Below, piece by piece: positions 1 through 64,000 of a DNA stretch of 64,000 bases; within the stretch, counting starts at the first letter, position 1; each line of letters starts with the position of its first letter. A program made the translations under genes and the position numbers. The notes below the pieces were generated by a model. That model made no database searches, was not told where the DNA came from, and saw nothing but the letters and a program-made list of their open reading frames with translations. Origin of the DNA: Oscillospiraceae bacterium (GTDB taxonomy: Bacteria; Bacillota; Clostridia; Oscillospirales; SIG627); the NCBI GenBank assembly GCA_015063605.1, contig SVTV01000008.1, positions 5,038-69,037 on the forward strand, in the 5' to 3' direction.

Positions 1-1
1 C

Positions 2-2893
2 AATGAAATATTTTTCGGCGCTAAGGAAAGAGAAAAGATAGGAAGCCTTCTTCGTGAGCAGCTTGCTCTTACAAAGAAAAACGAGGTCAAGAGAAAGCAG
101 TTTATAAAGGATGAATTGTTAAAGCTTGAGAACGGCGACGAGCTTGCCAACGATCTTTATATAGGAAGCGTATACCCGACGGAGAATCTGTTTGACTATG
201 CTACGGAGCTTTTTTATATCGTTTATGAGCCGGATACGCTTTCAAATGTTCTTAAGGGTGCCATGGAGCTTTTGCATGAGAATCTCCGCATTCTTATAGA
301 GGAGGAGCGCATATTCGCTCCCGAAAGAGCGGACGGTCTTCTCTGGGGCTTCGATATATTCTGTGACCTTGTTTCAAACGGGCGGGGACTTGTTATCGAA
401 AGCTTTGTAACAGGAAAAACACCCGTAAAGCTTGCGGGAATTTATAATTTCAATTCAAGGACCACATTCCCCTACGGTGACAGCTTTGAGCTTTTGAAGG
501 ATACCCTTAAGGAATATACAGAAAGCGGATTTAAGACACTTCTTCTCTGCGACAATACCTTTTCCGCTCAGAATATGTACAATATCCTGACGGAAAACAA
601 TATCCGATCGGCAGTATGCGATGCTTCTGATGATATATCGGCTCTTCCCCGTGATATTGTGTATGTAACAGCCTCCATGAAGCAGGACAAGCGTGTTATG
701 ACCATCGGATCGGGATATGAGCTTGTGGCTACGAAATTCGTTATCCTTACGGATTCCTCCGTATCGGTCAGAAGAACAACGAAGCTTACAAGCGTATATT
801 CATCTAAAAAGAAAAACAGCGCCCGTGAGAAGATTATATCATATGCCGATCTTAACATAAATGATTACGTAGTTCACGATACCTTCGGTATAGGTATCTA
901 CAAGGGCACCGAAAAAATAATGAGGGACGGTGCCGAAAAGGACTTCCTGAAGATCGCTTATGCGGGAACCGATGTTCTTTACGTCCCTTGCTCCAATGTG
1001 GACAGCATTGCAAAATATATCGGCGGTGATGCCGACAGCGGAAATGTAAAATTGAGTAAAATGGGCGGCGGAGAATGGCGGAAAGCCAAGCAGAAGGCAA
1101 AGAGCGCCGCTAAGGATATAGCAAAGGATTTGATAAAGCTTTATTCCGAAAGAATGAAAACGAAGGGGCATGCATTTTCCGAGGATACGGAATGGCAAAA
1201 GGAATTTGAAGGCGCATTTGAATACGAGGAGACAGACGGTCAGCTCAGCGCAGTCGAGGATATAAAGAGGGATATGGAATCCCCCGTTCCCATGGACAGA
1301 CTCCTTTGCGGTGATGTTGGATTCGGAAAGACCGAGGTGGCATTGCGTGCCGTTTTCAAATGCGTTATGGACAATAAGCAGGCGGCTATCCTTGTTCCTA
1401 CCACTATTCTCGCATGGCAGCATTATCAGAATATATTGTCCCGCTTCAGAGGTTATCCCATAAGAGTTGCCATGCTGTCCCGCTTCGCTACTCCGAAGGA
1501 AGCACGTCAGACGGTAAAGGATCTGAAAAGCGGTATAGTTGATATAATTGTCGGCACACACAGGATCCTCTCCAAGGATGTGGAGATACCGAAGCTGGGG
1601 CTTGTCGTAATAGATGAGGAGCAGCGCTTCGGTGTGGCTCAAAAGGAAAAGCTGAAGGCTTTGCAGAAAAATGCCGACATTCTTACTTTGACCGCAACTC
1701 CCATTCCCCGTACTCTCAACATGGCGTTGGGCGGTATAAGAGATATGTCCGTACTTGAAGAAGCTCCGGGTGACAGATTCCCCGTACAGACATACGTTAT
1801 GGAATATGATGAGATACTCATTATGGAGGCTATAAGAAAAGAGCTTCGGAGAAGAGGACAGGTGTTTTACCTTTGCAACAATATAGAAGAGCATCTTCCG
1901 AGAGTAAACAAGATAAAGGAAATGTTCCCCGACGCCAATGTGGAAAGCGCAAACGGTCAGATGGATAAGGAGGTCCTTTCCGATATATGGAAGAATATGT
2001 CCGACGGAAAGATCGATGTGCTTGTCTGCACCACCATTATCGAAACGGGTGTAGACCTTCCCAACGCAAATACGCTGATAATAGAAAACTGTGATAAATA
2101 CGGTCTTTCCCAGCTTCATCAGATAAGAGGACGAATAGGACGAAGCGACAGAAAAGCATACGCCTTCCTGACATACAGAAGGGGAAGCGTTTTGTCCGAC
2201 ATAGCCTCTAAGCGTCTCAGCGCCATCAGGGAATATACGGAATTCGGAAGCGGCTTCAAGCTTGCAATGCGTGACCTTGAAATAAGAGGTGCGGGAAATC
2301 TTCTCGGAGCACAGCAGCACGGACACATGAATAATGTCGGTTATGAAATGTATATGCGTCTTTTGAATGAGGCTGTTGCCGAGGAAAAGGGTCAGACTGT
2401 AAAGAGCAAGACCTCAAGCGTTATAGACCTTACTCTCGATGCGTTTATTCCCGAAAAATATATCGAAAGCTCAAAAATGAGAATAGATATATACAAAAAG
2501 ATAGCATCCTGCGAGAATGAGGATGATTACAACGATCTTATGGATGAAATAATAGACCGTTTCGGAGATCCTCCCAAGACGGTGTGCGCCCTTTTCGATG
2601 TGGCGAGATTGAAAAATAAAGCGGAAAAATGCGGCATAACGAAGGTATCGCAGAACGGTGCGAATATGATCTATTTCATATCCGAGGATTTCGACAGAGA
2701 GACTCTTGTGCCTTTGTTTGAGCTTTACGGCAGAAGAATGAGGACCCCGAAGAGCTTCGATGATGCAAAGCCGAGCTTCTCGGTGGAATTTTCACTCGAT
2801 AAGCAAAGTGCGCTTTCAAGTGCCGATGAAATTCTTACACATATTATAGGATTCATGAAGCCCCGGGCGGATGGATCGGGAGAGGTGGAATAA
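2..2893 (+). CDS. mfd: transcription-repair coupling factor Mfd (N-terminus lies outside the window)
   Basis: The frame is open from the window edge, and the listed TTG at 116 is internal. It has a CarD-like segment (DYVVHDTFGIGIY), SF2 helicase motifs (GDVGFGKTEVA, DEEQRFG, QLHQIRGRIGRS) and a TRCF C-terminal region. Confidence 0.95.
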   Translation, partial: NEIFFGAKEREKIGSLLREQLALTKKNEVKRKQFIKDELLKLENGDELANDLYIGSVYPTENLFDYATELFYIVYEPDTLSNVLKGAMELLHENLRILIEEERIFAPERADGLLWGFDIFCDLVSNGRGLVIESFVTGKTPVKLAGIYNFNSRTTFPYGDSFELLKDTLKEYTESGFKTLLLCDNTFSAQNMYNILTENNIRSAVCDASDDISALPRDIVYVTASMKQDKRVMTIGSGYELVATKFVILTDSSVSVRRTTKLTSVYSSKKKNSAREKIISYADLNINDYVVHDTFGIGIYKGTEKIMRDGAEKDFLKIAYAGTDVLYVPCSNVDSIAKYIGGDADSGNVKLSKMGGGEWRKAKQKAKSAAKDIAKDLIKLYSERMKTKGHAFSEDTEWQKEFEGAFEYEETDGQLSAVEDIKRDMESPVPMDRLLCGDVGFGKTEVALRAVFKCVMDNKQAAILVPTTILAWQHYQNILSRFRGYPIRVAMLSRFATPKEARQTVKDLKSGIVDIIVGTHRILSKDVEIPKLGLVVIDEEQRFGVAQKEKLKALQKNADILTLTATPIPRTLNMALGGIRDMSVLEEAPGDRFPVQTYVMEYDEILIMEAIRKELRRRGQVFYLCNNIEEHLPRVNKIKEMFPDANVESANGQMDKEVLSDIWKNMSDGKIDVLVCTTIIETGVDLPNANTLIIENCDKYGLSQLHQIRGRIGRSDRKAYAFLTYRRGSVLSDIASKRLSAIREYTEFGSGFKLAMRDLEIRGAGNLLGAQQHGHMNNVGYEMYMRLLNEAVAEEKGQTVKSKTSSVIDLTLDAFIPEKYIESSKMRIDIYKKIASCENEDDYNDLMDEIIDRFGDPPKTVCALFDVARLKNKAEKCGITKVSQNGANMIYFISEDFDRETLVPLFELYGRRMRTPKSFDDAKPSFSVEFSLDKQSALSSADEILTHIIGFMKPRADGSGEVE

Positions 2894-3693
2894 TGCTTAC
2901 AAATTACCATACACATACGACCTTTTGCGACGGAAAGAATACCCCCGAAGAGGTGGCGGAGTCCGCTGGCGAAAAGGGCTTTGATGCTCTCGGATTTTCA
3001 GGTCATGCGGGCTCTCCCTACAGCAGCTACGGTATAAAGGATATGAGAGGATATATTACCGCTGTGAAGGAGTTGAAGGAAAAATATAAAGGAAAGCTTC
3101 AGATATATCTTGGCGTAGAAGAGGATATGTATGCTCCAGTAAACAGGGATGATTACGAATACCTCATCGGTTCTGCACACTATATATTCAAGAACGGCGT
3201 ATACTATCCCCTTGATTCAACAAATGAACGCTTGATGAAATGCGTTTCGGAATGTTTTGACAATGATGCGGTGAAGCTTGCCGAATCGTATTATTCGAGC
3301 TTTTGCGACTACATTTTCAAAAGGCGTCCCGATATTGTAGGTCATTTCGATCTGATAACCAAATTTGACGAAAAAAATGGAGGACTCTTTTCGGAAAACA
3401 GAGAGTATCTTTCCGTTGCGAAAAAGTATATGGAAAAAGCAGCCTCGTCGGGATGTCTATTCGAGGTGAATACGGGTGCAATATCAAGAGGATATGCTAC
3501 GACACCTTATCCCCGTGAAGAGCTTCTTTACGTTTTGAAAAAATGCGGCGGAGATGTTATCCTGTCATCGGATTCCCACAGCAGGGATACTCTTGATTGC
3601 TTTTTCGATGAAACAAAAAAGCTTCTCCGCTTTGCGGGATTTGAATATACTTACATTTTATATGACGGAAGCTTTATCCGTGACAGCTTATAA
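2893..3693 (+). CDS. PHP-family histidinol-phosphatase (HisJ/HisK-like)
   Basis: N-terminal YHTHTTFCDGK metal-binding motif and a later SDSH motif are typical of the PHP histidinol phosphatase family. The start overlaps the mfd stop by 1 nt. Confidence 0.8.
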   Translation: MLTNYHTHTTFCDGKNTPEEVAESAGEKGFDALGFSGHAGSPYSSYGIKDMRGYITAVKELKEKYKGKLQIYLGVEEDMYAPVNRDDYEYLIGSAHYIFKNGVYYPLDSTNERLMKCVSECFDNDAVKLAESYYSSFCDYIFKRRPDIVGHFDLITKFDEKNGGLFSENREYLSVAKKYMEKAASSGCLFEVNTGAISRGYATTPYPREELLYVLKKCGGDVILSSDSHSRDTLDCFFDETKKLLRFAGFEYTYILYDGSFIRDSL

Positions 3694-3719
3694 ATAAAAA
3701 TTAAAGGGAGGGAAAGGTC

Positions 3720-4970
3720 ATGTCATCGTATAACGAGCTTATAAAAAATTTCGAGCGCACAAGAGCATATATGCGTGAGTTTTACGTTTACGGCTTTAAA
3801 AGCCGTGAAGAATACAACAAAAAAAGCGCACGGTCATACGACGATGAACGGCGGAGAATGGAAAGCTGGCTCGGCGATCACATGAGCTTTGTCCGTACTC
3901 CCGAGGGAAAAAGCGTTTTTATTTCCATAGACAGCCGTAATATATGCCACAATCCCTTTTATAAACCGTGGAAAGCCAAAAGCTTTACGGATCTTGATGT
4001 TACACTTCACTTTATTGTATTCGATATCCTTCATTCACCGGAAATATCAATGACGGTAAATGAAATTATGGACGTTATCGACGAAGAATATTTGTCGGGA
4101 TTTGATTCTCCCATTATGTTTGATGAATCTACCGTCAGAAAAAAGCTTAAGGAATATTCCGAAGCCGGTATTATTACCGTTGAAAAGATAGGACGGAGAT
4201 CGTATTACAGAAGAAGCGAAACCACGGACATCACCGAGCTTGATGATGCGATCCACTATTTTTCCGAGGTGTTGCCATGCGGAGTTATCGGCTCTTTCAT
4301 TCTCGATAAAACGGAAGCGGATTCGGATGCCTTCGGCTTCAAGCATCACTACATAACGAGTGCCATGGACAGTGGTGAGCTTGCGGAGCTTTTTACCGCC
4401 ATGCGGAAAAAGTGCGTTGTCACGGTATCCAATCTCAGCAGAAGAAAAAGCGAGCCGGAAAGATACAGACTCATTCCTTTGAGGATATTCATAAGCGTTC
4501 AGAACGGAAGACAGCATCTTATAGCCTACAATTCCGAGTATAACTGCATGTCCTCATACCGTATCGACTATCTTTCCGATGTCATAATAGAAGAGCCGAC
4601 GCCGAGATTTGACGAATTACGCTCCATGCTTTCCGATATGCAGGAAAATATGTGGGGTGTCAATGTCAGAAAGGGTAATGCGGAGCTTGAGCATATTGAA
4701 TTTACTGTCAGAGTAAATGAGGATGAGGAACATATAGTCAGACGTCTGGAAAGAGAAAAACGTGTCGGCAGGGTCGAAAAGATAGATGAAAACACATACA
4801 GATTTTCAGCCGATGTGTACGATACCAATGAAATGGTACCGTGGGTAAGGACATTTATCTGCAGGATCACACAGTTGAAGATCACAAACCGTGAGGTGGA
4901 AAAGAGATTCAAGGAGGATCTTGAAGAAATGTACCGTATGTACGGAGTTGACAAGGAGGAAACGGAATGA
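3720..4970 (+). CDS. WYL-domain-like putative transcriptional regulator (wHTH + WYL-like + C-terminal extension), partner A
   Basis: It has a winged-helix-like segment (TVNEIMDVIDEEY...STVRKKLKEYSEAGIITVEK). A WYL-like core follows (RYRLIPLRIFISVQNGRQHLIAYNSE...YRIDYLSDV). An RBS (GGGAGGGAAAGG) lies upstream. Confidence 0.55.
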   Translation: MSSYNELIKNFERTRAYMREFYVYGFKSREEYNKKSARSYDDERRRMESWLGDHMSFVRTPEGKSVFISIDSRNICHNPFYKPWKAKSFTDLDVTLHFIVFDILHSPEISMTVNEIMDVIDEEYLSGFDSPIMFDESTVRKKLKEYSEAGIITVEKIGRRSYYRRSETTDITELDDAIHYFSEVLPCGVIGSFILDKTEADSDAFGFKHHYITSAMDSGELAELFTAMRKKCVVTVSNLSRRKSEPERYRLIPLRIFISVQNGRQHLIAYNSEYNCMSSYRIDYLSDVIIEEPTPRFDELRSMLSDMQENMWGVNVRKGNAELEHIEFTVRVNEDEEHIVRRLEREKRVGRVEKIDENTYRFSADVYDTNEMVPWVRTFICRITQLKITNREVEKRFKEDLEEMYRMYGVDKEETE

Positions 4971-5878
4971 TATTCAGTGAGCTTTACTCCGCATATTACA
5001 ATACAATCGCCGCAATGATCTCAAAAATTATCGACGGCGAAAACTCCGACGAGGAGCTTCGGAGGGTAGTGGAGGAAAGAGCATTCGGAGAAAGTATACT
5101 TACTGTCATACCTTCTCTGAAGGCGGGAAAGTGGCAGCTTGTTCATCCCGATATGACCACCTCTCTCGTTCATAAGCCTACTATGCCCTTGACCGTTCTT
5201 CAGAAGCAATGGCTGAAGGCTGTGTCTCTTGATCCGAGAATAAAGCTTTTTGATATTTCTTTTCCCGATCTCGGTGATACGGAGCCTCTTTTTACTCCGG
5301 ATGATTATTACATATACGATAAGTACAGTGACGGAGACCCCTTTGAGGATGAAGAGTATATAAGGCAGTTCAGAGTTATTCTTGAGGCAATACGTAAAAA
5401 AACGCAGATAAGGTTTGAAATGGTGAACCGCAAGGGAAATACCGTATTCGTAAGATGCTATCCCAAAAGGCTTGAGTATTCCGAAAAGGATGATAAGTTC
5501 AGAGTGGTAACATCGGGCTGGCGATCTGTTTCAAGTGTAAATCTGTCGAAAATAAGAGCTTGCTTCCCGTATTTGGGCGAAAAGACCTTGGATAAGGATA
5601 TGCGTGAGACAGAGTACGATACCGCCGTCTTAAGAATTGATGATGAAAGAAATGCTCTTGAAAGAGTCATGCTTCATTTTGCCCATTTTGAGAAGCAGGC
5701 GGAAAAGATCGACGATAAAACTTACGTATTGAAAATAAAATACGCTCATGATGATGAGACGGAAATTGTGATACGTGTTCTTTCCTTCGGCCCCAGAGTA
5801 AAGGTCTTGGGCTCGGAATCATTTAAGGAAGCTGTAATTGAAAAAATAAGAAAACAGAAAAACTGCGGACTCAAATAA
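4967..5878 (+). CDS. WYL-domain-like putative regulator, partner B
   Basis: ATGA stop/start overlap with the upstream gene. The N-terminus MIFSELYSAYYNTIAAMI is typical of Firmicute paired WYL proteins. A WYL-like core is present (VFVRCYPKRLEYSEKDDKFRVVTSGWRSVSSVNLSKI). Confidence 0.55.
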   Translation: MIFSELYSAYYNTIAAMISKIIDGENSDEELRRVVEERAFGESILTVIPSLKAGKWQLVHPDMTTSLVHKPTMPLTVLQKQWLKAVSLDPRIKLFDISFPDLGDTEPLFTPDDYYIYDKYSDGDPFEDEEYIRQFRVILEAIRKKTQIRFEMVNRKGNTVFVRCYPKRLEYSEKDDKFRVVTSGWRSVSSVNLSKIRACFPYLGEKTLDKDMRETEYDTAVLRIDDERNALERVMLHFAHFEKQAEKIDDKTYVLKIKYAHDDETEIVIRVLSFGPRVKVLGSESFKEAVIEKIRKQKNCGLK

Positions 5879-5879
5879 G

Positions 5880-5930
5880 AGTTCGCAGCTTTTTTTCCGT
5901 GAAAAAAAGGAAATGGGATGGTAAAATATA
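5880..5930 (+). promoter_or_regulatory. promoter/operator copy 1: inverted repeat CTTTTTTTC-CGT-GAAAAAAAG over the -35 region, plus extended -10 TGgTAAAAT
   Basis: AGTTCGCAGCTTTTTTTCCGTGAAAAAAAGGAAATGGGATGGTAAAATATA. An almost identical 51-bp block recurs at 8061-8111. The -10 TAAAAT is at 5922-5927 and the TG at 5919-5920. Confidence 0.6.
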
Positions 5931-5936
5931 GGCACA

Positions 5937-6017
5937 AAGGCACAGACAGCAAAAGAATTAGACACAGGAGTCAGATTCCTTTGGTCGTCGGGTTTATAGC
6001 CCGGATAATGTGCCTTG
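5937..6017 (+). ncRNA. Y-RNA-like module 1
   Basis: Closing stem AAGGCACA (5937-5944) pairs with TGTGCCTT (6009-6016). ACAGCAA lies 1 nt after the 5' arm and the module ends in CTTG. An internal anticodon-arm-like hairpin sits at 5966-5980 (7-nt loop GTCAGAT), with a hairpin CGGG-TTTATAG-CCCG after it. Confidence 0.55.
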
Positions 6018-6021
6018 AAAA

Positions 6022-6099
6022 AAGACACAGACAGCAAGCTTCAGCACAAGACTTTTAATCTTGGAGGCTTGGGGCGTTTAGCTCGGATAGTGTGTCTTG
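6022..6099 (+). ncRNA. Y-RNA-like module 2
   Basis: Closing stem AAGACACA (6022-6029) pairs with TGTGTCTT (6091-6098). ACAGCAA is at 6031-6037 and the module ends in CTTG. An internal hairpin CAAGA-CTTTTAA-TCTTG lies at 6047-6063. Confidence 0.55.
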
Positions 6100-6103
6100 A
6101 AAT

Positions 6104-6174
6104 AGGTGCGTACAGCAATGTATACAGATCTATTACACCGCCGGCTGTCGGAAAAACAGCCAAAACGCACCTTG
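6104..6174 (+). ncRNA. Y-RNA-like module 3
   Basis: Closing stem AGGTGCGT (6104-6111) pairs with ACGCACCT (6165-6172). ACAGCAA follows immediately and the module ends in CTTG. An internal hairpin GGCTGT-CGGAAAA-ACAGCC is present. Confidence 0.5.
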
Positions 6175-6179
6175 TTATA

Positions 6180-6235
6180 AAGACTCAACCAGCAATTATT
6201 TGTTATTTACCGGATAGGCAGTAAAATGAGTCTTG
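6180..6235 (+). ncRNA. Y-RNA-like module 4 (short)
   Basis: Closing stem AAGACTCA (6180-6187) pairs with TGAGTCTT (6227-6234). The motif is the variant CCAGCAA and the module ends in CTTG. Confidence 0.45.
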
Positions 6236-6246
6236 TGAACAAAGAA

Positions 6247-6359
6247 AAGATGCCGACAGCAAACATACATAAGCTATTATTCGCTGCATAGCAGCAGCTG
6301 TTCTTTGTAAGCAGCCACGAACGGAGTGAAAGTCTTCGTATGAGTTAAGATGCATCTTG
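6247..6359 (+). ncRNA. Y-RNA-like module 5 (long)
   Basis: Closing stem AAGATGC (6247-6253) pairs with GCATCTT (6352-6358). ACAGCAA is at 6256-6262 and the module ends in CTTG. Several internal hairpins are present (GCTGC-ATA-GCAGC, GCTG..CAGC). Confidence 0.45.
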
Positions 6360-6361
6360 TG

Positions 6362-6459
6362 AAGGCACTAACAGCAATTTATGAATAGTTTAGTGGTTAA
6401 AGCAGAGGATGTTGAGATCCTCGTACGCAAGTTCGAATCTTGCATCAAACAGTGCCTTG
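6362..6459 (+). ncRNA. YrlA-like Y RNA module 6 with tRNA-like domain
   Basis: Closing stem AAGGCACT (6362-6369) pairs with AGTGCCTT (6451-6458), with ACAGCAA at 6371-6377. The D arm is GTTT-AGTGGTTA-AAGC (6388-6403). The T arm is GCAAG-TTCGAAT-CTTGC (6427-6443). The anticodon arm is aberrant (6-nt loop) and the acceptor-like helix is imperfect. Confidence 0.7.
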
Positions 6460-6495
6460 TATTTATTAATAACATCATGAAAAGGAGTGAGTTTC

Positions 6496-7953
6496 ATGTT
6501 AGAATACTTAAAGAAAGAAGATAATAAGACCGTTACCGAAAACGGCGCTTCAACATACATATCGACAGAGTCGGAATGTCTCGACCTGTTCGCAACCATC
6601 GGTGCCTTGCGCCGTGAAAGCGACAACGAAATAGAAACACGCTTTATACGTGCGTTCAGCGAAAACAGAGATATCGCGATGAAGCTCCTGTTTTTCGCAA
6701 GAGATATCAGAGGAGGTCTCGGCGAGCGCCGTGTGTTCAAGGTGATCCTTAATTGGCTTGCAAAGAACGAGCCTCAAACGGTACGTAAAAACATAGAATA
6801 CGTTGCCGAGTACGGAAGATTTGACGATCTTCTCGTTCTCATGGGTACTTCCTTGGAAAAGGATATGCTCGATGCTTTGAAAAAGCAGTTTCAAGCCGAT
6901 ACGGAAGCCCTTGAAAAGGGCGGAGAAGTATCGCTTCTCGGAAAGTGGCTGCCCTCGGTGAACGCATCAAACAAAACAACAGTTAAATATGCTAAAAGAA
7001 TAGCAAAGCACTTCGGTATGAATGAAGCAAGCTACAGAAAGGCACTTGTTGCCCTTCGCAGCCGCATCAGAATAATCGAAAATAATCTCCGTGAGAAGGA
7101 TTATACCTTTGACTACTCAAAGCAACCCTCAAAGGCTATGCTCAAATACCGTAAGGCATTTGCCCGTAACGATGCCGAAAGATACAGAGCATTTCTTGAT
7201 AAGGTGCTTTCGGGTGAAGCGAAGCTCAATACAGGCACATTGATGCCTTATGAGCTTATCAGACCCATTATCCGCGGGAACGCGGGCGAGGAGGAAAGAA
7301 AGGCTTTGAACGCTTCCTGGATATCTCAGGAGGATCTCGGCAGCGGTGAAAATTCCCTTGCCGTGATCGACGGCTCCGGCTCAATGTACGGCTGGGGCGA
7401 GCCTATGCCCGCAACGGTGGCTCTTTCCCTCGGCATCTACTTTGCCGAGAGAAACAAAGGTGCTTTCGGAAATCACTTCATCACCTTCTCGGAGAATCCC
7501 CGTCTCGTTGAAATAAAGGGAGAAGACATTTTCGAAAAGGTGCGCTATTGCGCTTCCTTCAACGAAATAGCAAACACAAATATTCAAAAGGTGTTTGAGC
7601 TTATCCTTGATACGGCAAAAAAGAATTCCGTACCCGATGAAGAGCTTCCCCGTAAGCTTTACATCATTTCCGATATGGAATTTGACAGCTGTGCCGAGGA
7701 TGCCTCGATGACAAATTTTGAATATGCAAAGAAGATCTTTGCGGAAGCGGGATACACTCTTCCCGAGATCGTTTTCTGGAACGTGGCAAGCCGTAACAGG
7801 CAGCAGCCCGTAACAAAGAATGAGCAGGGTGTTGCCCTTGTATCCGGATGTACTCCCCGTCTGTTCACCATGGCGGCAAACGGCACGATGGAGCCTTATG
7901 CATTTATGCTTGAGGTCATCGAGAGCGAGAGATACGCAAAGATAACCGCATGA
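6496..7953 (+). CDS. Ro60-like TROVE/vWA protein of the DUF2828 type
   Basis: The N-terminal motif TVTENGASTYISTESECLDLF and GKWLPS match my recollection of DUF2828/TROVE-like proteins. The C-terminal vWA domain has the MIDAS motif VIDGSGSM. ATG 6496 with RBS AAAGGAG 8 nt upstream is preferred over the listed GTG 6487. Confidence 0.7.
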   Translation: MLEYLKKEDNKTVTENGASTYISTESECLDLFATIGALRRESDNEIETRFIRAFSENRDIAMKLLFFARDIRGGLGERRVFKVILNWLAKNEPQTVRKNIEYVAEYGRFDDLLVLMGTSLEKDMLDALKKQFQADTEALEKGGEVSLLGKWLPSVNASNKTTVKYAKRIAKHFGMNEASYRKALVALRSRIRIIENNLREKDYTFDYSKQPSKAMLKYRKAFARNDAERYRAFLDKVLSGEAKLNTGTLMPYELIRPIIRGNAGEEERKALNASWISQEDLGSGENSLAVIDGSGSMYGWGEPMPATVALSLGIYFAERNKGAFGNHFITFSENPRLVEIKGEDIFEKVRYCASFNEIANTNIQKVFELILDTAKKNSVPDEELPRKLYIISDMEFDSCAEDASMTNFEYAKKIFAEAGYTLPEIVFWNVASRNRQQPVTKNEQGVALVSGCTPRLFTMAANGTMEPYAFMLEVIESERYAKITA

Positions 7954-7959
7954 TCCTTG

Positions 7960-7990
7960 GAGTGCTGTCACGATACAGCACTCTTTTTTT
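7960..7990 (+). terminator. rho-independent terminator after the Ro-like gene
   Basis: GAGTGCTGT-cacgat-ACAGCACTC followed by T7. Confidence 0.85.
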
Positions 7991-8060
7991 ATTAGGAAAA
8001 ATGAACTTCCGAAATATGATAACACATTTTTTCACGGATACGTAAAACGGAGCTTTCTTA

Positions 8061-8111
8061 AGTTCGCAGGTTTTTTTCCGTGAAAAAAATAAAGCATGAT
8101 GGTAAAATATA
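8061..8111 (+). promoter_or_regulatory. promoter/operator copy 2 (same element as 5880-5930)
   Basis: AGTTCGCAGGTTTTTTTCCGTGAAAAAAATAAAGCATGATGGTAAAATATA. The -10 TAAAAT is at 8103-8108 with an upstream TG. Confidence 0.6.
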
Positions 8112-16540: not shown

Positions 16541-17219
16541 ACATAACGAAAATCAATATGCAGAGGAAGTGGAGAAGACTTCCGAGGAATGAAAAGAGAT
16601 GGAATACGGAATGAATATACTTTACATGCATTCTTTTTCCGATCATGTAAAGAATGGCTCCGAGTGTGTATGCGATACCCCCTCCGAGAAGAAGAGCAAA
16701 TCCGTATTTACCGAGAGCCCATGCCATTTCCTGCCATGCGCATACTACGAACCAACCCATGCCGAGATATGTTATCATGGAGAAGGTCTTGTATTTTTTC
16801 AAATCTATTGAATTGAATGTTATTCCGAGAAGGGCAAAAAACCAGATGAATCCGAAAATACTCCATCCCAGCTCGGGGTCAAAGGTGCAGAGCAGGGACA
16901 CCGTGAAAGGAGTATATGTTCCCGCAATGAGAATATAAATGGAGCAGTGATCTATGATCTGAAGAACCTTCTTTGACATAAGCTTGGGGCTGAGACCGTG
17001 GTAAATGCTTGAGCATGTATATACAACTATCATGGAGAAGCCGAAAATAGCGCCTGCAACGATGCCCGGAATATTTCCGTGAAGAGCCGCTTTTATCACA
17101 CAGGCGAATATTGCGACGATTCCCATAGCTGCACCGACGATGTGGCTTGTCATATTGAATATTTCTTCTCCCTTTGTGTATGGAGGAAGCAGTCTGTCCT
17201 TAAGCTTTGTTCTTTTCAT
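16539..17219 (-). CDS. hemolysin III / PAQR-family membrane protein
   Basis: Seven predicted TM helices. The EEIFNMTSHIVGA and SSIYHG motifs are typical of the family. Confidence 0.85.
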   Translation of the reverse strand: MKRTKLKDRLLPPYTKGEEIFNMTSHIVGAAMGIVAIFACVIKAALHGNIPGIVAGAIFGFSMIVVYTCSSIYHGLSPKLMSKKVLQIIDHCSIYILIAGTYTPFTVSLLCTFDPELGWSIFGFIWFFALLGITFNSIDLKKYKTFSMITYLGMGWFVVCAWQEMAWALGKYGFALLLGGGIAYTLGAILYMIGKRMHVKYIHSVFHLFSFLGSLLHFLCILIFVM

Positions 17220-17355
17220 GATTGATTTTCCTTTTTTCTATGAACTCAATTTATATGCTGTATAAGACAACTTAACAATTATAACAAATTGAAGTTGCAC
17301 ACGGTTGACGAAAATATGATAACTCTGTGAAATAGTTGCTTTTGATATGATAAAG

Positions 17356-17387
17356 CAAAAAAAGAGCCGCTTCAAATGAAACGGCTC
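17356..17387 (-). terminator. rho-independent terminator after tsf
   Basis: On the minus strand the stem is GAGCCGTTTC/GAAGCGGCTC (one mismatch), followed by T7. Confidence 0.8.
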
Positions 17388-17412
17388 GAAACATTCAAGT
17401 GATGTTTATTTA

Positions 17413-18333
17413 TTATTTGCCTGTAAGCTTAGCGATCTCTTCTGCAAAGTTATCTTCCTTCTTTTCGAGACCCTCACCGCGCTCATATCTGTAGAAGGAT
17501 TCTACTGCGCAAGGAGCACCGATCTCTGCGGATACGCCTGCAAGATACTTAGCTACGCTGATGTTATCTTCCTTAACATAACCCTGGAGAAGGAGACAGT
17601 TTGTTTCATAGAACTTGCCGAGACGGCCAACAACCATCTTTTCGATGATGTTAGCGGGCTTTTTAGCGTTAGCTTCGTCGTTCTTTATTGTGGAAGCGAT
17701 GATTTCCTTTTCGTTCTCAACGATGCTTGCAGGAACAGAAGCTTCATCGAGGTAAAGGGGATTCATAGCAGCGATCTGGAGAGCAACGTTCTTTGCAGCC
17801 TCTGCGAAGAGGGGAGCGTCGGAAGCGGGTTCAGCCATCTTAACGATAACGCCGATAGAGCCCTTACCGTGGATATATGTGCTGAGAGCGCCTTCTACGA
17901 TTACAAAACGTCTGATGCTGATGTTTTCGCCTATTGTAAATACCTTATCCTTAACAGCTGCTTCAACTGTGAGATCATCGGAGAAGGGAAGAGCCATAAG
18001 AGCATCCATATCAGCGGGCTTATTCTTGAGGATGACCTTAAGAATATCCTGAACGAATGTACGGAATGTTTCGTTCTTAGCTGCGAAGTCTGTTTCGATG
18101 TTAACTTCGATCATAGCCGCTGTCTTGCATTCGTCGCAGTAAAGTATATCAACTACGCCTTCAGCTGCTATACGTGTGGACTTCTTTGCAGCAACTGCAA
18201 GACCCTTTTCACGCAATATCTTTATAGCTTCTTCTTCGTTTCCGTTTGCTTCTGTGAGCGCCTTCTTGCACTCCATCATGCCTATACCGGTCTTAGCTCT
18301 GAGATCAGATACCTGTTTAGCTGTGATTGCCAT
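17413..18333 (-). CDS. tsf: translation elongation factor Ts
   Basis: N-terminal UBA-like MAITAKQVSDLRAKTGIGMMECKKAL and an EF-Ts dimerisation core. Confidence 0.97.
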   Translation of the reverse strand: MAITAKQVSDLRAKTGIGMMECKKALTEANGNEEEAIKILREKGLAVAAKKSTRIAAEGVVDILYCDECKTAAMIEVNIETDFAAKNETFRTFVQDILKVILKNKPADMDALMALPFSDDLTVEAAVKDKVFTIGENISIRRFVIVEGALSTYIHGKGSIGVIVKMAEPASDAPLFAEAAKNVALQIAAMNPLYLDEASVPASIVENEKEIIASTIKNDEANAKKPANIIEKMVVGRLGKFYETNCLLLQGYVKEDNISVAKYLAGVSAEIGAPCAVESFYRYERGEGLEKKEDNFAEEIAKLTGK

Positions 18334-18380
18334 ATATATTTCCTCTCGTTTTCTGTATTATTTATAGTGTCTGCTGATAA

Positions 18381-19187
18381 TTATTCAGCGTCTGCTGCGG
18401 GAGCCTGCTCGAAAAGAGCTTCAGCTTCTTCTGCGGAGATCTCTTCGGATTCGTCTGCTTCGTTTACCTTAGCAGCTTCTTCGTCAGCGGCTTCGCCCAT
18501 CTGTTCGCCCTGATTGCCTTCGAGAACAGCGTCAGCGAGAACGGAAGCGATAAGTCTGATAGCGCGGATAGCGTCATCGTTTCCGGGGATAACGTAATCG
18601 ATCTCATCGGGGTCACAGTTTGTATCAACGATAGCAACTATCGGAATACCGAGCTTCTTAGCTTCTGCTACAGCGTTTCTTTCCTTGCGGGGGTCAACTA
18701 TAAATACAACGGAGGGAAGTCCTTCCATGTTCTTGATACCGCCGAGGTTTCTCTCAAGAGTTTCCATTTCTTTTCTGAGAGAGATAACTTCCTTCTTGGG
18801 AAGAAGTTCGAATGTGCCGTCTTCTTCGAGCTTGTGAAGGTTGTTGAGACGAGCTATAGACTTCTTTATTGTCTTGAAGTTTGTAAGCATACCGCCGGGC
18901 CAACGAGCGTTTACAAAGTACATACCTGCTCTTTCAGCTTCTTCCTTGATAGCGTCCTGAGCCTGCTTCTTTGTTCCTACGAAAAGAATTGTTCCTTTGT
19001 CCTGTGCAATTTCATGTACGAAATTGTAAGCTTCCTCTACCTTCTTAACTGTCTTCTGAAGGTCGATGATGTAGATACCGTTTCTCTGAGTGAATATATA
19101 CTCAGCCATTTTGGGGTTCCATCTTCTGGTCTGGTGTCCGAAATGAACGCCTGCTTCCAGAAGCTGTTTCATAGAAATAACTGACAT
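18381..19187 (-). CDS. rpsB: 30S ribosomal protein S2
   Basis: [19 protein letters not shown] motif, with an acidic C-terminal tail. Confidence 0.97.
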
Positions 19188-19299
19188 TTAAAATGTCCTC
19201 CTTAAAATTGGGTTTTTATACCACCACGTGCTCTAAACAAAAACATATTCGCAGAATACGACCCTTTTGAATAAGCACACGTGTGTGAATTACCGTAAT

Positions 19300-19328
19300 A
19301 TTATAGCAAAAAGTGCCGCAAAAATCAA
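19300..19328 (-). promoter_or_regulatory. sigma-A-type promoter for rpsB-tsf
   Basis: Minus strand: TTGATT, 17 nt spacer, TATAAT. Confidence 0.55.
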
Positions 19329-19404
19329 TAGCGATTTAAAAAAACGGCACTTTTTTACAATATTTTTCATGAAACCGTCACAATAACTGCTTCGGAATTT
19401 TTGT

Positions 19405-20346
19405 TTACAGTATCCATCCTGCCAATTGTATCATTGCGGGAAGTGTTACCATTGAAAAGAGCGTTGAAAGACCCACGCACTGAGCCGCAAGAGACGAGTC
19501 GCAGTCGTATAATTCCGCAAAGATCGCCGTGTTTGTCGCCGAAGGAACGGCACACATGGTTATCAGCATATAGGAGATGACCTCGGGCAGAGAAAGTATC
19601 TTGCATACGGCTATCATCAGAAGAGGCTGGAGAAGAAGCTTAAATGCGCAGAATATGTACACTCTTTTGTTGGTGAGCACTTTTTTGAAATCAAGGCGCG
19701 ATATCAGTGTTCCTATGATTATCATGGAAAGAGGGAAGGTAAGATCTCCCACCATATCCACTGCATCCCATAATATCCCGGGAAGCTTTATTCCTGCGGC
19801 AAAGAGTACGATACCCACGAGACTTGCGATCGTTCCCGCATTTACGAATACCTTCTTCAGTGAGGGCTTTTCAACATTTTCCTTGCCCTTTTGAAGCATC
19901 ACTATTCCGTATGTCCAAAGATAAAGATTGAACATCAGGCAGTAGAATGAGCCGTAAAAAACGCCGACACCTTCACCGAATATGGCATCGAGTACAGGGT
20001 AACCCAGAAATGCACAATTTCCGAATATTATGGAAAAGCGCATTATCTTATTCTTTTCCGCTTCCTTTTCCCATCCGAACAAAAGCTTTCCGAAAAAGGT
20101 CATGAGAATGTGTATCACCACCGACGCTCCCAATATTATAAGGGCGTTTTTGAGCTTTTCCGCTTCGAAATCCATCTGAAATGACGTGATTATGAGAAGA
20201 GGGGAGGTAATGTTTACAAGAAGTGAAGAAAGTGTTTTCGTGCCTTTTTCATCCACAAACCGCTTTTTACCTGCGTAAAAGCCGATAAGCAGTATGAGAA
20301 AAAGCATCGCAACCTTTGAAACAACAAGCGAAGGGTTTATCTGCAT
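19405..20346 (-). CDS. AEC-family (auxin efflux carrier-like) transporter
   Basis: About 10 TM helices and a two-repeat membrane topology typical of the AEC family. Confidence 0.8.
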   Translation of the reverse strand: MQINPSLVVSKVAMLFLILLIGFYAGKKRFVDEKGTKTLSSLLVNITSPLLIITSFQMDFEAEKLKNALIILGASVVIHILMTFFGKLLFGWEKEAEKNKIMRFSIIFGNCAFLGYPVLDAIFGEGVGVFYGSFYCLMFNLYLWTYGIVMLQKGKENVEKPSLKKVFVNAGTIASLVGIVLFAAGIKLPGILWDAVDMVGDLTFPLSMIIIGTLISRLDFKKVLTNKRVYIFCAFKLLLQPLLMIAVCKILSLPEVISYMLITMCAVPSATNTAIFAELYDCDSSLAAQCVGLSTLFSMVTLPAMIQLAGWIL

Positions 20347-21347
20347 ACTTTTGTGGTAGACGCTTTAACGAGAAGCTTTACAGTATTGTCAACATCGGAA
20401 ATGTCCAGCATTTCAGCCTGAGTGTGCGTGTATCTCAGAGGCACGGAAAGAGCGCCTGCAATAACACCGCCTCTTGAGGTAAGTACTGCCGAGGTATCAG
20501 TTCCGCCGGAGCTTGCCACCTCGATCTGATAAGGAATCTTATCGTCGGAGGCGCAATTCTTCATATGGTCTACCATTATGTACGAGCATATAACGGAAGC
20601 ATCCTTGATCTTGATGGCAGTTCCGCCGCCGAGCGAAAGACCGCTCTTTCCTCCGGGAACGTCTCCCGCAGGATATACGTCAACATTTATCGCATATGAA
20701 GGATCGAGAGTATAAGCCGCTGTCTTTGCTCCTCGGCAGCCTACCTCCTCCTGAGCCGTGAATGCGTAGCATACATTATAGGGAAGATCCTTCATTTCCG
20801 CTATCTGCTTTGCCGCCTCAATAAGACATACACATCCTATCTTATTATCCTGGAAGGAGCCGGAGATCCTGTTGTTGAGAAGCTTCAGTACGGGAGAGAA
20901 TACAGCGCATCTGTCGCCTATTTTGACTTTCTTCTCGATATCCTTCTTTGACTTTGCTCCGAAGTCCACATACAGCTTTTCGGGCTTAAGATCCCCTGCC
21001 GCCGTTCCCGAATCCGGAACAAGCAGACCTTTGATACCCGATTCGAATATGATGGTAGAGTATGCATATGCTGCGGAATTGATGCCGCCGAGAGGTGCGA
21101 TACGTGCCCTGCCCTTGTCGTCTATCTCCATTACCATGAATCCGATGTGATCCATATGTGCGGAGAGCATTATGCTTTCATTGGCGTTGACCGCCTTCTT
21201 TACCGCCAAAAGATTTCCCATGGGGTCAACATTTATTTCATCAACGTAAGGTTTTATAATTTCCGCTATTGCGTCAGCCATTGCGGATTCCTTTCCCGAT
21301 ACCGCAAGGACGGGATTTAATTTTCTGATAAGTTCCGATACTGCCAT
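20337..21347 (-). CDS. M42-family glutamyl aminopeptidase-like peptidase (paralog 3)
   Basis: HMDHIGF, AQEEVGCRGA and GGGTAIKIKD motifs. Confidence 0.85.
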   Translation of the reverse strand: MAVSELIRKLNPVLAVSGKESAMADAIAEIIKPYVDEINVDPMGNLLAVKKAVNANESIMLSAHMDHIGFMVMEIDDKGRARIAPLGGINSAAYAYSTIIFESGIKGLLVPDSGTAAGDLKPEKLYVDFGAKSKKDIEKKVKIGDRCAVFSPVLKLLNNRISGSFQDNKIGCVCLIEAAKQIAEMKDLPYNVCYAFTAQEEVGCRGAKTAAYTLDPSYAINVDVYPAGDVPGGKSGLSLGGGTAIKIKDASVICSYIMVDHMKNCASDDKIPYQIEVASSGGTDTSAVLTSRGGVIAGALSVPLRYTHTQAEMLDISDVDNTVKLLVKASTTKVCR

Positions 21348-21375
21348 TTTATTGTCGATCCTTTCTGTTTTAGAT

Positions 21376-22467
21376 TCAGTTGCACTTCTTGTATGATTCT
21401 TCGCCGAGGGTATCGATAAGAAGAGTCATGAGCTTCTGCATTTCGATAATATCAGATACCTTGATGGTGGAAGAGGGAGAATGTATATATCTTGCGGGTG
21501 CCGATAAAGCGATAACTCTGACACCGCTTGCCGTACGCTGCATTGCGGCAGCGTTGTTTCCTCCCGTGGCGCGAAGCTTATATTGGACCTTGATGTCATT
21601 TTTCTTTGCAGCTTCCATTACCTTATTGACTATTTCGGGCTCATAAACCGTTGCACCGTCCGCAAGGGAGATGACTCCGCCTTCACCCTGACGGCATACA
21701 ACATTCATTCCCGAAACTCCGTCAACATCTCCCGCCGTTGTGGAATCAATGGCAACACCTATGTAAGGCTTTATTTGATGAGCCGCTGTTTTTGCTCCGC
21801 GAAGTCCCGTTTCCTCCTGAACGGAGAATGAGAAATATGTATCGTAAGGAAGATCCTCCTTCAATGCATTGAGCATAAGGAAGCATCCCAATCTGTCGTC
21901 AAGCGCCTTTCCCTTGAAGAAGGAATCGTCGTCCCCGAAAAGGAATGAGTCGGAATCAAAGCAGATATGATCGCCGATCGAAACGTATTTCAATGCATCC
22001 TCTCTGCTCTCGGCACCGAAATCTATGACCATGTCCTTGATGGAGAGTATAGAGCCTGCTGCATTGCCTTTTTGCATATGCACGGGTGTCGAGGAAATGA
22101 CACCGGGAATTGCCGAATCGCCTATACGGACTCTTTTTGCGGGTAGTATTTTCGCATCCACACCGCCTATTGATTCAAATTTCAGATATCCTTCATCCGT
22201 TACTGCTGTAATTATGAATCCGACCTCGTCCATGTGGGCATCAAACTGTATGGGGCGCAACGGGTGTATTTTTCCTCGTTTGAATACTATGACGCTTCCC
22301 ATTCTGTCTATATAGAGCTTGTCGGCATATGGTGAAGCTTCGTTAATTATGATATCCTTTATCTTGTCTTCGTATCCGGAGGGACCGTCTGCATTGCAGA
22401 GACGTGCGAGAAGAGAAAGATATTCACCGTGGGTGCTTTCAATTATTTTTTTCATGTTATCTGTCAA
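21376..22467 (-). CDS. M42-family peptidase (paralog 2)
   Basis: AHMDEVGF, VQEETGLRGA and LDDRLGC motifs. Confidence 0.85.
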   Translation of the reverse strand: MTDNMKKIIESTHGEYLSLLARLCNADGPSGYEDKIKDIIINEASPYADKLYIDRMGSVIVFKRGKIHPLRPIQFDAHMDEVGFIITAVTDEGYLKFESIGGVDAKILPAKRVRIGDSAIPGVISSTPVHMQKGNAAGSILSIKDMVIDFGAESREDALKYVSIGDHICFDSDSFLFGDDDSFFKGKALDDRLGCFLMLNALKEDLPYDTYFSFSVQEETGLRGAKTAAHQIKPYIGVAIDSTTAGDVDGVSGMNVVCRQGEGGVISLADGATVYEPEIVNKVMEAAKKNDIKVQYKLRATGGNNAAAMQRTASGVRVIALSAPARYIHSPSSTIKVSDIIEMQKLMTLLIDTLGEESYKKCN

Positions 22468-23515
22468 TTAAAACGACCTCCTTTCCGGAAAATGTTCCGT
22501 TTGATGCGAATTCCGCAATTATGCCCGCAACGCTTTCCATATCGGAAAGAGAGCATATCTCAACGGGTGTGTGCATGTTCTTTAAGGGGAGAGACAATAC
22601 TACTGTCGGTATACCGTCGCAGGCTACGGCAAGATCGTGGGCATTTGTTCCCGTATGTCCGCCCGTTGCGGTTACCTGATAGGGAAGGCCGGAATCCTTT
22701 GCCGACTTTACGAGAGCATCGGATAATCTTCTTGAAAGAGTTCCGGTATATGTTATGGAGCCGCCCTTACCCATAACACAATGATGGATATCCTCGCCTT
22801 CGGGAAGCCTTGCATGATCCACGTCCACAACTATCGCCATATCGGGACGAAGGTTGTATGCTGAGGTCACAGCACCCAATGTGCCCGTTTCCTCTCTTGA
22901 AGTAAACACAGCGTAAATATCGTAATTGATCTCTTTATTCTTCAGAAGCTCCACCGCTCCTATAATGCAGAGAGCGCAGGCTCGGTCGTCGAGCCCCTTT
23001 GAATAGAATTTATTGTTTATAAGCTTGGAGGATGATGTATCAAATCCGATAAGATCGCCCTTTGATACTATTTTTGAAAGCTCCTCCTTTGTATATCCCG
23101 TATCTATGTAAAGTGAGGATATATCGGGCTTCTTTCCTCTCTGGGATTCGGGTACGAGATGGGGAGGAGCCGCGGCGACGATACCGCGTACCGTCTTTTT
23201 ACCGTATATGATAAGCTCTGAGGCGGGAAGTATACCCGTGTCTATACCTCCGACAGAAGCGAATTTTACCGATCCCTTTTCCGTGATATCCGTTACTACC
23301 ATGCCTATCTCATCGAGATGGGCATCAAGCATGAGCTTTTCCGCTTCGGGCTTGCCGCATCGCTTTATCGCTGTTACCGTTCCGTTGTGATCCGTATACA
23401 CCTCATCGAAGATGGGCGTGCATAGATCGACGAACCAATCGTGGGCTTTGTCCTCACGGCTCGATACAGAGACTACGGAAGCAAGCTCGGTCAGAAGTTT
23501 ACCGTATTCAAGCAT
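22457..23515 (-). CDS. M42-family peptidase (paralog 1)
   Basis: AHLDEIGM, SREETGTLGA and LDDRACA motifs. Confidence 0.85.
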   Translation of the reverse strand: MLEYGKLLTELASVVSVSSREDKAHDWFVDLCTPIFDEVYTDHNGTVTAIKRCGKPEAEKLMLDAHLDEIGMVVTDITEKGSVKFASVGGIDTGILPASELIIYGKKTVRGIVAAAPPHLVPESQRGKKPDISSLYIDTGYTKEELSKIVSKGDLIGFDTSSSKLINNKFYSKGLDDRACALCIIGAVELLKNKEINYDIYAVFTSREETGTLGAVTSAYNLRPDMAIVVDVDHARLPEGEDIHHCVMGKGGSITYTGTLSRRLSDALVKSAKDSGLPYQVTATGGHTGTNAHDLAVACDGIPTVVLSLPLKNMHTPVEICSLSDMESVAGIIAEFASNGTFSGKEVVLIDR

Positions 23516-23607
23516 ATTTATAACCGTTCCTTTCGTGCTGATCTGTGTCCGAAAGCATGATTTCGGACTTTTGGAAGATTCCCTTTGAAATAGTGTTTAG
23601 TGTTTTG

Positions 23608-25059
23608 TTATCTTCTTTCGGAAGAAATGATATGGGAAACGAGCTTTTTGAAAACATGAGCACGTTCCTCGAAGTTTTTGAACATATCGAAGCTTGCGCT
23701 TGCGGGAGAGAGAACTACCTTGTCGCCCTCTGTGGCATTATTGTAAGCTGTTCTTACCGCTTCCTCAAAGTCGGATGCTCTGTAAAGAATTATTTTGTCC
23801 TTATTTCCTTCGAAATTATCTGCGTTTACAATGGCGGAATGTATCTTTTCGGAGGTCTGACCGCACATTACACATACCTTTACCTTTTCGCAGATAAGCT
23901 TTCCGAGAGATTCATAAGAAAGATTCTTATCGTATCCGCCGCATATCAGTACTATTCTGCCGTCAAAGCTGTTGAGCGCCGCCGTAGTTCTTGCCGGACT
24001 TGTATCAATGGAGCTGTTATAGAATTTTATTCCGTTTATCTCTCCGCACAGCTCCATTCTGTGCTCCACGCCTCCGAAGGATGAAGCAACATCAAGGCAG
24101 ACCTTGTCCGTAACCTCGCCGTATACGGCACACATTGATGCCATAAGATTTTCGCAGTTATGCTTTCCGGGTAAAAGAAGCTCAGTACGGTCGAAAAGCT
24201 TTGTGATGCTTTTCTTTTCTTTTCTGTAGAAAGCTCCGTTTTCAAGAAAGATACCGTCGCCGTCAAAATTGTTGCCCTCCGATGAGAAATAACGCACCTT
24301 TCCGGGAATATCGGCGGCGAATTCCTTCACCACGGGATCGCATGCGTTTATTACGCAAACAGAGCCTTTGTTCTGAAATTTGAATATATTCTTCTTGGAT
24401 TCAATATATTCGTCCATATCCGTGTGCCAATCAAGATGATTTTCCGAGATATTGGTCACGATGCATATATCGGGAGAAACGTCGAAATCCATGAGTTGAA
24501 AGCTTGAAAGCTCACATACCGCTATATCGTTTTCTTTCATTTCCCCGATGAGAGGGAGAAGAGGGCGTCCTATATTTCCGCCGAGAAAAACATTTTTTCC
24601 GTCGGCTTCAAGAAATTTCGAAACGAGAGTCGTTGTGGTGGTCTTTCCGGCACTTCCCGTTATGGCGATGGTCTTGCAGGGACAGTATTTGATGAAAAGC
24701 TCCGTTTCACCGCATACGATCGAGCCGTTTTTACGTGCTTCTTCGAATTCTTCTTTATCGGGACGTATTCCCGGTGTACGTATTATTATATCTTCGTTGA
24801 GTCTTGAGAGATATCCTTCTCCGCTTACGATCTCAACACCCATGTCGGAAAATTTGTATTTTGCCGCTGTTTCACTGATATCCTTCTTGTCTCTTGCACT
24901 TATCTTTGATGCTCCGAGATAGTGGAGAAGGGAGATGAGAGGTGCGTTGGATACGCCGATACCTATTACGGCTGCCGATCGGCCTTTAACAAATTCACCC
25001 AGAGCTTCTATTCCCGTTTTCGATCTCTTTTCGCTACTTTTCGAAAAATTACTTTTCAT
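23608..25059 (-). CDS. murD: UDP-N-acetylmuramoylalanine--D-glutamate ligase
   Basis: GITGSAGKTTTTTL P-loop and Mur ligase middle and C-terminal domains. The true start is ATG 25059 with GGAGG 5 nt upstream. The listed 605-aa ORF is an upstream over-extension. Confidence 0.9.
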   Translation of the reverse strand: MKSNFSKSSEKRSKTGIEALGEFVKGRSAAVIGIGVSNAPLISLLHYLGASKISARDKKDISETAAKYKFSDMGVEIVSGEGYLSRLNEDIIIRTPGIRPDKEEFEEARKNGSIVCGETELFIKYCPCKTIAITGSAGKTTTTTLVSKFLEADGKNVFLGGNIGRPLLPLIGEMKENDIAVCELSSFQLMDFDVSPDICIVTNISENHLDWHTDMDEYIESKKNIFKFQNKGSVCVINACDPVVKEFAADIPGKVRYFSSEGNNFDGDGIFLENGAFYRKEKKSITKLFDRTELLLPGKHNCENLMASMCAVYGEVTDKVCLDVASSFGGVEHRMELCGEINGIKFYNSSIDTSPARTTAALNSFDGRIVLICGGYDKNLSYESLGKLICEKVKVCVMCGQTSEKIHSAIVNADNFEGNKDKIILYRASDFEEAVRTAYNNATEGDKVVLSPASASFDMFKNFEERAHVFKKLVSHIISSERR

Positions 25060-25236
25060 AAAGCCTCCAATGATGCTTTTTTGTTGCAATAGGATAAAAT
25101 CATCCTTGGAATAAAATATCCTCAGAAAAATATCCTTTCGGGATAATTTTATCCGCCGAATGTATAATATATTATATAATATTATATAACGGCGGAAAAA
25201 AATAATCAAGTATCTCTTAAAAATATCTGTAAGTAT

Positions 25237-25265
25237 TTGACAAACTGAGAAAAATGAGATATAAT
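25237..25265 (+). promoter_or_regulatory. consensus sigma-A promoter for rnpB
   Basis: TTGACA, 17 nt spacer, TATAAT. Confidence 0.65.
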
Positions 25266-25286
25266 GTATAATGTGATAACTTTTAT

Positions 25287-25659
25287 ATAACCGCACGGTG
25301 CGGTCGCGCGCAGAGGACGAAAGCAATCTGTGTGAGGAAAGTCCGGGCTTCACAGGGCATGGATAGTGGGTAACGCCCACCGAAGGCGACTTTAGGGAAA
25401 GTGCAACAGAGATATACCGCCGCATGAAAATGCGGTAAGGGTGGAAAGGCGAGGTAAGAGCTCACCGGCATCTGCGGGGACGCAGGTGTCCTGTAAACCC
25501 TATCCGAAAGCAACACCGTATAAAAGGCGGCAGACGAAAGTCTGCAATGTTTGCCCGACAGCCTTAAAGGTGGCATGAAGCTTGCGGCGACGTAAGCTCA
25601 AGACAGATGATCGCAGTCGTTTTATAACGGCACAGAACCCGGCTTACAAGTGCGGTTAT
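25287..25659 (+). ncRNA. rnpB: RNase P RNA (bacterial, class-A-like)
   Basis: The P1 helix pairs TAACCGCAC with GTGCGGTTA. Universal blocks are present: GAGGAAAGTCCGGGC, GGTAACGCC, GGAAAGTGCAACAGA, ATACCGCC, AGACAGATGAT and ACAGAACCCGGCTTA. Confidence 0.9.
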
Positions 25660-25746
25660 GTTATTACATTTAAGATTCGTGTATTCGGTACGGTAAAGTC
25701 GGTTATGCATTCCGACACAAAAAAGTAAAATTAAGGAGTAACGGCT

Positions 25747-26004
25747 ATGAAAGACAATGAACGTTCAACAATAACCTTCGAGCTGCACAGAAAAAAAGCC
25801 AACGTGATCAAGGAAACGATGACAACGGTATATGAGGCTCTCGTGGAAAAGGGATACGATCAGCCTATAGATCAGATCGTGGGATACATTCTTTCCGAGG
25901 ATCCCACATATATCACAAGTCATAATAAGGCGCGCACGCTCATCAGTAAGATCGACAGAGATGAGCTTCTTCGTCAGCTCCTGATAAACTATCTCGGTAA
26001 ATAA
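25747..26004 (+). CDS. IreB-family regulatory phosphoprotein (UPF0297)
   Basis: [36 protein letters not shown] is a family-typical sequence. Confidence 0.8.
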
Positions 26005-26101
26005 TTCTTTGACTGCCGCCGGCAGTCATATTATTGCTGTAAAAATGCACAGCTGCGAAATAGTATTCGCATGAAGTTTTTGAGAAAGGAACAGTTACGA
26101 A

Positions 26102-26380
26102 ATGGCAAATTATGTAGAGGATTATAAGTTGTTCAGGGACAGACCTTTGGTGAAAAACGGAAGTATCATGTGCTACGGCGATCCCGCTCAGGGAGTAGTT
26201 GCCGTATTTACGATACTTACAACAAAGGAATTTAAGGGTAAGGATATACCTGATCTTATTTTTATTCAGGTAATAGATACAAAAACAAATGACGTGCTGA
26301 AGCAGGCGGAAAGAAACGGCTTGTACAATGCCTTGGATCTCGGCTCCGTATGGCTCGAAAGAGAATTGAAAAAGAGCTGA
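26102..26380 (+). CDS. hypothetical small protein
   Basis: A 92-aa ORF with an RBS-like GAAAGGA upstream. I recognised no family. Confidence 0.4.
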   Translation: MANYVEDYKLFRDRPLVKNGSIMCYGDPAQGVVAVFTILTTKEFKGKDIPDLIFIQVIDTKTNDVLKQAERNGLYNALDLGSVWLERELKKS

Positions 26381-26420
26381 GGGATATATAACGAAATTCG
26401 ATATTTCCCGTTAAGGAGAG

Positions 26421-26630
26421 ATGCCGTTGAACAGTATATTGAAGATCGAAGAGGGCGATAAGGTCATTATGAGAAAGCAGCACCCTTGCGGAAACAGTGA
26501 GTTTCTGATAGTACGCTTGGGAAGCGATGTAAAGCTGATGTGCATAAAGTGCGGAAGGTATGTGGAGCTGCCCAGAGTGAAGGCTGAAAAGCAGATAAGA
26601 TCGATAGTTGAAAAAGATGCGGAGGCGTAA
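26421..26630 (+). CDS. DUF951-family small zinc-ribbon-like protein
   Basis: HPCG...CIKCG pattern and a size typical of DUF951. The exact start is uncertain. Confidence 0.7.
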   Translation: MPLNSILKIEEGDKVIMRKQHPCGNSEFLIVRLGSDVKLMCIKCGRYVELPRVKAEKQIRSIVEKDAEA

Positions 26631-26687
26631 AGCTCCGCAGGAAAGTTAAGGAAGCTTCCGAATTGAAAGAAGCTATGGAAACAGCAG

Positions 26688-27758
26688 ATGATAGATAAGC
26701 TCAGAGAAGCGGAAATAAGATATAAAGAGCTTGAAGACAGGCTCGCTCTGCCGGAGGTCGTAACGAATGCCGATGAGTATAAGAAGCTTATGAAGGATTA
26801 CAAGGCATTGACTCCGATAATTAATGTTTACAGAAAATATAAATCGGCGGAAGCATCCGAGGCGGAAGCAAAAGAGATACTTGGAGATAAACCGGACGCC
26901 GAAATGAAGGAGCTTTGCGAGGCGGAGCTGGCAGAGGCTAAGGAAACAAAGGCAAAGTGTGAGGAAGAGTTGAAAATATTACTGCTTCCCAAGGATCCCG
27001 ACGACGATAAAAATGTTATTATAGAGATCCGAGGAGGCGCCGGCGGTGATGAAGCGGCGCTTTTCTCCTATGTTCTTTACAGGATGTACAATATGTATGC
27101 GGAAGCCGTAGGCTGGAAAACCGAGCTGATAAATTCGAACGATACGGAACTCGGCGGCTTCAAGGAAGTATCCTTCATGGTAACCGGCGAAGGAGCGTAT
27201 TCACGCCTCAAATACGAAAGCGGTGTACACCGTGTACAACGTGTTCCCGAAACCGAGGCACAGGGCAGGATACACACCTCTACGGTAACGGTGGCGGTGC
27301 TTCCCGAGGCGGAGGATGTTGAAGTGGAGATAAATCCTGCAGACCTTGAAATAGAAACTCACAGAGCCTCGGGTGCGGGCGGACAGCACGTAAACAAGAC
27401 AGATTCGGCTATAAGGATAATCCATAAGCCCACCGGAATCGTTGTTGAATGCCAGGACGAAAGAAGCCAGCATAAAAACAGAGAAAAGGCGATGAAGGTC
27501 CTTCGCTCAAAGCTTTACGAGGCTGAACAGAAGAAGCAGAGCGACAGTATAGCTTCAAAGCGCAAAAGCCAGGTTGGTACCGGAGACAGAAGCGAAAGAA
27601 TACGAACCTACAATTACCCTCAGGGCAGAGTAACGGATCACAGAATAGGGCTTACGCTTTACAATCTCGAATATGTTCTTAACGGAAAGCTTGATGATGT
27701 TATAGAACCTCTTATTAACTACGAAAGAGCAAAGATGCTGGAGGAAGGCACGATCTGA
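26688..27758 (+). CDS. prfA: peptide chain release factor 1
   Basis: GGQ motif ([14 protein letters not shown]) and a P-x-T tripeptide region (RVPETE). Confidence 0.95.
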
Positions 27759-27826
27759 CGAATGTATTTTCGAGGCAAAACCGCACTTACCTTCGGTAGG
27801 TGTGAAAGGTATGATTACGATAAATT

Positions 27827-28867
27827 ATGGAAACCAAAATAATCAAAGCATATGATGAGGCGGGACTTAAGTACGCCGCATCAATGCTGAGAGAGGGAAA
27901 AACGGTGATATTTCCCACGGAGACGGTCTACGGTCTCGGTGCGGATGCATCAAACGGAAGTGCGATAAAGGATATATTCACGGCAAAGGGAAGACCTCAG
28001 GATAACCCTCTCATAGTACATATACCCTTTCCCGATGATATAGAAAAGTATGCTCATACGGAGAGCAGTATATTTTTCAAAAGAATAGCAAAGGAATTTA
28101 TGCCGGGGCCCATTACCGTTATACTTCCGAAGAAAGAAATTATTTCTTCCGAGGCAACGGCGGGACTTGACAGCGTCGGAATGCGCTGTCCTTCCCATGA
28201 GACGGCTCACAGATTATTATTATATGCCAAGGTGCCGGTGGCTGCTCCGTCCGCAAATATTTCGGGACGTCCCAGCCCGACGGAGTTTGCCCATGTTTTC
28301 GAGGATATGAACGGCAAGGTTCCGTTTATCATCGACGGCGGCAAGGTGGATATAGGATTGGAATCCACGGTAGTAAGCCTTCTCGGAGAAAAGGTACGCA
28401 TATTGAGACCGGGCGGAGTTACTCCCGAAATGCTCATAAGCGTTTGCGGTGAGGAAAACGTTATAACCGATGAGGGTGTCTTTGGAAAGCTGAAGGAAGG
28501 GCAGAAGCCCTTGTCTCCCGGTATGAAATACCGCCACTATGCTCCCGCGGCTAAAATAACGGCGGTAAAGGGAAGCGATGGATCCGTAAGAGCTTTCTTC
28601 AAGGAAAAGCTCGATTTGGGATGCGCCGTGCTTTGCTGGAATGAGGATAAGGCATTTTTACCACAGAATCCCAAGGTATTATCGATGGGCTCGGAGGAAG
28701 ATTTTGAAGCTCAAGCATCACTTCTTTTCGAAAAGTTGAGAGCCTTCGATGAAACGAATGTAAAAGAGATATATGCAAGATGTCCATCAAGGGAAGGACT
28801 CGGTCTTGCAGTATATAACAGATTACTCAGAGCATGTGCCTTCGAGGTGATAGAGCTTGACAAATAA
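27827..28867 (+). CDS. tsaC: L-threonylcarbamoyladenylate synthase (long Sua5/YwlC form)
   Basis: FPTETVYGLGADA, KGRPQDNPLIVH and SANISGRPSPT motifs, plus a Sua5 C-terminal domain. Confidence 0.9.
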   Translation: METKIIKAYDEAGLKYAASMLREGKTVIFPTETVYGLGADASNGSAIKDIFTAKGRPQDNPLIVHIPFPDDIEKYAHTESSIFFKRIAKEFMPGPITVILPKKEIISSEATAGLDSVGMRCPSHETAHRLLLYAKVPVAAPSANISGRPSPTEFAHVFEDMNGKVPFIIDGGKVDIGLESTVVSLLGEKVRILRPGGVTPEMLISVCGEENVITDEGVFGKLKEGQKPLSPGMKYRHYAPAAKITAVKGSDGSVRAFFKEKLDLGCAVLCWNEDKAFLPQNPKVLSMGSEEDFEAQASLLFEKLRAFDETNVKEIYARCPSREGLGLAVYNRLLRACAFEVIELDK

Positions 28868-29510
28868 CAAAAAAAACGATATTTTCGTACTCGGTCTTTG
28901 CGGAGGAAGCGGTTCGGGAAAAACAACGGTTAATTCAGTATTCGCTTCTCTCGGAGCTGTGGTTCTCGATTGTGACCTGATCTATTCCGAGCTTGTCGCA
29001 CCCTCCGATAAAAAAAGTGCGTGCCTTTCCGAAATTGAAAAGGAATTCGGAAAAGATGCAGTTTCTCACGACGGTTCTCTCAACAGACAGTATGTTTCAT
29101 CCGTAGTTTTTTCCGACAGCGGAAAACGGGATATTCTTAATAAGATAACCCATAAATACATACTTGATGAGGTTAGGTTGAGGATAAAGGAAAGCTTCGC
29201 TGAAGGAAAAAGCTTTTTCGTTGTGGATGCTCCCGTTCTTTTTGAAAGCGGGTTTGACAGGGAATGTCATATGACCCTTGCCGTAACAGCCGATAAGGCT
29301 CTCCGCATTTCCCGTATCACGGAAAGAGACGGAATTTCCCGTGAGAGAGCGGAAAAGCGCATATCGGCTCAGACCGATGACGAATATTTGAAGAAAAGAG
29401 CTTCTTTTTACATAGATAATTCGGGATCCCTCGAGGAGCTTGAAGAAAAAACGATACGATTTTATGAAGAACATATAAATCCGAAGATCACAAAGGATAA
29501 CGGTGACTGA
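28857..29510 (+). CDS. coaE: dephospho-CoA kinase
   Basis: P-loop GLCGGSGSGKTT. The TTG start is as listed and the exact start is uncertain. Confidence 0.85.
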   Translation: MTNNKKNDIFVLGLCGGSGSGKTTVNSVFASLGAVVLDCDLIYSELVAPSDKKSACLSEIEKEFGKDAVSHDGSLNRQYVSSVVFSDSGKRDILNKITHKYILDEVRLRIKESFAEGKSFFVVDAPVLFESGFDRECHMTLAVTADKALRISRITERDGISRERAEKRISAQTDDEYLKKRASFYIDNSGSLEELEEKTIRFYEEHINPKITKDNGD

Positions 29511-30133
29511 TGTCAGACAGAAGAAAACGAAAAAAGAGGTATGCAAGGCAAAGTCTTGCGGTACTGACGGCGGCGCTTCTGTTGGGAGCTGCGGCGGCTG
29601 TTTTTTACGGGATAACGCTTTTTTACGGTGAAAAGGCACCCGAAAGTACATCCGAAAACAATACCTCAGAGGAGCTTTTTTACGAAGAGCTTGTCAATAA
29701 ATATTCAAAGGAATATTCCGTTCCGCAGAACATCATATACGCCGTTATGAGAGTTGAAAGCGCATTCGATCCCGATGCTGTCTCCCATGCGGGAGCGGTG
29801 GGACTTATGCAGCTTATCCCTTCCACCTTCGAGTGGCTTTGTTCGGTCACGGGTGAGGAATATTTGCGGGAAAGATTATTCGATCCCGAAATAAATATAA
29901 AATACGGAACCATGTTCCTGTCGAGGCTGTATTCGCAATACGGCGATTGGCAGCTCGTTCATGCGGCTTACAATGCGGGACAGGGAAATGTAAATAAATG
30001 GCTTTCGGATGAAAGATATTCGGAAAACGGAAATCTTACATCCATTCCCTTTGCGGAAACGAGAGCATATATCGAAAAAGTTGAATACTACAAAGAACAT
30101 TATAAAAGCATTTACGAACAGAAAGGCTGGTAA
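29510..30133 (+). CDS. membrane-anchored lytic transglycosylase (SLT domain)
   Basis: N-terminal TM helix. Catalytic ES motif (VESAFDPDAVSHAGAVGLMQL) and an AYNAG motif. Confidence 0.8.
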   Translation: MSDRRKRKKRYARQSLAVLTAALLLGAAAAVFYGITLFYGEKAPESTSENNTSEELFYEELVNKYSKEYSVPQNIIYAVMRVESAFDPDAVSHAGAVGLMQLIPSTFEWLCSVTGEEYLRERLFDPEINIKYGTMFLSRLYSQYGDWQLVHAAYNAGQGNVNKWLSDERYSENGNLTSIPFAETRAYIEKVEYYKEHYKSIYEQKGW

Positions 30134-30138
30134 ACATT

Positions 30139-31539
30139 ATGAGCGAAAAAACATACGGAGAACAGATAAAGGAAGAGCTTTCTTACTCTAATAAGAGCGC
30201 CGCTGAAATAATGACAGCAGAGCAGATAGAGGAAGCCTTTGATTTTTCCGAAGGCTATATGATATATCTTGACAATGCGAAAACAGAGCGTGAGGCTGTA
30301 AAATTTTCCGTTCTCAAGGCAATAGATGCGGGCTTTGAAAGATTCGAATATGACAGAGAATACAAGCCGGGTGATAAGGTATATTACATAAACAGAAACA
30401 AATCTCTCATTCTTGCGGTAATAGGTAAGAAGTCTGTTGAAAACGGAGTTAAGATCTGCGCGGCTCACATAGATTCCCCCAGACTTGACTTGAAGCCCAA
30501 CCCTCTTTACGAGGACAACGGCTTTGCTTTCTTCAAGACCCATTATTACGGCGGTATAAGAAAGTATCAGTGGCCCACCATTCCCCTTGCACTTCACGGA
30601 ACGGTTATAACAGAGGATAATACATCCGTTGACGTAAGAATAGGCGAAGATGAAAGCGATCCCGTTTTCTATATAACGGATCTTCTTCCTCACCTTGATT
30701 CCTCCGCTGCATCCAAAACACTTGCAAGCGGCATCCCCGGTGAATCCCTCAACGCTCTTATGGGAACATTGCCCATCGATGACAAGAAGGTCTCCGAGAA
30801 GATAAAGCTTTCAGTTCTCAAGTATCTTTCCGACAGATACGGCATGAAGGAAGAGGATTTCCTCTCCTCCGAGCTTTGCTTCGTTCCCGCGGGCAAGGCA
30901 AGAGATATCGGCTTTGACAGAAGTCTTATTTTCTCCTACGGCCACGACGACAGAGTATGCGCATACCCCGCTCTTGAGGCAACACTTGCTCTTGATGTTC
31001 CCGAATATACCTGCGTGACGGTTCTTACCGATAAGGAAGAAATAGGAAGCTCCGGAAATACAGGTCTTAACACAAATTATCTCTATGATTTCCTTTGCGA
31101 GATAGCTTCCGCACAGAAGGTGAACGTAAGAAAGATGCTTGCAAACTCCTCCTGCCTCTCCGCAGACGTAAATGCTTGCTTTGATCCCAAGTTCGCAGAG
31201 TGCTATGAAAAGAGAAACAGCGCACTTATCAACTGCGGCGTTGTGATCACAAAATACACCGGCTCAAGAGGTAAGAGCGGTACATCGGATGCTTCCGCCG
31301 AATTTATGGGCAAGGTAAGAAAGCTCCTCAACGATAACAATGTTGTATGGCAGGCAGGCGAGCTGGGTAAGGTAGATCAGGGCGGCGGCGGAACAGTTGC
31401 ACAGTACGTGGCTAAGCTCAATATTGACGTCGTTGATGTCGGCGTTCCCGTTCTTTCCATGCATGCTCCTTACGAGGCGGTATCAAAGCTCGACGTATAT
31501 AATACTTTCAAGGCTTTCGAAGCTTTCTATAAAAACTGA
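30139..31539 (+). CDS. M18-family aminopeptidase
   Basis: Size is ~465 aa. AAHIDSPRLDLKP, GHDDRVC, DKEEIGS and SMHAPYE motifs. Confidence 0.75.
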   Translation: MSEKTYGEQIKEELSYSNKSAAEIMTAEQIEEAFDFSEGYMIYLDNAKTEREAVKFSVLKAIDAGFERFEYDREYKPGDKVYYINRNKSLILAVIGKKSVENGVKICAAHIDSPRLDLKPNPLYEDNGFAFFKTHYYGGIRKYQWPTIPLALHGTVITEDNTSVDVRIGEDESDPVFYITDLLPHLDSSAASKTLASGIPGESLNALMGTLPIDDKKVSEKIKLSVLKYLSDRYGMKEEDFLSSELCFVPAGKARDIGFDRSLIFSYGHDDRVCAYPALEATLALDVPEYTCVTVLTDKEEIGSSGNTGLNTNYLYDFLCEIASAQKVNVRKMLANSSCLSADVNACFDPKFAECYEKRNSALINCGVVITKYTGSRGKSGTSDASAEFMGKVRKLLNDNNVVWQAGELGKVDQGGGGTVAQYVAKLNIDVVDVGVPVLSMHAPYEAVSKLDVYNTFKAFEAFYKN

Positions 31540-31545
31540 TAAATA

Positions 31546-32814
31546 ATGAAAAACGATCATAAATATCCCATTCCCGAGCTTCTGAGCCCTGCGGGAAATT
31601 TCGAAAAGCTTAAATACGCTCTGATGTACGGCGCAGATGCCGTATATCTTGCAGGCGAATGCTTCGGTATGCGTTCTGCGGCGGGAAATTTTACCGACGA
31701 CGAGCTTTACGAAGCCGTGAAGCTTGCTCACAGCCTTGGGAAAAAGATATACATTACCGTAAATACAATGCCCAGAAGCGGAGAAATGCCTCTCCTGGAG
31801 GCATATCTCGAAAAGCTTAACGATATAAGACCCGACGCTCTCATAGTAGCGGATCTCGGCGTTCTCTCTCTGTGTAAAAAGCGTATATCGGGTATAGATA
31901 TCCACGTTTCCACTCAGGGCGCAGTGACAAATTACGAATCTTGTCTCATGTGGCATGAGCTGGGTGCATCGAGAGTCGTTCTTGCCCGTGAGCTTTCTCT
32001 TGATGAAATAGTCGGGATAAAGCAGAGGATACCCAAGTCTCTTGAAATCGAGACATTCGTTCATGGAGCTATGTGCGTGTCTGTTTCGGGCAGATGTCTT
32101 CTGTCGGAATATTACGTTGACAGAGATGCAAACCGCGGAAGCTGTGCTCAGCCCTGCAGATGGATATATGAGTTCAGCGAGGTAAAGCGCCCCGATGATA
32201 TTCTTACAGGCGAGGTGCACCCGGACGGAACATATATCTTCGGATCGAAGGACATGTGCCTTATAGAGCATGTGAAGGAGCTTTGCGATGCGGGCATATC
32301 AAGCTTCAAAATAGAGGGCAGAATGAAAAGCTCATATTACACCGCTGTGGTTACCAACGCTTACCGCATAGCACTCGATTCCGAATATGGCTTGAGAGAG
32401 CAGACGGAAACGGAGGATGAGCTTAAAAGAGCCCTTGTACGTGAGCTTGACAGCGTATCACACCGAGAATACTGCACAGGATATTACTTTTCTCATCCCA
32501 TGGAAGAGCCTCATCTTGCAAGTGCACCGGGATATATGAGAGAGACCTCATACATGGCGGCGGTAGAGTCGTATGACCACGTGTCGAATATTGCAGTCTG
32601 CACTCAGAAGAACAAAATGTATTCAGGGCAGAAAGCAGAGGTGCTTTCACCGGGAAAAACGGGACGGGCTTTTACAATAGGCGAAATGAAAAATGAGAAC
32701 GGGGAGATTATTGAAAGCACTCCTCATCCTCAGATGACATTTACAATGGAAGCTCCCTTTGAATTGAAGCACGGAGATATAATCCGTGCCTGCGCTCCCG
32801 AGGACAATAACTAA
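31546..32814 (+). CDS. U32-family peptidase/RNA-hydroxylation-related protein
   Basis: PELLSPAGN..YGADAVY N-terminus and a Cys-rich ...GRCLLSEY...CAQPCRW segment. Confidence 0.85.
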   Translation: MKNDHKYPIPELLSPAGNFEKLKYALMYGADAVYLAGECFGMRSAAGNFTDDELYEAVKLAHSLGKKIYITVNTMPRSGEMPLLEAYLEKLNDIRPDALIVADLGVLSLCKKRISGIDIHVSTQGAVTNYESCLMWHELGASRVVLARELSLDEIVGIKQRIPKSLEIETFVHGAMCVSVSGRCLLSEYYVDRDANRGSCAQPCRWIYEFSEVKRPDDILTGEVHPDGTYIFGSKDMCLIEHVKELCDAGISSFKIEGRMKSSYYTAVVTNAYRIALDSEYGLREQTETEDELKRALVRELDSVSHREYCTGYYFSHPMEEPHLASAPGYMRETSYMAAVESYDHVSNIAVCTQKNKMYSGQKAEVLSPGKTGRAFTIGEMKNENGEIIESTPHPQMTFTMEAPFELKHGDIIRACAPEDNN

Positions 32815-32855
32815 AACCGTACGATACTTTAAGTATTACGAAAGGAAAAAATAAA

Positions 32856-33974
32856 TTGCGTGTTCTGATCTTATCCGTGACTGCGGGCGGCGGTCACAAT
32901 TCCACCGCAATGGCGATGGATTCTTATTTCAAGAGTAAGGGCGTTGACAGTAAGGTTCTTGACACATTTGACAGTATAAGCAAGCCTTTATCAAAAACGA
33001 TATCGGAAGGATATCTTCTTGTGACCTCAAAGGCAAAATTCGCTTTTGATGAGGGATACAGAATGGCTGAAAGAAGAAGAACAAAGCCCGGCTCTCCATC
33101 TCCCATGCGTGTAAGCGGTGCTCTCATGTCAAAGAAACTGAAGGAGTACATATCCATATATGAGCCCGATGTAATAATCTATACTCATATTTTTGCGGGT
33201 ATAATTCTTGATGTTATCTCTCAGAAGCATGGACTTAAGGCAAAGACGATAGGAGTTCTTACCGATTTCGTATTCCACCCCTACTGGGAAGAGGCGACCC
33301 ATTCGGATTACGTTATAACAGCTTCCGAAATGCTGAATTATCAGGGCTTCAAGAAAGGCTTCAAGCGTTCACAGCTTAAGTCTCTCGGAATTCCGATAAA
33401 TCCGAAGTTTGCCGTTTCGGGCGACAAGAAGGAAGCAAAAAAAGCATTGGGATTGGATCCAGAAAAGCCTACAGTTCTTGTTATGGGAGGAAGCATGGGA
33501 TACGGAGATATTTCCCAGACGGTCTCAATGCTTGACAATATCGATTTAGACTACTCGATGATAGTCGTGTGCGGTAACAACAAAAAACAGTACGATGCCG
33601 TAAGTGCAATGAAAACGAAAAAGCAGTGCAAGGCTTTCGGCTTCACCGATAAGGTAAGTGAGCTTATGGATGCATCGGAATGTATAATAACAAAACCCGG
33701 CGGACTTACCACATCGGAGGCTCTTGCCAAGAGACTTCCCATGATAATCGTCAATCCCATACCCGGACAGGAGGAAAGAAATTCCGAATTCCTTCTGAAC
33801 AACGGAGCGGCATTCAGAGTGACGGAGGATTATTCTCTTGACGAGGCTGTTTACAACCTTATGTGCAGTCCTAAGAGATATGATCTGATGCTTTCTGCAA
33901 TAGATATGCTCCGTCATCCCGATTCAACGGCGGATATTTGCGAATTCGCCATAGAAATAGCGTCGAAAAAATAA
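32856..33974 (+). CDS. MGDG-synthase-family glycosyltransferase (diacylglycerol glycosyltransferase-like)
   Basis: N-terminal ILSVTAGGGHNSTA and C-terminal ITKPGGLTTSEALA motifs (GT28-like). The start is TTG. Confidence 0.75.
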   Translation: MRVLILSVTAGGGHNSTAMAMDSYFKSKGVDSKVLDTFDSISKPLSKTISEGYLLVTSKAKFAFDEGYRMAERRRTKPGSPSPMRVSGALMSKKLKEYISIYEPDVIIYTHIFAGIILDVISQKHGLKAKTIGVLTDFVFHPYWEEATHSDYVITASEMLNYQGFKKGFKRSQLKSLGIPINPKFAVSGDKKEAKKALGLDPEKPTVLVMGGSMGYGDISQTVSMLDNIDLDYSMIVVCGNNKKQYDAVSAMKTKKQCKAFGFTDKVSELMDASECIITKPGGLTTSEALAKRLPMIIVNPIPGQEERNSEFLLNNGAAFRVTEDYSLDEAVYNLMCSPKRYDLMLSAIDMLRHPDSTADICEFAIEIASKK

Positions 33975-34000
33975 TATAAATAAAGTGAGGTTATTTTATT

Positions 34001-34591
34001 ATGAAAAAATTCGGTTTTAAGAAGCTTTTTAAGCTTACCATGTTTTGTCTCGTTTTCGCAATGACATTGTCCATGCTCTCCTGCGGCTCCGAGCAGCTCC
34101 TCAGCGGAATGCATTACGCTGAAATGGAGATAGAAAACTACGGTACGATAAAGCTCGAGCTCAATGCTGACGAAGCTCCCATAACTGTTACCAACTTTGT
34201 AAATCTTGCAAAATCGGGCTTTTATGACGGACTTTCCATTATAAGAGTTGATACTGATTTCGTTATCCAGGGTGGAGACGGCGGTACGGAAAGACCTGCA
34301 AAGAATATCAAGGGAGAATTTGCGGCTAACGGCGTTGAGAACAATATATCCCATGTAAAGGGTACTATATCCATGGCGAGAGGCGATGATATGAACAGCG
34401 CTTCCTCTCAGTTCTTTATAATGTCAGCTGATTTTACAGGTCTTGACGGCATGTATGCGGGATTCGGTAAGGTTATAGAGGGTATGGAAGTTGTGGATAA
34501 GATAAATGCCGAAGTAAAGAGCGAATACGACATGGGATTCCTTCCCGAGGATGCACAGCCCAAGATCGTTTCCGTAAAGATCGTTGAATGA
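34001..34591 (+). CDS. cyclophilin-type peptidyl-prolyl isomerase, lipoprotein
   Basis: Lipobox LSMLSC. The cyclophilin core is present (FVIQGGD, SMAR, SQFFI). Confidence 0.9.
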   Translation: MKKFGFKKLFKLTMFCLVFAMTLSMLSCGSEQLLSGMHYAEMEIENYGTIKLELNADEAPITVTNFVNLAKSGFYDGLSIIRVDTDFVIQGGDGGTERPAKNIKGEFAANGVENNISHVKGTISMARGDDMNSASSQFFIMSADFTGLDGMYAGFGKVIEGMEVVDKINAEVKSEYDMGFLPEDAQPKIVSVKIVE

Positions 34592-34641
34592 CCCTATGGG
34601 TTAATTGAAAATAATCAATAAAGAGAGGTACAAATAAGGCT

Positions 34642-35451
34642 ATGGAAAAAATACTTGAATTCTTACAGCAGCTTATGATGACAGCAGGTGTGAAAATTAT
34701 AGGGGCAGTTCTTGTTCTCATAATAGGCTTCAAGGTAGTTAATATTTTTATAAAAGCGTTAAAAAAGAGCAAAGGATTTGCGAATGTAGACAAGACAGCT
34801 CAGGATTTCATTTTGGGAGTTCTCTCTATTGCTCTTAAAGTCGTTATTGCTCTTACGGCTGCTGCCGTTCTCGGCGTTCCCATGACGAATATGGTAGCTG
34901 TGCTCGGCTCCTGCGGACTTGCCGTAGGTCTTGCTCTTCAGGGAAGTCTTTCCAATTTTGCAGGCGGAATAATGCTTCTTATCTTCAAGCCCTTCAAGGT
35001 AGGAGATTTTGTTGAGGGCGGCGGTGTTTCCGGTACGGTAAGAGATATTACGATACTTTATACCGAGATACTTACTCCCGATAATAAAAAAGCAATGGTG
35101 CCCAACGGCGCTCTTTCAAATGCGGTTATCGTAAACTATTCCTCCGAAGCGACACGCCGTCAGGATATAGAAATAGGAGTATCATATTCCAGTGATCTTG
35201 AGGTGGTCAAGGCATCTCTTCTGAGAATTGCATCCGAATGTGACGTCGTGCTTAACGATCCCGCTCCCGTGGTCAATGTGGGCTCATACGGTGACAGCTC
35301 GATCAACATGTGCCTCAGATTCTGGACAAACAATGCGGATTATTGGACCGCTCATAATTATATCAAGAATGCGATCAAGGATAATTTTGATGCACAGGGA
35401 ATATCCATTCCTTTCCCGCAGATGGATGTCCATATAGGATCCGAAAACTGA
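34642..35451 (+). CDS. MscS-family mechanosensitive channel
   Basis: Three TM helices followed by the FKPFKVGDFVE...GTV..I beta-domain motif. Confidence 0.85.
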   Translation: MEKILEFLQQLMMTAGVKIIGAVLVLIIGFKVVNIFIKALKKSKGFANVDKTAQDFILGVLSIALKVVIALTAAAVLGVPMTNMVAVLGSCGLAVGLALQGSLSNFAGGIMLLIFKPFKVGDFVEGGGVSGTVRDITILYTEILTPDNKKAMVPNGALSNAVIVNYSSEATRRQDIEIGVSYSSDLEVVKASLLRIASECDVVLNDPAPVVNVGSYGDSSINMCLRFWTNNADYWTAHNYIKNAIKDNFDAQGISIPFPQMDVHIGSEN

Positions 35452-35491
35452 AAACCGTCGAAAACGGACATAATGTTATTTACGTAAGAAT

Positions 35492-35520
35492 GGGCCGGCT
35501 CACTATTGTGAGACCGGCCC
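35492..35520. terminator. GC-rich hairpin downstream of the MscS gene (weak U-tract)
   Basis: GGGCCGGCTCAC-tatt-GTGAGACCGGCCC with a one-nt bulge. Only a short T/A run follows it. Confidence 0.45.
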
Positions 35521-35697
35521 TAAAATTGAACTTGCGGTAAGAATGACACAGACCGACGGGACGGACGAGTTTTCTTTCAAACTTCACATAACTTTCCGAT
35601 TTCCTCACGGTGGTATTCTGAAAAAAATACATGTTTGTGCTATTATATGATGTTGAAACTGCACCGTTTTTGATAACGGCAGAGAAGGGGGCTTCTT

Positions 35698-36405
35698 ATG
35701 AACGAAAACAAAAACAATGACGGAATTATCGCTTTTTTCGACAGAAACAAATGGAAAATAATTATTCCCGCCGCTTTGATACTGATGGCAGCGATCATGA
35801 TACTGAATATCAATTCCAAGAAAAAATATGATATTTATGCATTGTATATAGGCTCTCAATTCGTCGATACCATGGTGCATGAGGATTTCACTTCAGCTCT
35901 GGCAGAGTTTACCGAAGGGGATTTTTACGATGACGGCGAGATCAATGTAAGCTTTTCTCCCATGCTTTATCTTACACAGGATGATATGGACCGTTACGAC
36001 GAAAACGATCTTTACTATAACCGTCAGACAAATGTTGAGACATTGCAGGAGTTTTACAGGACTATCGCAGTGGGAACATATATTGTGATAATGATGGATG
36101 ATATAGTCTACGAAGAACTCAAAGCAAAAGAAACTCCCGTTCTTGCACCTTTGTTGGATATTTTCACGGAGGTTCCGGAAAATGCCTTTGACGAATATGC
36201 CTTTTATTTGAAGGATACTCCTTTGGGAGCAAAGCTTTCGGAGAATTCCGATCTTCCGTTCCCCGAAAATACGGTTATCTGTGTTCGTTCCTTCCCTTAC
36301 ATTGCTTCAATGGTTGGGAAAGAGGAAAAGCAGAAGCAGTATGATTATCAAATCGAGTTATTCAAGAATATAACTTGTGAAAGCGTAAAGGATACAAATG
36401 ATTAA
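35698..36405 (+). CDS. hypothetical membrane-anchored protein
   Basis: Single N-terminal TM helix (IIIPAALILMAAIMIL). It overlaps the next gene by 8 nt. I recognised no family. Confidence 0.5.
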   Translation: MNENKNNDGIIAFFDRNKWKIIIPAALILMAAIMILNINSKKKYDIYALYIGSQFVDTMVHEDFTSALAEFTEGDFYDDGEINVSFSPMLYLTQDDMDRYDENDLYYNRQTNVETLQEFYRTIAVGTYIVIMMDDIVYEELKAKETPVLAPLLDIFTEVPENAFDEYAFYLKDTPLGAKLSENSDLPFPENTVICVRSFPYIASMVGKEEKQKQYDYQIELFKNITCESVKDTND

Positions 36406-39352
36406 AATAGGCCTTGATATTGGCTCGACAACACTTAAAAGCGTTGTTTTGGATGAAGCCGGAAATATAGTTTACAAGAATTACGAAAGGCATCTTTCGA
36501 AGATCGCCGAAAAAACGATAGCTCTTTTGGAAACTCTCAAAGAAAAGTTTTCGAATGAAAAGGATTTCAGAATATGCATATCGGGTTCAGCGGGAATGGG
36601 ATTTGCATCCAAGATAGGTATCCCCTTTATTCAGGAGGTGTATTCTACCCGTATTTCCGTTAAAAAGACTCTTCCCGATACGGATGTGGTGATAGAGCTT
36701 GGCGGTGAGGATGCTAAGATAATATTCCTTACGGGAATGAGCGAGGTAAGAATGAACGGAAGCTGTGCAGGCGGTACGGGAGCCTTCATAGATCAGATGG
36801 CTACTCTTCTCAATATCTCTCCCGATGACATGAACGATCTTGCCAAGGAATATAATAAGATATATTCCATAGCATCAAGATGCGGAGTTTTTGCAAAATC
36901 CGATATACAGCCTCTTTTGAATCAAGGCGCTTCAAAGCCCGATATCTGTGCCTCCATCCTTCTTGCGGTAGTGAATCAGACTATATCCGGTCTTGCGCAG
37001 GGAAGAGAGATCGAGGGAAATGTTACATATCTCGGCGGTCCTCTTACATTCTTCTCGGAGCTTCGTAAATTCTTCGACAAGACTCTTTCACTTACGGGAA
37101 CATGCCCCGATAATTCCTTGTATTACGTCGCATACGGCGCGGCATTATCTTTGGAAAATTCCGAAGATTCACCCCGGTTTGATCTCGATGATGTCATTGA
37201 AAAAATAAAGAAAGCCGAAAGCACAGCAACATATAAAAGCGTTCCACCTCTCTTTTCATCGAAGGAAGAGTATGACGCATTCAAAGCCCGCCACGGTGAT
37301 TGCGAGATAACGGAATCTGTTCTCCCCGATGATAAGACAGCTTATCTCGGAATAGATGCAGGATCTACCACGGTCAAGTGCGCCGTGATAGATAAAGACG
37401 GAAAAATAATTTTCAAAAGATACATAAAGGGTACGGGAAACCCCGTTCCCGCAGTAAAAGGCTTCCTTACCGAGCTTTATGAAAAATATCCCGACATAAG
37501 GATCGCCGCATCGGCGGCAACGGGATACGGTGAGGAGATCATTAAGAATGCCTTTCATCTCGATACGGGTATAGTTGAGACTATCGCCCACTATGAAGCG
37601 GCCAAGAGCTACGACCCGAAGGTCGATTTTATAATAGACATCGGCGGTCAGGATATAAAGTGCTTCAAGATCAAAAACGGTACTATAGATAATATATTTC
37701 TGAATGAGGCTTGTTCCTCGGGCTGCGGCTCGTTCCTTCAGACATTTGCGGCAGCTCTCGGATATTCGAATGATGAATTCGATAACCTTGCATTGTTTGC
37801 GGATAATCCCGTAAATCTCGGCTCACGCTGTACCGTGTTTATGAATTCCTCTGTAAAGCAGGCGCAGAAGGACGGGGCATCCATTGAGAATATTTCCGCA
37901 GGACTTTCCATAAGCGTTGTCAAAAACGCATTGTATAAGGTAATAAGAGCATCATCAGCCTCCGCATTGGGTGAGCATATAGTTGTTCAGGGAGGTACAT
38001 TCATAAATGAATCCGTTCTCAGAGCCTTTGAATTGGAGACGGGTTCCAACGTTACACGCCCCGCAATAGCAGGACTTATGGGCGCATACGGTGCGGCGCT
38101 TTACGCAAAAAAGAAGTATCCCGCAGATACGGGACATACAAGCACCGTTCTCACAGCGGATGAGCTTAAGGTGTTTGAGCACAAGGTGTCTGCGATAACC
38201 TGTAAGGGATGCCAGAATGCATGCCGTCTTACGATAAACAGCTTCAATGACGGAAGAAAGTTTATTGGCGGAAACAGATGCGAAAAGCCTCTTATCGCTC
38301 AGAACGGCGGAAAGCTTAAGGAAAGACACAATCTTTACGAATGCAAAAGAGAGCTCATATCATCATACAAGAATTTTGTGGGAGAGCTCGAAACGATACA
38401 TATCCCCTTGGGACTCAATATGTATGAAATGTATCCCTTCTGGTACACCTTCTTCAAGACACTCGGCTTCGGCGTGGCAAATTCGGGAATGTCCACGAGA
38501 AAGATATATATCAAGGGTCAGAATACCATTCCCTCCGATACCATATGCTATCCCGCAAAGCTTATCCACGGTCATATTGAAACGCTTCTCGAGGACGGAG
38601 CGAAGCATATTTTCTATCCCTGCTTAAGCTATAATTTCGATGAAGGCTTGGGAGATAACAACTATAACTGTCCCGTTGTTGCGTACTATCCCGAGGTAAT
38701 ATCCTCCAATATGAAGTCCTTGAAGGATGTACACTTTATAAAAACATATATCGGTATCCACCGCAGAAAGGAATTTCCCGCAAAGATGCTTGAAATGCTT
38801 CAAGGTGAATTTCCGCAATACAGCGCAAGGTTATCTCTCAAGGATGTGAAGCGTGCTTCCGATGCGGCGTATGACGAGTATTATGAGCATATGAAGCGTA
38901 TACGCAAAAAAGGTAAGGAATACGTTGAATTGGCAAAGACAAACGGACTTCCTCTCATAATCCTTTGCGGAAGACCGTATCATATAGATCCCGAGATCAA
39001 TCACGGTATAGATAACCTGATATGCGACCTTAATGCTGTCATCGTATCCGAAGACGGCATAAGTGATAACGTGAAGAGATTCCCCACAACGGTGCTGAAT
39101 CAGTGGACATACCACTCACGCTTGTATGCGGCGGCAAAGTATGTGTGTGAAAGTGATTACGACAAGATCAATCTCATTCAGCTCGTATCCTTCGGATGCG
39201 GCGTCGATGCCATAACCACCGATGAGGTCAGAAAGATACTTGAGGAAAAGGATAAGATCTATACTCAGATAAAGATAGACGAGATAACGAACTTAGGTGC
39301 TGTCAATATAAGAGTACGCAGTCTGTTTTCCGCTTTGGGACTTAACGAATAG
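36398..39352 (+). CDS. BadF/BadG/BcrA/BcrD-type ATPase (two copies) fused to a 2-hydroxyacyl-CoA-dehydratase-like domain (putative CoA-substrate-specific enzyme activase)
   Basis: Two ASKHA ATPase starts are present (IGLDIGSTTLK and LGIDAGSTTVK). A Cys cluster CKGCQNAC and a dehydratase-like C-terminal half follow. Confidence 0.8.
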   Translation: MIKIGLDIGSTTLKSVVLDEAGNIVYKNYERHLSKIAEKTIALLETLKEKFSNEKDFRICISGSAGMGFASKIGIPFIQEVYSTRISVKKTLPDTDVVIELGGEDAKIIFLTGMSEVRMNGSCAGGTGAFIDQMATLLNISPDDMNDLAKEYNKIYSIASRCGVFAKSDIQPLLNQGASKPDICASILLAVVNQTISGLAQGREIEGNVTYLGGPLTFFSELRKFFDKTLSLTGTCPDNSLYYVAYGAALSLENSEDSPRFDLDDVIEKIKKAESTATYKSVPPLFSSKEEYDAFKARHGDCEITESVLPDDKTAYLGIDAGSTTVKCAVIDKDGKIIFKRYIKGTGNPVPAVKGFLTELYEKYPDIRIAASAATGYGEEIIKNAFHLDTGIVETIAHYEAAKSYDPKVDFIIDIGGQDIKCFKIKNGTIDNIFLNEACSSGCGSFLQTFAAALGYSNDEFDNLALFADNPVNLGSRCTVFMNSSVKQAQKDGASIENISAGLSISVVKNALYKVIRASSASALGEHIVVQGGTFINESVLRAFELETGSNVTRPAIAGLMGAYGAALYAKKKYPADTGHTSTVLTADELKVFEHKVSAITCKGCQNACRLTINSFNDGRKFIGGNRCEKPLIAQNGGKLKERHNLYECKRELISSYKNFVGELETIHIPLGLNMYEMYPFWYTFFKTLGFGVANSGMSTRKIYIKGQNTIPSDTICYPAKLIHGHIETLLEDGAKHIFYPCLSYNFDEGLGDNNYNCPVVAYYPEVISSNMKSLKDVHFIKTYIGIHRRKEFPAKMLEMLQGEFPQYSARLSLKDVKRASDAAYDEYYEHMKRIRKKGKEYVELAKTNGLPLIILCGRPYHIDPEINHGIDNLICDLNAVIVSEDGISDNVKRFPTTVLNQWTYHSRLYAAAKYVCESDYDKINLIQLVSFGCGVDAITTDEVRKILEEKDKIYTQIKIDEITNLGAVNIRVRSLFSALGLNE

Positions 39353-39405
39353 TATTTCGGTCCTTTGACGTAAAACGAATCAAAAGTTAAAAGAGATAAA
39401 ACGGT

Positions 39406-40671
39406 ATGACAAACAAAACCAACGGAAGAATAGAATTTACAAAGGAAATGAAAAAGACACATAAGATCCTGTTTCCAAATATGTGTAATATTCATTTCAA
39501 AATATTAAGGAATATTTTTGCCGAATTCGGATATAACGTAGAGCTTTTGGAAAACGATGATGATTCCGTCATCGAAACGGGGCTTAAGTACGTTCATAAC
39601 GATACGTGCTATCCCGCACTCGTTACGATAGGTCAGATGATCTCCGCTCTTGAAAGCGGAAAATACGACCTTGACAGAACGGCTCTCGCTATGACTCAAA
39701 CGGGCGGAGGATGCAGAGCATCGAATTACATCCACCTTCTCAGAAAGGCTTTGAAAAAGGCAGGTCTCGGTAATATCCCCGTCATATCCTTGAATATATC
39801 GGGACTTGAGAAGAACAGCGGCTTTAAAATAACACTGCCCCTTCTCAGAAGAGCACTTGCGGCTGTTACATACGGTGATATGCTTATGCTTCTGAGCAAT
39901 CAGACAGAGCCTTATGAAGTCACTTGCGGTGAAACGAAATCACTTACCGATAAGTGGATAGCGGATATTTCCGATATGTTCAAGCGTAAGGAAGGCTACC
40001 GTACGGAGGAGATCAAAAGCTGTCTTTCACAGATAGTTGAATCTTTTTCGTGCATCAAAACAGAAAAAAGAGATAAGGTACGTGTCGGCATAGTGGGAGA
40101 GATATTCGTAAAGTATTCCGCTACGGCAAACAACAATCTTGAAAGGTTCCTTAAGGAGCAGGGATGCGAGGTAATGGTTCCCGGACTTTTAGGGTTCCTT
40201 CTCTTCAAGGTGGATAACAGAATAGAGGATATCAAGCTTTACGGCGGAAATATCATCAAAAAAGCGGGATGCGGTATATTGCTTGATTTCTTCTCGAAGT
40301 ATGAGGAATATATTGCCGAAGCCTTGAGAAACAGCAAGAGCGGTAAGTTTGTTATTCCCTCAAGCTACGCTCACTTGAAGGAGCTTATCGGACCCGTTCT
40401 CGGCAGAGGCTGTAAAATGGGGGAGGGGTGGCTTCTTACTGCGGAAATGATGGAGCTTATCGAGCTGGGATATGGTAATATCGTATGTACTCAGCCCTTC
40501 GGATGCCTCCCGAACCATATAGTCGGGAAAGGTATGATAAGAAAATTAAGCGAAATGTACCCCGAAGCAAATATTGTTCCTATCGATTACGACCCGGGCG
40601 CAACGAAGGTGAATCAGGAAAACAGGATAAAGTTAATGCTATCGGTGGCAAGAGAAAAGTCCGAAAAGTGA
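39406..40671 (+). CDS. 2-hydroxyacyl-CoA dehydratase-family / activase-associated protein
   Basis: HNDTCYPA, TQTGGGCRASNY and CTQPFGCLPNH motifs are typical of the dehydratase-related component D family. Confidence 0.7.
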   Translation: MTNKTNGRIEFTKEMKKTHKILFPNMCNIHFKILRNIFAEFGYNVELLENDDDSVIETGLKYVHNDTCYPALVTIGQMISALESGKYDLDRTALAMTQTGGGCRASNYIHLLRKALKKAGLGNIPVISLNISGLEKNSGFKITLPLLRRALAAVTYGDMLMLLSNQTEPYEVTCGETKSLTDKWIADISDMFKRKEGYRTEEIKSCLSQIVESFSCIKTEKRDKVRVGIVGEIFVKYSATANNNLERFLKEQGCEVMVPGLLGFLLFKVDNRIEDIKLYGGNIIKKAGCGILLDFFSKYEEYIAEALRNSKSGKFVIPSSYAHLKELIGPVLGRGCKMGEGWLLTAEMMELIELGYGNIVCTQPFGCLPNHIVGKGMIRKLSEMYPEANIVPIDYDPGATKVNQENRIKLMLSVAREKSEK

Positions 40672-40688
40672 CTTTTCGGACTTTTCTC
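40658..40688 (+). terminator. hairpin terminator overlapping the stop codon
   Basis: AGTCCGAAAAGT-g-ACTTTTCGGACT palindrome followed by TTTT(C)T. Confidence 0.65.
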
Positions 40689-41056
40689 ATAAAGTTTACA
40701 CTTGCCTGCCAAAAGCAGGGCAGGCATTTTGCACACGCAAAAGCGTGCAAACTTTCCGATAGATCAGATTTACGGGTTTTCTCATAAAGTTTGCACTTGC
40801 CTGCCAAAAGCAGGGCAGGCATTTTGCATACGCAAAAGCGTGCAAACTTTCCGATAGATCAGATTTATGGGTTTTCTCATAAAGTTTGCACTTTGCTGTC
40901 AAAAAGTCTGACAGCAATTTTGCATACGCAAAAGCGTGCAAACTTTCCGATAGATCAGATTTACGGGTTTTCCCATAAAGTTTACACTTTGCTGTCAAAA
41001 AGTCCGACAGCAATTTTGCATACGCAAAAGCGTGCAAACTTCCGGTTAGTGCACTT
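40682..41056 (+). repeat. four tandem ~95-96-bp structured direct repeats
   Basis: Units start at 40682, 40777, 40872 and 40968 (TTTTCTCATAAAGTTTGCAC...). Each contains a hairpin plus TTTT and a conserved block TTTTGCATACGCAAAAGCGTGCAAACTTTCCGATAGATCAGATTTACGGG. Confidence 0.9.
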
Positions 41057-41090
41057 CGTTGTCAAAATTAAGAAAGGAATGGTTACGACA

Positions 41091-41492
41091 ATGTTTAATA
41101 AGCTGAAAGAAAAACTTGCTTCCTTTATGATAGGCAGATACGGAATAGATGAATTATATATCGCTCTCGTTATACTTTACATAATTCTTTTCTTTGTCAA
41201 TCTCTTTTTGAATTCTCTTATTCTCGGCATAGTTATATGCCTTGTTATCGTTTTTGCTGTTTGGAGAAGCTTTTCCAAAAATCATGAAAAACGCAGAAAG
41301 GAAAATGCGTTTTTTATGAGGTATTACGGCAAGATCGAAAAGTGGGCAAAATTCCAAAAGAGAAAATTTGACGACAGGAAGACACACGTATACGTAAAGT
41401 GCCCGAAGTGTAAAGCGGTTTTAAGACTTCCGAAAAGAAAAGGGAAGAATACGGCGGTATGCCCCAAGTGTTCAAATAAATTTGAGGTGTGA
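41091..41492 (+). CDS. small membrane protein with C-terminal zinc ribbon
   Basis: 133 aa with two TM helices, then CPKC...CPKC. The RBS AAAGGA lies 12 nt upstream of ATG 41091. The listed 233-aa ORF extends back into the repeats. Confidence 0.6.
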   Translation: MFNKLKEKLASFMIGRYGIDELYIALVILYIILFFVNLFLNSLILGIVICLVIVFAVWRSFSKNHEKRRKENAFFMRYYGKIEKWAKFQKRKFDDRKTHVYVKCPKCKAVLRLPKRKGKNTAVCPKCSNKFEV

Positions 41493-41564
41493 ACGGTTTT
41501 TTCGTTTTTGAATAAAAATAAGCGCTCGAAAGAACCTCTGTAAAATCAGCGTAAAAATAGATTT

Positions 41565-41598
41565 AGCCACCACGTTTTTTTCGTGATGGCTATTTTTT
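41565..41598 (+). terminator. rho-independent terminator
   Basis: AGCCACCACG-ttttttt-CGTGATGGCT (one mismatch), followed by a T6 run. Confidence 0.8.
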
Positions 41599-41640
41599 AT
41601 GTGTAGCTAAAGAGAAGTGCCGCGCAAGGCGGGGCGGGAA

Positions 41641-42843
41641 TCATTTACGATAAATGCAATTTCTTGCAACTTTTACAAGTCCGATACGCTCACAAGTTTC
41701 AACACCAAGAGGTGAATCGTCTTCATCCGCATTTGAATTTCCAATCATAGCATTGTTTTTCAAGCAGTAATCAACAGCATATCTCCACATCAAATCAATA
41801 GATTCACCTTCTTTGTTTGTGTTAATGGTAAAGATTGCGCCAATATCGTATTTTCTAAGTTCACGAATTTGGTCAAGTGTAGGCATAGCAAGGCAGATAA
41901 GCTCACCGTTTTCAAATACGCCCATGGGTTTCATTCCTGCGTTGCCTTTGCCGTCAAAGCATATCTGAATTGCTCCAACGTGACATTCCGCACATCCGCC
42001 ATTTTGCTTGAACGCCTTGACTTGCGTCATATCCTCTGCGGTAAGCAGGCGAATTGACAATCCACCATATTCGGGAACAGAAATAGAATCATTTGGATAG
42101 ATCATATCATATCCATAGCGGCAGGTTAGACCGAGTTTGGCGACTTCCGCATCAAAAATTTCCCATTCTTTATCAACCGATCTTCGAATAGAAAATCGCG
42201 GATTTGCGTGCTTGGCAAAAAGCCTCAGATACGGCAGAGCATCTTCCTCGTTTTCACAAATGATCATAACAGCAGGCTCGACCGAATTGTAATCAGATAC
42301 ATAAATGAAATGTTCAAGTGTTTCGGGATTTCCAAGTGTGAGAATTTCGGATTCTGCAACCGTCATCCCTACAATATCCTCGGCATATTTTAGAGGATTA
42401 TGCGTAAAGCAAAAGTCAAGAGCGAGGTCAATGTCCGATATGTTTAATTCCGGAAAGCTTCGTCTAAAATGGCTGATTGCAATCTTACCGGAAAGGTCGT
42501 GCCAAGTTACAGCCTCTCCCGAATACTTTTCACGGTATTCACTCGGCGTAATACTGTAAAAATTTTTGAATGCACGAGTGAAACTTTCGGGGCTTGCATA
42601 TCCGAAGTCAAGAGCAATTTCAAGTACGGTCTTTTGTGTCCTGCGAAGCTCAAGGGCGCTTCTTGTGAGCTTGTAAATACGAGAATATTCTACGGGGCTG
42701 TATCCCGTATGCTGTCTGAATATTGCATCAAAGTAGGTGAGTGAGAATCCTGCGTTGTCTGCAATACTTTGTAGCGACAGATTGTCTTTGGGATTCTTTT
42801 GTATGAATCCGATGGCTTTGTCAATTAAGTTCTTGTTTTCCAT
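41641..42843 (-). CDS. AraC-family regulator (N-terminal HTH + C-terminal effector/GNAT-like domain)
   Basis: N-terminal AraC HTH (LSLQSIADNAGFSLTYFDAIFRQHTGYSPVEY...ESFTRAFKNFYSITPSEYR). Confidence 0.8.
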   Translation of the reverse strand: MENKNLIDKAIGFIQKNPKDNLSLQSIADNAGFSLTYFDAIFRQHTGYSPVEYSRIYKLTRSALELRRTQKTVLEIALDFGYASPESFTRAFKNFYSITPSEYREKYSGEAVTWHDLSGKIAISHFRRSFPELNISDIDLALDFCFTHNPLKYAEDIVGMTVAESEILTLGNPETLEHFIYVSDYNSVEPAVMIICENEEDALPYLRLFAKHANPRFSIRRSVDKEWEIFDAEVAKLGLTCRYGYDMIYPNDSISVPEYGGLSIRLLTAEDMTQVKAFKQNGGCAECHVGAIQICFDGKGNAGMKPMGVFENGELICLAMPTLDQIRELRKYDIGAIFTINTNKEGESIDLMWRYAVDYCLKNNAMIGNSNADEDDSPLGVETCERIGLVKVARNCIYRK

Positions 42844-43038
42844 AAAGTCATCTCCTTTCTGTGCCTATATTTTAGCATACGGATACGGCAGTTGTCCTTG
42901 CAGGAATTAAGAGGTTTAAACTATATCACAAAAGTAAGTTGTTCTCGATTGTTTTTGCTTTTATATTATCGTTAGTACCGAAAAAATCAGGGAGGCTGTT
43001 AACCTCCCGTTTTGTATTATTATGAAATGTTTTGAAAC

Positions 43039-43725
43039 TTATCCCTCGGTTATCACCGCGCGGCACGGTGTACAGCTTGTCCCCGATGCCTTTATGGGCA
43101 ATACCGTAAGCTTTAAATTTTCGCAAGAGCTGTCCACATTCTCAAGATTCACCACCGGAGCAAGCATAAGAATGTCAGCCGCATAGAATACGGGGAATAT
43201 ACCGCCGGGGGATTGGAGATTTTCCCAACGTGGAAAATCTGTTGTGAGAATAAACGGTTTCTTTGAAACGAGCCACTCCATAGCATCGAGAGTAAGATAA
43301 GGGGAGGCATCAAGATAATCCTTGTCAAACCAGAATTTTCCCCAACCGCATCCGACAGCCAAAGCACAGCCCTCGGGGATATTTCTGCCCTTGGAAGCCT
43401 TTTCAAGCATTTCAGCCGTTATCGCCTTTCTGCTTCCGCTTATACTGTCAAGACCGTCGATCATGATAAGTACGCAAGGTACATCAAAAAGCTTCTCAAC
43501 GGGAACATCTATAAGGTTATACGACTTTTCGGGGCCGTAAAAATGTGCCGGCGTTTCAAGATACGTTCCCGTCTGGGAATGAAGACCGTCAAATATCTCG
43601 CAGTATACCTTTGTCGTTACCCACGGTACCTCGGGAAGGGGTTTTATATGGTATTCGGGGAAGGGAAATTCGTAATTCCACATTCCGTCTCTGATCTCGC
43701 CTGTTATATCTGTTACTTTTTTCAT
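43039..43725 (-). CDS. cyclase-family protein (kynurenine-formamidase-like fold)
   Basis: The family-like pattern ...HSQTGTYLETPAHF... and the ~228 aa size support the call. Confidence 0.7.
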   Translation of the reverse strand: MKKVTDITGEIRDGMWNYEFPFPEYHIKPLPEVPWVTTKVYCEIFDGLHSQTGTYLETPAHFYGPEKSYNLIDVPVEKLFDVPCVLIMIDGLDSISGSRKAITAEMLEKASKGRNIPEGCALAVGCGWGKFWFDKDYLDASPYLTLDAMEWLVSKKPFILTTDFPRWENLQSPGGIFPVFYAADILMLAPVVNLENVDSSCENLKLTVLPIKASGTSCTPCRAVITEG

Positions 43726-43726
43726 A

Positions 43727-45094
43727 TCAGCCTCTGCGTCCCTTTCTTTTTGATATTATGATAACACTGATAAAGAGTATCAGAAATACGATAAGAACGA
43801 GAATAAGAGCTAAAAACGTTTGATTTTCGAAAAGTCTGCTAAGATCCTCAATTGATACGGGGATCTTCTGCTCTGTCATATCATTGTCACGGTTTCCCGT
43901 TTCGGGATCCTTCACTGATGCCGAATAAACATCCTCGGTTACTAAAAGAGAAGCTGAGGCAATGAGAATGTCATCGCAAAAAACGGATATCTCACCCGAT
44001 TCACCCTTAAGCACGGGAGCATTGAAGGACTCGGGAGCATTGACCTTGAAGGTCAATTCGGAATTTTTCGGAACGACTGCAGTTACACCTTCGGAGGGGT
44101 AAAGAGATACCGTATCCTTAAGTCCGTTTACAATGGGGATCTCCGCTGCTGCCGTTTCGGGAGATATCACCTCTTTGACCTCGTAATTATCGAACATGTA
44201 ATCGTAAAGATGTCTCGTGTCATCGTAGCAAAGGTTCTTCTGTGTTGTTGAAACAGGAGGCTGATCGAGATTTGCACCGAAAAGAATGATGCAATATGTG
44301 GCTCCGTCCTTTGTTGCCATGGAAGAAAGACAGCGTCCCGCCTTACCCGTGAAGCCTGTCTTGATACCCTTCATGTATTCGTAATAATCATCGCTTGATT
44401 CATTGAGCATTTCAATGGTGTATCTTACGGTACGGGCTTTTGATTTGTTTGTTTCGGGAATAGTATATTTTGTCTGCGATATGATCTCCATGAACAGAGG
44501 ATATTTCATCGCATGCTTCAATATCAGATACATATCCTTGGGAGAGGAATAATGGTCATCGGATTGAAGACCGTGGGCATTTTCGAAGTTTGTATTTTCG
44601 CATCCCAATTCCTTTGCCGTCTTGTTCATATCTTCCACGAAAGTGTCGATATTTCCTCCGCCGAAATGATATGCAAGCACGGAAGCGGCATCGCAAGCGG
44701 AGGGAAGTATGAGAGCATAAAGAAGATCCTTGACGGTCATCAATTCTCCTTCCTTGAGTGCGATATTGGAGCCGCCTACCTTGTATATCTCATCAAACAT
44801 ATTCGTATTGACGGGAACAAGTACCTTTTCCTCTGCCGGGTCACCGCATTTTTCCAGCACTACTGCGGCTGTCATTATCTTTGTAAGAGAGGCCGGATAC
44901 ATTCTTCGATCGGCGCTTTTTGAGTATACCACGGTCTCCGTATCAAGATTGACCATGTATACTCCTCTTGAATATGTGGTTATATTCTCGGGAATGTACG
45001 TGAAATTTTCTGCAGAGCATATTGTAAATGCGGAAAATATATTGACAAGAATGATTAAAGTGATTATAATTGAAACATAACGTTTGATATTCAT
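43727..45094 (-). CDS. D-alanyl-D-alanine carboxypeptidase (serine-type, PBP5-like)
   Basis: Signal peptide, SxxK motif (PASLTKIMT), KTGFT motif and a C-terminal TM anchor. Confidence 0.85.
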   Translation of the reverse strand: MNIKRYVSIIITLIILVNIFSAFTICSAENFTYIPENITTYSRGVYMVNLDTETVVYSKSADRRMYPASLTKIMTAAVVLEKCGDPAEEKVLVPVNTNMFDEIYKVGGSNIALKEGELMTVKDLLYALILPSACDAASVLAYHFGGGNIDTFVEDMNKTAKELGCENTNFENAHGLQSDDHYSSPKDMYLILKHAMKYPLFMEIISQTKYTIPETNKSKARTVRYTIEMLNESSDDYYEYMKGIKTGFTGKAGRCLSSMATKDGATYCIILFGANLDQPPVSTTQKNLCYDDTRHLYDYMFDNYEVKEVISPETAAAEIPIVNGLKDTVSLYPSEGVTAVVPKNSELTFKVNAPESFNAPVLKGESGEISVFCDDILIASASLLVTEDVYSASVKDPETGNRDNDMTEQKIPVSIEDLSRLFENQTFLALILVLIVFLILFISVIIISKRKGRRG

Positions 45095-45143
45095 TTGTTT
45101 AACTTCTTTTCTTTTTATAATTTTTAATTAAACGGAGGGTATT

Positions 45144-46184
45144 ATGACAAAAAACGAGATGTATCCGCTTTTCAAGGGAATATGCCGTATCGAGGACATG
45201 GATGATGGATATATTTTCCCCGCGCGTATGACAAAAAAGCAGGAAGAATATTTTGTAAATGACGGCCCGGGAATGGGAATGCGTGCAAAATGCACTCCCG
45301 GTGTCAGACTTGACTTTTATACCGATGCTAAAATAGTTTCATTTTCTTACCGTTTCGGTGAAGCGTACCGCAAGACCGTGTCCTTTGACCTTTACGTAAA
45401 CGACATACTTTGCGATTCTCATCACAATGACGGAAGCGACGGCGGAAAGATAGTCTGGAATCTTGAAAAATACAATATGTATCCCGAAACCTATGAGGAA
45501 CGAAGAGTTACGATACATTTCCCCTGCATTGCTCAGACATTCATAAAAGATGTTGAAATAGGAAATGCAAGGCCCGTTGAAAGTACGGATTCTCCGGAAA
45601 ATCCGAAAAGAAAGATACTCTTCTTCGGTGATTCCATTACCCAGGGTGTTGACTGCGGTGTGCACGCATCCTTGAATTACGTAAACTTAACCGCAAGATA
45701 TCTTAACGCGGAATATTTGAACCTCGGTGTGGGAAGCGCACGCTTCTGCCCCGGATTCATCGATAATGAGCTTCCCTTCAAGCCTGATGAGATAGTTGTG
45801 GCATACGGCTCAAACGATTGTGTTTTGGTATACAGCGAAGAGGGCGTAAGAAGAGACATTCCCGAATTTTTCCGTATACTGACGGAAGCTTACCCCGGTG
45901 TTCCCCTATATGTTATTACCCCCATATGGAATTGGAGATTCGATGACAACGGAACAAGTCCTTACAGCGAAGCCGAAAAGGAAAGAATATCCATTGTCCT
46001 TGATCTTATAAAGGACTCTTGTGAAAAGACGGGAGCGAATTTGATAGACGGCAGAAAGCTTATATGCCATATTCCCGACCTTTTCAGAAATAACGATCCC
46101 CATCCCGTTGAAGCGGGATTTGCAATCTACGGTGCGGAGCTTGCAAAGGCTGTTTACGAGATAAGAAACGGTAAACTCAAATAA
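45144..46184 (+). CDS. SGNH/GDSL hydrolase-family esterase with N-terminal beta-sandwich domain
   Basis: Block I FFGDSITQG, block III-like GSND, and C-terminal DPHP. Confidence 0.75.
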   Translation: MTKNEMYPLFKGICRIEDMDDGYIFPARMTKKQEEYFVNDGPGMGMRAKCTPGVRLDFYTDAKIVSFSYRFGEAYRKTVSFDLYVNDILCDSHHNDGSDGGKIVWNLEKYNMYPETYEERRVTIHFPCIAQTFIKDVEIGNARPVESTDSPENPKRKILFFGDSITQGVDCGVHASLNYVNLTARYLNAEYLNLGVGSARFCPGFIDNELPFKPDEIVVAYGSNDCVLVYSEEGVRRDIPEFFRILTEAYPGVPLYVITPIWNWRFDDNGTSPYSEAEKERISIVLDLIKDSCEKTGANLIDGRKLICHIPDLFRNNDPHPVEAGFAIYGAELAKAVYEIRNGKLK

Positions 46185-46259
46185 CACTGCGGCGAGAATA
46201 TCGCCAAAGGTACGATGAGGGCATCGTTTAACGGTACGGCGAGGTCATTGTACCCTGCG

Positions 46260-47357
46260 TTACATTATACGCACGCGCATGGCGTGTGCCGCCTCTTTCA
46301 TAAGCTCTTTATATTCGGAATCGGGTATTGCCTTCAAGGCATTGATGGCAGATACGATATATTCGTCAGCGCGCTTTGCGGAATACTCAATACCACCGTT
46401 ATTCTTTAATATGCTTATTGCTTCTTCCATATCAGCGGAAGAAGCATTTTTGTTTCCTACGATGGAGGAAAGGCGCTTCTTTTCTCCTGCTGAAGCGTTT
46501 TTATAGCTTTCTCGTAAAATGAGAGTGTTTTTGGCCTCCCTTATATCGCTTCCGATGGGCTTGCCGAGAGTCTTTTCATCGGAGAGAACGCCGAGAATAT
46601 CATCCTGAAGCTGAAAAGCTATTCCGCAAAGCTCACTGTATGTGCGGAGAGCTGTGAGGACACTTTCATCGGGCTCGTTTTTGCCCGAGCCTATTATATA
46701 TCCCGATGTGGTACAGAAAGCGAAAAGCTCTCCCGTTTTCTTTTTGAGAACGTTTATGACTTCATCCTCGGAAACCGTGAAAAGCTTTTCCATGGATGTG
46801 AAAAGCATTCCGTAACGTGTGTCGAGAGCTTCACCCTCGCAAAGGGCGGGAGTGCAGACTCTTGTCAGAAGTCTGATGACCTTCTGAACAGCCTTTATAT
46901 CGGCACCTCTGTTTACAGCATCGCATACAGAGTCGACTGCCAGGGCGAGAAGGACATCTCCCGATAATATTGCAGAGGCAGTTCCGTAGCGCAATGCATC
47001 GTTTTCATCAAGCTCTGAGCCGTACTCGGTCAGAAGATCGTTTTTGACCTTGATATGTACCGTGGGACCGCCGCGGCGTACATCGTCATCATCGATTATA
47101 TCGTCATGAACGAGAGTGAAGATATGATATAGCTCGGATGCGCATGCAACGGGAACAGCCATTTCTATGGCTTTTTCTCCGCCTGCCGCTGCCGCGCACA
47201 TTAAGCAAAGAGCGGGACGGAATCTTTTTCCGCCTCTGAGAAAATAAGAGGAAACACCGTCTCTTATCTCGGGAGGATTTACACCATCGAGATCTATAGA
47301 ATCAAAATAATCCTTTGTAAGCTTTTTTGAAAGATCTGTAAATTCTTTAAGAACCAT
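46260..47357 (-). CDS. polyprenyl diphosphate synthase-family protein
   Basis: The first DDxxD (LVHDDIIDDDD) and second DDxxD (QLQDDILG) are both present. ATG 47357 is preferred over the listed upstream start. Confidence 0.85.
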   Translation of the reverse strand: MVLKEFTDLSKKLTKDYFDSIDLDGVNPPEIRDGVSSYFLRGGKRFRPALCLMCAAAAGGEKAIEMAVPVACASELYHIFTLVHDDIIDDDDVRRGGPTVHIKVKNDLLTEYGSELDENDALRYGTASAILSGDVLLALAVDSVCDAVNRGADIKAVQKVIRLLTRVCTPALCEGEALDTRYGMLFTSMEKLFTVSEDEVINVLKKKTGELFAFCTTSGYIIGSGKNEPDESVLTALRTYSELCGIAFQLQDDILGVLSDEKTLGKPIGSDIREAKNTLILRESYKNASAGEKKRLSSIVGNKNASSADMEEAISILKNNGGIEYSAKRADEYIVSAINALKAIPDSEYKELMKEAAHAMRVRIM

Positions 47358-47435
47358 GAAGAATACCTTTTCAATAATTAAATATTTTATCTTATCAATT
47401 ATACCAAATAAAAACGATAAAAGCAATAGGCGGCA

Positions 47436-48395
47436 TCAAATTTTAAGAAATTTCAATATAAGGAAAACAGGTAACGCACTAAGAGCGCCAATAATGCCCA
47501 TTGCCCCTTTTCCTAAAATGTATTTTTTTCGTGAAATGCCGTCGGGCGCTATTGCAAAGGTTTGAAATACCGTTGAAAGTCCTCCGAAGCAAATAAAAAA
47601 CGATGCGATGCAAAACGTAAGAAGAGAGCTTTTCGAAATATTAGTAATTCCGCAGGTAACCTCAAGAAGTCCGCTCACTATCATAATGGGGAGACTTGAT
47701 GCTTTATTTCCTCCGAAAGCGAGAAGTATAAGCTCATTTATCAAGTAAAATGTTATTACGAAGCCGCATACTGTAATACTTGAGTGTAATGCTGTCTTCA
47801 CCGAGAGAATAAATGCTTTTGAAAAGGAAAGAGTTTTTTCATTTTCGTAACCGAAAGCTGTTTTAAATACATTGGATCTTGAAGAGGTTATCATCATAAG
47901 AAGCAAAGAAGAAAAAAGCTGTATAAGATACAAAGAAACTCCCGCAAACGGAATATCGCCGAAGGCTTTTTCCGAAAAGAAAATGACAAATGCGGGACTG
48001 CACAAATTACAGAGAGGAAGAAGCCTTTCCGTCTCTTCTTTTTCGATATTCCCTGCCTTATACAACCCAAACAATGAAGCGGCACCTACGGGAAAACCGC
48101 AAAAGCAGCCTATTATCACAGCCTGAAATGAAGAGGGTGACACCTTGAAGAGCTTCGAGAAGAAAAGAGACGGAAGCCTTAAAGCACTCGAAAGGATCTT
48201 TGTGGAAACGATCATGGCGGATATTATCATAAAAGGGAAGAGGGATGGAATGACTCTTCCCATGCATAATTCAAGAGCATCTCTTACCGATTCGGCACAA
48301 AAATTCGGGTGGGACAGAATCATTATCGTTGCAGCTGCTATTATGAAGGCGGGAAGAAGCTCGGTGATATATCCGTAATATGCTTTTTTAATCAT
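47436..48395 (-). CDS. ylbJ: sporulation integral membrane protein YlbJ-like
   Basis: A polytopic membrane protein with a nucleoside-recognition-like repeat. It is divergent from yqfC/yqfD. Confidence 0.7.
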   Translation of the reverse strand: MIKKAYYGYITELLPAFIIAAATIMILSHPNFCAESVRDALELCMGRVIPSLFPFMIISAMIVSTKILSSALRLPSLFFSKLFKVSPSSFQAVIIGCFCGFPVGAASLFGLYKAGNIEKEETERLLPLCNLCSPAFVIFFSEKAFGDIPFAGVSLYLIQLFSSLLLMMITSSRSNVFKTAFGYENEKTLSFSKAFILSVKTALHSSITVCGFVITFYLINELILLAFGGNKASSLPIMIVSGLLEVTCGITNISKSSLLTFCIASFFICFGGLSTVFQTFAIAPDGISRKKYILGKGAMGIIGALSALPVFLILKFLKI

Positions 48396-48411
48396 AAAAC
48401 TCTCCTTTTGG

Positions 48412-48440
48412 CTATATATTTATATTATAGATTATACAGA
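48412..48440 (+). promoter_or_regulatory. possible SigE-type sporulation promoter for yqfC-yqfD
   Basis: A -35-like ATATA and a -10-like TATACAGA separated by 14 nt resemble my recollection of the SigE consensus (ATA...CATACA-T). Confidence 0.3.
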
Positions 48441-48455
48441 CGGAGAAACGAGAAT

Positions 48456-48737
48456 ATGAAAAATAAAAACAATTCGGGAGAAAAGTCTTGCTTGAAAAGA
48501 AAGCTTATACATGATGTCAATGAGCTTCTTGCAATGAACAATGTTATCTACGTTTACGGAAGAAAATATATGATGATGGAAGGATGCAAAAAAATAATAA
48601 AATGCGATCATGATGAAATAATCCTCAGAAACGATCTTGAGGTAAAGATACACGGCACCTCTCTTGCTCTCAGGCAATTGGGAAACAATACCATGGGTGT
48701 AGAGGGAACGATAACATCCGTTGAATTTATAAAGTGA
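48456..48737 (+). CDS. yqfC: sporulation protein YqfC (YabP family)
   Basis: A 93-aa protein with the ...YVYGRKYMMMEGCKKIIKCDHDEIIL...ITSVEF pattern. The RBS GGAGA lies 10 nt upstream of ATG 48456. Confidence 0.8.
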   Translation: MKNKNNSGEKSCLKRKLIHDVNELLAMNNVIYVYGRKYMMMEGCKKIIKCDHDEIILRNDLEVKIHGTSLALRQLGNNTMGVEGTITSVEFIK

Positions 48738-48750
48738 AGAGGTATAGACA

Positions 48751-49956
48751 ATGATGTACAGAATAATTTCCGCAATAGCAGGGTATTACCGTTTTTTTGT
48801 AAACGGAAGAGCCGCTGAACGGGTACTGAACAGATTGATGACAATAAATGCGGATATTTTCGATATAGAGAGAATAAACGAAAATGAAATAACCTTCAGT
48901 GCGGGAGTAATACATTACAAAAAAATAAAGCATGTACTTGACGAAATGCGGAGTGTGGGAATAAAATACCGAACTGTTCTCAGGGGATTTCCCGAAGTTC
49001 TTTACAGATACAGAAAGAGAACGGGTCTTGTTATCGGAATTTTTTTGTCATGTGCTTTGATCTGGGCTTCAAGTCTGTTTATTTGGACTGTTGAGATCAG
49101 AGGTCTCGTTTCAGTAACTGACGAAACAATGAGAGAAATGCTTTCGGATGCGGGACTTTATGAGGGCAAAAGGATATCCGATATAAATTTTGATGATATT
49201 AGATTTGAATTGATAAACAGATATCCCGAAATATCCTATGCAACATTCTTTATATCGGGTACTCATGCTCTTGTCAGTATCAGTGAGAGAGCCTTTCCTC
49301 CCGATACATCGAAAAATAACGATCCCTATAACCTTGTGGCAAAGTGCGACGGTGTTATAGTGGATTCCGCCGTTTCAGACGGTATGACTATGGTAAAGTC
49401 GGGAGAGTTCGTCAGAAAAGGCGACCTTCTCGTAAGCGGAATCGTGGAATTGCAGACCACGGCTTATAAGACGGTTCATGCAAAAGGCAGCGTCTTTGCG
49501 AAAACGGTCCATGAATTTTCCGTAACCGTTCCCTTTGAATCTCATGAAAAGGTATATACAGGTAATGAAGCTGTGAAAAGAAGGCTTGAGATACTTGACT
49601 TTTCCGTTCCTCTTTATTTATCTTCCGATTGCGGCTTTGGAAAGTATGAGGCTTATAAAAGAACGGAGAATGTCATTCTCTTTGATCTTATCCGTCTTCC
49701 CTTCAGATTGACCGAAACAAGCTTCGCGGAATACAAAACTCCGCTTATTTATCTTACACCCGAAAAAGCCGAAAACAAAGCTTACGATATGTATAAAGAG
49801 TATATAAAAAACGAGCTTTCCGAAAGGGAGATCGTCAAGGAGGAGATATCGGTAAACGAAGAAGAAAAGGGTATCACATTCAAAGCCGTTATATGGTGCA
49901 TAGAGGACATTGCCGAGGAAAAGGCGTTTCTGTCCGAGGAATATGATGAACCATGA
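48751..49956 (+). CDS. yqfD: sporulation protein YqfD
   Basis: About 400 aa with an N-terminal YRF.V.G...ERVLN pattern and a central TM helix. It lies immediately downstream of yqfC. Confidence 0.85.
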   Translation: MMYRIISAIAGYYRFFVNGRAAERVLNRLMTINADIFDIERINENEITFSAGVIHYKKIKHVLDEMRSVGIKYRTVLRGFPEVLYRYRKRTGLVIGIFLSCALIWASSLFIWTVEIRGLVSVTDETMREMLSDAGLYEGKRISDINFDDIRFELINRYPEISYATFFISGTHALVSISERAFPPDTSKNNDPYNLVAKCDGVIVDSAVSDGMTMVKSGEFVRKGDLLVSGIVELQTTAYKTVHAKGSVFAKTVHEFSVTVPFESHEKVYTGNEAVKRRLEILDFSVPLYLSSDCGFGKYEAYKRTENVILFDLIRLPFRLTETSFAEYKTPLIYLTPEKAENKAYDMYKEYIKNELSEREIVKEEISVNEEEKGITFKAVIWCIEDIAEEKAFLSEEYDEP

Positions 49957-49988
49957 GAAGCTTGCTTTCAATAATTGAATAAAGAATT

Positions 49989-50016
49989 AAGGCGCTCCGT
50001 CACCACGGGGCGCCTT
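49989..50016. terminator. hairpin between convergent yqfD and oxidoreductase genes
   Basis: AAGGCGCTCCGT-cacc-ACGGGGCGCCTT (12 bp, one G-U pair). A U-rich tract is present only on the minus-strand side. Confidence 0.6.
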
Positions 50017-50041
50017 GTGATACTATCTGAAAAGCCTTTTA

Positions 50042-51181
50042 TTATTCGGGAAGAACTATCTCTATTTCTCTGCCTGCTTCTGCGGACTTTACGATACCGT
50101 CGATTATTGCCTGGTTGTAAAGTATCTGAGAAACGGGAACGGGAGAGGGTGTTCCGTTCTTGCATGCATCTAAGAAGGAGCGTATCTTCTGATCGAAGAG
50201 ACCGGGACCTCTGTTCTGGATTATCGGTATGGTAGTGGATGTCTGAACGCCTGCAACGTCGTGGTAAATGGTCATGGGACCGCCTACAGAGCCGTTCCAG
50301 CAGTCTGTGGAAGGAATGCGGAGAGCACCCTTTGTACCGAAGATGATGGTGTCGCCGGGGGTGTCAACATGCATAGCCCAAGAGATACGGAAGTCGAGGA
50401 TTATGCCGCCCTCAAGACGGATGAATGCCGCCGCGAAATCGTCAACATTGAAGCGTGCCGCATCTGCGGGGTTATTGTACATGGGGTTCGTTCCGAAGAA
50501 GGAGCTTGTATATCCGGAAACGGTAAGGGGCTTGGGATAACCGATCGCATTGAGGACCATATCGAGAGAATAGCATCCGATATCGCCGAGAGCACCGATT
50601 CCCGCAGTCTTCTTTTCGATGAATGTGCTGTTGGGAATACCTCTTCTTCTGCCGCCGCCCGTCTGGATGTAGTATATCTGACCGAGCTCACCGGATTCAA
50701 CGATCTTTTTTATCATCTTCATATTGGGATCGAATCTGGGCTGGAAGCCTATGGAAAGTACCTTGCCGCTTTCCTTTTCGGCTTTTGCGATTTCGATCGC
50801 TTCTTCAGTTGTAACGCAGAGAGGCTTTTCGAGAAGAACGTTTACGCCTTTTTGAAGAGCGTATATCGTGCACTCCGCATGAGTCGCATTGTATGTACAT
50901 ACGCTTACCGCATCAAGCTCTTCGTTGTCGAGCATTTCCTTGTGGGAAGGGTAGAACTTAACACCCTTGACTCCGTATCTTTCCATGAAAGCCTCGGCTT
51001 TTCCGGGAATAAGGTCGGCTGCCGCAACTATCTCCACATCGTTGAATTTCTTATAGGAATCGATATGGGATTCCGCTATCCAACCTGTTCCTATAATACC
51101 TACCTTAAGCTTTTCGCCCTTGAAGGGGGAGAAAACCTCTTTGATCTCTTGTTTGAATTGGCTGAGAACGCTGTCTGACAT
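50042..51181 (-). CDS. Gfo/Idh/MocA-family oxidoreductase
   Basis: N-terminal Rossmann KVGIIGTGWIA and an EKP motif (LLEKPL). Confidence 0.85.
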   Translation of the reverse strand: MSDSVLSQFKQEIKEVFSPFKGEKLKVGIIGTGWIAESHIDSYKKFNDVEIVAAADLIPGKAEAFMERYGVKGVKFYPSHKEMLDNEELDAVSVCTYNATHAECTIYALQKGVNVLLEKPLCVTTEEAIEIAKAEKESGKVLSIGFQPRFDPNMKMIKKIVESGELGQIYYIQTGGGRRRGIPNSTFIEKKTAGIGALGDIGCYSLDMVLNAIGYPKPLTVSGYTSSFFGTNPMYNNPADAARFNVDDFAAAFIRLEGGIILDFRISWAMHVDTPGDTIIFGTKGALRIPSTDCWNGSVGGPMTIYHDVAGVQTSTTIPIIQNRGPGLFDQKIRSFLDACKNGTPSPVPVSQILYNQAIIDGIVKSAEAGREIEIVLPE

Positions 51182-51199
51182 GATTTTTCTCCTTTTTGT

Positions 51200-52024
51200 T
51201 TATTTGTATATTTCTCTTATGTAATCAATACTGCTCTTTACGCATTCCGAGGGTGTCTTTCCGGGAGTGGGCTTATCCTGTTCGACTATAAGCCACTTTG
51301 TGCCCGCATTTTCCGAAGCCTTTATCAATGCTTCGATGTTCTGGCATCCGTTTCCGCATGAACGGAATTCGAATGTTGAAGTTTCCTTCTTCTCCGTCTT
51401 AATGCCTATAAGCTCGTACATGCTGCCGGAGTCCTTATCGGATGATTTGAAGTAATCCTTGAGATGTACTATGGGAGCGCGTCCCGAATACTTATTGATG
51501 TACTCCGCCGGATCTTCACCCGCTACTCTTACCCAGCAGGTGTCAAGCTCTGTTTTGAGAAGCTCCTCGGAAACGGTGCGGTACATATAATCGAGACCGT
51601 ATTCGCCGTTTACCTTTTTGAATTCGAAATCGTGATTGTGATAGAGAAGAGTGATACCCTTTGCCTTGAAGCTTTCACCTAATTTGCCTATAAGCTCAAC
51701 TGCCTCGAAAAACTTCTCACCGCCGGGACGGTATTCTTCTGTCATGTAGGGAACGACAGCATATTTGAGTCCCAAGGCGAGACATTCATCAATAACGCCT
51801 TCCGTGTTATTTACAAGGTCCGCAAAGGGAATATGAGCCGATACGAGGGAAAGTCCGATGGAATCGGCATATTTTTTTATTTCAACGGGAGAATTTCCGA
51901 AAAGTCCTGCAAATTCAACGCCGTCGTATCCCATTTCTTTAACGAGCTTCAGCGTGCCGAAAAAATCAGCCTGAGCTTCGTTTCTTAGGGAATAAAGCTG
52001 TAATCCTACGGGTATTTTGCTCAT
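51200..52024 (-). CDS. sugar phosphate isomerase/epimerase (xylose-isomerase-like TIM barrel)
   Basis: About 274 aa with the GYDGVEF and HNHDFEF patterns of the AP-endonuclease-2/TIM-barrel family. Confidence 0.8.
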   Translation of the reverse strand: MSKIPVGLQLYSLRNEAQADFFGTLKLVKEMGYDGVEFAGLFGNSPVEIKKYADSIGLSLVSAHIPFADLVNNTEGVIDECLALGLKYAVVPYMTEEYRPGGEKFFEAVELIGKLGESFKAKGITLLYHNHDFEFKKVNGEYGLDYMYRTVSEELLKTELDTCWVRVAGEDPAEYINKYSGRAPIVHLKDYFKSSDKDSGSMYELIGIKTEKKETSTFEFRSCGNGCQNIEALIKASENAGTKWLIVEQDKPTPGKTPSECVKSSIDYIREIYK

Positions 52025-52171
52025 GAGTCTGTATCCTTTCTTGAACGATGGGTTTTAAAAAACTGAAATTTCGCTATCTTGATTATAATATTATATTGGA
52101 AAAATGTCAAGAGAAATTATAAAATATTCCTTGAAATTACATAACGCGAAACTGCTTTCTGCAGTAATTAT

Positions 52172-52336
52172 TTATTTTTGTGATTCTTTTCCGCTTTGCC
52201 TTTTCTTCATCCTCCGCCAGCTTACAAAGCCGTAAATGTCATTTACCAAAAAAGCGGCAAAGCATACTGTGATTGCCGTCACCGACAGCGTCCACAGGAT
52301 AATGTCAAGAGTAGAAAAATACTGTTTGATTTTCAT
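52172..52336 (-). CDS. 54-aa single-TM ORF (not in the supplied track), possibly a transporter C-terminal remnant
   Basis: My own translation is MKIKQYFSTLDIILWTLSVTAITVCFAAFLVNDIYGFVSWRRMKKRQSGKESQK. The tail NDIYGFVSWRR resembles PnuC-type C-termini from memory only. I found no convincing RBS. Confidence 0.25.
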   Translation of the reverse strand: MKIKQYFSTLDIILWTLSVTAITVCFAAFLVNDIYGFVSWRRMKKRQSGKESQK

Positions 52337-52558
52337 TTGTTTGTATGTGCCTTTCCGAAAATCTCAATGGGAAAACCCGCCCAAAAAATAAACATTCGTG
52401 TACATATCTTCTGAGACCTAACGATATGCATACGAATGTTTTACCATTCCACTACTCGGTAGCAGTTTATCTGTATATGAATGTTGCGGTAATTATAGCA
52501 TAAAAACGGGAAAAAGCAATATGGAAAGTGATAAGAAAGATCGGAGAGGTGTTAAAAG

Positions 52559-52700
52559 GTGTACTTTTTGACAGTTAATTTCCTTGTCTAATTATAACAC
52601 TAAAATATATAAAATGCAAGGCTTTTTTAGAAAAAAGTTAACAGAATATGAATTTACTTGTTATCTATTCCCTTGAAATGGCTTTTGTCAAAAAGTACAC
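52559..52700. repeat. 15-bp perfect inverted repeat pair flanking 112 bp, upstream of the SPFH/TIR operon
   Basis: GTGTACTTTTTGACA (52559-52573) and its exact reverse complement TGTCAAAAAGTACAC (52686-52700). Confidence 0.8.
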
Positions 52701-52739
52701 TTATTGAAAATAGTCATACCTGTAAGGAGAATATGTATC

Positions 52740-54149
52740 ATGTCGAAAATTGCCGATATAATCAAATACGAGGGCGATAACAGCACCTTTATATGGAAAC
52801 ATCCTTGTGAGGATTTCAACACATTGACACAGCTTATCGTTCATGAAAGTCAGGAAGCTGTATTCTTTCTCAATGGAGAAGCCCTTGATCTTTTCGGACC
52901 GGGAAGGCATACTCTCGAAACTCAAAACATACCAAAACTTGGAAAACTTTTCAATAAAATTATAGGAGATGATACGCCTTTTCATTGCGAAGTTTATTTT
53001 ATTAATAAAACCGTGCAAATGGCTATTAAATGGGGCACAGATTCAAAAGTGCGTTTCGTAGAACCTATTTACGGTATACCTTTGGAAATAGGCGCATGCG
53101 GTGAGATGAATTTAGAGGTTTCGGATTCACGTAAGTTATTATTGAAGCTTGTGGGTACAATGAACGGTATTGCATGGGACGATTATGGAGCAGGTTTTAC
53201 AAAATCCCTTCAAAATTCTTTTCGTCCTCTTATTTCTACTGCTGTAAAATCAAATCTTCCGAGTGCCATAAAATCCAATAACATAGATGTTATTGAAATT
53301 GATGAGAAACTAGAGTTGCTTTCGGAAACAATGCGAAGAAGCATTGTAAATGGCTTTGAGGAATACGGTCTTACAATACCTCAATTCTACATTACCGGTA
53401 TTGCCCTTCCCGAGAACGATCCTAATTTCAAAAAAATGAAGGAGTTACATGCCGTATCATTCCAGACGAGAATGATACAAGCGGAAGCTTTTGTTAAATC
53501 CGCACAAGCCGATGCCGATGCGGATGTTACGGCAGCAAGACGAAAGGTTGAGATGGAACGCCAGCTTACTGAAACAGAAGTGAAAAAACGTGAAGCCGAA
53601 CGTGAGTTGATCAAAGCGCAAACGGAAGCGCAAGCCGTAAAGATGGCAGGTCTTGCCGAAGCTGAAGTAATGCGGGCAAAGGGCTACGATCAGAAAGACG
53701 TTATTACAGCCGAGGTTCAAAAGGCATATGCGGAAGGTATTGGCAACATGACTATCAGCGGAAGCGGCGGCGGAGTTGCCGGTGATATGATAGGATTGAG
53801 TGTGGGAATGGCTGCCGCAGGCGTAGTTGCTCCCAAGCTCGGTGAAATGTTTGCCGGCTCAACCGGTGCAACACCGAATACATCTTCCGAAGCGCCCGCG
53901 GCGGAAGCCAAATGCTCAAAATGCGGTGCGGTATTGCCGAAAAATGCAAAATTCTGTCTTGAGTGCGGTGAAAAGGTCGCTCCCAAAATACCGGAAGGTA
54001 TGGTTATCTGCCCCGAATGCGGTAAAACAGTATCAAAGGGTAAATTCTGTCCCGAGTGCGGACACAAGTTTATAACAGCTTGCCCGAAATGCGGAAAAGA
54101 ACTTATTCCGGGTGCAAAATTCTGCCTTGAATGCGGCGAAAAGCTTTGA
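52740..54149 (+). CDS. SPFH-domain protein (YdjI/COG4260-like) with three C-terminal zinc ribbons
   Basis: The N-terminus MSKIADIIKYEGDNSTFIWKHP...LIVHESQEAVFFLNGE is typical of the SPFH Band_7_1 type. It has an Ala/Glu-rich coiled coil. Three CxxC...CxxC ribbons follow (CSKCG..CLECG, CPECG..CPECG, CPKCG..CLECG). The RBS AAGGAGA lies 9 nt upstream of ATG 52740. Confidence 0.8.
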   Translation: MSKIADIIKYEGDNSTFIWKHPCEDFNTLTQLIVHESQEAVFFLNGEALDLFGPGRHTLETQNIPKLGKLFNKIIGDDTPFHCEVYFINKTVQMAIKWGTDSKVRFVEPIYGIPLEIGACGEMNLEVSDSRKLLLKLVGTMNGIAWDDYGAGFTKSLQNSFRPLISTAVKSNLPSAIKSNNIDVIEIDEKLELLSETMRRSIVNGFEEYGLTIPQFYITGIALPENDPNFKKMKELHAVSFQTRMIQAEAFVKSAQADADADVTAARRKVEMERQLTETEVKKREAERELIKAQTEAQAVKMAGLAEAEVMRAKGYDQKDVITAEVQKAYAEGIGNMTISGSGGGVAGDMIGLSVGMAAAGVVAPKLGEMFAGSTGATPNTSSEAPAAEAKCSKCGAVLPKNAKFCLECGEKVAPKIPEGMVICPECGKTVSKGKFCPECGHKFITACPKCGKELIPGAKFCLECGEKL

Positions 54150-54165
54150 TCGGAGGTTGTGAAAA

Positions 54166-54864
54166 ATGACAAAGGTATTTAAAAACTATTTAATAATTTG
54201 GGTTGTTTTATTGATAATATTCAATGTTGTTTCCTTTGTGTCGGTCGGTTGGACGGGACAGGAAAAATACACACCGTCATTTTGGATAGGTTATGCATTT
54301 ATTACACTTACATTTATCGGTCAGATAGTATGTGCATATTTTGCGTTGAAAAACGTAGATATTAAGAAAACATTTTATAACATTCCCCTTTTTGAAACAA
54401 GTTGCAAGGGGGTCATTCTTACCTTTGTTGTCGGCGGTCTTTGTATGCTTATATCGCCTCTTCCGTATTGGATCGGAATAATAGGTTGCTCAATCATCCT
54501 GCTTTTCAATATAATCTCAGTTGTTAAAGCATTCGCTACTGTTGATATCGTAAGCGGGTTGGATTCGAAATTAAGAACGCAAACTTTTTTCACAAAATCA
54601 TTAACAATTGATGCAGATACACTTATGGCGAGTGCAAAATCCGACTCTGTCAAGACAGAATGCAGAAAAGTATATGAGGCTATTCGATATTCAGATCCCA
54701 TGAGCAATGGTGCTCTTGCATCGGTTGAAACCCAAATAACGCTGAAATTTGCCGAGCTTTCCGAAGCTGTTAAAGCGGATAATATAGAAGCGGTAACAAC
54801 ACTCGCAAACGAGGTTTGTATATTGGTCGCGGACAGAAATAAGAAATGTAAAATGTTGAAGTGA
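54166..54864 (+). CDS. 4-TM membrane protein with C-terminal helical cytoplasmic domain, unknown family
   Basis: Four hydrophobic helices fall in aa 8-125, followed by a soluble tail (...VYEAIRYSDPMSNGALASVETQI...). The RBS GGAGG lies 9 nt upstream, and the gene starts 16 nt after the SPFH stop. Confidence 0.6.
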   Translation: MTKVFKNYLIIWVVLLIIFNVVSFVSVGWTGQEKYTPSFWIGYAFITLTFIGQIVCAYFALKNVDIKKTFYNIPLFETSCKGVILTFVVGGLCMLISPLPYWIGIIGCSIILLFNIISVVKAFATVDIVSGLDSKLRTQTFFTKSLTIDADTLMASAKSDSVKTECRKVYEAIRYSDPMSNGALASVETQITLKFAELSEAVKADNIEAVTTLANEVCILVADRNKKCKMLK

Positions 54865-54874
54865 GATTTTTGTT

Positions 54875-57373
54875 ATGTCAATCCTTTTTAAATGTAAAAT
54901 GTGCAACGGTAACCTTGAAATAGCAGAAGGTATCACCGTTACGGAATGTGATTATTGCGGTACAAAGCAAACAGTACCGAAAGCTATTGATGAAAATTTG
55001 CAAAATCTTTTCAATAGAGCCAATACTCTGCGTATCAAGAGCGAATTTGACAAAGCGGAAGAGCTTTATGAAAAGATAGTACAAGCAGATACAACGCAAT
55101 CGGAAGCGTATTGGGGGCTTATCCTCTGCAAATACGGTATAGAATACGTGGATGATCCCGCAACATTCAAAAAGATCCCCACATGCCATAGGGCTTCATA
55201 TGAATCAATAATTGCCGATGATGATTACAAATCGGCACTTGAAAACGCCGATTTAAGTCAGCGTGCCGTTTATGAGGAACAAGCAAAGGAGATCGACAGA
55301 ATACAAAAGGAAATCCTTGCTCTTGCACAAAAAGAAGAAACTTACGATGTATTTATCTGCTACAAGGAGACGGATTCCGACGGTCACAGAACGCAGGACA
55401 GCGTAATTGCAAACGATATTTATTATCAGCTTACAAATGAAGGATTCAAAGTTTTCTATGCCGCAATAACTCTTGAAGGAAAGTTAGGTTCAGCTTATGA
55501 ACCTATCATCTTTGCTGCGCTCAATTCCGCAAAGGTAATGCTTTCCATTGGTACAAAGCCAGAATATTTCAACGCTGTTTGGGTCAAAAACGAATGGTCA
55601 AGATATTTGAAGATAATCAAGAATGACCGTTCAAAGCTTCTTATTCCGTGCTACCGCGATATGGATGCATATGAGCTTCCCGAAGAGTTTGCACATCTCC
55701 AAGCGCAGGATATGGCGAAGATAGGTTTTGTCAATGATATTATTCGCGGTATCAAAAAGGTAATTAAATCCGATGAACCGAAAGCAACAGTAATTAAGGA
55801 AACGGTTGTTTCCGAAAGCAATACCAACACCGCACCCCTTTTGAAGCGCGCCTTCATGTTCCTTGAAGACGGAGAGTTTGATAAGGCAGATGATTTCTGC
55901 GAGCAGGTCCTCAACCAAGACCCGGAATGTGCCGAGGCATATTTGGGTAAATTGATGGCAGAGCTGAATGTAAAAGCAAGAGAATCTCTTAAAAACTGCA
56001 GTGAGCCTTTTGACAGTAAAAACAATTATTCAAAGGCTATGCGCTTCGGAAATGAAGCCTTGAAAAAAGAGCTTGAAGCGTGCATTGAGCATATCAAAGC
56101 AAGAAACGAAAATAAGCGAATAGAAGGAATATACAACGCCGCAGTCAAAGCAATGAATTCCGCAAAAAGTATGTCAGATTATAGAAAAGCAATATCGTTA
56201 TTTTCTGAGATAGATTATAAGGATTCAAAGGACTTGAGAGAGAAATGTATTTCGGAGATGCAAGAATTTTCAATTAAAAAGAAAGAATTGTCAAAAATTA
56301 TTGAAAAAATCCAGATTAAAAATTCTCAAATAAGTATTTCTGCCGGAACGGATTTTTCAGTGGGGTTGTTATCCAATGGGAGAGTTGTCACGAACTTTGA
56401 TACAGGGCTGTATTCTCGCGAGCGCGACTTTTCGAAGTGGTCGCAAATAATTGCTATTTCCACGTATTATCATACTGTGGGATTGAGATTGGATGGAATG
56501 GTTGTTGCTCATGGTTTGAACTGCTACGGTGAATGTTACGTTATGGGATGGACAGATATTGTTTCTGTTTCTGCGGGCGAAAGACATACAGTTGGATTGA
56601 AATCAGATGGAACTGTTATTGCAACAAAATATCTTGATGGCAATGGTTATGGCTACGACGGTCAATGTGATGTTTCAGAGTGGTCGGATATTATTGCTGT
56701 TTCTGCAGGGAGTCATCACACGGTAGGTTTGATTTATAACGGAAGAGTAATAGCTGTTGGTGGGAATAATTTTAGACAATGTAATGTTTTGAGATGGTCG
56801 GATATTATGGCTGTATCTGCTGGTAGCTATCACACCGTAGGATTAAAAACCGATGGAACGGTTGTTGCTGTTGGTAGAAACGAAAACGGTCAATGTAATG
56901 TTAACGGATGGTCGGATATTATTGCTGTATCTGCAGGAGGAAATCATACCGTAGGATTGAAAGCCGATGGAACGGTTGTTGCCGTTGGAGGGAACGAATG
57001 CGAGCAATGCGAAGTGAGCGAGTGGGCTAATATTGTTGCTGTATCTGCAGGAGGAGGTCATACCGTAGGGTTGAAATCTGATGGTACGGTTATTGCTGTT
57101 GGTAGAAACGAAAGGAGGCAATGCGAAGTGAGCGAGTGGGCTAATATTGCGCTTCCGATTAAAGCAGAAACAAGAGCTGAATATATATCCATGAGATATG
57201 AAATCATGAAACGGAGCCTGCAAAAGCAACAAAGAATGCAAGAGCAGCAAAGAATGCAAGAGCAGCAAAGAATGCAGTATAGAAACGCAGGCGTGTGTCA
57301 GTATTGTGGCGGTAGGTTTAAAGGCATGTTTTCTAAAATTTGTGTAAAATGCGGCAAAAAGAAAGATTATTAA
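54875..57373 (+). CDS. multidomain protein: N-terminal zinc ribbon, TPR-like helices, TIR-like domain, TPR-like linker, seven RCC1-like beta-propeller blades, Q-rich repeat, C-terminal zinc ribbon
   Basis: The N-terminal ribbon is CKMC..CDYC (aa 7-28). The TIR-like core is YDVFICYKETD...AVWVKNEWSRY (aa ~156-295; nt ~55340-55759). Seven repeats of (W)SDI(I)AVSAG..HTVGLK.DGTV.AVG span aa ~487-758. QQRMQE occurs 3 times. The final ribbon is CQYC..CVKC. Confidence 0.75.
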   Translation: MSILFKCKMCNGNLEIAEGITVTECDYCGTKQTVPKAIDENLQNLFNRANTLRIKSEFDKAEELYEKIVQADTTQSEAYWGLILCKYGIEYVDDPATFKKIPTCHRASYESIIADDDYKSALENADLSQRAVYEEQAKEIDRIQKEILALAQKEETYDVFICYKETDSDGHRTQDSVIANDIYYQLTNEGFKVFYAAITLEGKLGSAYEPIIFAALNSAKVMLSIGTKPEYFNAVWVKNEWSRYLKIIKNDRSKLLIPCYRDMDAYELPEEFAHLQAQDMAKIGFVNDIIRGIKKVIKSDEPKATVIKETVVSESNTNTAPLLKRAFMFLEDGEFDKADDFCEQVLNQDPECAEAYLGKLMAELNVKARESLKNCSEPFDSKNNYSKAMRFGNEALKKELEACIEHIKARNENKRIEGIYNAAVKAMNSAKSMSDYRKAISLFSEIDYKDSKDLREKCISEMQEFSIKKKELSKIIEKIQIKNSQISISAGTDFSVGLLSNGRVVTNFDTGLYSRERDFSKWSQIIAISTYYHTVGLRLDGMVVAHGLNCYGECYVMGWTDIVSVSAGERHTVGLKSDGTVIATKYLDGNGYGYDGQCDVSEWSDIIAVSAGSHHTVGLIYNGRVIAVGGNNFRQCNVLRWSDIMAVSAGSYHTVGLKTDGTVVAVGRNENGQCNVNGWSDIIAVSAGGNHTVGLKADGTVVAVGGNECEQCEVSEWANIVAVSAGGGHTVGLKSDGTVIAVGRNERRQCEVSEWANIALPIKAETRAEYISMRYEIMKRSLQKQQRMQEQQRMQEQQRMQYRNAGVCQYCGGRFKGMFSKICVKCGKKKDY

Positions 57374-57396
57374 TAATTTACATAGTTTAACAACGC

Positions 57397-57447
57397 AAAA
57401 GACTTGTACCAGATAACTCAACTGAAAAGTACAAGTCTTTTCTTTTA
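57397..57447 (+). terminator. rho-independent terminator after the TIR/RCC1 gene
   Basis: AAAAGACTTGTAC...GTACAAGTCTTTT stem followed by a TCTTTT run. Confidence 0.85.
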
Positions 57448-57577
57448 TTCAAATATTATAAAACCTTTTTTACATATTCATTTCAATATATCGGACAAGT
57501 CATCCAAATCAACTGTAGGCAGTTTAATGGAATCGCTTTCAATGAACATAAGCATATAAACAGGATTTGCTGCGATT

Positions 57578-57650
57578 ATGACATTTATGCAATATCTTAC
57601 AAGAAGAAAATGACATTTATTCCGATTGAAAAACGGCAAAAATGACATTT
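57578..57650 (+). repeat. three phased direct repeats ATGACATTT (32-bp spacing)
   Basis: Copies lie at 57578-57586, 57610-57618 and 57642-57650. Confidence 0.6.
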
Positions 57651-57735
57651 TTGAGATTTTCATTAAATAGATACAAATTTTATTTTCCCTCAAAAGCAAA
57701 AATCTGTGATCAACGAAGGAATTCGGAATTTTATC

Positions 57736-57764
57736 TTGACACGCATCGTAAAATGTTATATAAT
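57736..57764 (+). promoter_or_regulatory. consensus sigma-A promoter for the glutamine synthetase gene
   Basis: TTGACA, 17 nt spacer, TATAAT. Confidence 0.6.
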
Positions 57765-57840
57765 AAATATGTGATCATATACGGTGGGGAATTGTCACCG
57801 TTATGATGCGAATGTTTAATTTTAAGGATGTATAAATTTT

Positions 57841-59940
57841 ATGGATATATCGTCTGTTTTCGGTTCATTGGTTTTTAATGATGACGTAATGCGGGAGCGT
57901 TTGCCCGCAGAGGTCTATGAGGAGTTTCACGCTTGTGTAGATCAAAGACGTTCTCTCGATGTAAATACCGCCAATGTTATAGCTTCCGCAATGAAGGATT
58001 GGGCAATAGAGCATGGTGCGACCCACTATACCCATTGGTTCCAGCCTATGACGGGATATACTGCCGAAAAGCATGACAGCTTCATAAGCCCCGATAAAAA
58101 CGGAAAGGCGATAATGGAATTTTCCGGCAAGCAGCTTATAAAGGGCGAGCCCGATGCCTCCTCATTTCCGTCGGGCGGTCTCAGAGCCACATTCGAGGCA
58201 AGAGGATATACCAATTGGGATCCCACATCCTACGCATTTATAAAAGAAAATACATTGTGCGTTCCCACCGCATTCTGTTCCTACAGCGGTGAAGCGCTTG
58301 ACAAGAAAACACCTCTTCTCCGTTCCATGGAGGCTATCCATGATGCGGTAGTGGAGATCATGGATATATTGGGTATCAGATGCGATTCCGTGGAGACCAC
58401 GATAGGTCCCGAGCAGGAATATTTCCTTGTGGACAGAGCCGCCTTCAAAAAGCGCCGCGACTTGATATTTACGGGCAGAACGCTTTTCGGTGCCGCACCT
58501 CCCAAGGGTCAGGAATTGGGCGACCATTACTTCGGCGCCATACGTCCCCGTGTTCTCCAATTCATGAGAGCCCTTGACGATGAACTGTGGAAGCTGGGCG
58601 TTTTTGCAAAAACGGAGCACAATGAGGGCGCACCTTCCCAGCATGAGCTTGCTCCCGTGTTTACTACGGCAAACGTTGCGGTAGACCACAACCAGATGAT
58701 AATGGAAATGATGAAAAAGATAGCGGCTAAATTCGAGCTTGCATGTCTTCTTCATGAAAAGCCCTATGCCGGTGTCAACGGCTCGGGTAAGCACGTCAAT
58801 TGGTCTGTCGGAATAAACAATGAAGGAAGCCTTTTCAAGGCAGGGGATAACCCCCGTGAAAATACGATCTTCCTGCTTTTCTCCTGTGCCGTTATAGCCG
58901 CAGTTGACGAAAATCAGGATCTTCTCAGAATATCGTGCGCCGGTGCGGGTAACGATCACCGTCTCGGCGGTCATGAAGCACCTCCCGCCATAATCAGTAT
59001 ATATATTGGAAACGATCTTGAAAATATATATGAGGCTCTTGCGGGAAATGCGGATTATGTAAAGTATAAGAGGGAGCAGATGGAGACGGGCGTTCACGTA
59101 TTGCCTCAGTTCAAGAAGGACACCGCCGACAGAAACAGAACGAGTCCCTTTGCCTTTACGGGCAATAAATTCGAATTCCGTATGCCGGGCTCATCCTTCT
59201 CGGTATCCGATGCGGGTACGGTTCTCAATGCCATAATGGCAGATAAGCTGAGAGAATACAGTTCAAAGCTTCGCGGCATTCCTCAGGGCGAAAAGATGAA
59301 GGAAGCTGTAGAAAAGCTTATCGGCGAGGAATACAATAAGCACAGAAGGATCGTTTTCAACGGAAACAACTATTCCGAGGAATGGGTAAAGACTGCGGAG
59401 GAAAGAGGACTTCTCAATCTTCCCTCAACTGCGGACGCTCTTCCTTATCTTGTAAGCGAAAAGAATATTGCTCTTTATAAGCGTCAGGGTATATTCAGTG
59501 AAAACGAGCTTCATTCCCATCTTGAAATATATTACGAAAACTATTGCAAGACCGTATCCATCGAGGCTGCAACGATGATATCTATGGCGAAAAGGGAAAT
59601 AATTCCCGCTATAGAAAGGTACATCGGCGAGCTTTGCAGAACAGGCAAGGCAAAGAAGGAGCTTTCCGACGATATCTGCTGCGCTTATGAGAAGAAGGTC
59701 GTGACAAGACTTGCTTCCGATGTTGCGGATGCCGACGGATTTCTGGACGAGCTTGAAGAGGCCTTGGCAGATGCAAAGCTTCTCATGGCTTCCGACGCCT
59801 ACGGTGCGGTCAGGGCTTTCAGGGATAAGGTCATCCCTGTAATGGAAAAACTCAGAAAGGTATGCGATGACGCGGAAACGCTTGTTTCCAAGGAATATTG
59901 GCCTTTCCCCACATACGGAGAGCTTTTGTTCAGCTTTTGA
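57841..59940 (+). CDS. glnN: type III glutamine synthetase
   Basis: 699 aa, the size class of GS type III. It has the N-terminal GSIII-like region (THYTHWFQPMTG) and catalytic-domain motifs (GPEQEYFL, NGSGKHVNWS, APSQHE). Confidence 0.9.
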   Translation: MDISSVFGSLVFNDDVMRERLPAEVYEEFHACVDQRRSLDVNTANVIASAMKDWAIEHGATHYTHWFQPMTGYTAEKHDSFISPDKNGKAIMEFSGKQLIKGEPDASSFPSGGLRATFEARGYTNWDPTSYAFIKENTLCVPTAFCSYSGEALDKKTPLLRSMEAIHDAVVEIMDILGIRCDSVETTIGPEQEYFLVDRAAFKKRRDLIFTGRTLFGAAPPKGQELGDHYFGAIRPRVLQFMRALDDELWKLGVFAKTEHNEGAPSQHELAPVFTTANVAVDHNQMIMEMMKKIAAKFELACLLHEKPYAGVNGSGKHVNWSVGINNEGSLFKAGDNPRENTIFLLFSCAVIAAVDENQDLLRISCAGAGNDHRLGGHEAPPAIISIYIGNDLENIYEALAGNADYVKYKREQMETGVHVLPQFKKDTADRNRTSPFAFTGNKFEFRMPGSSFSVSDAGTVLNAIMADKLREYSSKLRGIPQGEKMKEAVEKLIGEEYNKHRRIVFNGNNYSEEWVKTAEERGLLNLPSTADALPYLVSEKNIALYKRQGIFSENELHSHLEIYYENYCKTVSIEAATMISMAKREIIPAIERYIGELCRTGKAKKELSDDICCAYEKKVVTRLASDVADADGFLDELEEALADAKLLMASDAYGAVRAFRDKVIPVMEKLRKVCDDAETLVSKEYWPFPTYGELLFSF

Positions 59941-59973
59941 TAATTTTATCGCGTCATCATCGGAAATATAAAT

Positions 59974-60726
59974 ATGGCGGAAAATCTTCATGCACATCAC
60001 CGTTCAAGATTGAAGGCGAGATTTCTCAAGGAGGGTCTTGAGAATTTTGAGAAGCATAATATTCTTGAATTACTGTTGTTTTTTGGTATCCCTTATATGG
60101 ATACGAATGAGATAGCCCATGTGCTCCTCGACAGATTCGGTAGTATTTCAGGGGTATGTGATGCCCCTTACAGCGAGCTTATAACCGTAAAGGGGATAAA
60201 GGAGAATTCCGCAACTCTGCTGAAGCTTATTCCCGAGCTTGCGAGAGTTTACTGTGAAGAAAAGTACAATGTGGATCCGTTGAAATTTTCATACGGAATG
60301 CTCGGTGAGTATTTCGTCGCAAAATTTCTCGGAATAAATAAGGAGCATGTCCTTGCGGCGTTTTTTGATAACGATCTTAATCTGATAACCATCGAGACGA
60401 TCTATGAGGGCGATGTGAATTCCTCCTTGCTTCCCATGAGGAAGCTTGCACAGCTTGTGATCTCCACAAATGCTTCGGCTGTGGTTCTTGCACATAATCA
60501 TCTTTCGGGTGTACATATAGCATCGAATGATGATATGGAGACAACCGGCAGAGTTCTCGATTTTCTCAATGAAATGAGAGTTACTCTTCTCGACCATTTT
60601 ATCGTGGCAAAGGATCACTACGGAAGTATCATGCCCGATAATTACAAGGAAAAGTATGAAAAGGCTGTGGCTTTGGAGGCTGAAAGCAAAAAGAGGAGAA
60701 AGAAAGAGAAAAGCAGTTTGAGATAA
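59974..60726 (+). CDS. radC: RadC-like JAB-domain protein (UPF0758)
   Basis: N-terminal HhH region (HHRSRLKARFLKEGLENF..ELLELLLFF) and JAMM-like HNHLSG. Confidence 0.85.
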   Translation: MAENLHAHHRSRLKARFLKEGLENFEKHNILELLLFFGIPYMDTNEIAHVLLDRFGSISGVCDAPYSELITVKGIKENSATLLKLIPELARVYCEEKYNVDPLKFSYGMLGEYFVAKFLGINKEHVLAAFFDNDLNLITIETIYEGDVNSSLLPMRKLAQLVISTNASAVVLAHNHLSGVHIASNDDMETTGRVLDFLNEMRVTLLDHFIVAKDHYGSIMPDNYKEKYEKAVALEAESKKRRKKEKSSLR

Positions 60727-60828
60727 ATGCTTTTTTGATAAAGGTTTTATTTTGGTTTTAAGATCGGTTTTTGCATCATGCATTAACCGATTTTTCTCCC
60801 CAAAATGCGGAAAAAGAGGTGAAACACT

Positions 60829-61530
60829 ATGAAAATAAGCGGAATACAAAAATTGACTCTCCTTGATTTTCCCGGGAGAACGGCGTGCACCGTTTTTCTT
60901 TCGGGTTGTAATATGCGTTGTCCCTTCTGTCATAATTCCGATCTTGTATTCGGAAAGGCGCCGCAGATATCCTCTGATGAGCTTTATTCACTTCTTGAAA
61001 AGAGAAGAGGCGTTCTTGACGGCGTATGTATAACCGGCGGTGAACCACTTCTGTACGAAAATACGGAGGAGCTTATAAGAGAGATCAAGAGACGCGGTTT
61101 TCTTGTAAAGCTTGACACAAACGGAACAAAGCCGGAACTGCTTGAAAAATTATTGAATAACAAATTATTGGATTATGTCGCTATGGACATAAAAAGCTCC
61201 CCCGAGGGATATGCTAATGCTGTAGGTATAGAGAATTTCGATATGACTCCGATCCGCCGCAGCATCGATCTTCTGAAAAACAGCGGTATCGAATATGAAT
61301 TCAGGACTACAGCCGTAAAACAGCTCCACGGAGAAAAGGAATTCAAGGGGATAGCAGATCTTGTAAAGGGCGCAGATAAATTTTTTATCCAGAAATTCAA
61401 GGATTCGGGAAATATTCTCGGTCACTTCACGGGTAAGATGCTGTTTATGGATCCTCCCGGAGAGGAAGATATAAGGCTCTTTTCGGATATAGTATCCGAG
61501 GTCGTTTCCTTCGTCGGAATAAGAGGCTGA
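60829..61530 (+). CDS. nrdG: anaerobic ribonucleoside-triphosphate reductase activating protein (radical SAM)
   Basis: The CNMRCPFCHN radical-SAM cluster motif lies near the N-terminus, and the size is ~233 aa. Confidence 0.9.
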   Translation: MKISGIQKLTLLDFPGRTACTVFLSGCNMRCPFCHNSDLVFGKAPQISSDELYSLLEKRRGVLDGVCITGGEPLLYENTEELIREIKRRGFLVKLDTNGTKPELLEKLLNNKLLDYVAMDIKSSPEGYANAVGIENFDMTPIRRSIDLLKNSGIEYEFRTTAVKQLHGEKEFKGIADLVKGADKFFIQKFKDSGNILGHFTGKMLFMDPPGEEDIRLFSDIVSEVVSFVGIRG

Positions 61531-61602
61531 TAAATTCTTTGTTTCTATGTAGCAATGTACGATATATATGGTATATCAGCCTTTTTTTTGAATATTCTGA
61601 AT

Positions 61603-61660
61603 ATACGGTATATTGTGTAGATTCGGAAAAAGATAATAAAAAATACACTATATCTTGTGA
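61603..61660 (+). promoter_or_regulatory. two candidate NrdR boxes
   Basis: ATACGGTATATTGTGT (61603-61618) and ACACTATATCTTGTGA (61645-61660) match the remembered consensus acaCwAtATaTwGtgt at 13/16 and 14/16. The centres are 42 bp apart. Confidence 0.5.
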
Positions 61661-61667
61661 TTTGCTA

Positions 61668-61696
61668 TTGACAAAACACGAAGGATATGATATAGT
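61668..61696 (+). promoter_or_regulatory. sigma-A-type promoter for nrdD
   Basis: TTGACA, 17 nt spacer, TATAGT. Confidence 0.5.
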
Positions 61697-61816
61697 ATAG
61701 TACACATAGTAAATTAGGGTTTCAAGGACGGGTCTCCCGTCCGATATTTATACAAAAAGGCGAAAAACGGAAAAAGAACAGAAAAGAACAGAAAAGAACA
61801 GCAGGAGAGATTACAG

Positions 61817-64000
61817 ATGTATCAGGTCATTAAGAGAGACGGAAAGATAGCTGAATTCGATATAGCGAAAATATCTGCCGTTATTACAAAAGCCTTTGAG
61901 GCGGAAAACAAAAATTATCATCCTTCGGTAATAGAGCTTCTCGCTCTTAAGGTTACTGCGGATTTCGAATCCAAGATAAAGGACGGATTCGTACACGTAG
62001 AGGATATTCAGGACAGCGTTGAGAACGTTCTCGTTCAGGCGGGATATTCCGATGTTGCAAAGGCATTTATCCTTTACAGAAAACAGAGAGAAAAAATAAG
62101 AAATATCAAGTCCACATTCCTTGATTACAAGGATCTTGTGGATAAATACGTATATGCTACCGACTGGAGAGTCAAAGAGAATTCCACGGTTACATATTCC
62201 GTAGGCGGACTTATCCTTTCGAATTCGGGTGCCATAACGGCTAACTATTGGCTTTCTGAGATATATGACAGAGAAATAGCAAAGGCGCATCAGGATGCTG
62301 ATATACACATCCATGATCTTTCAATGCTTACGGGATACTGTGCGGGATGGTCTCTCAAGCAGCTCATACAGGAGGGCTTGGGCGGAGTTCCCGGAAAGAT
62401 AACCTCATCTCCCGCAAGCCATCTTGCAACGCTCTGCAACCAGATGGTCAACTTCCTCGGTATCATGCAGAATGAGTGGGCGGGAGCTCAGGCATTCTCG
62501 TCCTTCGATACTTACCTCGCTCCCTTTGTAAAAGCGGATAACCTTTCTTACAGGGAAGTCAAAAAGTGTATAGAATCCTTTATATTCGGCGTAAATACTC
62601 CCAGCCGTTGGGGAACTCAGGCACCCTTCTCCAATATAACACTTGATTGGACAGTACCTGCAGACCTCGGTGAACAGAAAGCCATTGTCGGCGGCAAAGA
62701 GATGCCCTTCAAGTACAAGGATTGCAAGGCTGAGATGGATATGATAAACAAAGCCTTCATAGAGATAATGATTGAAGGTGATGCCAACGGAAGAGGCTTC
62801 CAGTATCCTATCCCCACATATTCCATAACAAAGGATTTCGATTGGTCAGAGACAGAGAACAACAAGCTTCTTTTCGAGATGACATCAAAATACGGAACTC
62901 CTTACTTCTCAAATTATATAAACAGCGATATGCAGCCCAATGACGTAAGAAGTATGTGCTGCCGACTCAGACTTGACCTTCGCGAGCTCAGAAAGAAATC
63001 CGGCGGCTTCTTCGGAAGCGGCGAAAGCACCGGTTCTGTTGGCGTTGTTACCATAAATATGCCCAAGATAGCGTATCTCTCCGAAAACAAGGAGGATTTC
63101 TACAGACGTCTTGATAAGCTTATGGATATTGCCGCACGCTCGCTCAAGATCAAGAGAACGATCATAACAAAGCTTCTTAACGAGGGTCTTTATCCTTATA
63201 CAAAGAGATATCTCGGAAATCTCGACAACCACTTCTCGACTATCGGTCTTGTGGGTATGAACGAGGTAGGTCTCAATGCAAAGTGGCTCAAAGCCGATAT
63301 GACTCACAAGAAGACACAGGAATTTTCGAAGGATGTCCTCAACCATATGAGAGAACGTCTCTCCGACTATCAGGAAGAGTATGGCGACCTTTACAATCTT
63401 GAGGCAACCCCCGCTGAATCCACCGCATATCGTCTTGCAAAGCATGATACGGCAAAGTATCCCGATATAATAACTGCGGCGAAGAACGGAGAAACACCTT
63501 ATTATACAAACAGCTCTCATCTTCCCGTCGGCTTTACTGCTGATATATTTGAGGCTCTCGATATCCAGGATGATCTTCAGACCCTTTACACATCCGGTAC
63601 TGTATTCCACGCATTCCTCGGTGAAAAGCTTCCCGATTGGAAATCCGCTGCTGATCTCGTAAGAAAGATAGCTGAGAATTACAAGCTTCCTTACTATACA
63701 CTTTCTCCTACATATTCCGTTTGCAGAACGCACGGATATATCGCAGGCGAGGTTGAAAAGTGCCCCGTTTGCGGCGAGGAAACGGAAGTGTACAGCCGTA
63801 TTACAGGCTACTACAGACCCGTAAAGAATTGGAATGACGGTAAGTCTCAGGAATTCAAGGACAGAAAGGTCTATGATGTGGGAGAATTCAGAGCAAGTGA
63901 AGGCTGCTGCTGTTCCGATGCCACTGAAGCATATGTTCCCGACAGCATAAACGGTGTAGCCAATACTGCGTCCAAGGTTGATTCTTCCGAGAAAAGATAC
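61817..64000 (+). CDS. nrdD: anaerobic ribonucleoside-triphosphate reductase (3' end beyond the window)
   Basis: It is absent from the ORF track because no stop occurs in the window. I translated it myself from ATG 61817 (RBS AGGAGAG). It has an ATP-cone N-terminus (MYQVIKRDGKIAEFDIAKI) and a CCRLRLDL..GS segment. The C-terminal CPVCG...RITGYYRP glycyl-radical region is present. The frame is open for 728 codons. Confidence 0.95.
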   Translation, partial: MYQVIKRDGKIAEFDIAKISAVITKAFEAENKNYHPSVIELLALKVTADFESKIKDGFVHVEDIQDSVENVLVQAGYSDVAKAFILYRKQREKIRNIKSTFLDYKDLVDKYVYATDWRVKENSTVTYSVGGLILSNSGAITANYWLSEIYDREIAKAHQDADIHIHDLSMLTGYCAGWSLKQLIQEGLGGVPGKITSSPASHLATLCNQMVNFLGIMQNEWAGAQAFSSFDTYLAPFVKADNLSYREVKKCIESFIFGVNTPSRWGTQAPFSNITLDWTVPADLGEQKAIVGGKEMPFKYKDCKAEMDMINKAFIEIMIEGDANGRGFQYPIPTYSITKDFDWSETENNKLLFEMTSKYGTPYFSNYINSDMQPNDVRSMCCRLRLDLRELRKKSGGFFGSGESTGSVGVVTINMPKIAYLSENKEDFYRRLDKLMDIAARSLKIKRTIITKLLNEGLYPYTKRYLGNLDNHFSTIGLVGMNEVGLNAKWLKADMTHKKTQEFSKDVLNHMRERLSDYQEEYGDLYNLEATPAESTAYRLAKHDTAKYPDIITAAKNGETPYYTNSSHLPVGFTADIFEALDIQDDLQTLYTSGTVFHAFLGEKLPDWKSAADLVRKIAENYKLPYYTLSPTYSVCRTHGYIAGEVEKCPVCGEETEVYSRITGYYRPVKNWNDGKSQEFKDRKVYDVGEFRASEGCCCSDATEAYVPDSINGVANTASKVDSSEKRY

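What the first reader, a model, noticed from the sequence alone, without database searches (positions are those of the whole stretch)
52740..57373. AT-rich three-gene operon (SPFH-triple-zinc-ribbon, 4-TM protein, zinc-ribbon/TIR/TPR/RCC1-propeller protein): candidate uncharacterised defence or conflict system
Seen in sequence: three tightly spaced co-oriented genes (gaps of 16 and 10 nt) are bounded by a long AT-rich upstream region and a strong terminator (57397-57447). They sit between housekeeping sugar-metabolism genes and glnN. By eye the block is more AT-rich than its flanks, but I have not computed this. Gene 1 is a YdjI/COG4260-like SPFH protein ending in three CxxC...CxxC ribbons. 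Gene 2 is a 4-TM protein. Gene 3 carries a TIR-like domain (YDVFICYKETD...VWVKNEWSRY) and a seven-bladed RCC1-like propeller. Established knowledge: bacterial TIR domains are NAD+-degrading or signal-generating effectors in Thoeris, CBASS, Pycsar and short pAgo systems. Beta-propeller and TPR arrays commonly act as sensor modules in NLR-like defence proteins. In B. subtilis the SPFH protein YdjI is encoded with zinc-ribbon membrane proteins in the pspA-ydjGHI envelope-stress operon. Inference: this is a membrane-microdomain-associated sensor (RCC1/TPR) coupled to a TIR effector. No ThsA, cyclase, Argonaute or other partner of a known TIR system is present, so it matches no named system I know.
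Basis: partly seen in the sequence, partly recalled or inferred. Interest (0 to 1): 0.8.

Follow-up and report, generated by a model that had tools for sequence, protein, structure and literature searches.

The report
SPFH-anchored TIR receptor operon, candidate defence
Three co-transcribed genes (a membrane-scaffold SPFH protein, its four-helix membrane partner, and a TIR "immune-type" enzyme fused to a seven-bladed propeller) form a gene set that recurs patchily across gut Clostridia, matches no named defence system, and most likely works as an untested anti-phage or conflict module.

Summary
Three co-oriented genes lie at 52740-57373, with gaps of 16 and 10 nt, a 715-nt AT-rich leader and a real terminator.

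- g1 is a YdjI/SamI-type SPFH protein (Band_7_1) with three C-terminal zinc ribbons.
- g2 has four TM helices plus a cytoplasmic helical bundle, and no known family.
- g3 is Zn-ribbon, TPR, TIR_2, TPR, a 7-blade RCC1 propeller and a final Zn-ribbon.

The claimed AT-richness is only mild (40.9% GC against 43.3% for the genome).

The genes are truly linked. In 40 loci from other species of the order, an SPFH gene sits directly upstream of g2 in 39. One to three ZnR-TPR-TIR genes lie beside it in 23. Across 401 genomes the TIR module and g2 co-occur in 28 (about 4 expected by chance).

The TIR fold matches NADase TIRs (SARM1, AbTir, RUN1). Its catalytic-position Glu (E240) is invariant. C-terminal domains vary between loci (RCC1, C-lectin-like DUF6273, LRR).

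No PADLOC model matches. No PspA is found in the genome. I found no paper linking SPFH and TIR.

Best reading: a mobile conflict or anti-phage module in which an SPFH/4-TM membrane platform carries Zn-ribbon-tagged TIR receptors. Function and mechanism are inferred, not shown.

The parts
52568..52595 (+). Candidate sigma-70-type promoter (TTGACA, 16 nt, AATTAT), about 145 nt upstream of g1
   Evidence: Consensus scan, 10 of 12 matches. This is a consensus match only, not shown to be functional.
52724..52729 (+). Ribosome-binding site AAGGAG, 10 nt before the g1 ATG
   Evidence: Read directly from the sequence.
52740..54149 (+). g1: cytosolic SamI/YdjI-type SPFH protein. It has a Band_7_1 domain, a coiled coil, a Gly-rich hydrophobic segment and three C-terminal CxxC...CxxC zinc ribbons.
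   Evidence: Pfam PF13421 at E 2e-35; DZR, Zn_Ribbon_1 and Zn_ribbon_3 all above cut-off. The only hydrophobic stretch is a Gly-rich one at 358-376 of P0001. Conserved with 33 relatives.
54166..54864 (+). g2: 232-aa membrane partner. It has four TM helices followed by a cytoplasmic helical bundle (residues about 140-232). No known family.
   Evidence: No Pfam, NCBIfam or PADLOC hit. AF2 model with the C-terminal domain at pLDDT above 90. At least 2085 clusters at 50% identity. Directly downstream of an SPFH gene in 39 of 40 loci.
54875..57373 (+). g3: 832-aa cytoplasmic protein with Zn-ribbon, TPR, TIR, TPR, a 7-blade RCC1 propeller, a Q-rich coil and a final Zn-ribbon
   Evidence: Pfam hits. 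No TM segment. AF2 model of residues 1-480 at pLDDT 89.
54893..54958 (+). N-terminal zinc ribbon of g3 (C7, C10, C25, C28). It is the feature shared by all third-component proteins of related loci.
   Evidence: The four Cys are invariant in 46 homologues. TIR-less partner proteins in other loci start with the same CxxCGG...CxxCG ribbon.
55349..55768 (+). TIR domain of g3 (about aa 159-298). The catalytic-position Glu E240 is the codon at 55592-55594, in the motif WVKNEW.
   Evidence: TIR_2 at 37.7 bits. Foldseek matches to SARM1, BtTir, AbTir, RUN1 and RPV1 TIRs at probability 1.0 and TMt 0.55-0.71. E240 is invariant. It aligns with the Glu of L6/L7 'WCLMEL' and BtpA 'WPAREL'.
56333..57229 (+). 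Seven-bladed RCC1-like beta-propeller of g3 (about aa 487-785). It is the variable C-terminal module of the family.
   Evidence: RCC1_2 at E 1e-45 and WD40_RLD. Seven HTVGL repeats read in the translation. In relatives this position holds DUF6273, LRR_5, LRR_8 or TPR instead.
57296..57352 (+). C-terminal zinc ribbon of g3 (C808, C811, C823, C826)
   Evidence: Read directly from the translation.
57397..57452 (+). Intrinsic terminator: a 13-bp stem followed by a T-run
   Evidence: RNA fold at -15.6 kcal/mol, z = -3.6, and 0 of 200 shuffles fold as well.
52172..52336 (-). 54-aa ORF resembling only the last 34 positions of PnuC (NMN transporter). Probably a gene remnant in the leader region, and probably not part of the system.
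   Evidence: PF04973 at 20.9 bits, below the cut-off of 27.3, covering profile positions 142-175 of 175.

Best explanation
This is a horizontally mobile, three-component conflict module, most likely anti-phage.

- g1 is a SamI/YdjI-type SPFH protein with no membrane anchor of its own.
- g2 is its dedicated four-helix membrane partner.
- Together they are proposed to build an oligomeric platform on the inner face of the membrane.
- g3 is a cytoplasmic receptor-type TIR protein, proposed to dock on that platform through its Zn-ribbon/TPR head.
- Its variable C-terminal binding domain (here a seven-bladed RCC1 propeller; elsewhere C-lectin-like DUF6273 or LRR) is proposed to recognise an invader-derived cue.
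- The TIR domains would then cluster and cleave NAD+, either depleting it or making a signal. That would stop growth of the infected cell.

Shown here: the domain anatomy, the operon structure, the tight SPFH-g2 pairing, the genome-wide co-occurrence with the TIR module, the NADase-type TIR fold with an invariant catalytic-position Glu, the patchy distribution, and the cassette variability within one species.

Inferred: physical assembly, the sensing role of the C-terminal domain, NADase activity, and the anti-phage role.
For: Operon anatomy is confirmed.

Linkage:
- An SPFH gene lies directly upstream of g2 in 39 of 40 loci from other species.
- A ZnR-TPR-TIR gene lies within five same-strand genes in 23 of 40.
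- Among 401 genomes of the order, g2 is found in 45 and the TIR module in 35. Both are found in 28, against about 3.9 expected by chance. In three of the seven exceptions the TIR gene still sits beside a g1-like SPFH gene.
- The same trio turns up in unrelated metagenome contigs in different gene orders, and on all three IMG/VR contigs that carry the TIR module.

Accessory character:
- g2 is present in 29 of 177 genera. It was not found in the one other species of the genus that was searched.
- In one other species the chromosomal site is identical but carries different numbers and kinds of TIR cassettes between samples.
- TIR paralogues share 5' ends up to 94% identical in DNA.

Conflict-type company:
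- HEPN_RiboL-PSP, a HEPN-like gene or DUF4365 is inserted between g2 and the TIR gene in some loci.
- Integrase, TnpV or resolvase genes, Fic/VbhA, and sporadic ThsB-like, DRT-type RT and CapH/CapP hits occur next door.

TIR competence:
- HMM score is over the cut-off.
- The fold matches NADase TIRs.
- E240, W236, N239 and W241 are invariant in 46 sequences.
- E240 aligns with the Glu of L6/L7 and BtpA.

Physical-tethering logic:
- g2 occurs fused to RCC1, to TPR+DUF6273, to Trypsin_2 and to Pkinase+Zn-ribbon in other organisms.
- Every alternative third gene starts with the same Zn ribbon.
- In B. subtilis the homologous SPFH protein SamI is recruited to the membrane by a Zn-finger membrane protein and a second membrane protein (PMC13713150, PMC8581546).

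Established knowledge: TIR NADases need oligomerisation to become active, and SPFH proteins form large rings or cages (HflK/C 24-mer, cited in PMC10936438).
Against: - There are no experimental data of any kind.
- No PADLOC model matches, so the defence role rests on context alone.
- About 40% of SPFH-g2 loci have no TIR gene. They carry Zn-ribbon membrane proteins that look more like a SamG-type housekeeping arrangement.
- In this window the flanks are plain housekeeping genes with no neighbouring defence genes. Composition is only mildly deviant.
- Many related loci also sit among housekeeping genes. I ran no background control for the neighbour tallies.
- g2 was not found in 50,697 phage records. 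The TIR module is rare in IMG/VR, which says nothing either way about defence.
- An RCC1 propeller has no precedent that I know of as a phage sensor.
Confidence: 0.5

Rival explanations
1. Thoeris-like signalling. The TIR proteins are sensors that make a small NAD-derived signal. The SPFH + 4-TM pair is the effector: it binds the signal and damages the membrane. One effector pair would serve several TIR sensors.
For: One SPFH-g2 pair sits with one to three ZnR-TPR-TIR genes per locus. This mirrors one thsA with several thsB genes (established knowledge). g2 is a membrane protein with a conserved soluble domain that could bind a ligand. The best, though weak, NCBIfam lead is a Thoeris-III TIR.
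Against: g1 and g2 contain no recognisable nucleotide-binding domain such as SLOG, Macro, SAVED or CARF. The Zn ribbon shared by TIR-bearing and TIR-less third genes, and the direct fusions of g2 to sensor-type and enzyme domains, point to physical docking rather than a diffusible signal. SPFH-g2 pairs also exist without any TIR gene.
Confidence: 0.17
2. This is a membrane-homeostasis or stress-signalling module of the SamGHI (YdjGHI) kind, not an immune system. The SPFH scaffold organises Zn-ribbon client proteins at the membrane. The TIR domain acts as a regulatory NAD-consuming or adaptor module in normal physiology.
For: g1 belongs to the same Pfam family as B. subtilis YdjI/SamI and shares its traits: a C-terminal Zn finger, no TM segment and a low-complexity linker (PMC13713150). 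TIR-less versions have Zn-ribbon membrane proteins reminiscent of SamG. This window's locus lies among housekeeping genes.
Against: No PspA is found in the genome and no TPM-domain SamH equivalent is present. The genome already has a separate, widely conserved Band_7_1 gene next to two Band_7 genes. The g1/g2 type is patchy, in 45 of 401 genomes. TIR cassettes vary within a species and come with HEPN or nuclease inserts and recombinases.
Confidence: 0.2
3. g3 is a Tcp-like TIR protein aimed at an animal host (interference with Toll-like receptor signalling), or a secreted toxin against other bacteria. The neighbouring genes would serve its export.
For: The organism occurs in animal faeces metagenomes. 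Bacterial TIR proteins such as BtpA are structural matches.
Against: g3 has no signal peptide, TM segment or known toxin-trafficking domain, and it has zinc ribbons at both ends, which suits a cytoplasmic protein. No secretion-system genes or immunity-gene pattern are present in the loci.
Confidence: 0.03

Closest known systems
Thoeris (ThsA effector plus one or more ThsB TIR sensors)
   Same: TIR proteins with a catalytic Glu sit in an accessory operon. Several TIR genes can accompany one constant partner. Distribution is patchy and island-like.
   Different: There is no ThsA (SIR2/SLOG or Macro-TM). No ThsB model matches g3, and ThcB4 scores 21 bits against a cut-off of 220. The TIR proteins here are large, with Zn-ribbon/TPR heads and explicit C-terminal binding domains. 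The partner is an SPFH + 4-TM pair.
B. subtilis PspA-SamGHI (YdjGHI) membrane-stress operon
   Same: g1 is a Band_7_1 SPFH protein with a C-terminal Zn finger and no membrane anchor. It is encoded with a membrane protein and with a Zn-ribbon protein (PMC13713150, PMC8581546).
   Different: There is no PspA. There is no TPM-domain SamH: g2 is an unrelated 4-TM protein without a Pfam family. The Zn-ribbon client is a soluble TIR-propeller protein. The distribution is accessory rather than core.
Receptor-type TIR proteins of immunity (plant TNLs, animal TLR/SARM1, bacterial TIR-NLR/Avs-like sensors, SpbK)
   Same: A TIR domain is joined to repeat or ligand-binding domains (LRR, propeller, TPR, lectin-like). 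The TIR fold and the Glu position match NADase TIRs.
   Different: No STAND/NB-ARC/NACHT NTPase is present to drive oligomerisation. Oligomerisation is instead proposed to come from an SPFH ring, which is untested.
HflK/C-FtsH and other SPFH cages
   Same: An SPFH domain plus coiled coil is expected to form a large membrane-attached ring that organises client proteins.
   Different: The client is a TIR protein, not a protease. g1 lacks its own TM helix and ends in three zinc ribbons. Assembly has not been examined here.

Membership tests
TIR domain, NADase-type (Pfam TIR_2, PF13676) | Profile match above the curated cut-off | tested here: met
   37.7 bits against a cut-off of 28, residues 159-281. 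The genome scan gave 41.4 bits.
TIR domain, NADase-type (Pfam TIR_2, PF13676) | Flavodoxin-like TIR fold | tested here: met
   The AF2 model (pLDDT 89) matches SARM1, BtTir, AbTir, RUN1, RPV1 and L7 TIR structures at probability 1.0 and TMt 0.55-0.71.
TIR domain, NADase-type (Pfam TIR_2, PF13676) | Catalytic glutamate at the start of helix alphaC (W-x-x-x-E motif) | tested here: met
   E240 in WVKNEW is invariant in 46 homologues. It aligns with the Glu of flax L6/L7 'WCLMEL' and Brucella BtpA 'WPAREL' (these alignments have weak E-values of 0.04-0.2). That those residues are catalytic is taken from prior knowledge.
TIR domain, NADase-type (Pfam TIR_2, PF13676) | NAD+ cleavage activity | not testable with these tools
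   This needs an enzyme assay.
Thoeris | ThsA-type effector (SIR2/SLOG or Macro-TM) encoded beside the TIR gene | tested here: not met
   No PADLOC, Pfam or NCBIfam hit of that kind in g1, g2 or the flanks.
Thoeris | ThsB-family TIR protein | tested here: not met
   No PADLOC ThsB model matches g3 at E <= 0.01. NCBIfam ThcB4 scores 21.4 bits against a cut-off of 220.
PspA-SamGHI (YdjGHI) operon | Band_7_1 SPFH protein with a C-terminal Zn finger and no TM anchor (SamI) | tested here: met
   PF13421 at E 2e-35 plus three Zn ribbons. The B. subtilis control genome rings for the same family. The SamI description is in PMC13713150.
PspA-SamGHI (YdjGHI) operon | PspA (ESCRT-III family) encoded in the operon | tested here: not met
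   No PF04012 match anywhere in the 96%-complete genome. None appeared among the tallied neighbours of 39 related loci, where only the top 25 families are shown.
PspA-SamGHI (YdjGHI) operon | SamH-type membrane protein with an extracellular TPM domain | tested here: not met
   g2 has no Pfam hit at E <= 0.01. Its soluble domain is a C-terminal helical bundle.
PspA-SamGHI (YdjGHI) operon | SamG-type Zn-finger membrane protein | tested here: inconclusive
   g3 has an N-terminal Zn ribbon but no TM segment. TIR-less relatives of the locus do carry proteins with a Zn ribbon plus TM segments. No direct comparison with SamG was possible.
STAND/NLR-type TIR sensors (TIR-NLR, Avs, bNACHT) | Central NB-ARC/NACHT/AAA NTPase domain | tested here: not met
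   No NTPase family among the Pfam hits of g3. The region between the TIR domain and the propeller is modelled as TPR-like helices.
RCC1-like seven-bladed propeller | Repeated RCC1 motifs in seven blades | tested here: met
   RCC1_2 at E 1e-45 in five scored stretches, plus WD40_RLD. Seven HTVGL repeats are read in the translation. The propeller was not modelled.
Any named defence system in PADLOC-DB v2.0.0 | Match of any component to a system model | tested here: not met
   Zero families for g1, g2 and g3 at E <= 0.01.

The most novel reading that the evidence does not exclude
Bacteria of the gut Clostridia run a Toll-like receptor logic without an NLR-type NTPase. An SPFH ring, anchored by a dedicated 4-TM protein, acts as a membrane 'immune platform'. 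It carries a swappable repertoire of TIR receptors tagged with a Zn ribbon. Their C-terminal LRR, RCC1-propeller or C-type-lectin-like domains recognise different invaders, and the scaffold supplies the oligomerisation that switches on the TIR NADase. The repertoire turns over by recombination between the conserved 5' halves of tandem TIR genes.
Probability: 0.25. Interest if true: 0.85.

Novelty: new variant of a known kind. Interest (0 to 1): 0.68.

Why it matters
TIR-based immunity is known, but always with a STAND NTPase, a ThsA-type effector, a cyclase or an Argonaute partner. Here the constant partner is an SPFH scaffold with its own membrane anchor. SPFH proteins are a class whose bacterial functions are still poorly understood.

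If the model holds, it would do three things:
- give SPFH/flotillin-like proteins a concrete role as an assembly platform for immune effectors;
- define a widespread defence system in Oscillospirales-type Clostridia of animal guts (g2 family in 45 of 401 species sampled, at least 2085 clusters at 50% identity);
- provide natural TIR receptors with LRR, propeller and lectin-like sensor domains for studying how recognition is coupled to NADase activation.

It would also assign a function to a large protein family (g2) that has no annotation.

Tried and rejected
- **Complex prediction.** g1 + g2 + g3(1-155) gave no verdict, score 0.00. This is neither support nor evidence against binding.
- **Fold search of the g2 model.** It returned only generic helical bundles (best Z 9.6, below the level that is meaningful for helical proteins). 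MLKL and Rx-CC-like rows at Z about 8 were not trusted. The ESM Atlas lists only 'hypothetical protein' clusters.
- **Island test against the other species of the genus searched (G001).** The two flanks lie on different contigs there and local gene order differs, so no clean empty site could be shown.
- **Public reads.** There are only low-depth metagenome contigs from animal faeces. No contig bridges an empty site and no RNA holder is listed, so nothing can be said about expression or presence/absence alleles.
- **DGR idea.** This came from DUF6273, a DGR-target fold, and an RT gene near L032. No template/variable repeat pair and no inverted repeats were found in L032 or L035. The only repeats are the conserved 5' halves of TIR paralogues.
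- **Phage and viral collections.** g2 was not found in the 50,697 phage records. The scan of viral contigs with the g2 alignment failed for lack of a conserved block. The N-terminal-module alignment (Zn-ribbon/TPR/TIR) found only 3 IMG/VR contigs.
- **Rfam.** Nothing in the leader or the operon.
- **PnuC-disruption idea.** Only a 3' remnant is present. No 5' half lies beyond the operon, and no intact pnuC is found in G000 or G001.
- **Other TIR_2 genes of the genome.** The five others are not paralogues of g3. The second Band_7_1 gene belongs to another subfamily.
- **PDB profile search with the whole N-terminal alignment.** It was swamped by designed TPR proteins, so it was repeated with the TIR segment alone.

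Full report
**1. What is in the window**

Three co-oriented ORFs occupy 52740-57373 on the + strand. The gaps are 16 and 10 nt (translations).

The ORF list starts g1 at a TTG (52704).

Upstream lies a 715-nt non-coding stretch of 33% GC. It contains a promoter-like site at 52568-52595.

Downstream, a 13-bp hairpin with a T-run at 57397-57452 folds at -15.6 kcal/mol, z = -3.6.

The flanks are ordinary genes:
- Upstream: YqfD, a GFO/IDH/MocA oxidoreductase and a xylose-isomerase-like TIM-barrel protein.
- Downstream: type III glutamine synthetase, RadC, NrdG and NrdD.

The block is only mildly AT-rich. It is 40.9% GC against a genome mean of 43.3% (sd 2.4), the 13th percentile. GC3 is 0.35-0.38 against 0.40-0.55 in the neighbours. 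The compositional argument for foreign origin is therefore weak.

**2. The three proteins**

*g1.* It is a Band_7_1 SPFH protein (E 2e-35), followed by a coiled coil, a Gly-rich hydrophobic segment, a low-complexity linker and three zinc ribbons. This is the family and layout of B. subtilis YdjI/SamI, which has no anchor of its own and a C-terminal Zn finger (PMC13713150).

*g2.* It matches nothing in Pfam, NCBIfam or PADLOC.
- It has four hydrophobic helices and a confidently modelled C-terminal helical bundle (residues about 140-232, pLDDT above 90).
- The fold search and the ESM Atlas add nothing.
- Its family is large: 1732 clusters at 90% identity and 2085 at 50%, none of them with a functional name.

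*g3.* It reads as follows:
- a Zn ribbon (C7/C10/C25/C28);
- TPR;
- a conserved beta-hairpin region;
- TIR_2 (37.7 bits, cut-off 28);
- TPR-like helices;
- seven RCC1 blades;
- a Q-rich coil;
- a second Zn ribbon.

It has no TM segment or signal peptide, so it is cytoplasmic.

**3. Is the TIR domain real and competent?**

An AF2 model of residues 1-480, built on 46 homologues, has pLDDT 89. Its TIR part matches SARM1, BtTir, AbTir, RUN1, RPV1 and L7 TIR structures at probability 1.0 and TMt 0.55-0.71.

In the alignment, E240 in the motif WVKNEW is invariant, as are W236, N239, W241 and R243.

A profile of the TIR segment aligns this Glu with the Glu of flax L6/L7 'WCLMEL' and Brucella BtpA 'WPAREL'. 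From prior knowledge, these are the catalytic glutamates of NAD-cleaving TIRs. The enzyme activity itself is untested.

**4. Are the three genes a unit?**

Yes.
- Neighbourhoods of g3 homologues at 46-61% identity show an SPFH-Zn-ribbon gene and a gene of about 230 aa beside one or more TIR genes. The gene orders differ between contigs.
- Neighbourhoods of g2 homologues show the same.
- Among 401 species-representative genomes of the order, g2 is found in 45 (29 of 177 genera).
- I fetched 40 of those loci and scored ORFs against pieces of g1, g2 and g3. An SPFH gene lies directly upstream of g2 in 39 of 40. A ZnR-TPR-TIR gene lies within five same-strand genes in 23 of 40, or 24 counting one cut by a contig end.
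- At genome level the TIR module (residues 1-300, E <= 1e-15) is found in 35 of 401 genomes, and 28 of these also have g2. About 3.9 would be expected if the two were independent.
- In three of the seven exceptions the TIR gene sits next to a g1-like SPFH gene.
- These genomes are related, so no P-value is given. The hits are spread over many genera.
- In the window's own genome the trio is unique. The second Band_7_1 gene belongs to the widespread lower-scoring subfamily and sits beside two Band_7 genes. The five other TIR_2 genes are unrelated to g3.

**5. What varies**

The constant core is SPFH + g2. The third component is variable but always begins with the same CxxCGG...CxxCG ribbon.
- In TIR-bearing loci there are one to three ZnR-TPR-TIR genes within five same-strand genes.
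- Their N-terminal 300-470 residues are conserved.
- Their C-termini differ: DUF6273 in 18 of the 49 C-terminal regions scanned (45 from TIR proteins, 4 from extended g2 proteins), RCC1 in 7, BspA-type LRR in 3, LRR_8 in 1, and others without a family.
- DUF6273 is described as a C-type-lectin-like, DGR-targeted receptor-binding domain in gut phages (PMC10743442; bioRxiv 10.1101/2024.10.15.618418).

In TIR-less loci the third gene is a Zn-ribbon protein with TM segments, TPR, DUF6591 or an L12-C domain.

g2 itself occurs fused to other modules:
- RCC1 repeats;
- TPR+DUF6273;
- a trypsin-like protease;
- a Ser/Thr kinase plus Zn ribbon.

This argues that these modules work physically tethered to g2.

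Between g2 and the TIR gene some loci carry HEPN_RiboL-PSP, a HEPN-like gene, DUF4365, or an unannotated family of 229-270 aa.

A tyrosine recombinase of about 280 aa sits directly upstream of the SPFH gene in six loci.

In one other species, identical chromosomal flanks enclose different cassette sets in different samples. Tandem TIR genes there share 5' ends up to 94% identical in DNA, which is a substrate for recombination.

**6. Defence or housekeeping?**

For a conflict role:
- the distribution is patchy;
- cassettes turn over within a species;
- recombinase, TnpV and resolvase genes lie nearby;
- HEPN or nuclease genes are inserted in some operons;
- neighbours include Fic/VbhA and sporadic ThsB-like, DRT-type RT, CapH/CapP and REase hits;
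- the trio is present on three IMG/VR contigs;
- the architecture, a TIR domain joined to swappable binding domains, is that of immune receptors.

Against:
- no PADLOC model matches;
- many loci, including this one, sit among housekeeping genes;
- the neighbour tallies have no background control;
- about 40% of SPFH-g2 loci lack a TIR gene and look like SamG-type arrangements.

That condition is not met: no PspA is found in this genome and no TPM-type SamH is present.

Literature searches for SPFH with TIR, for SPFH with anti-phage, for Band 7 with TIR and defence, and for COG4260 found no description of such a system.

**7. Mechanism**

I commit to the following, at about 0.5.
- g1 oligomerises as SPFH proteins do and is held at the membrane by g2.
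- g3 docks through its Zn-ribbon/TPR head.
- The RCC1 propeller binds a trigger.
- Clustering on the scaffold activates the TIR NADase.
- NAD+ loss, or a TIR product, halts the infected cell.

Only the anatomy, the linkage and the conservation are shown. Assembly, sensing, enzymology and phenotype are inferred.

The main rivals are:
- a Thoeris-like version in which SPFH/g2 is the signal-activated membrane effector (0.17);
- a non-immune SamGHI-like membrane-homeostasis module (0.2).

The single complex-prediction job gave no verdict, so it is not used.

**8. Verdict**

The finding is real and well delimited. It is a member of a large, unnamed, recurrent gene set in gut Clostridia.

I file it as a new variant of a known kind: TIR-based conflict systems, with an SPFH/4-TM platform as the new partner. 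It is a good candidate for experimental test. Its function remains unproven.

Noticed in passing
window 52172-52336 (-): A 54-aa ORF with one hydrophobic helix matches only the last 34 positions of the PnuC/NMN-transporter profile (20.9 bits, below the cut-off). It looks like the 3' remnant of an NAD-salvage transporter gene, lying in the leader of a putative NADase operon. No 5' half lies beyond the operon. No intact pnuC was found in this genome or in the other species of the genus searched.
   Followed up: partly
L032:6542-7390, L035:6543-7391, and L081, L100, L101, L108 (gene directly upstream of the SPFH gene): A short tyrosine recombinase (about 280 aa, Phage_integrase) recurs immediately upstream of the SPFH gene in six related loci. 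The window has none. It could be an island integrase or a cassette-shuffling enzyme. No inverted repeats were found in L032 or L035.
   Followed up: partly
L032:13306-13617, L033:13084-13395, L035:14364-14675: Small ORFs (called as 71-103 aa) between tandem TIR genes are stand-alone copies of the g2 C-terminal helical domain (residues 157-232, E about 1e-23).
   Followed up: partly
L032-L046 and L077-L116 (C-termini of TIR genes): The commonest C-terminal domain of SPFH-linked TIR proteins is DUF6273. In gut phages this is a C-type-lectin-like receptor-binding domain diversified by DGRs. An RT gene lies about 1 kb from the cassettes in L032, but no template/variable repeat pair was detected there.
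   Followed up: partly
P0248, P0262, P0284, P0370; L105:5963-7603 (-), L108:9453-11099 (+): The g2 module occurs fused to RCC1 repeats, to a trypsin-like peptidase, to a Ser/Thr kinase plus Zn ribbon, and to TPR+DUF6273 in other organisms. This suggests a general membrane-tethering module for sensor and effector domains.
   Followed up: partly
L035:9710-10324, L045 (203 aa after g2), L077:9037-9495 (-), L081:10184-10696: The slot between g2 and the first TIR gene sometimes holds HEPN_RiboL-PSP, a weak HEPN pEK499_p136-like gene, or DUF4365. Otherwise it holds an unannotated family of 229-270 aa. The window has no gene in this slot.
   Followed up: partly
G179:C6:101571-104530 (L079) against window 52740-57373: The first 300 residues of g3 are 90% identical to those of a species from another family of the order. 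g2 is only 61% identical and g1 about 78%. This uneven similarity suggests recent transfer or gene conversion of the TIR head.
   Followed up: no
G000:C17:24102-24776 (L026:7968-11966): The genome has a second Band_7_1/Zn-ribbon gene of the widespread lower-scoring subfamily. It is followed by a CBM9-like gene and two Band_7 (HflK/C-like) genes. This is probably the housekeeping SPFH set.
   Followed up: partly
G000: C45:17137, C16:14843, C52:10534, C32:130166, C44:33534: Five further TIR_2-domain genes lie elsewhere in this 2.67-Mb genome, for example a 722-aa TIR-Sel1-TPR protein. None is related to the g3 N-terminal module and none lies next to an SPFH gene.
   Followed up: partly
L009:10274-12889: In one metagenome contig the trio plus two extra TIR genes lies directly beside phage portal and capsid genes. 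The system may sit at a prophage border there.
   Followed up: no
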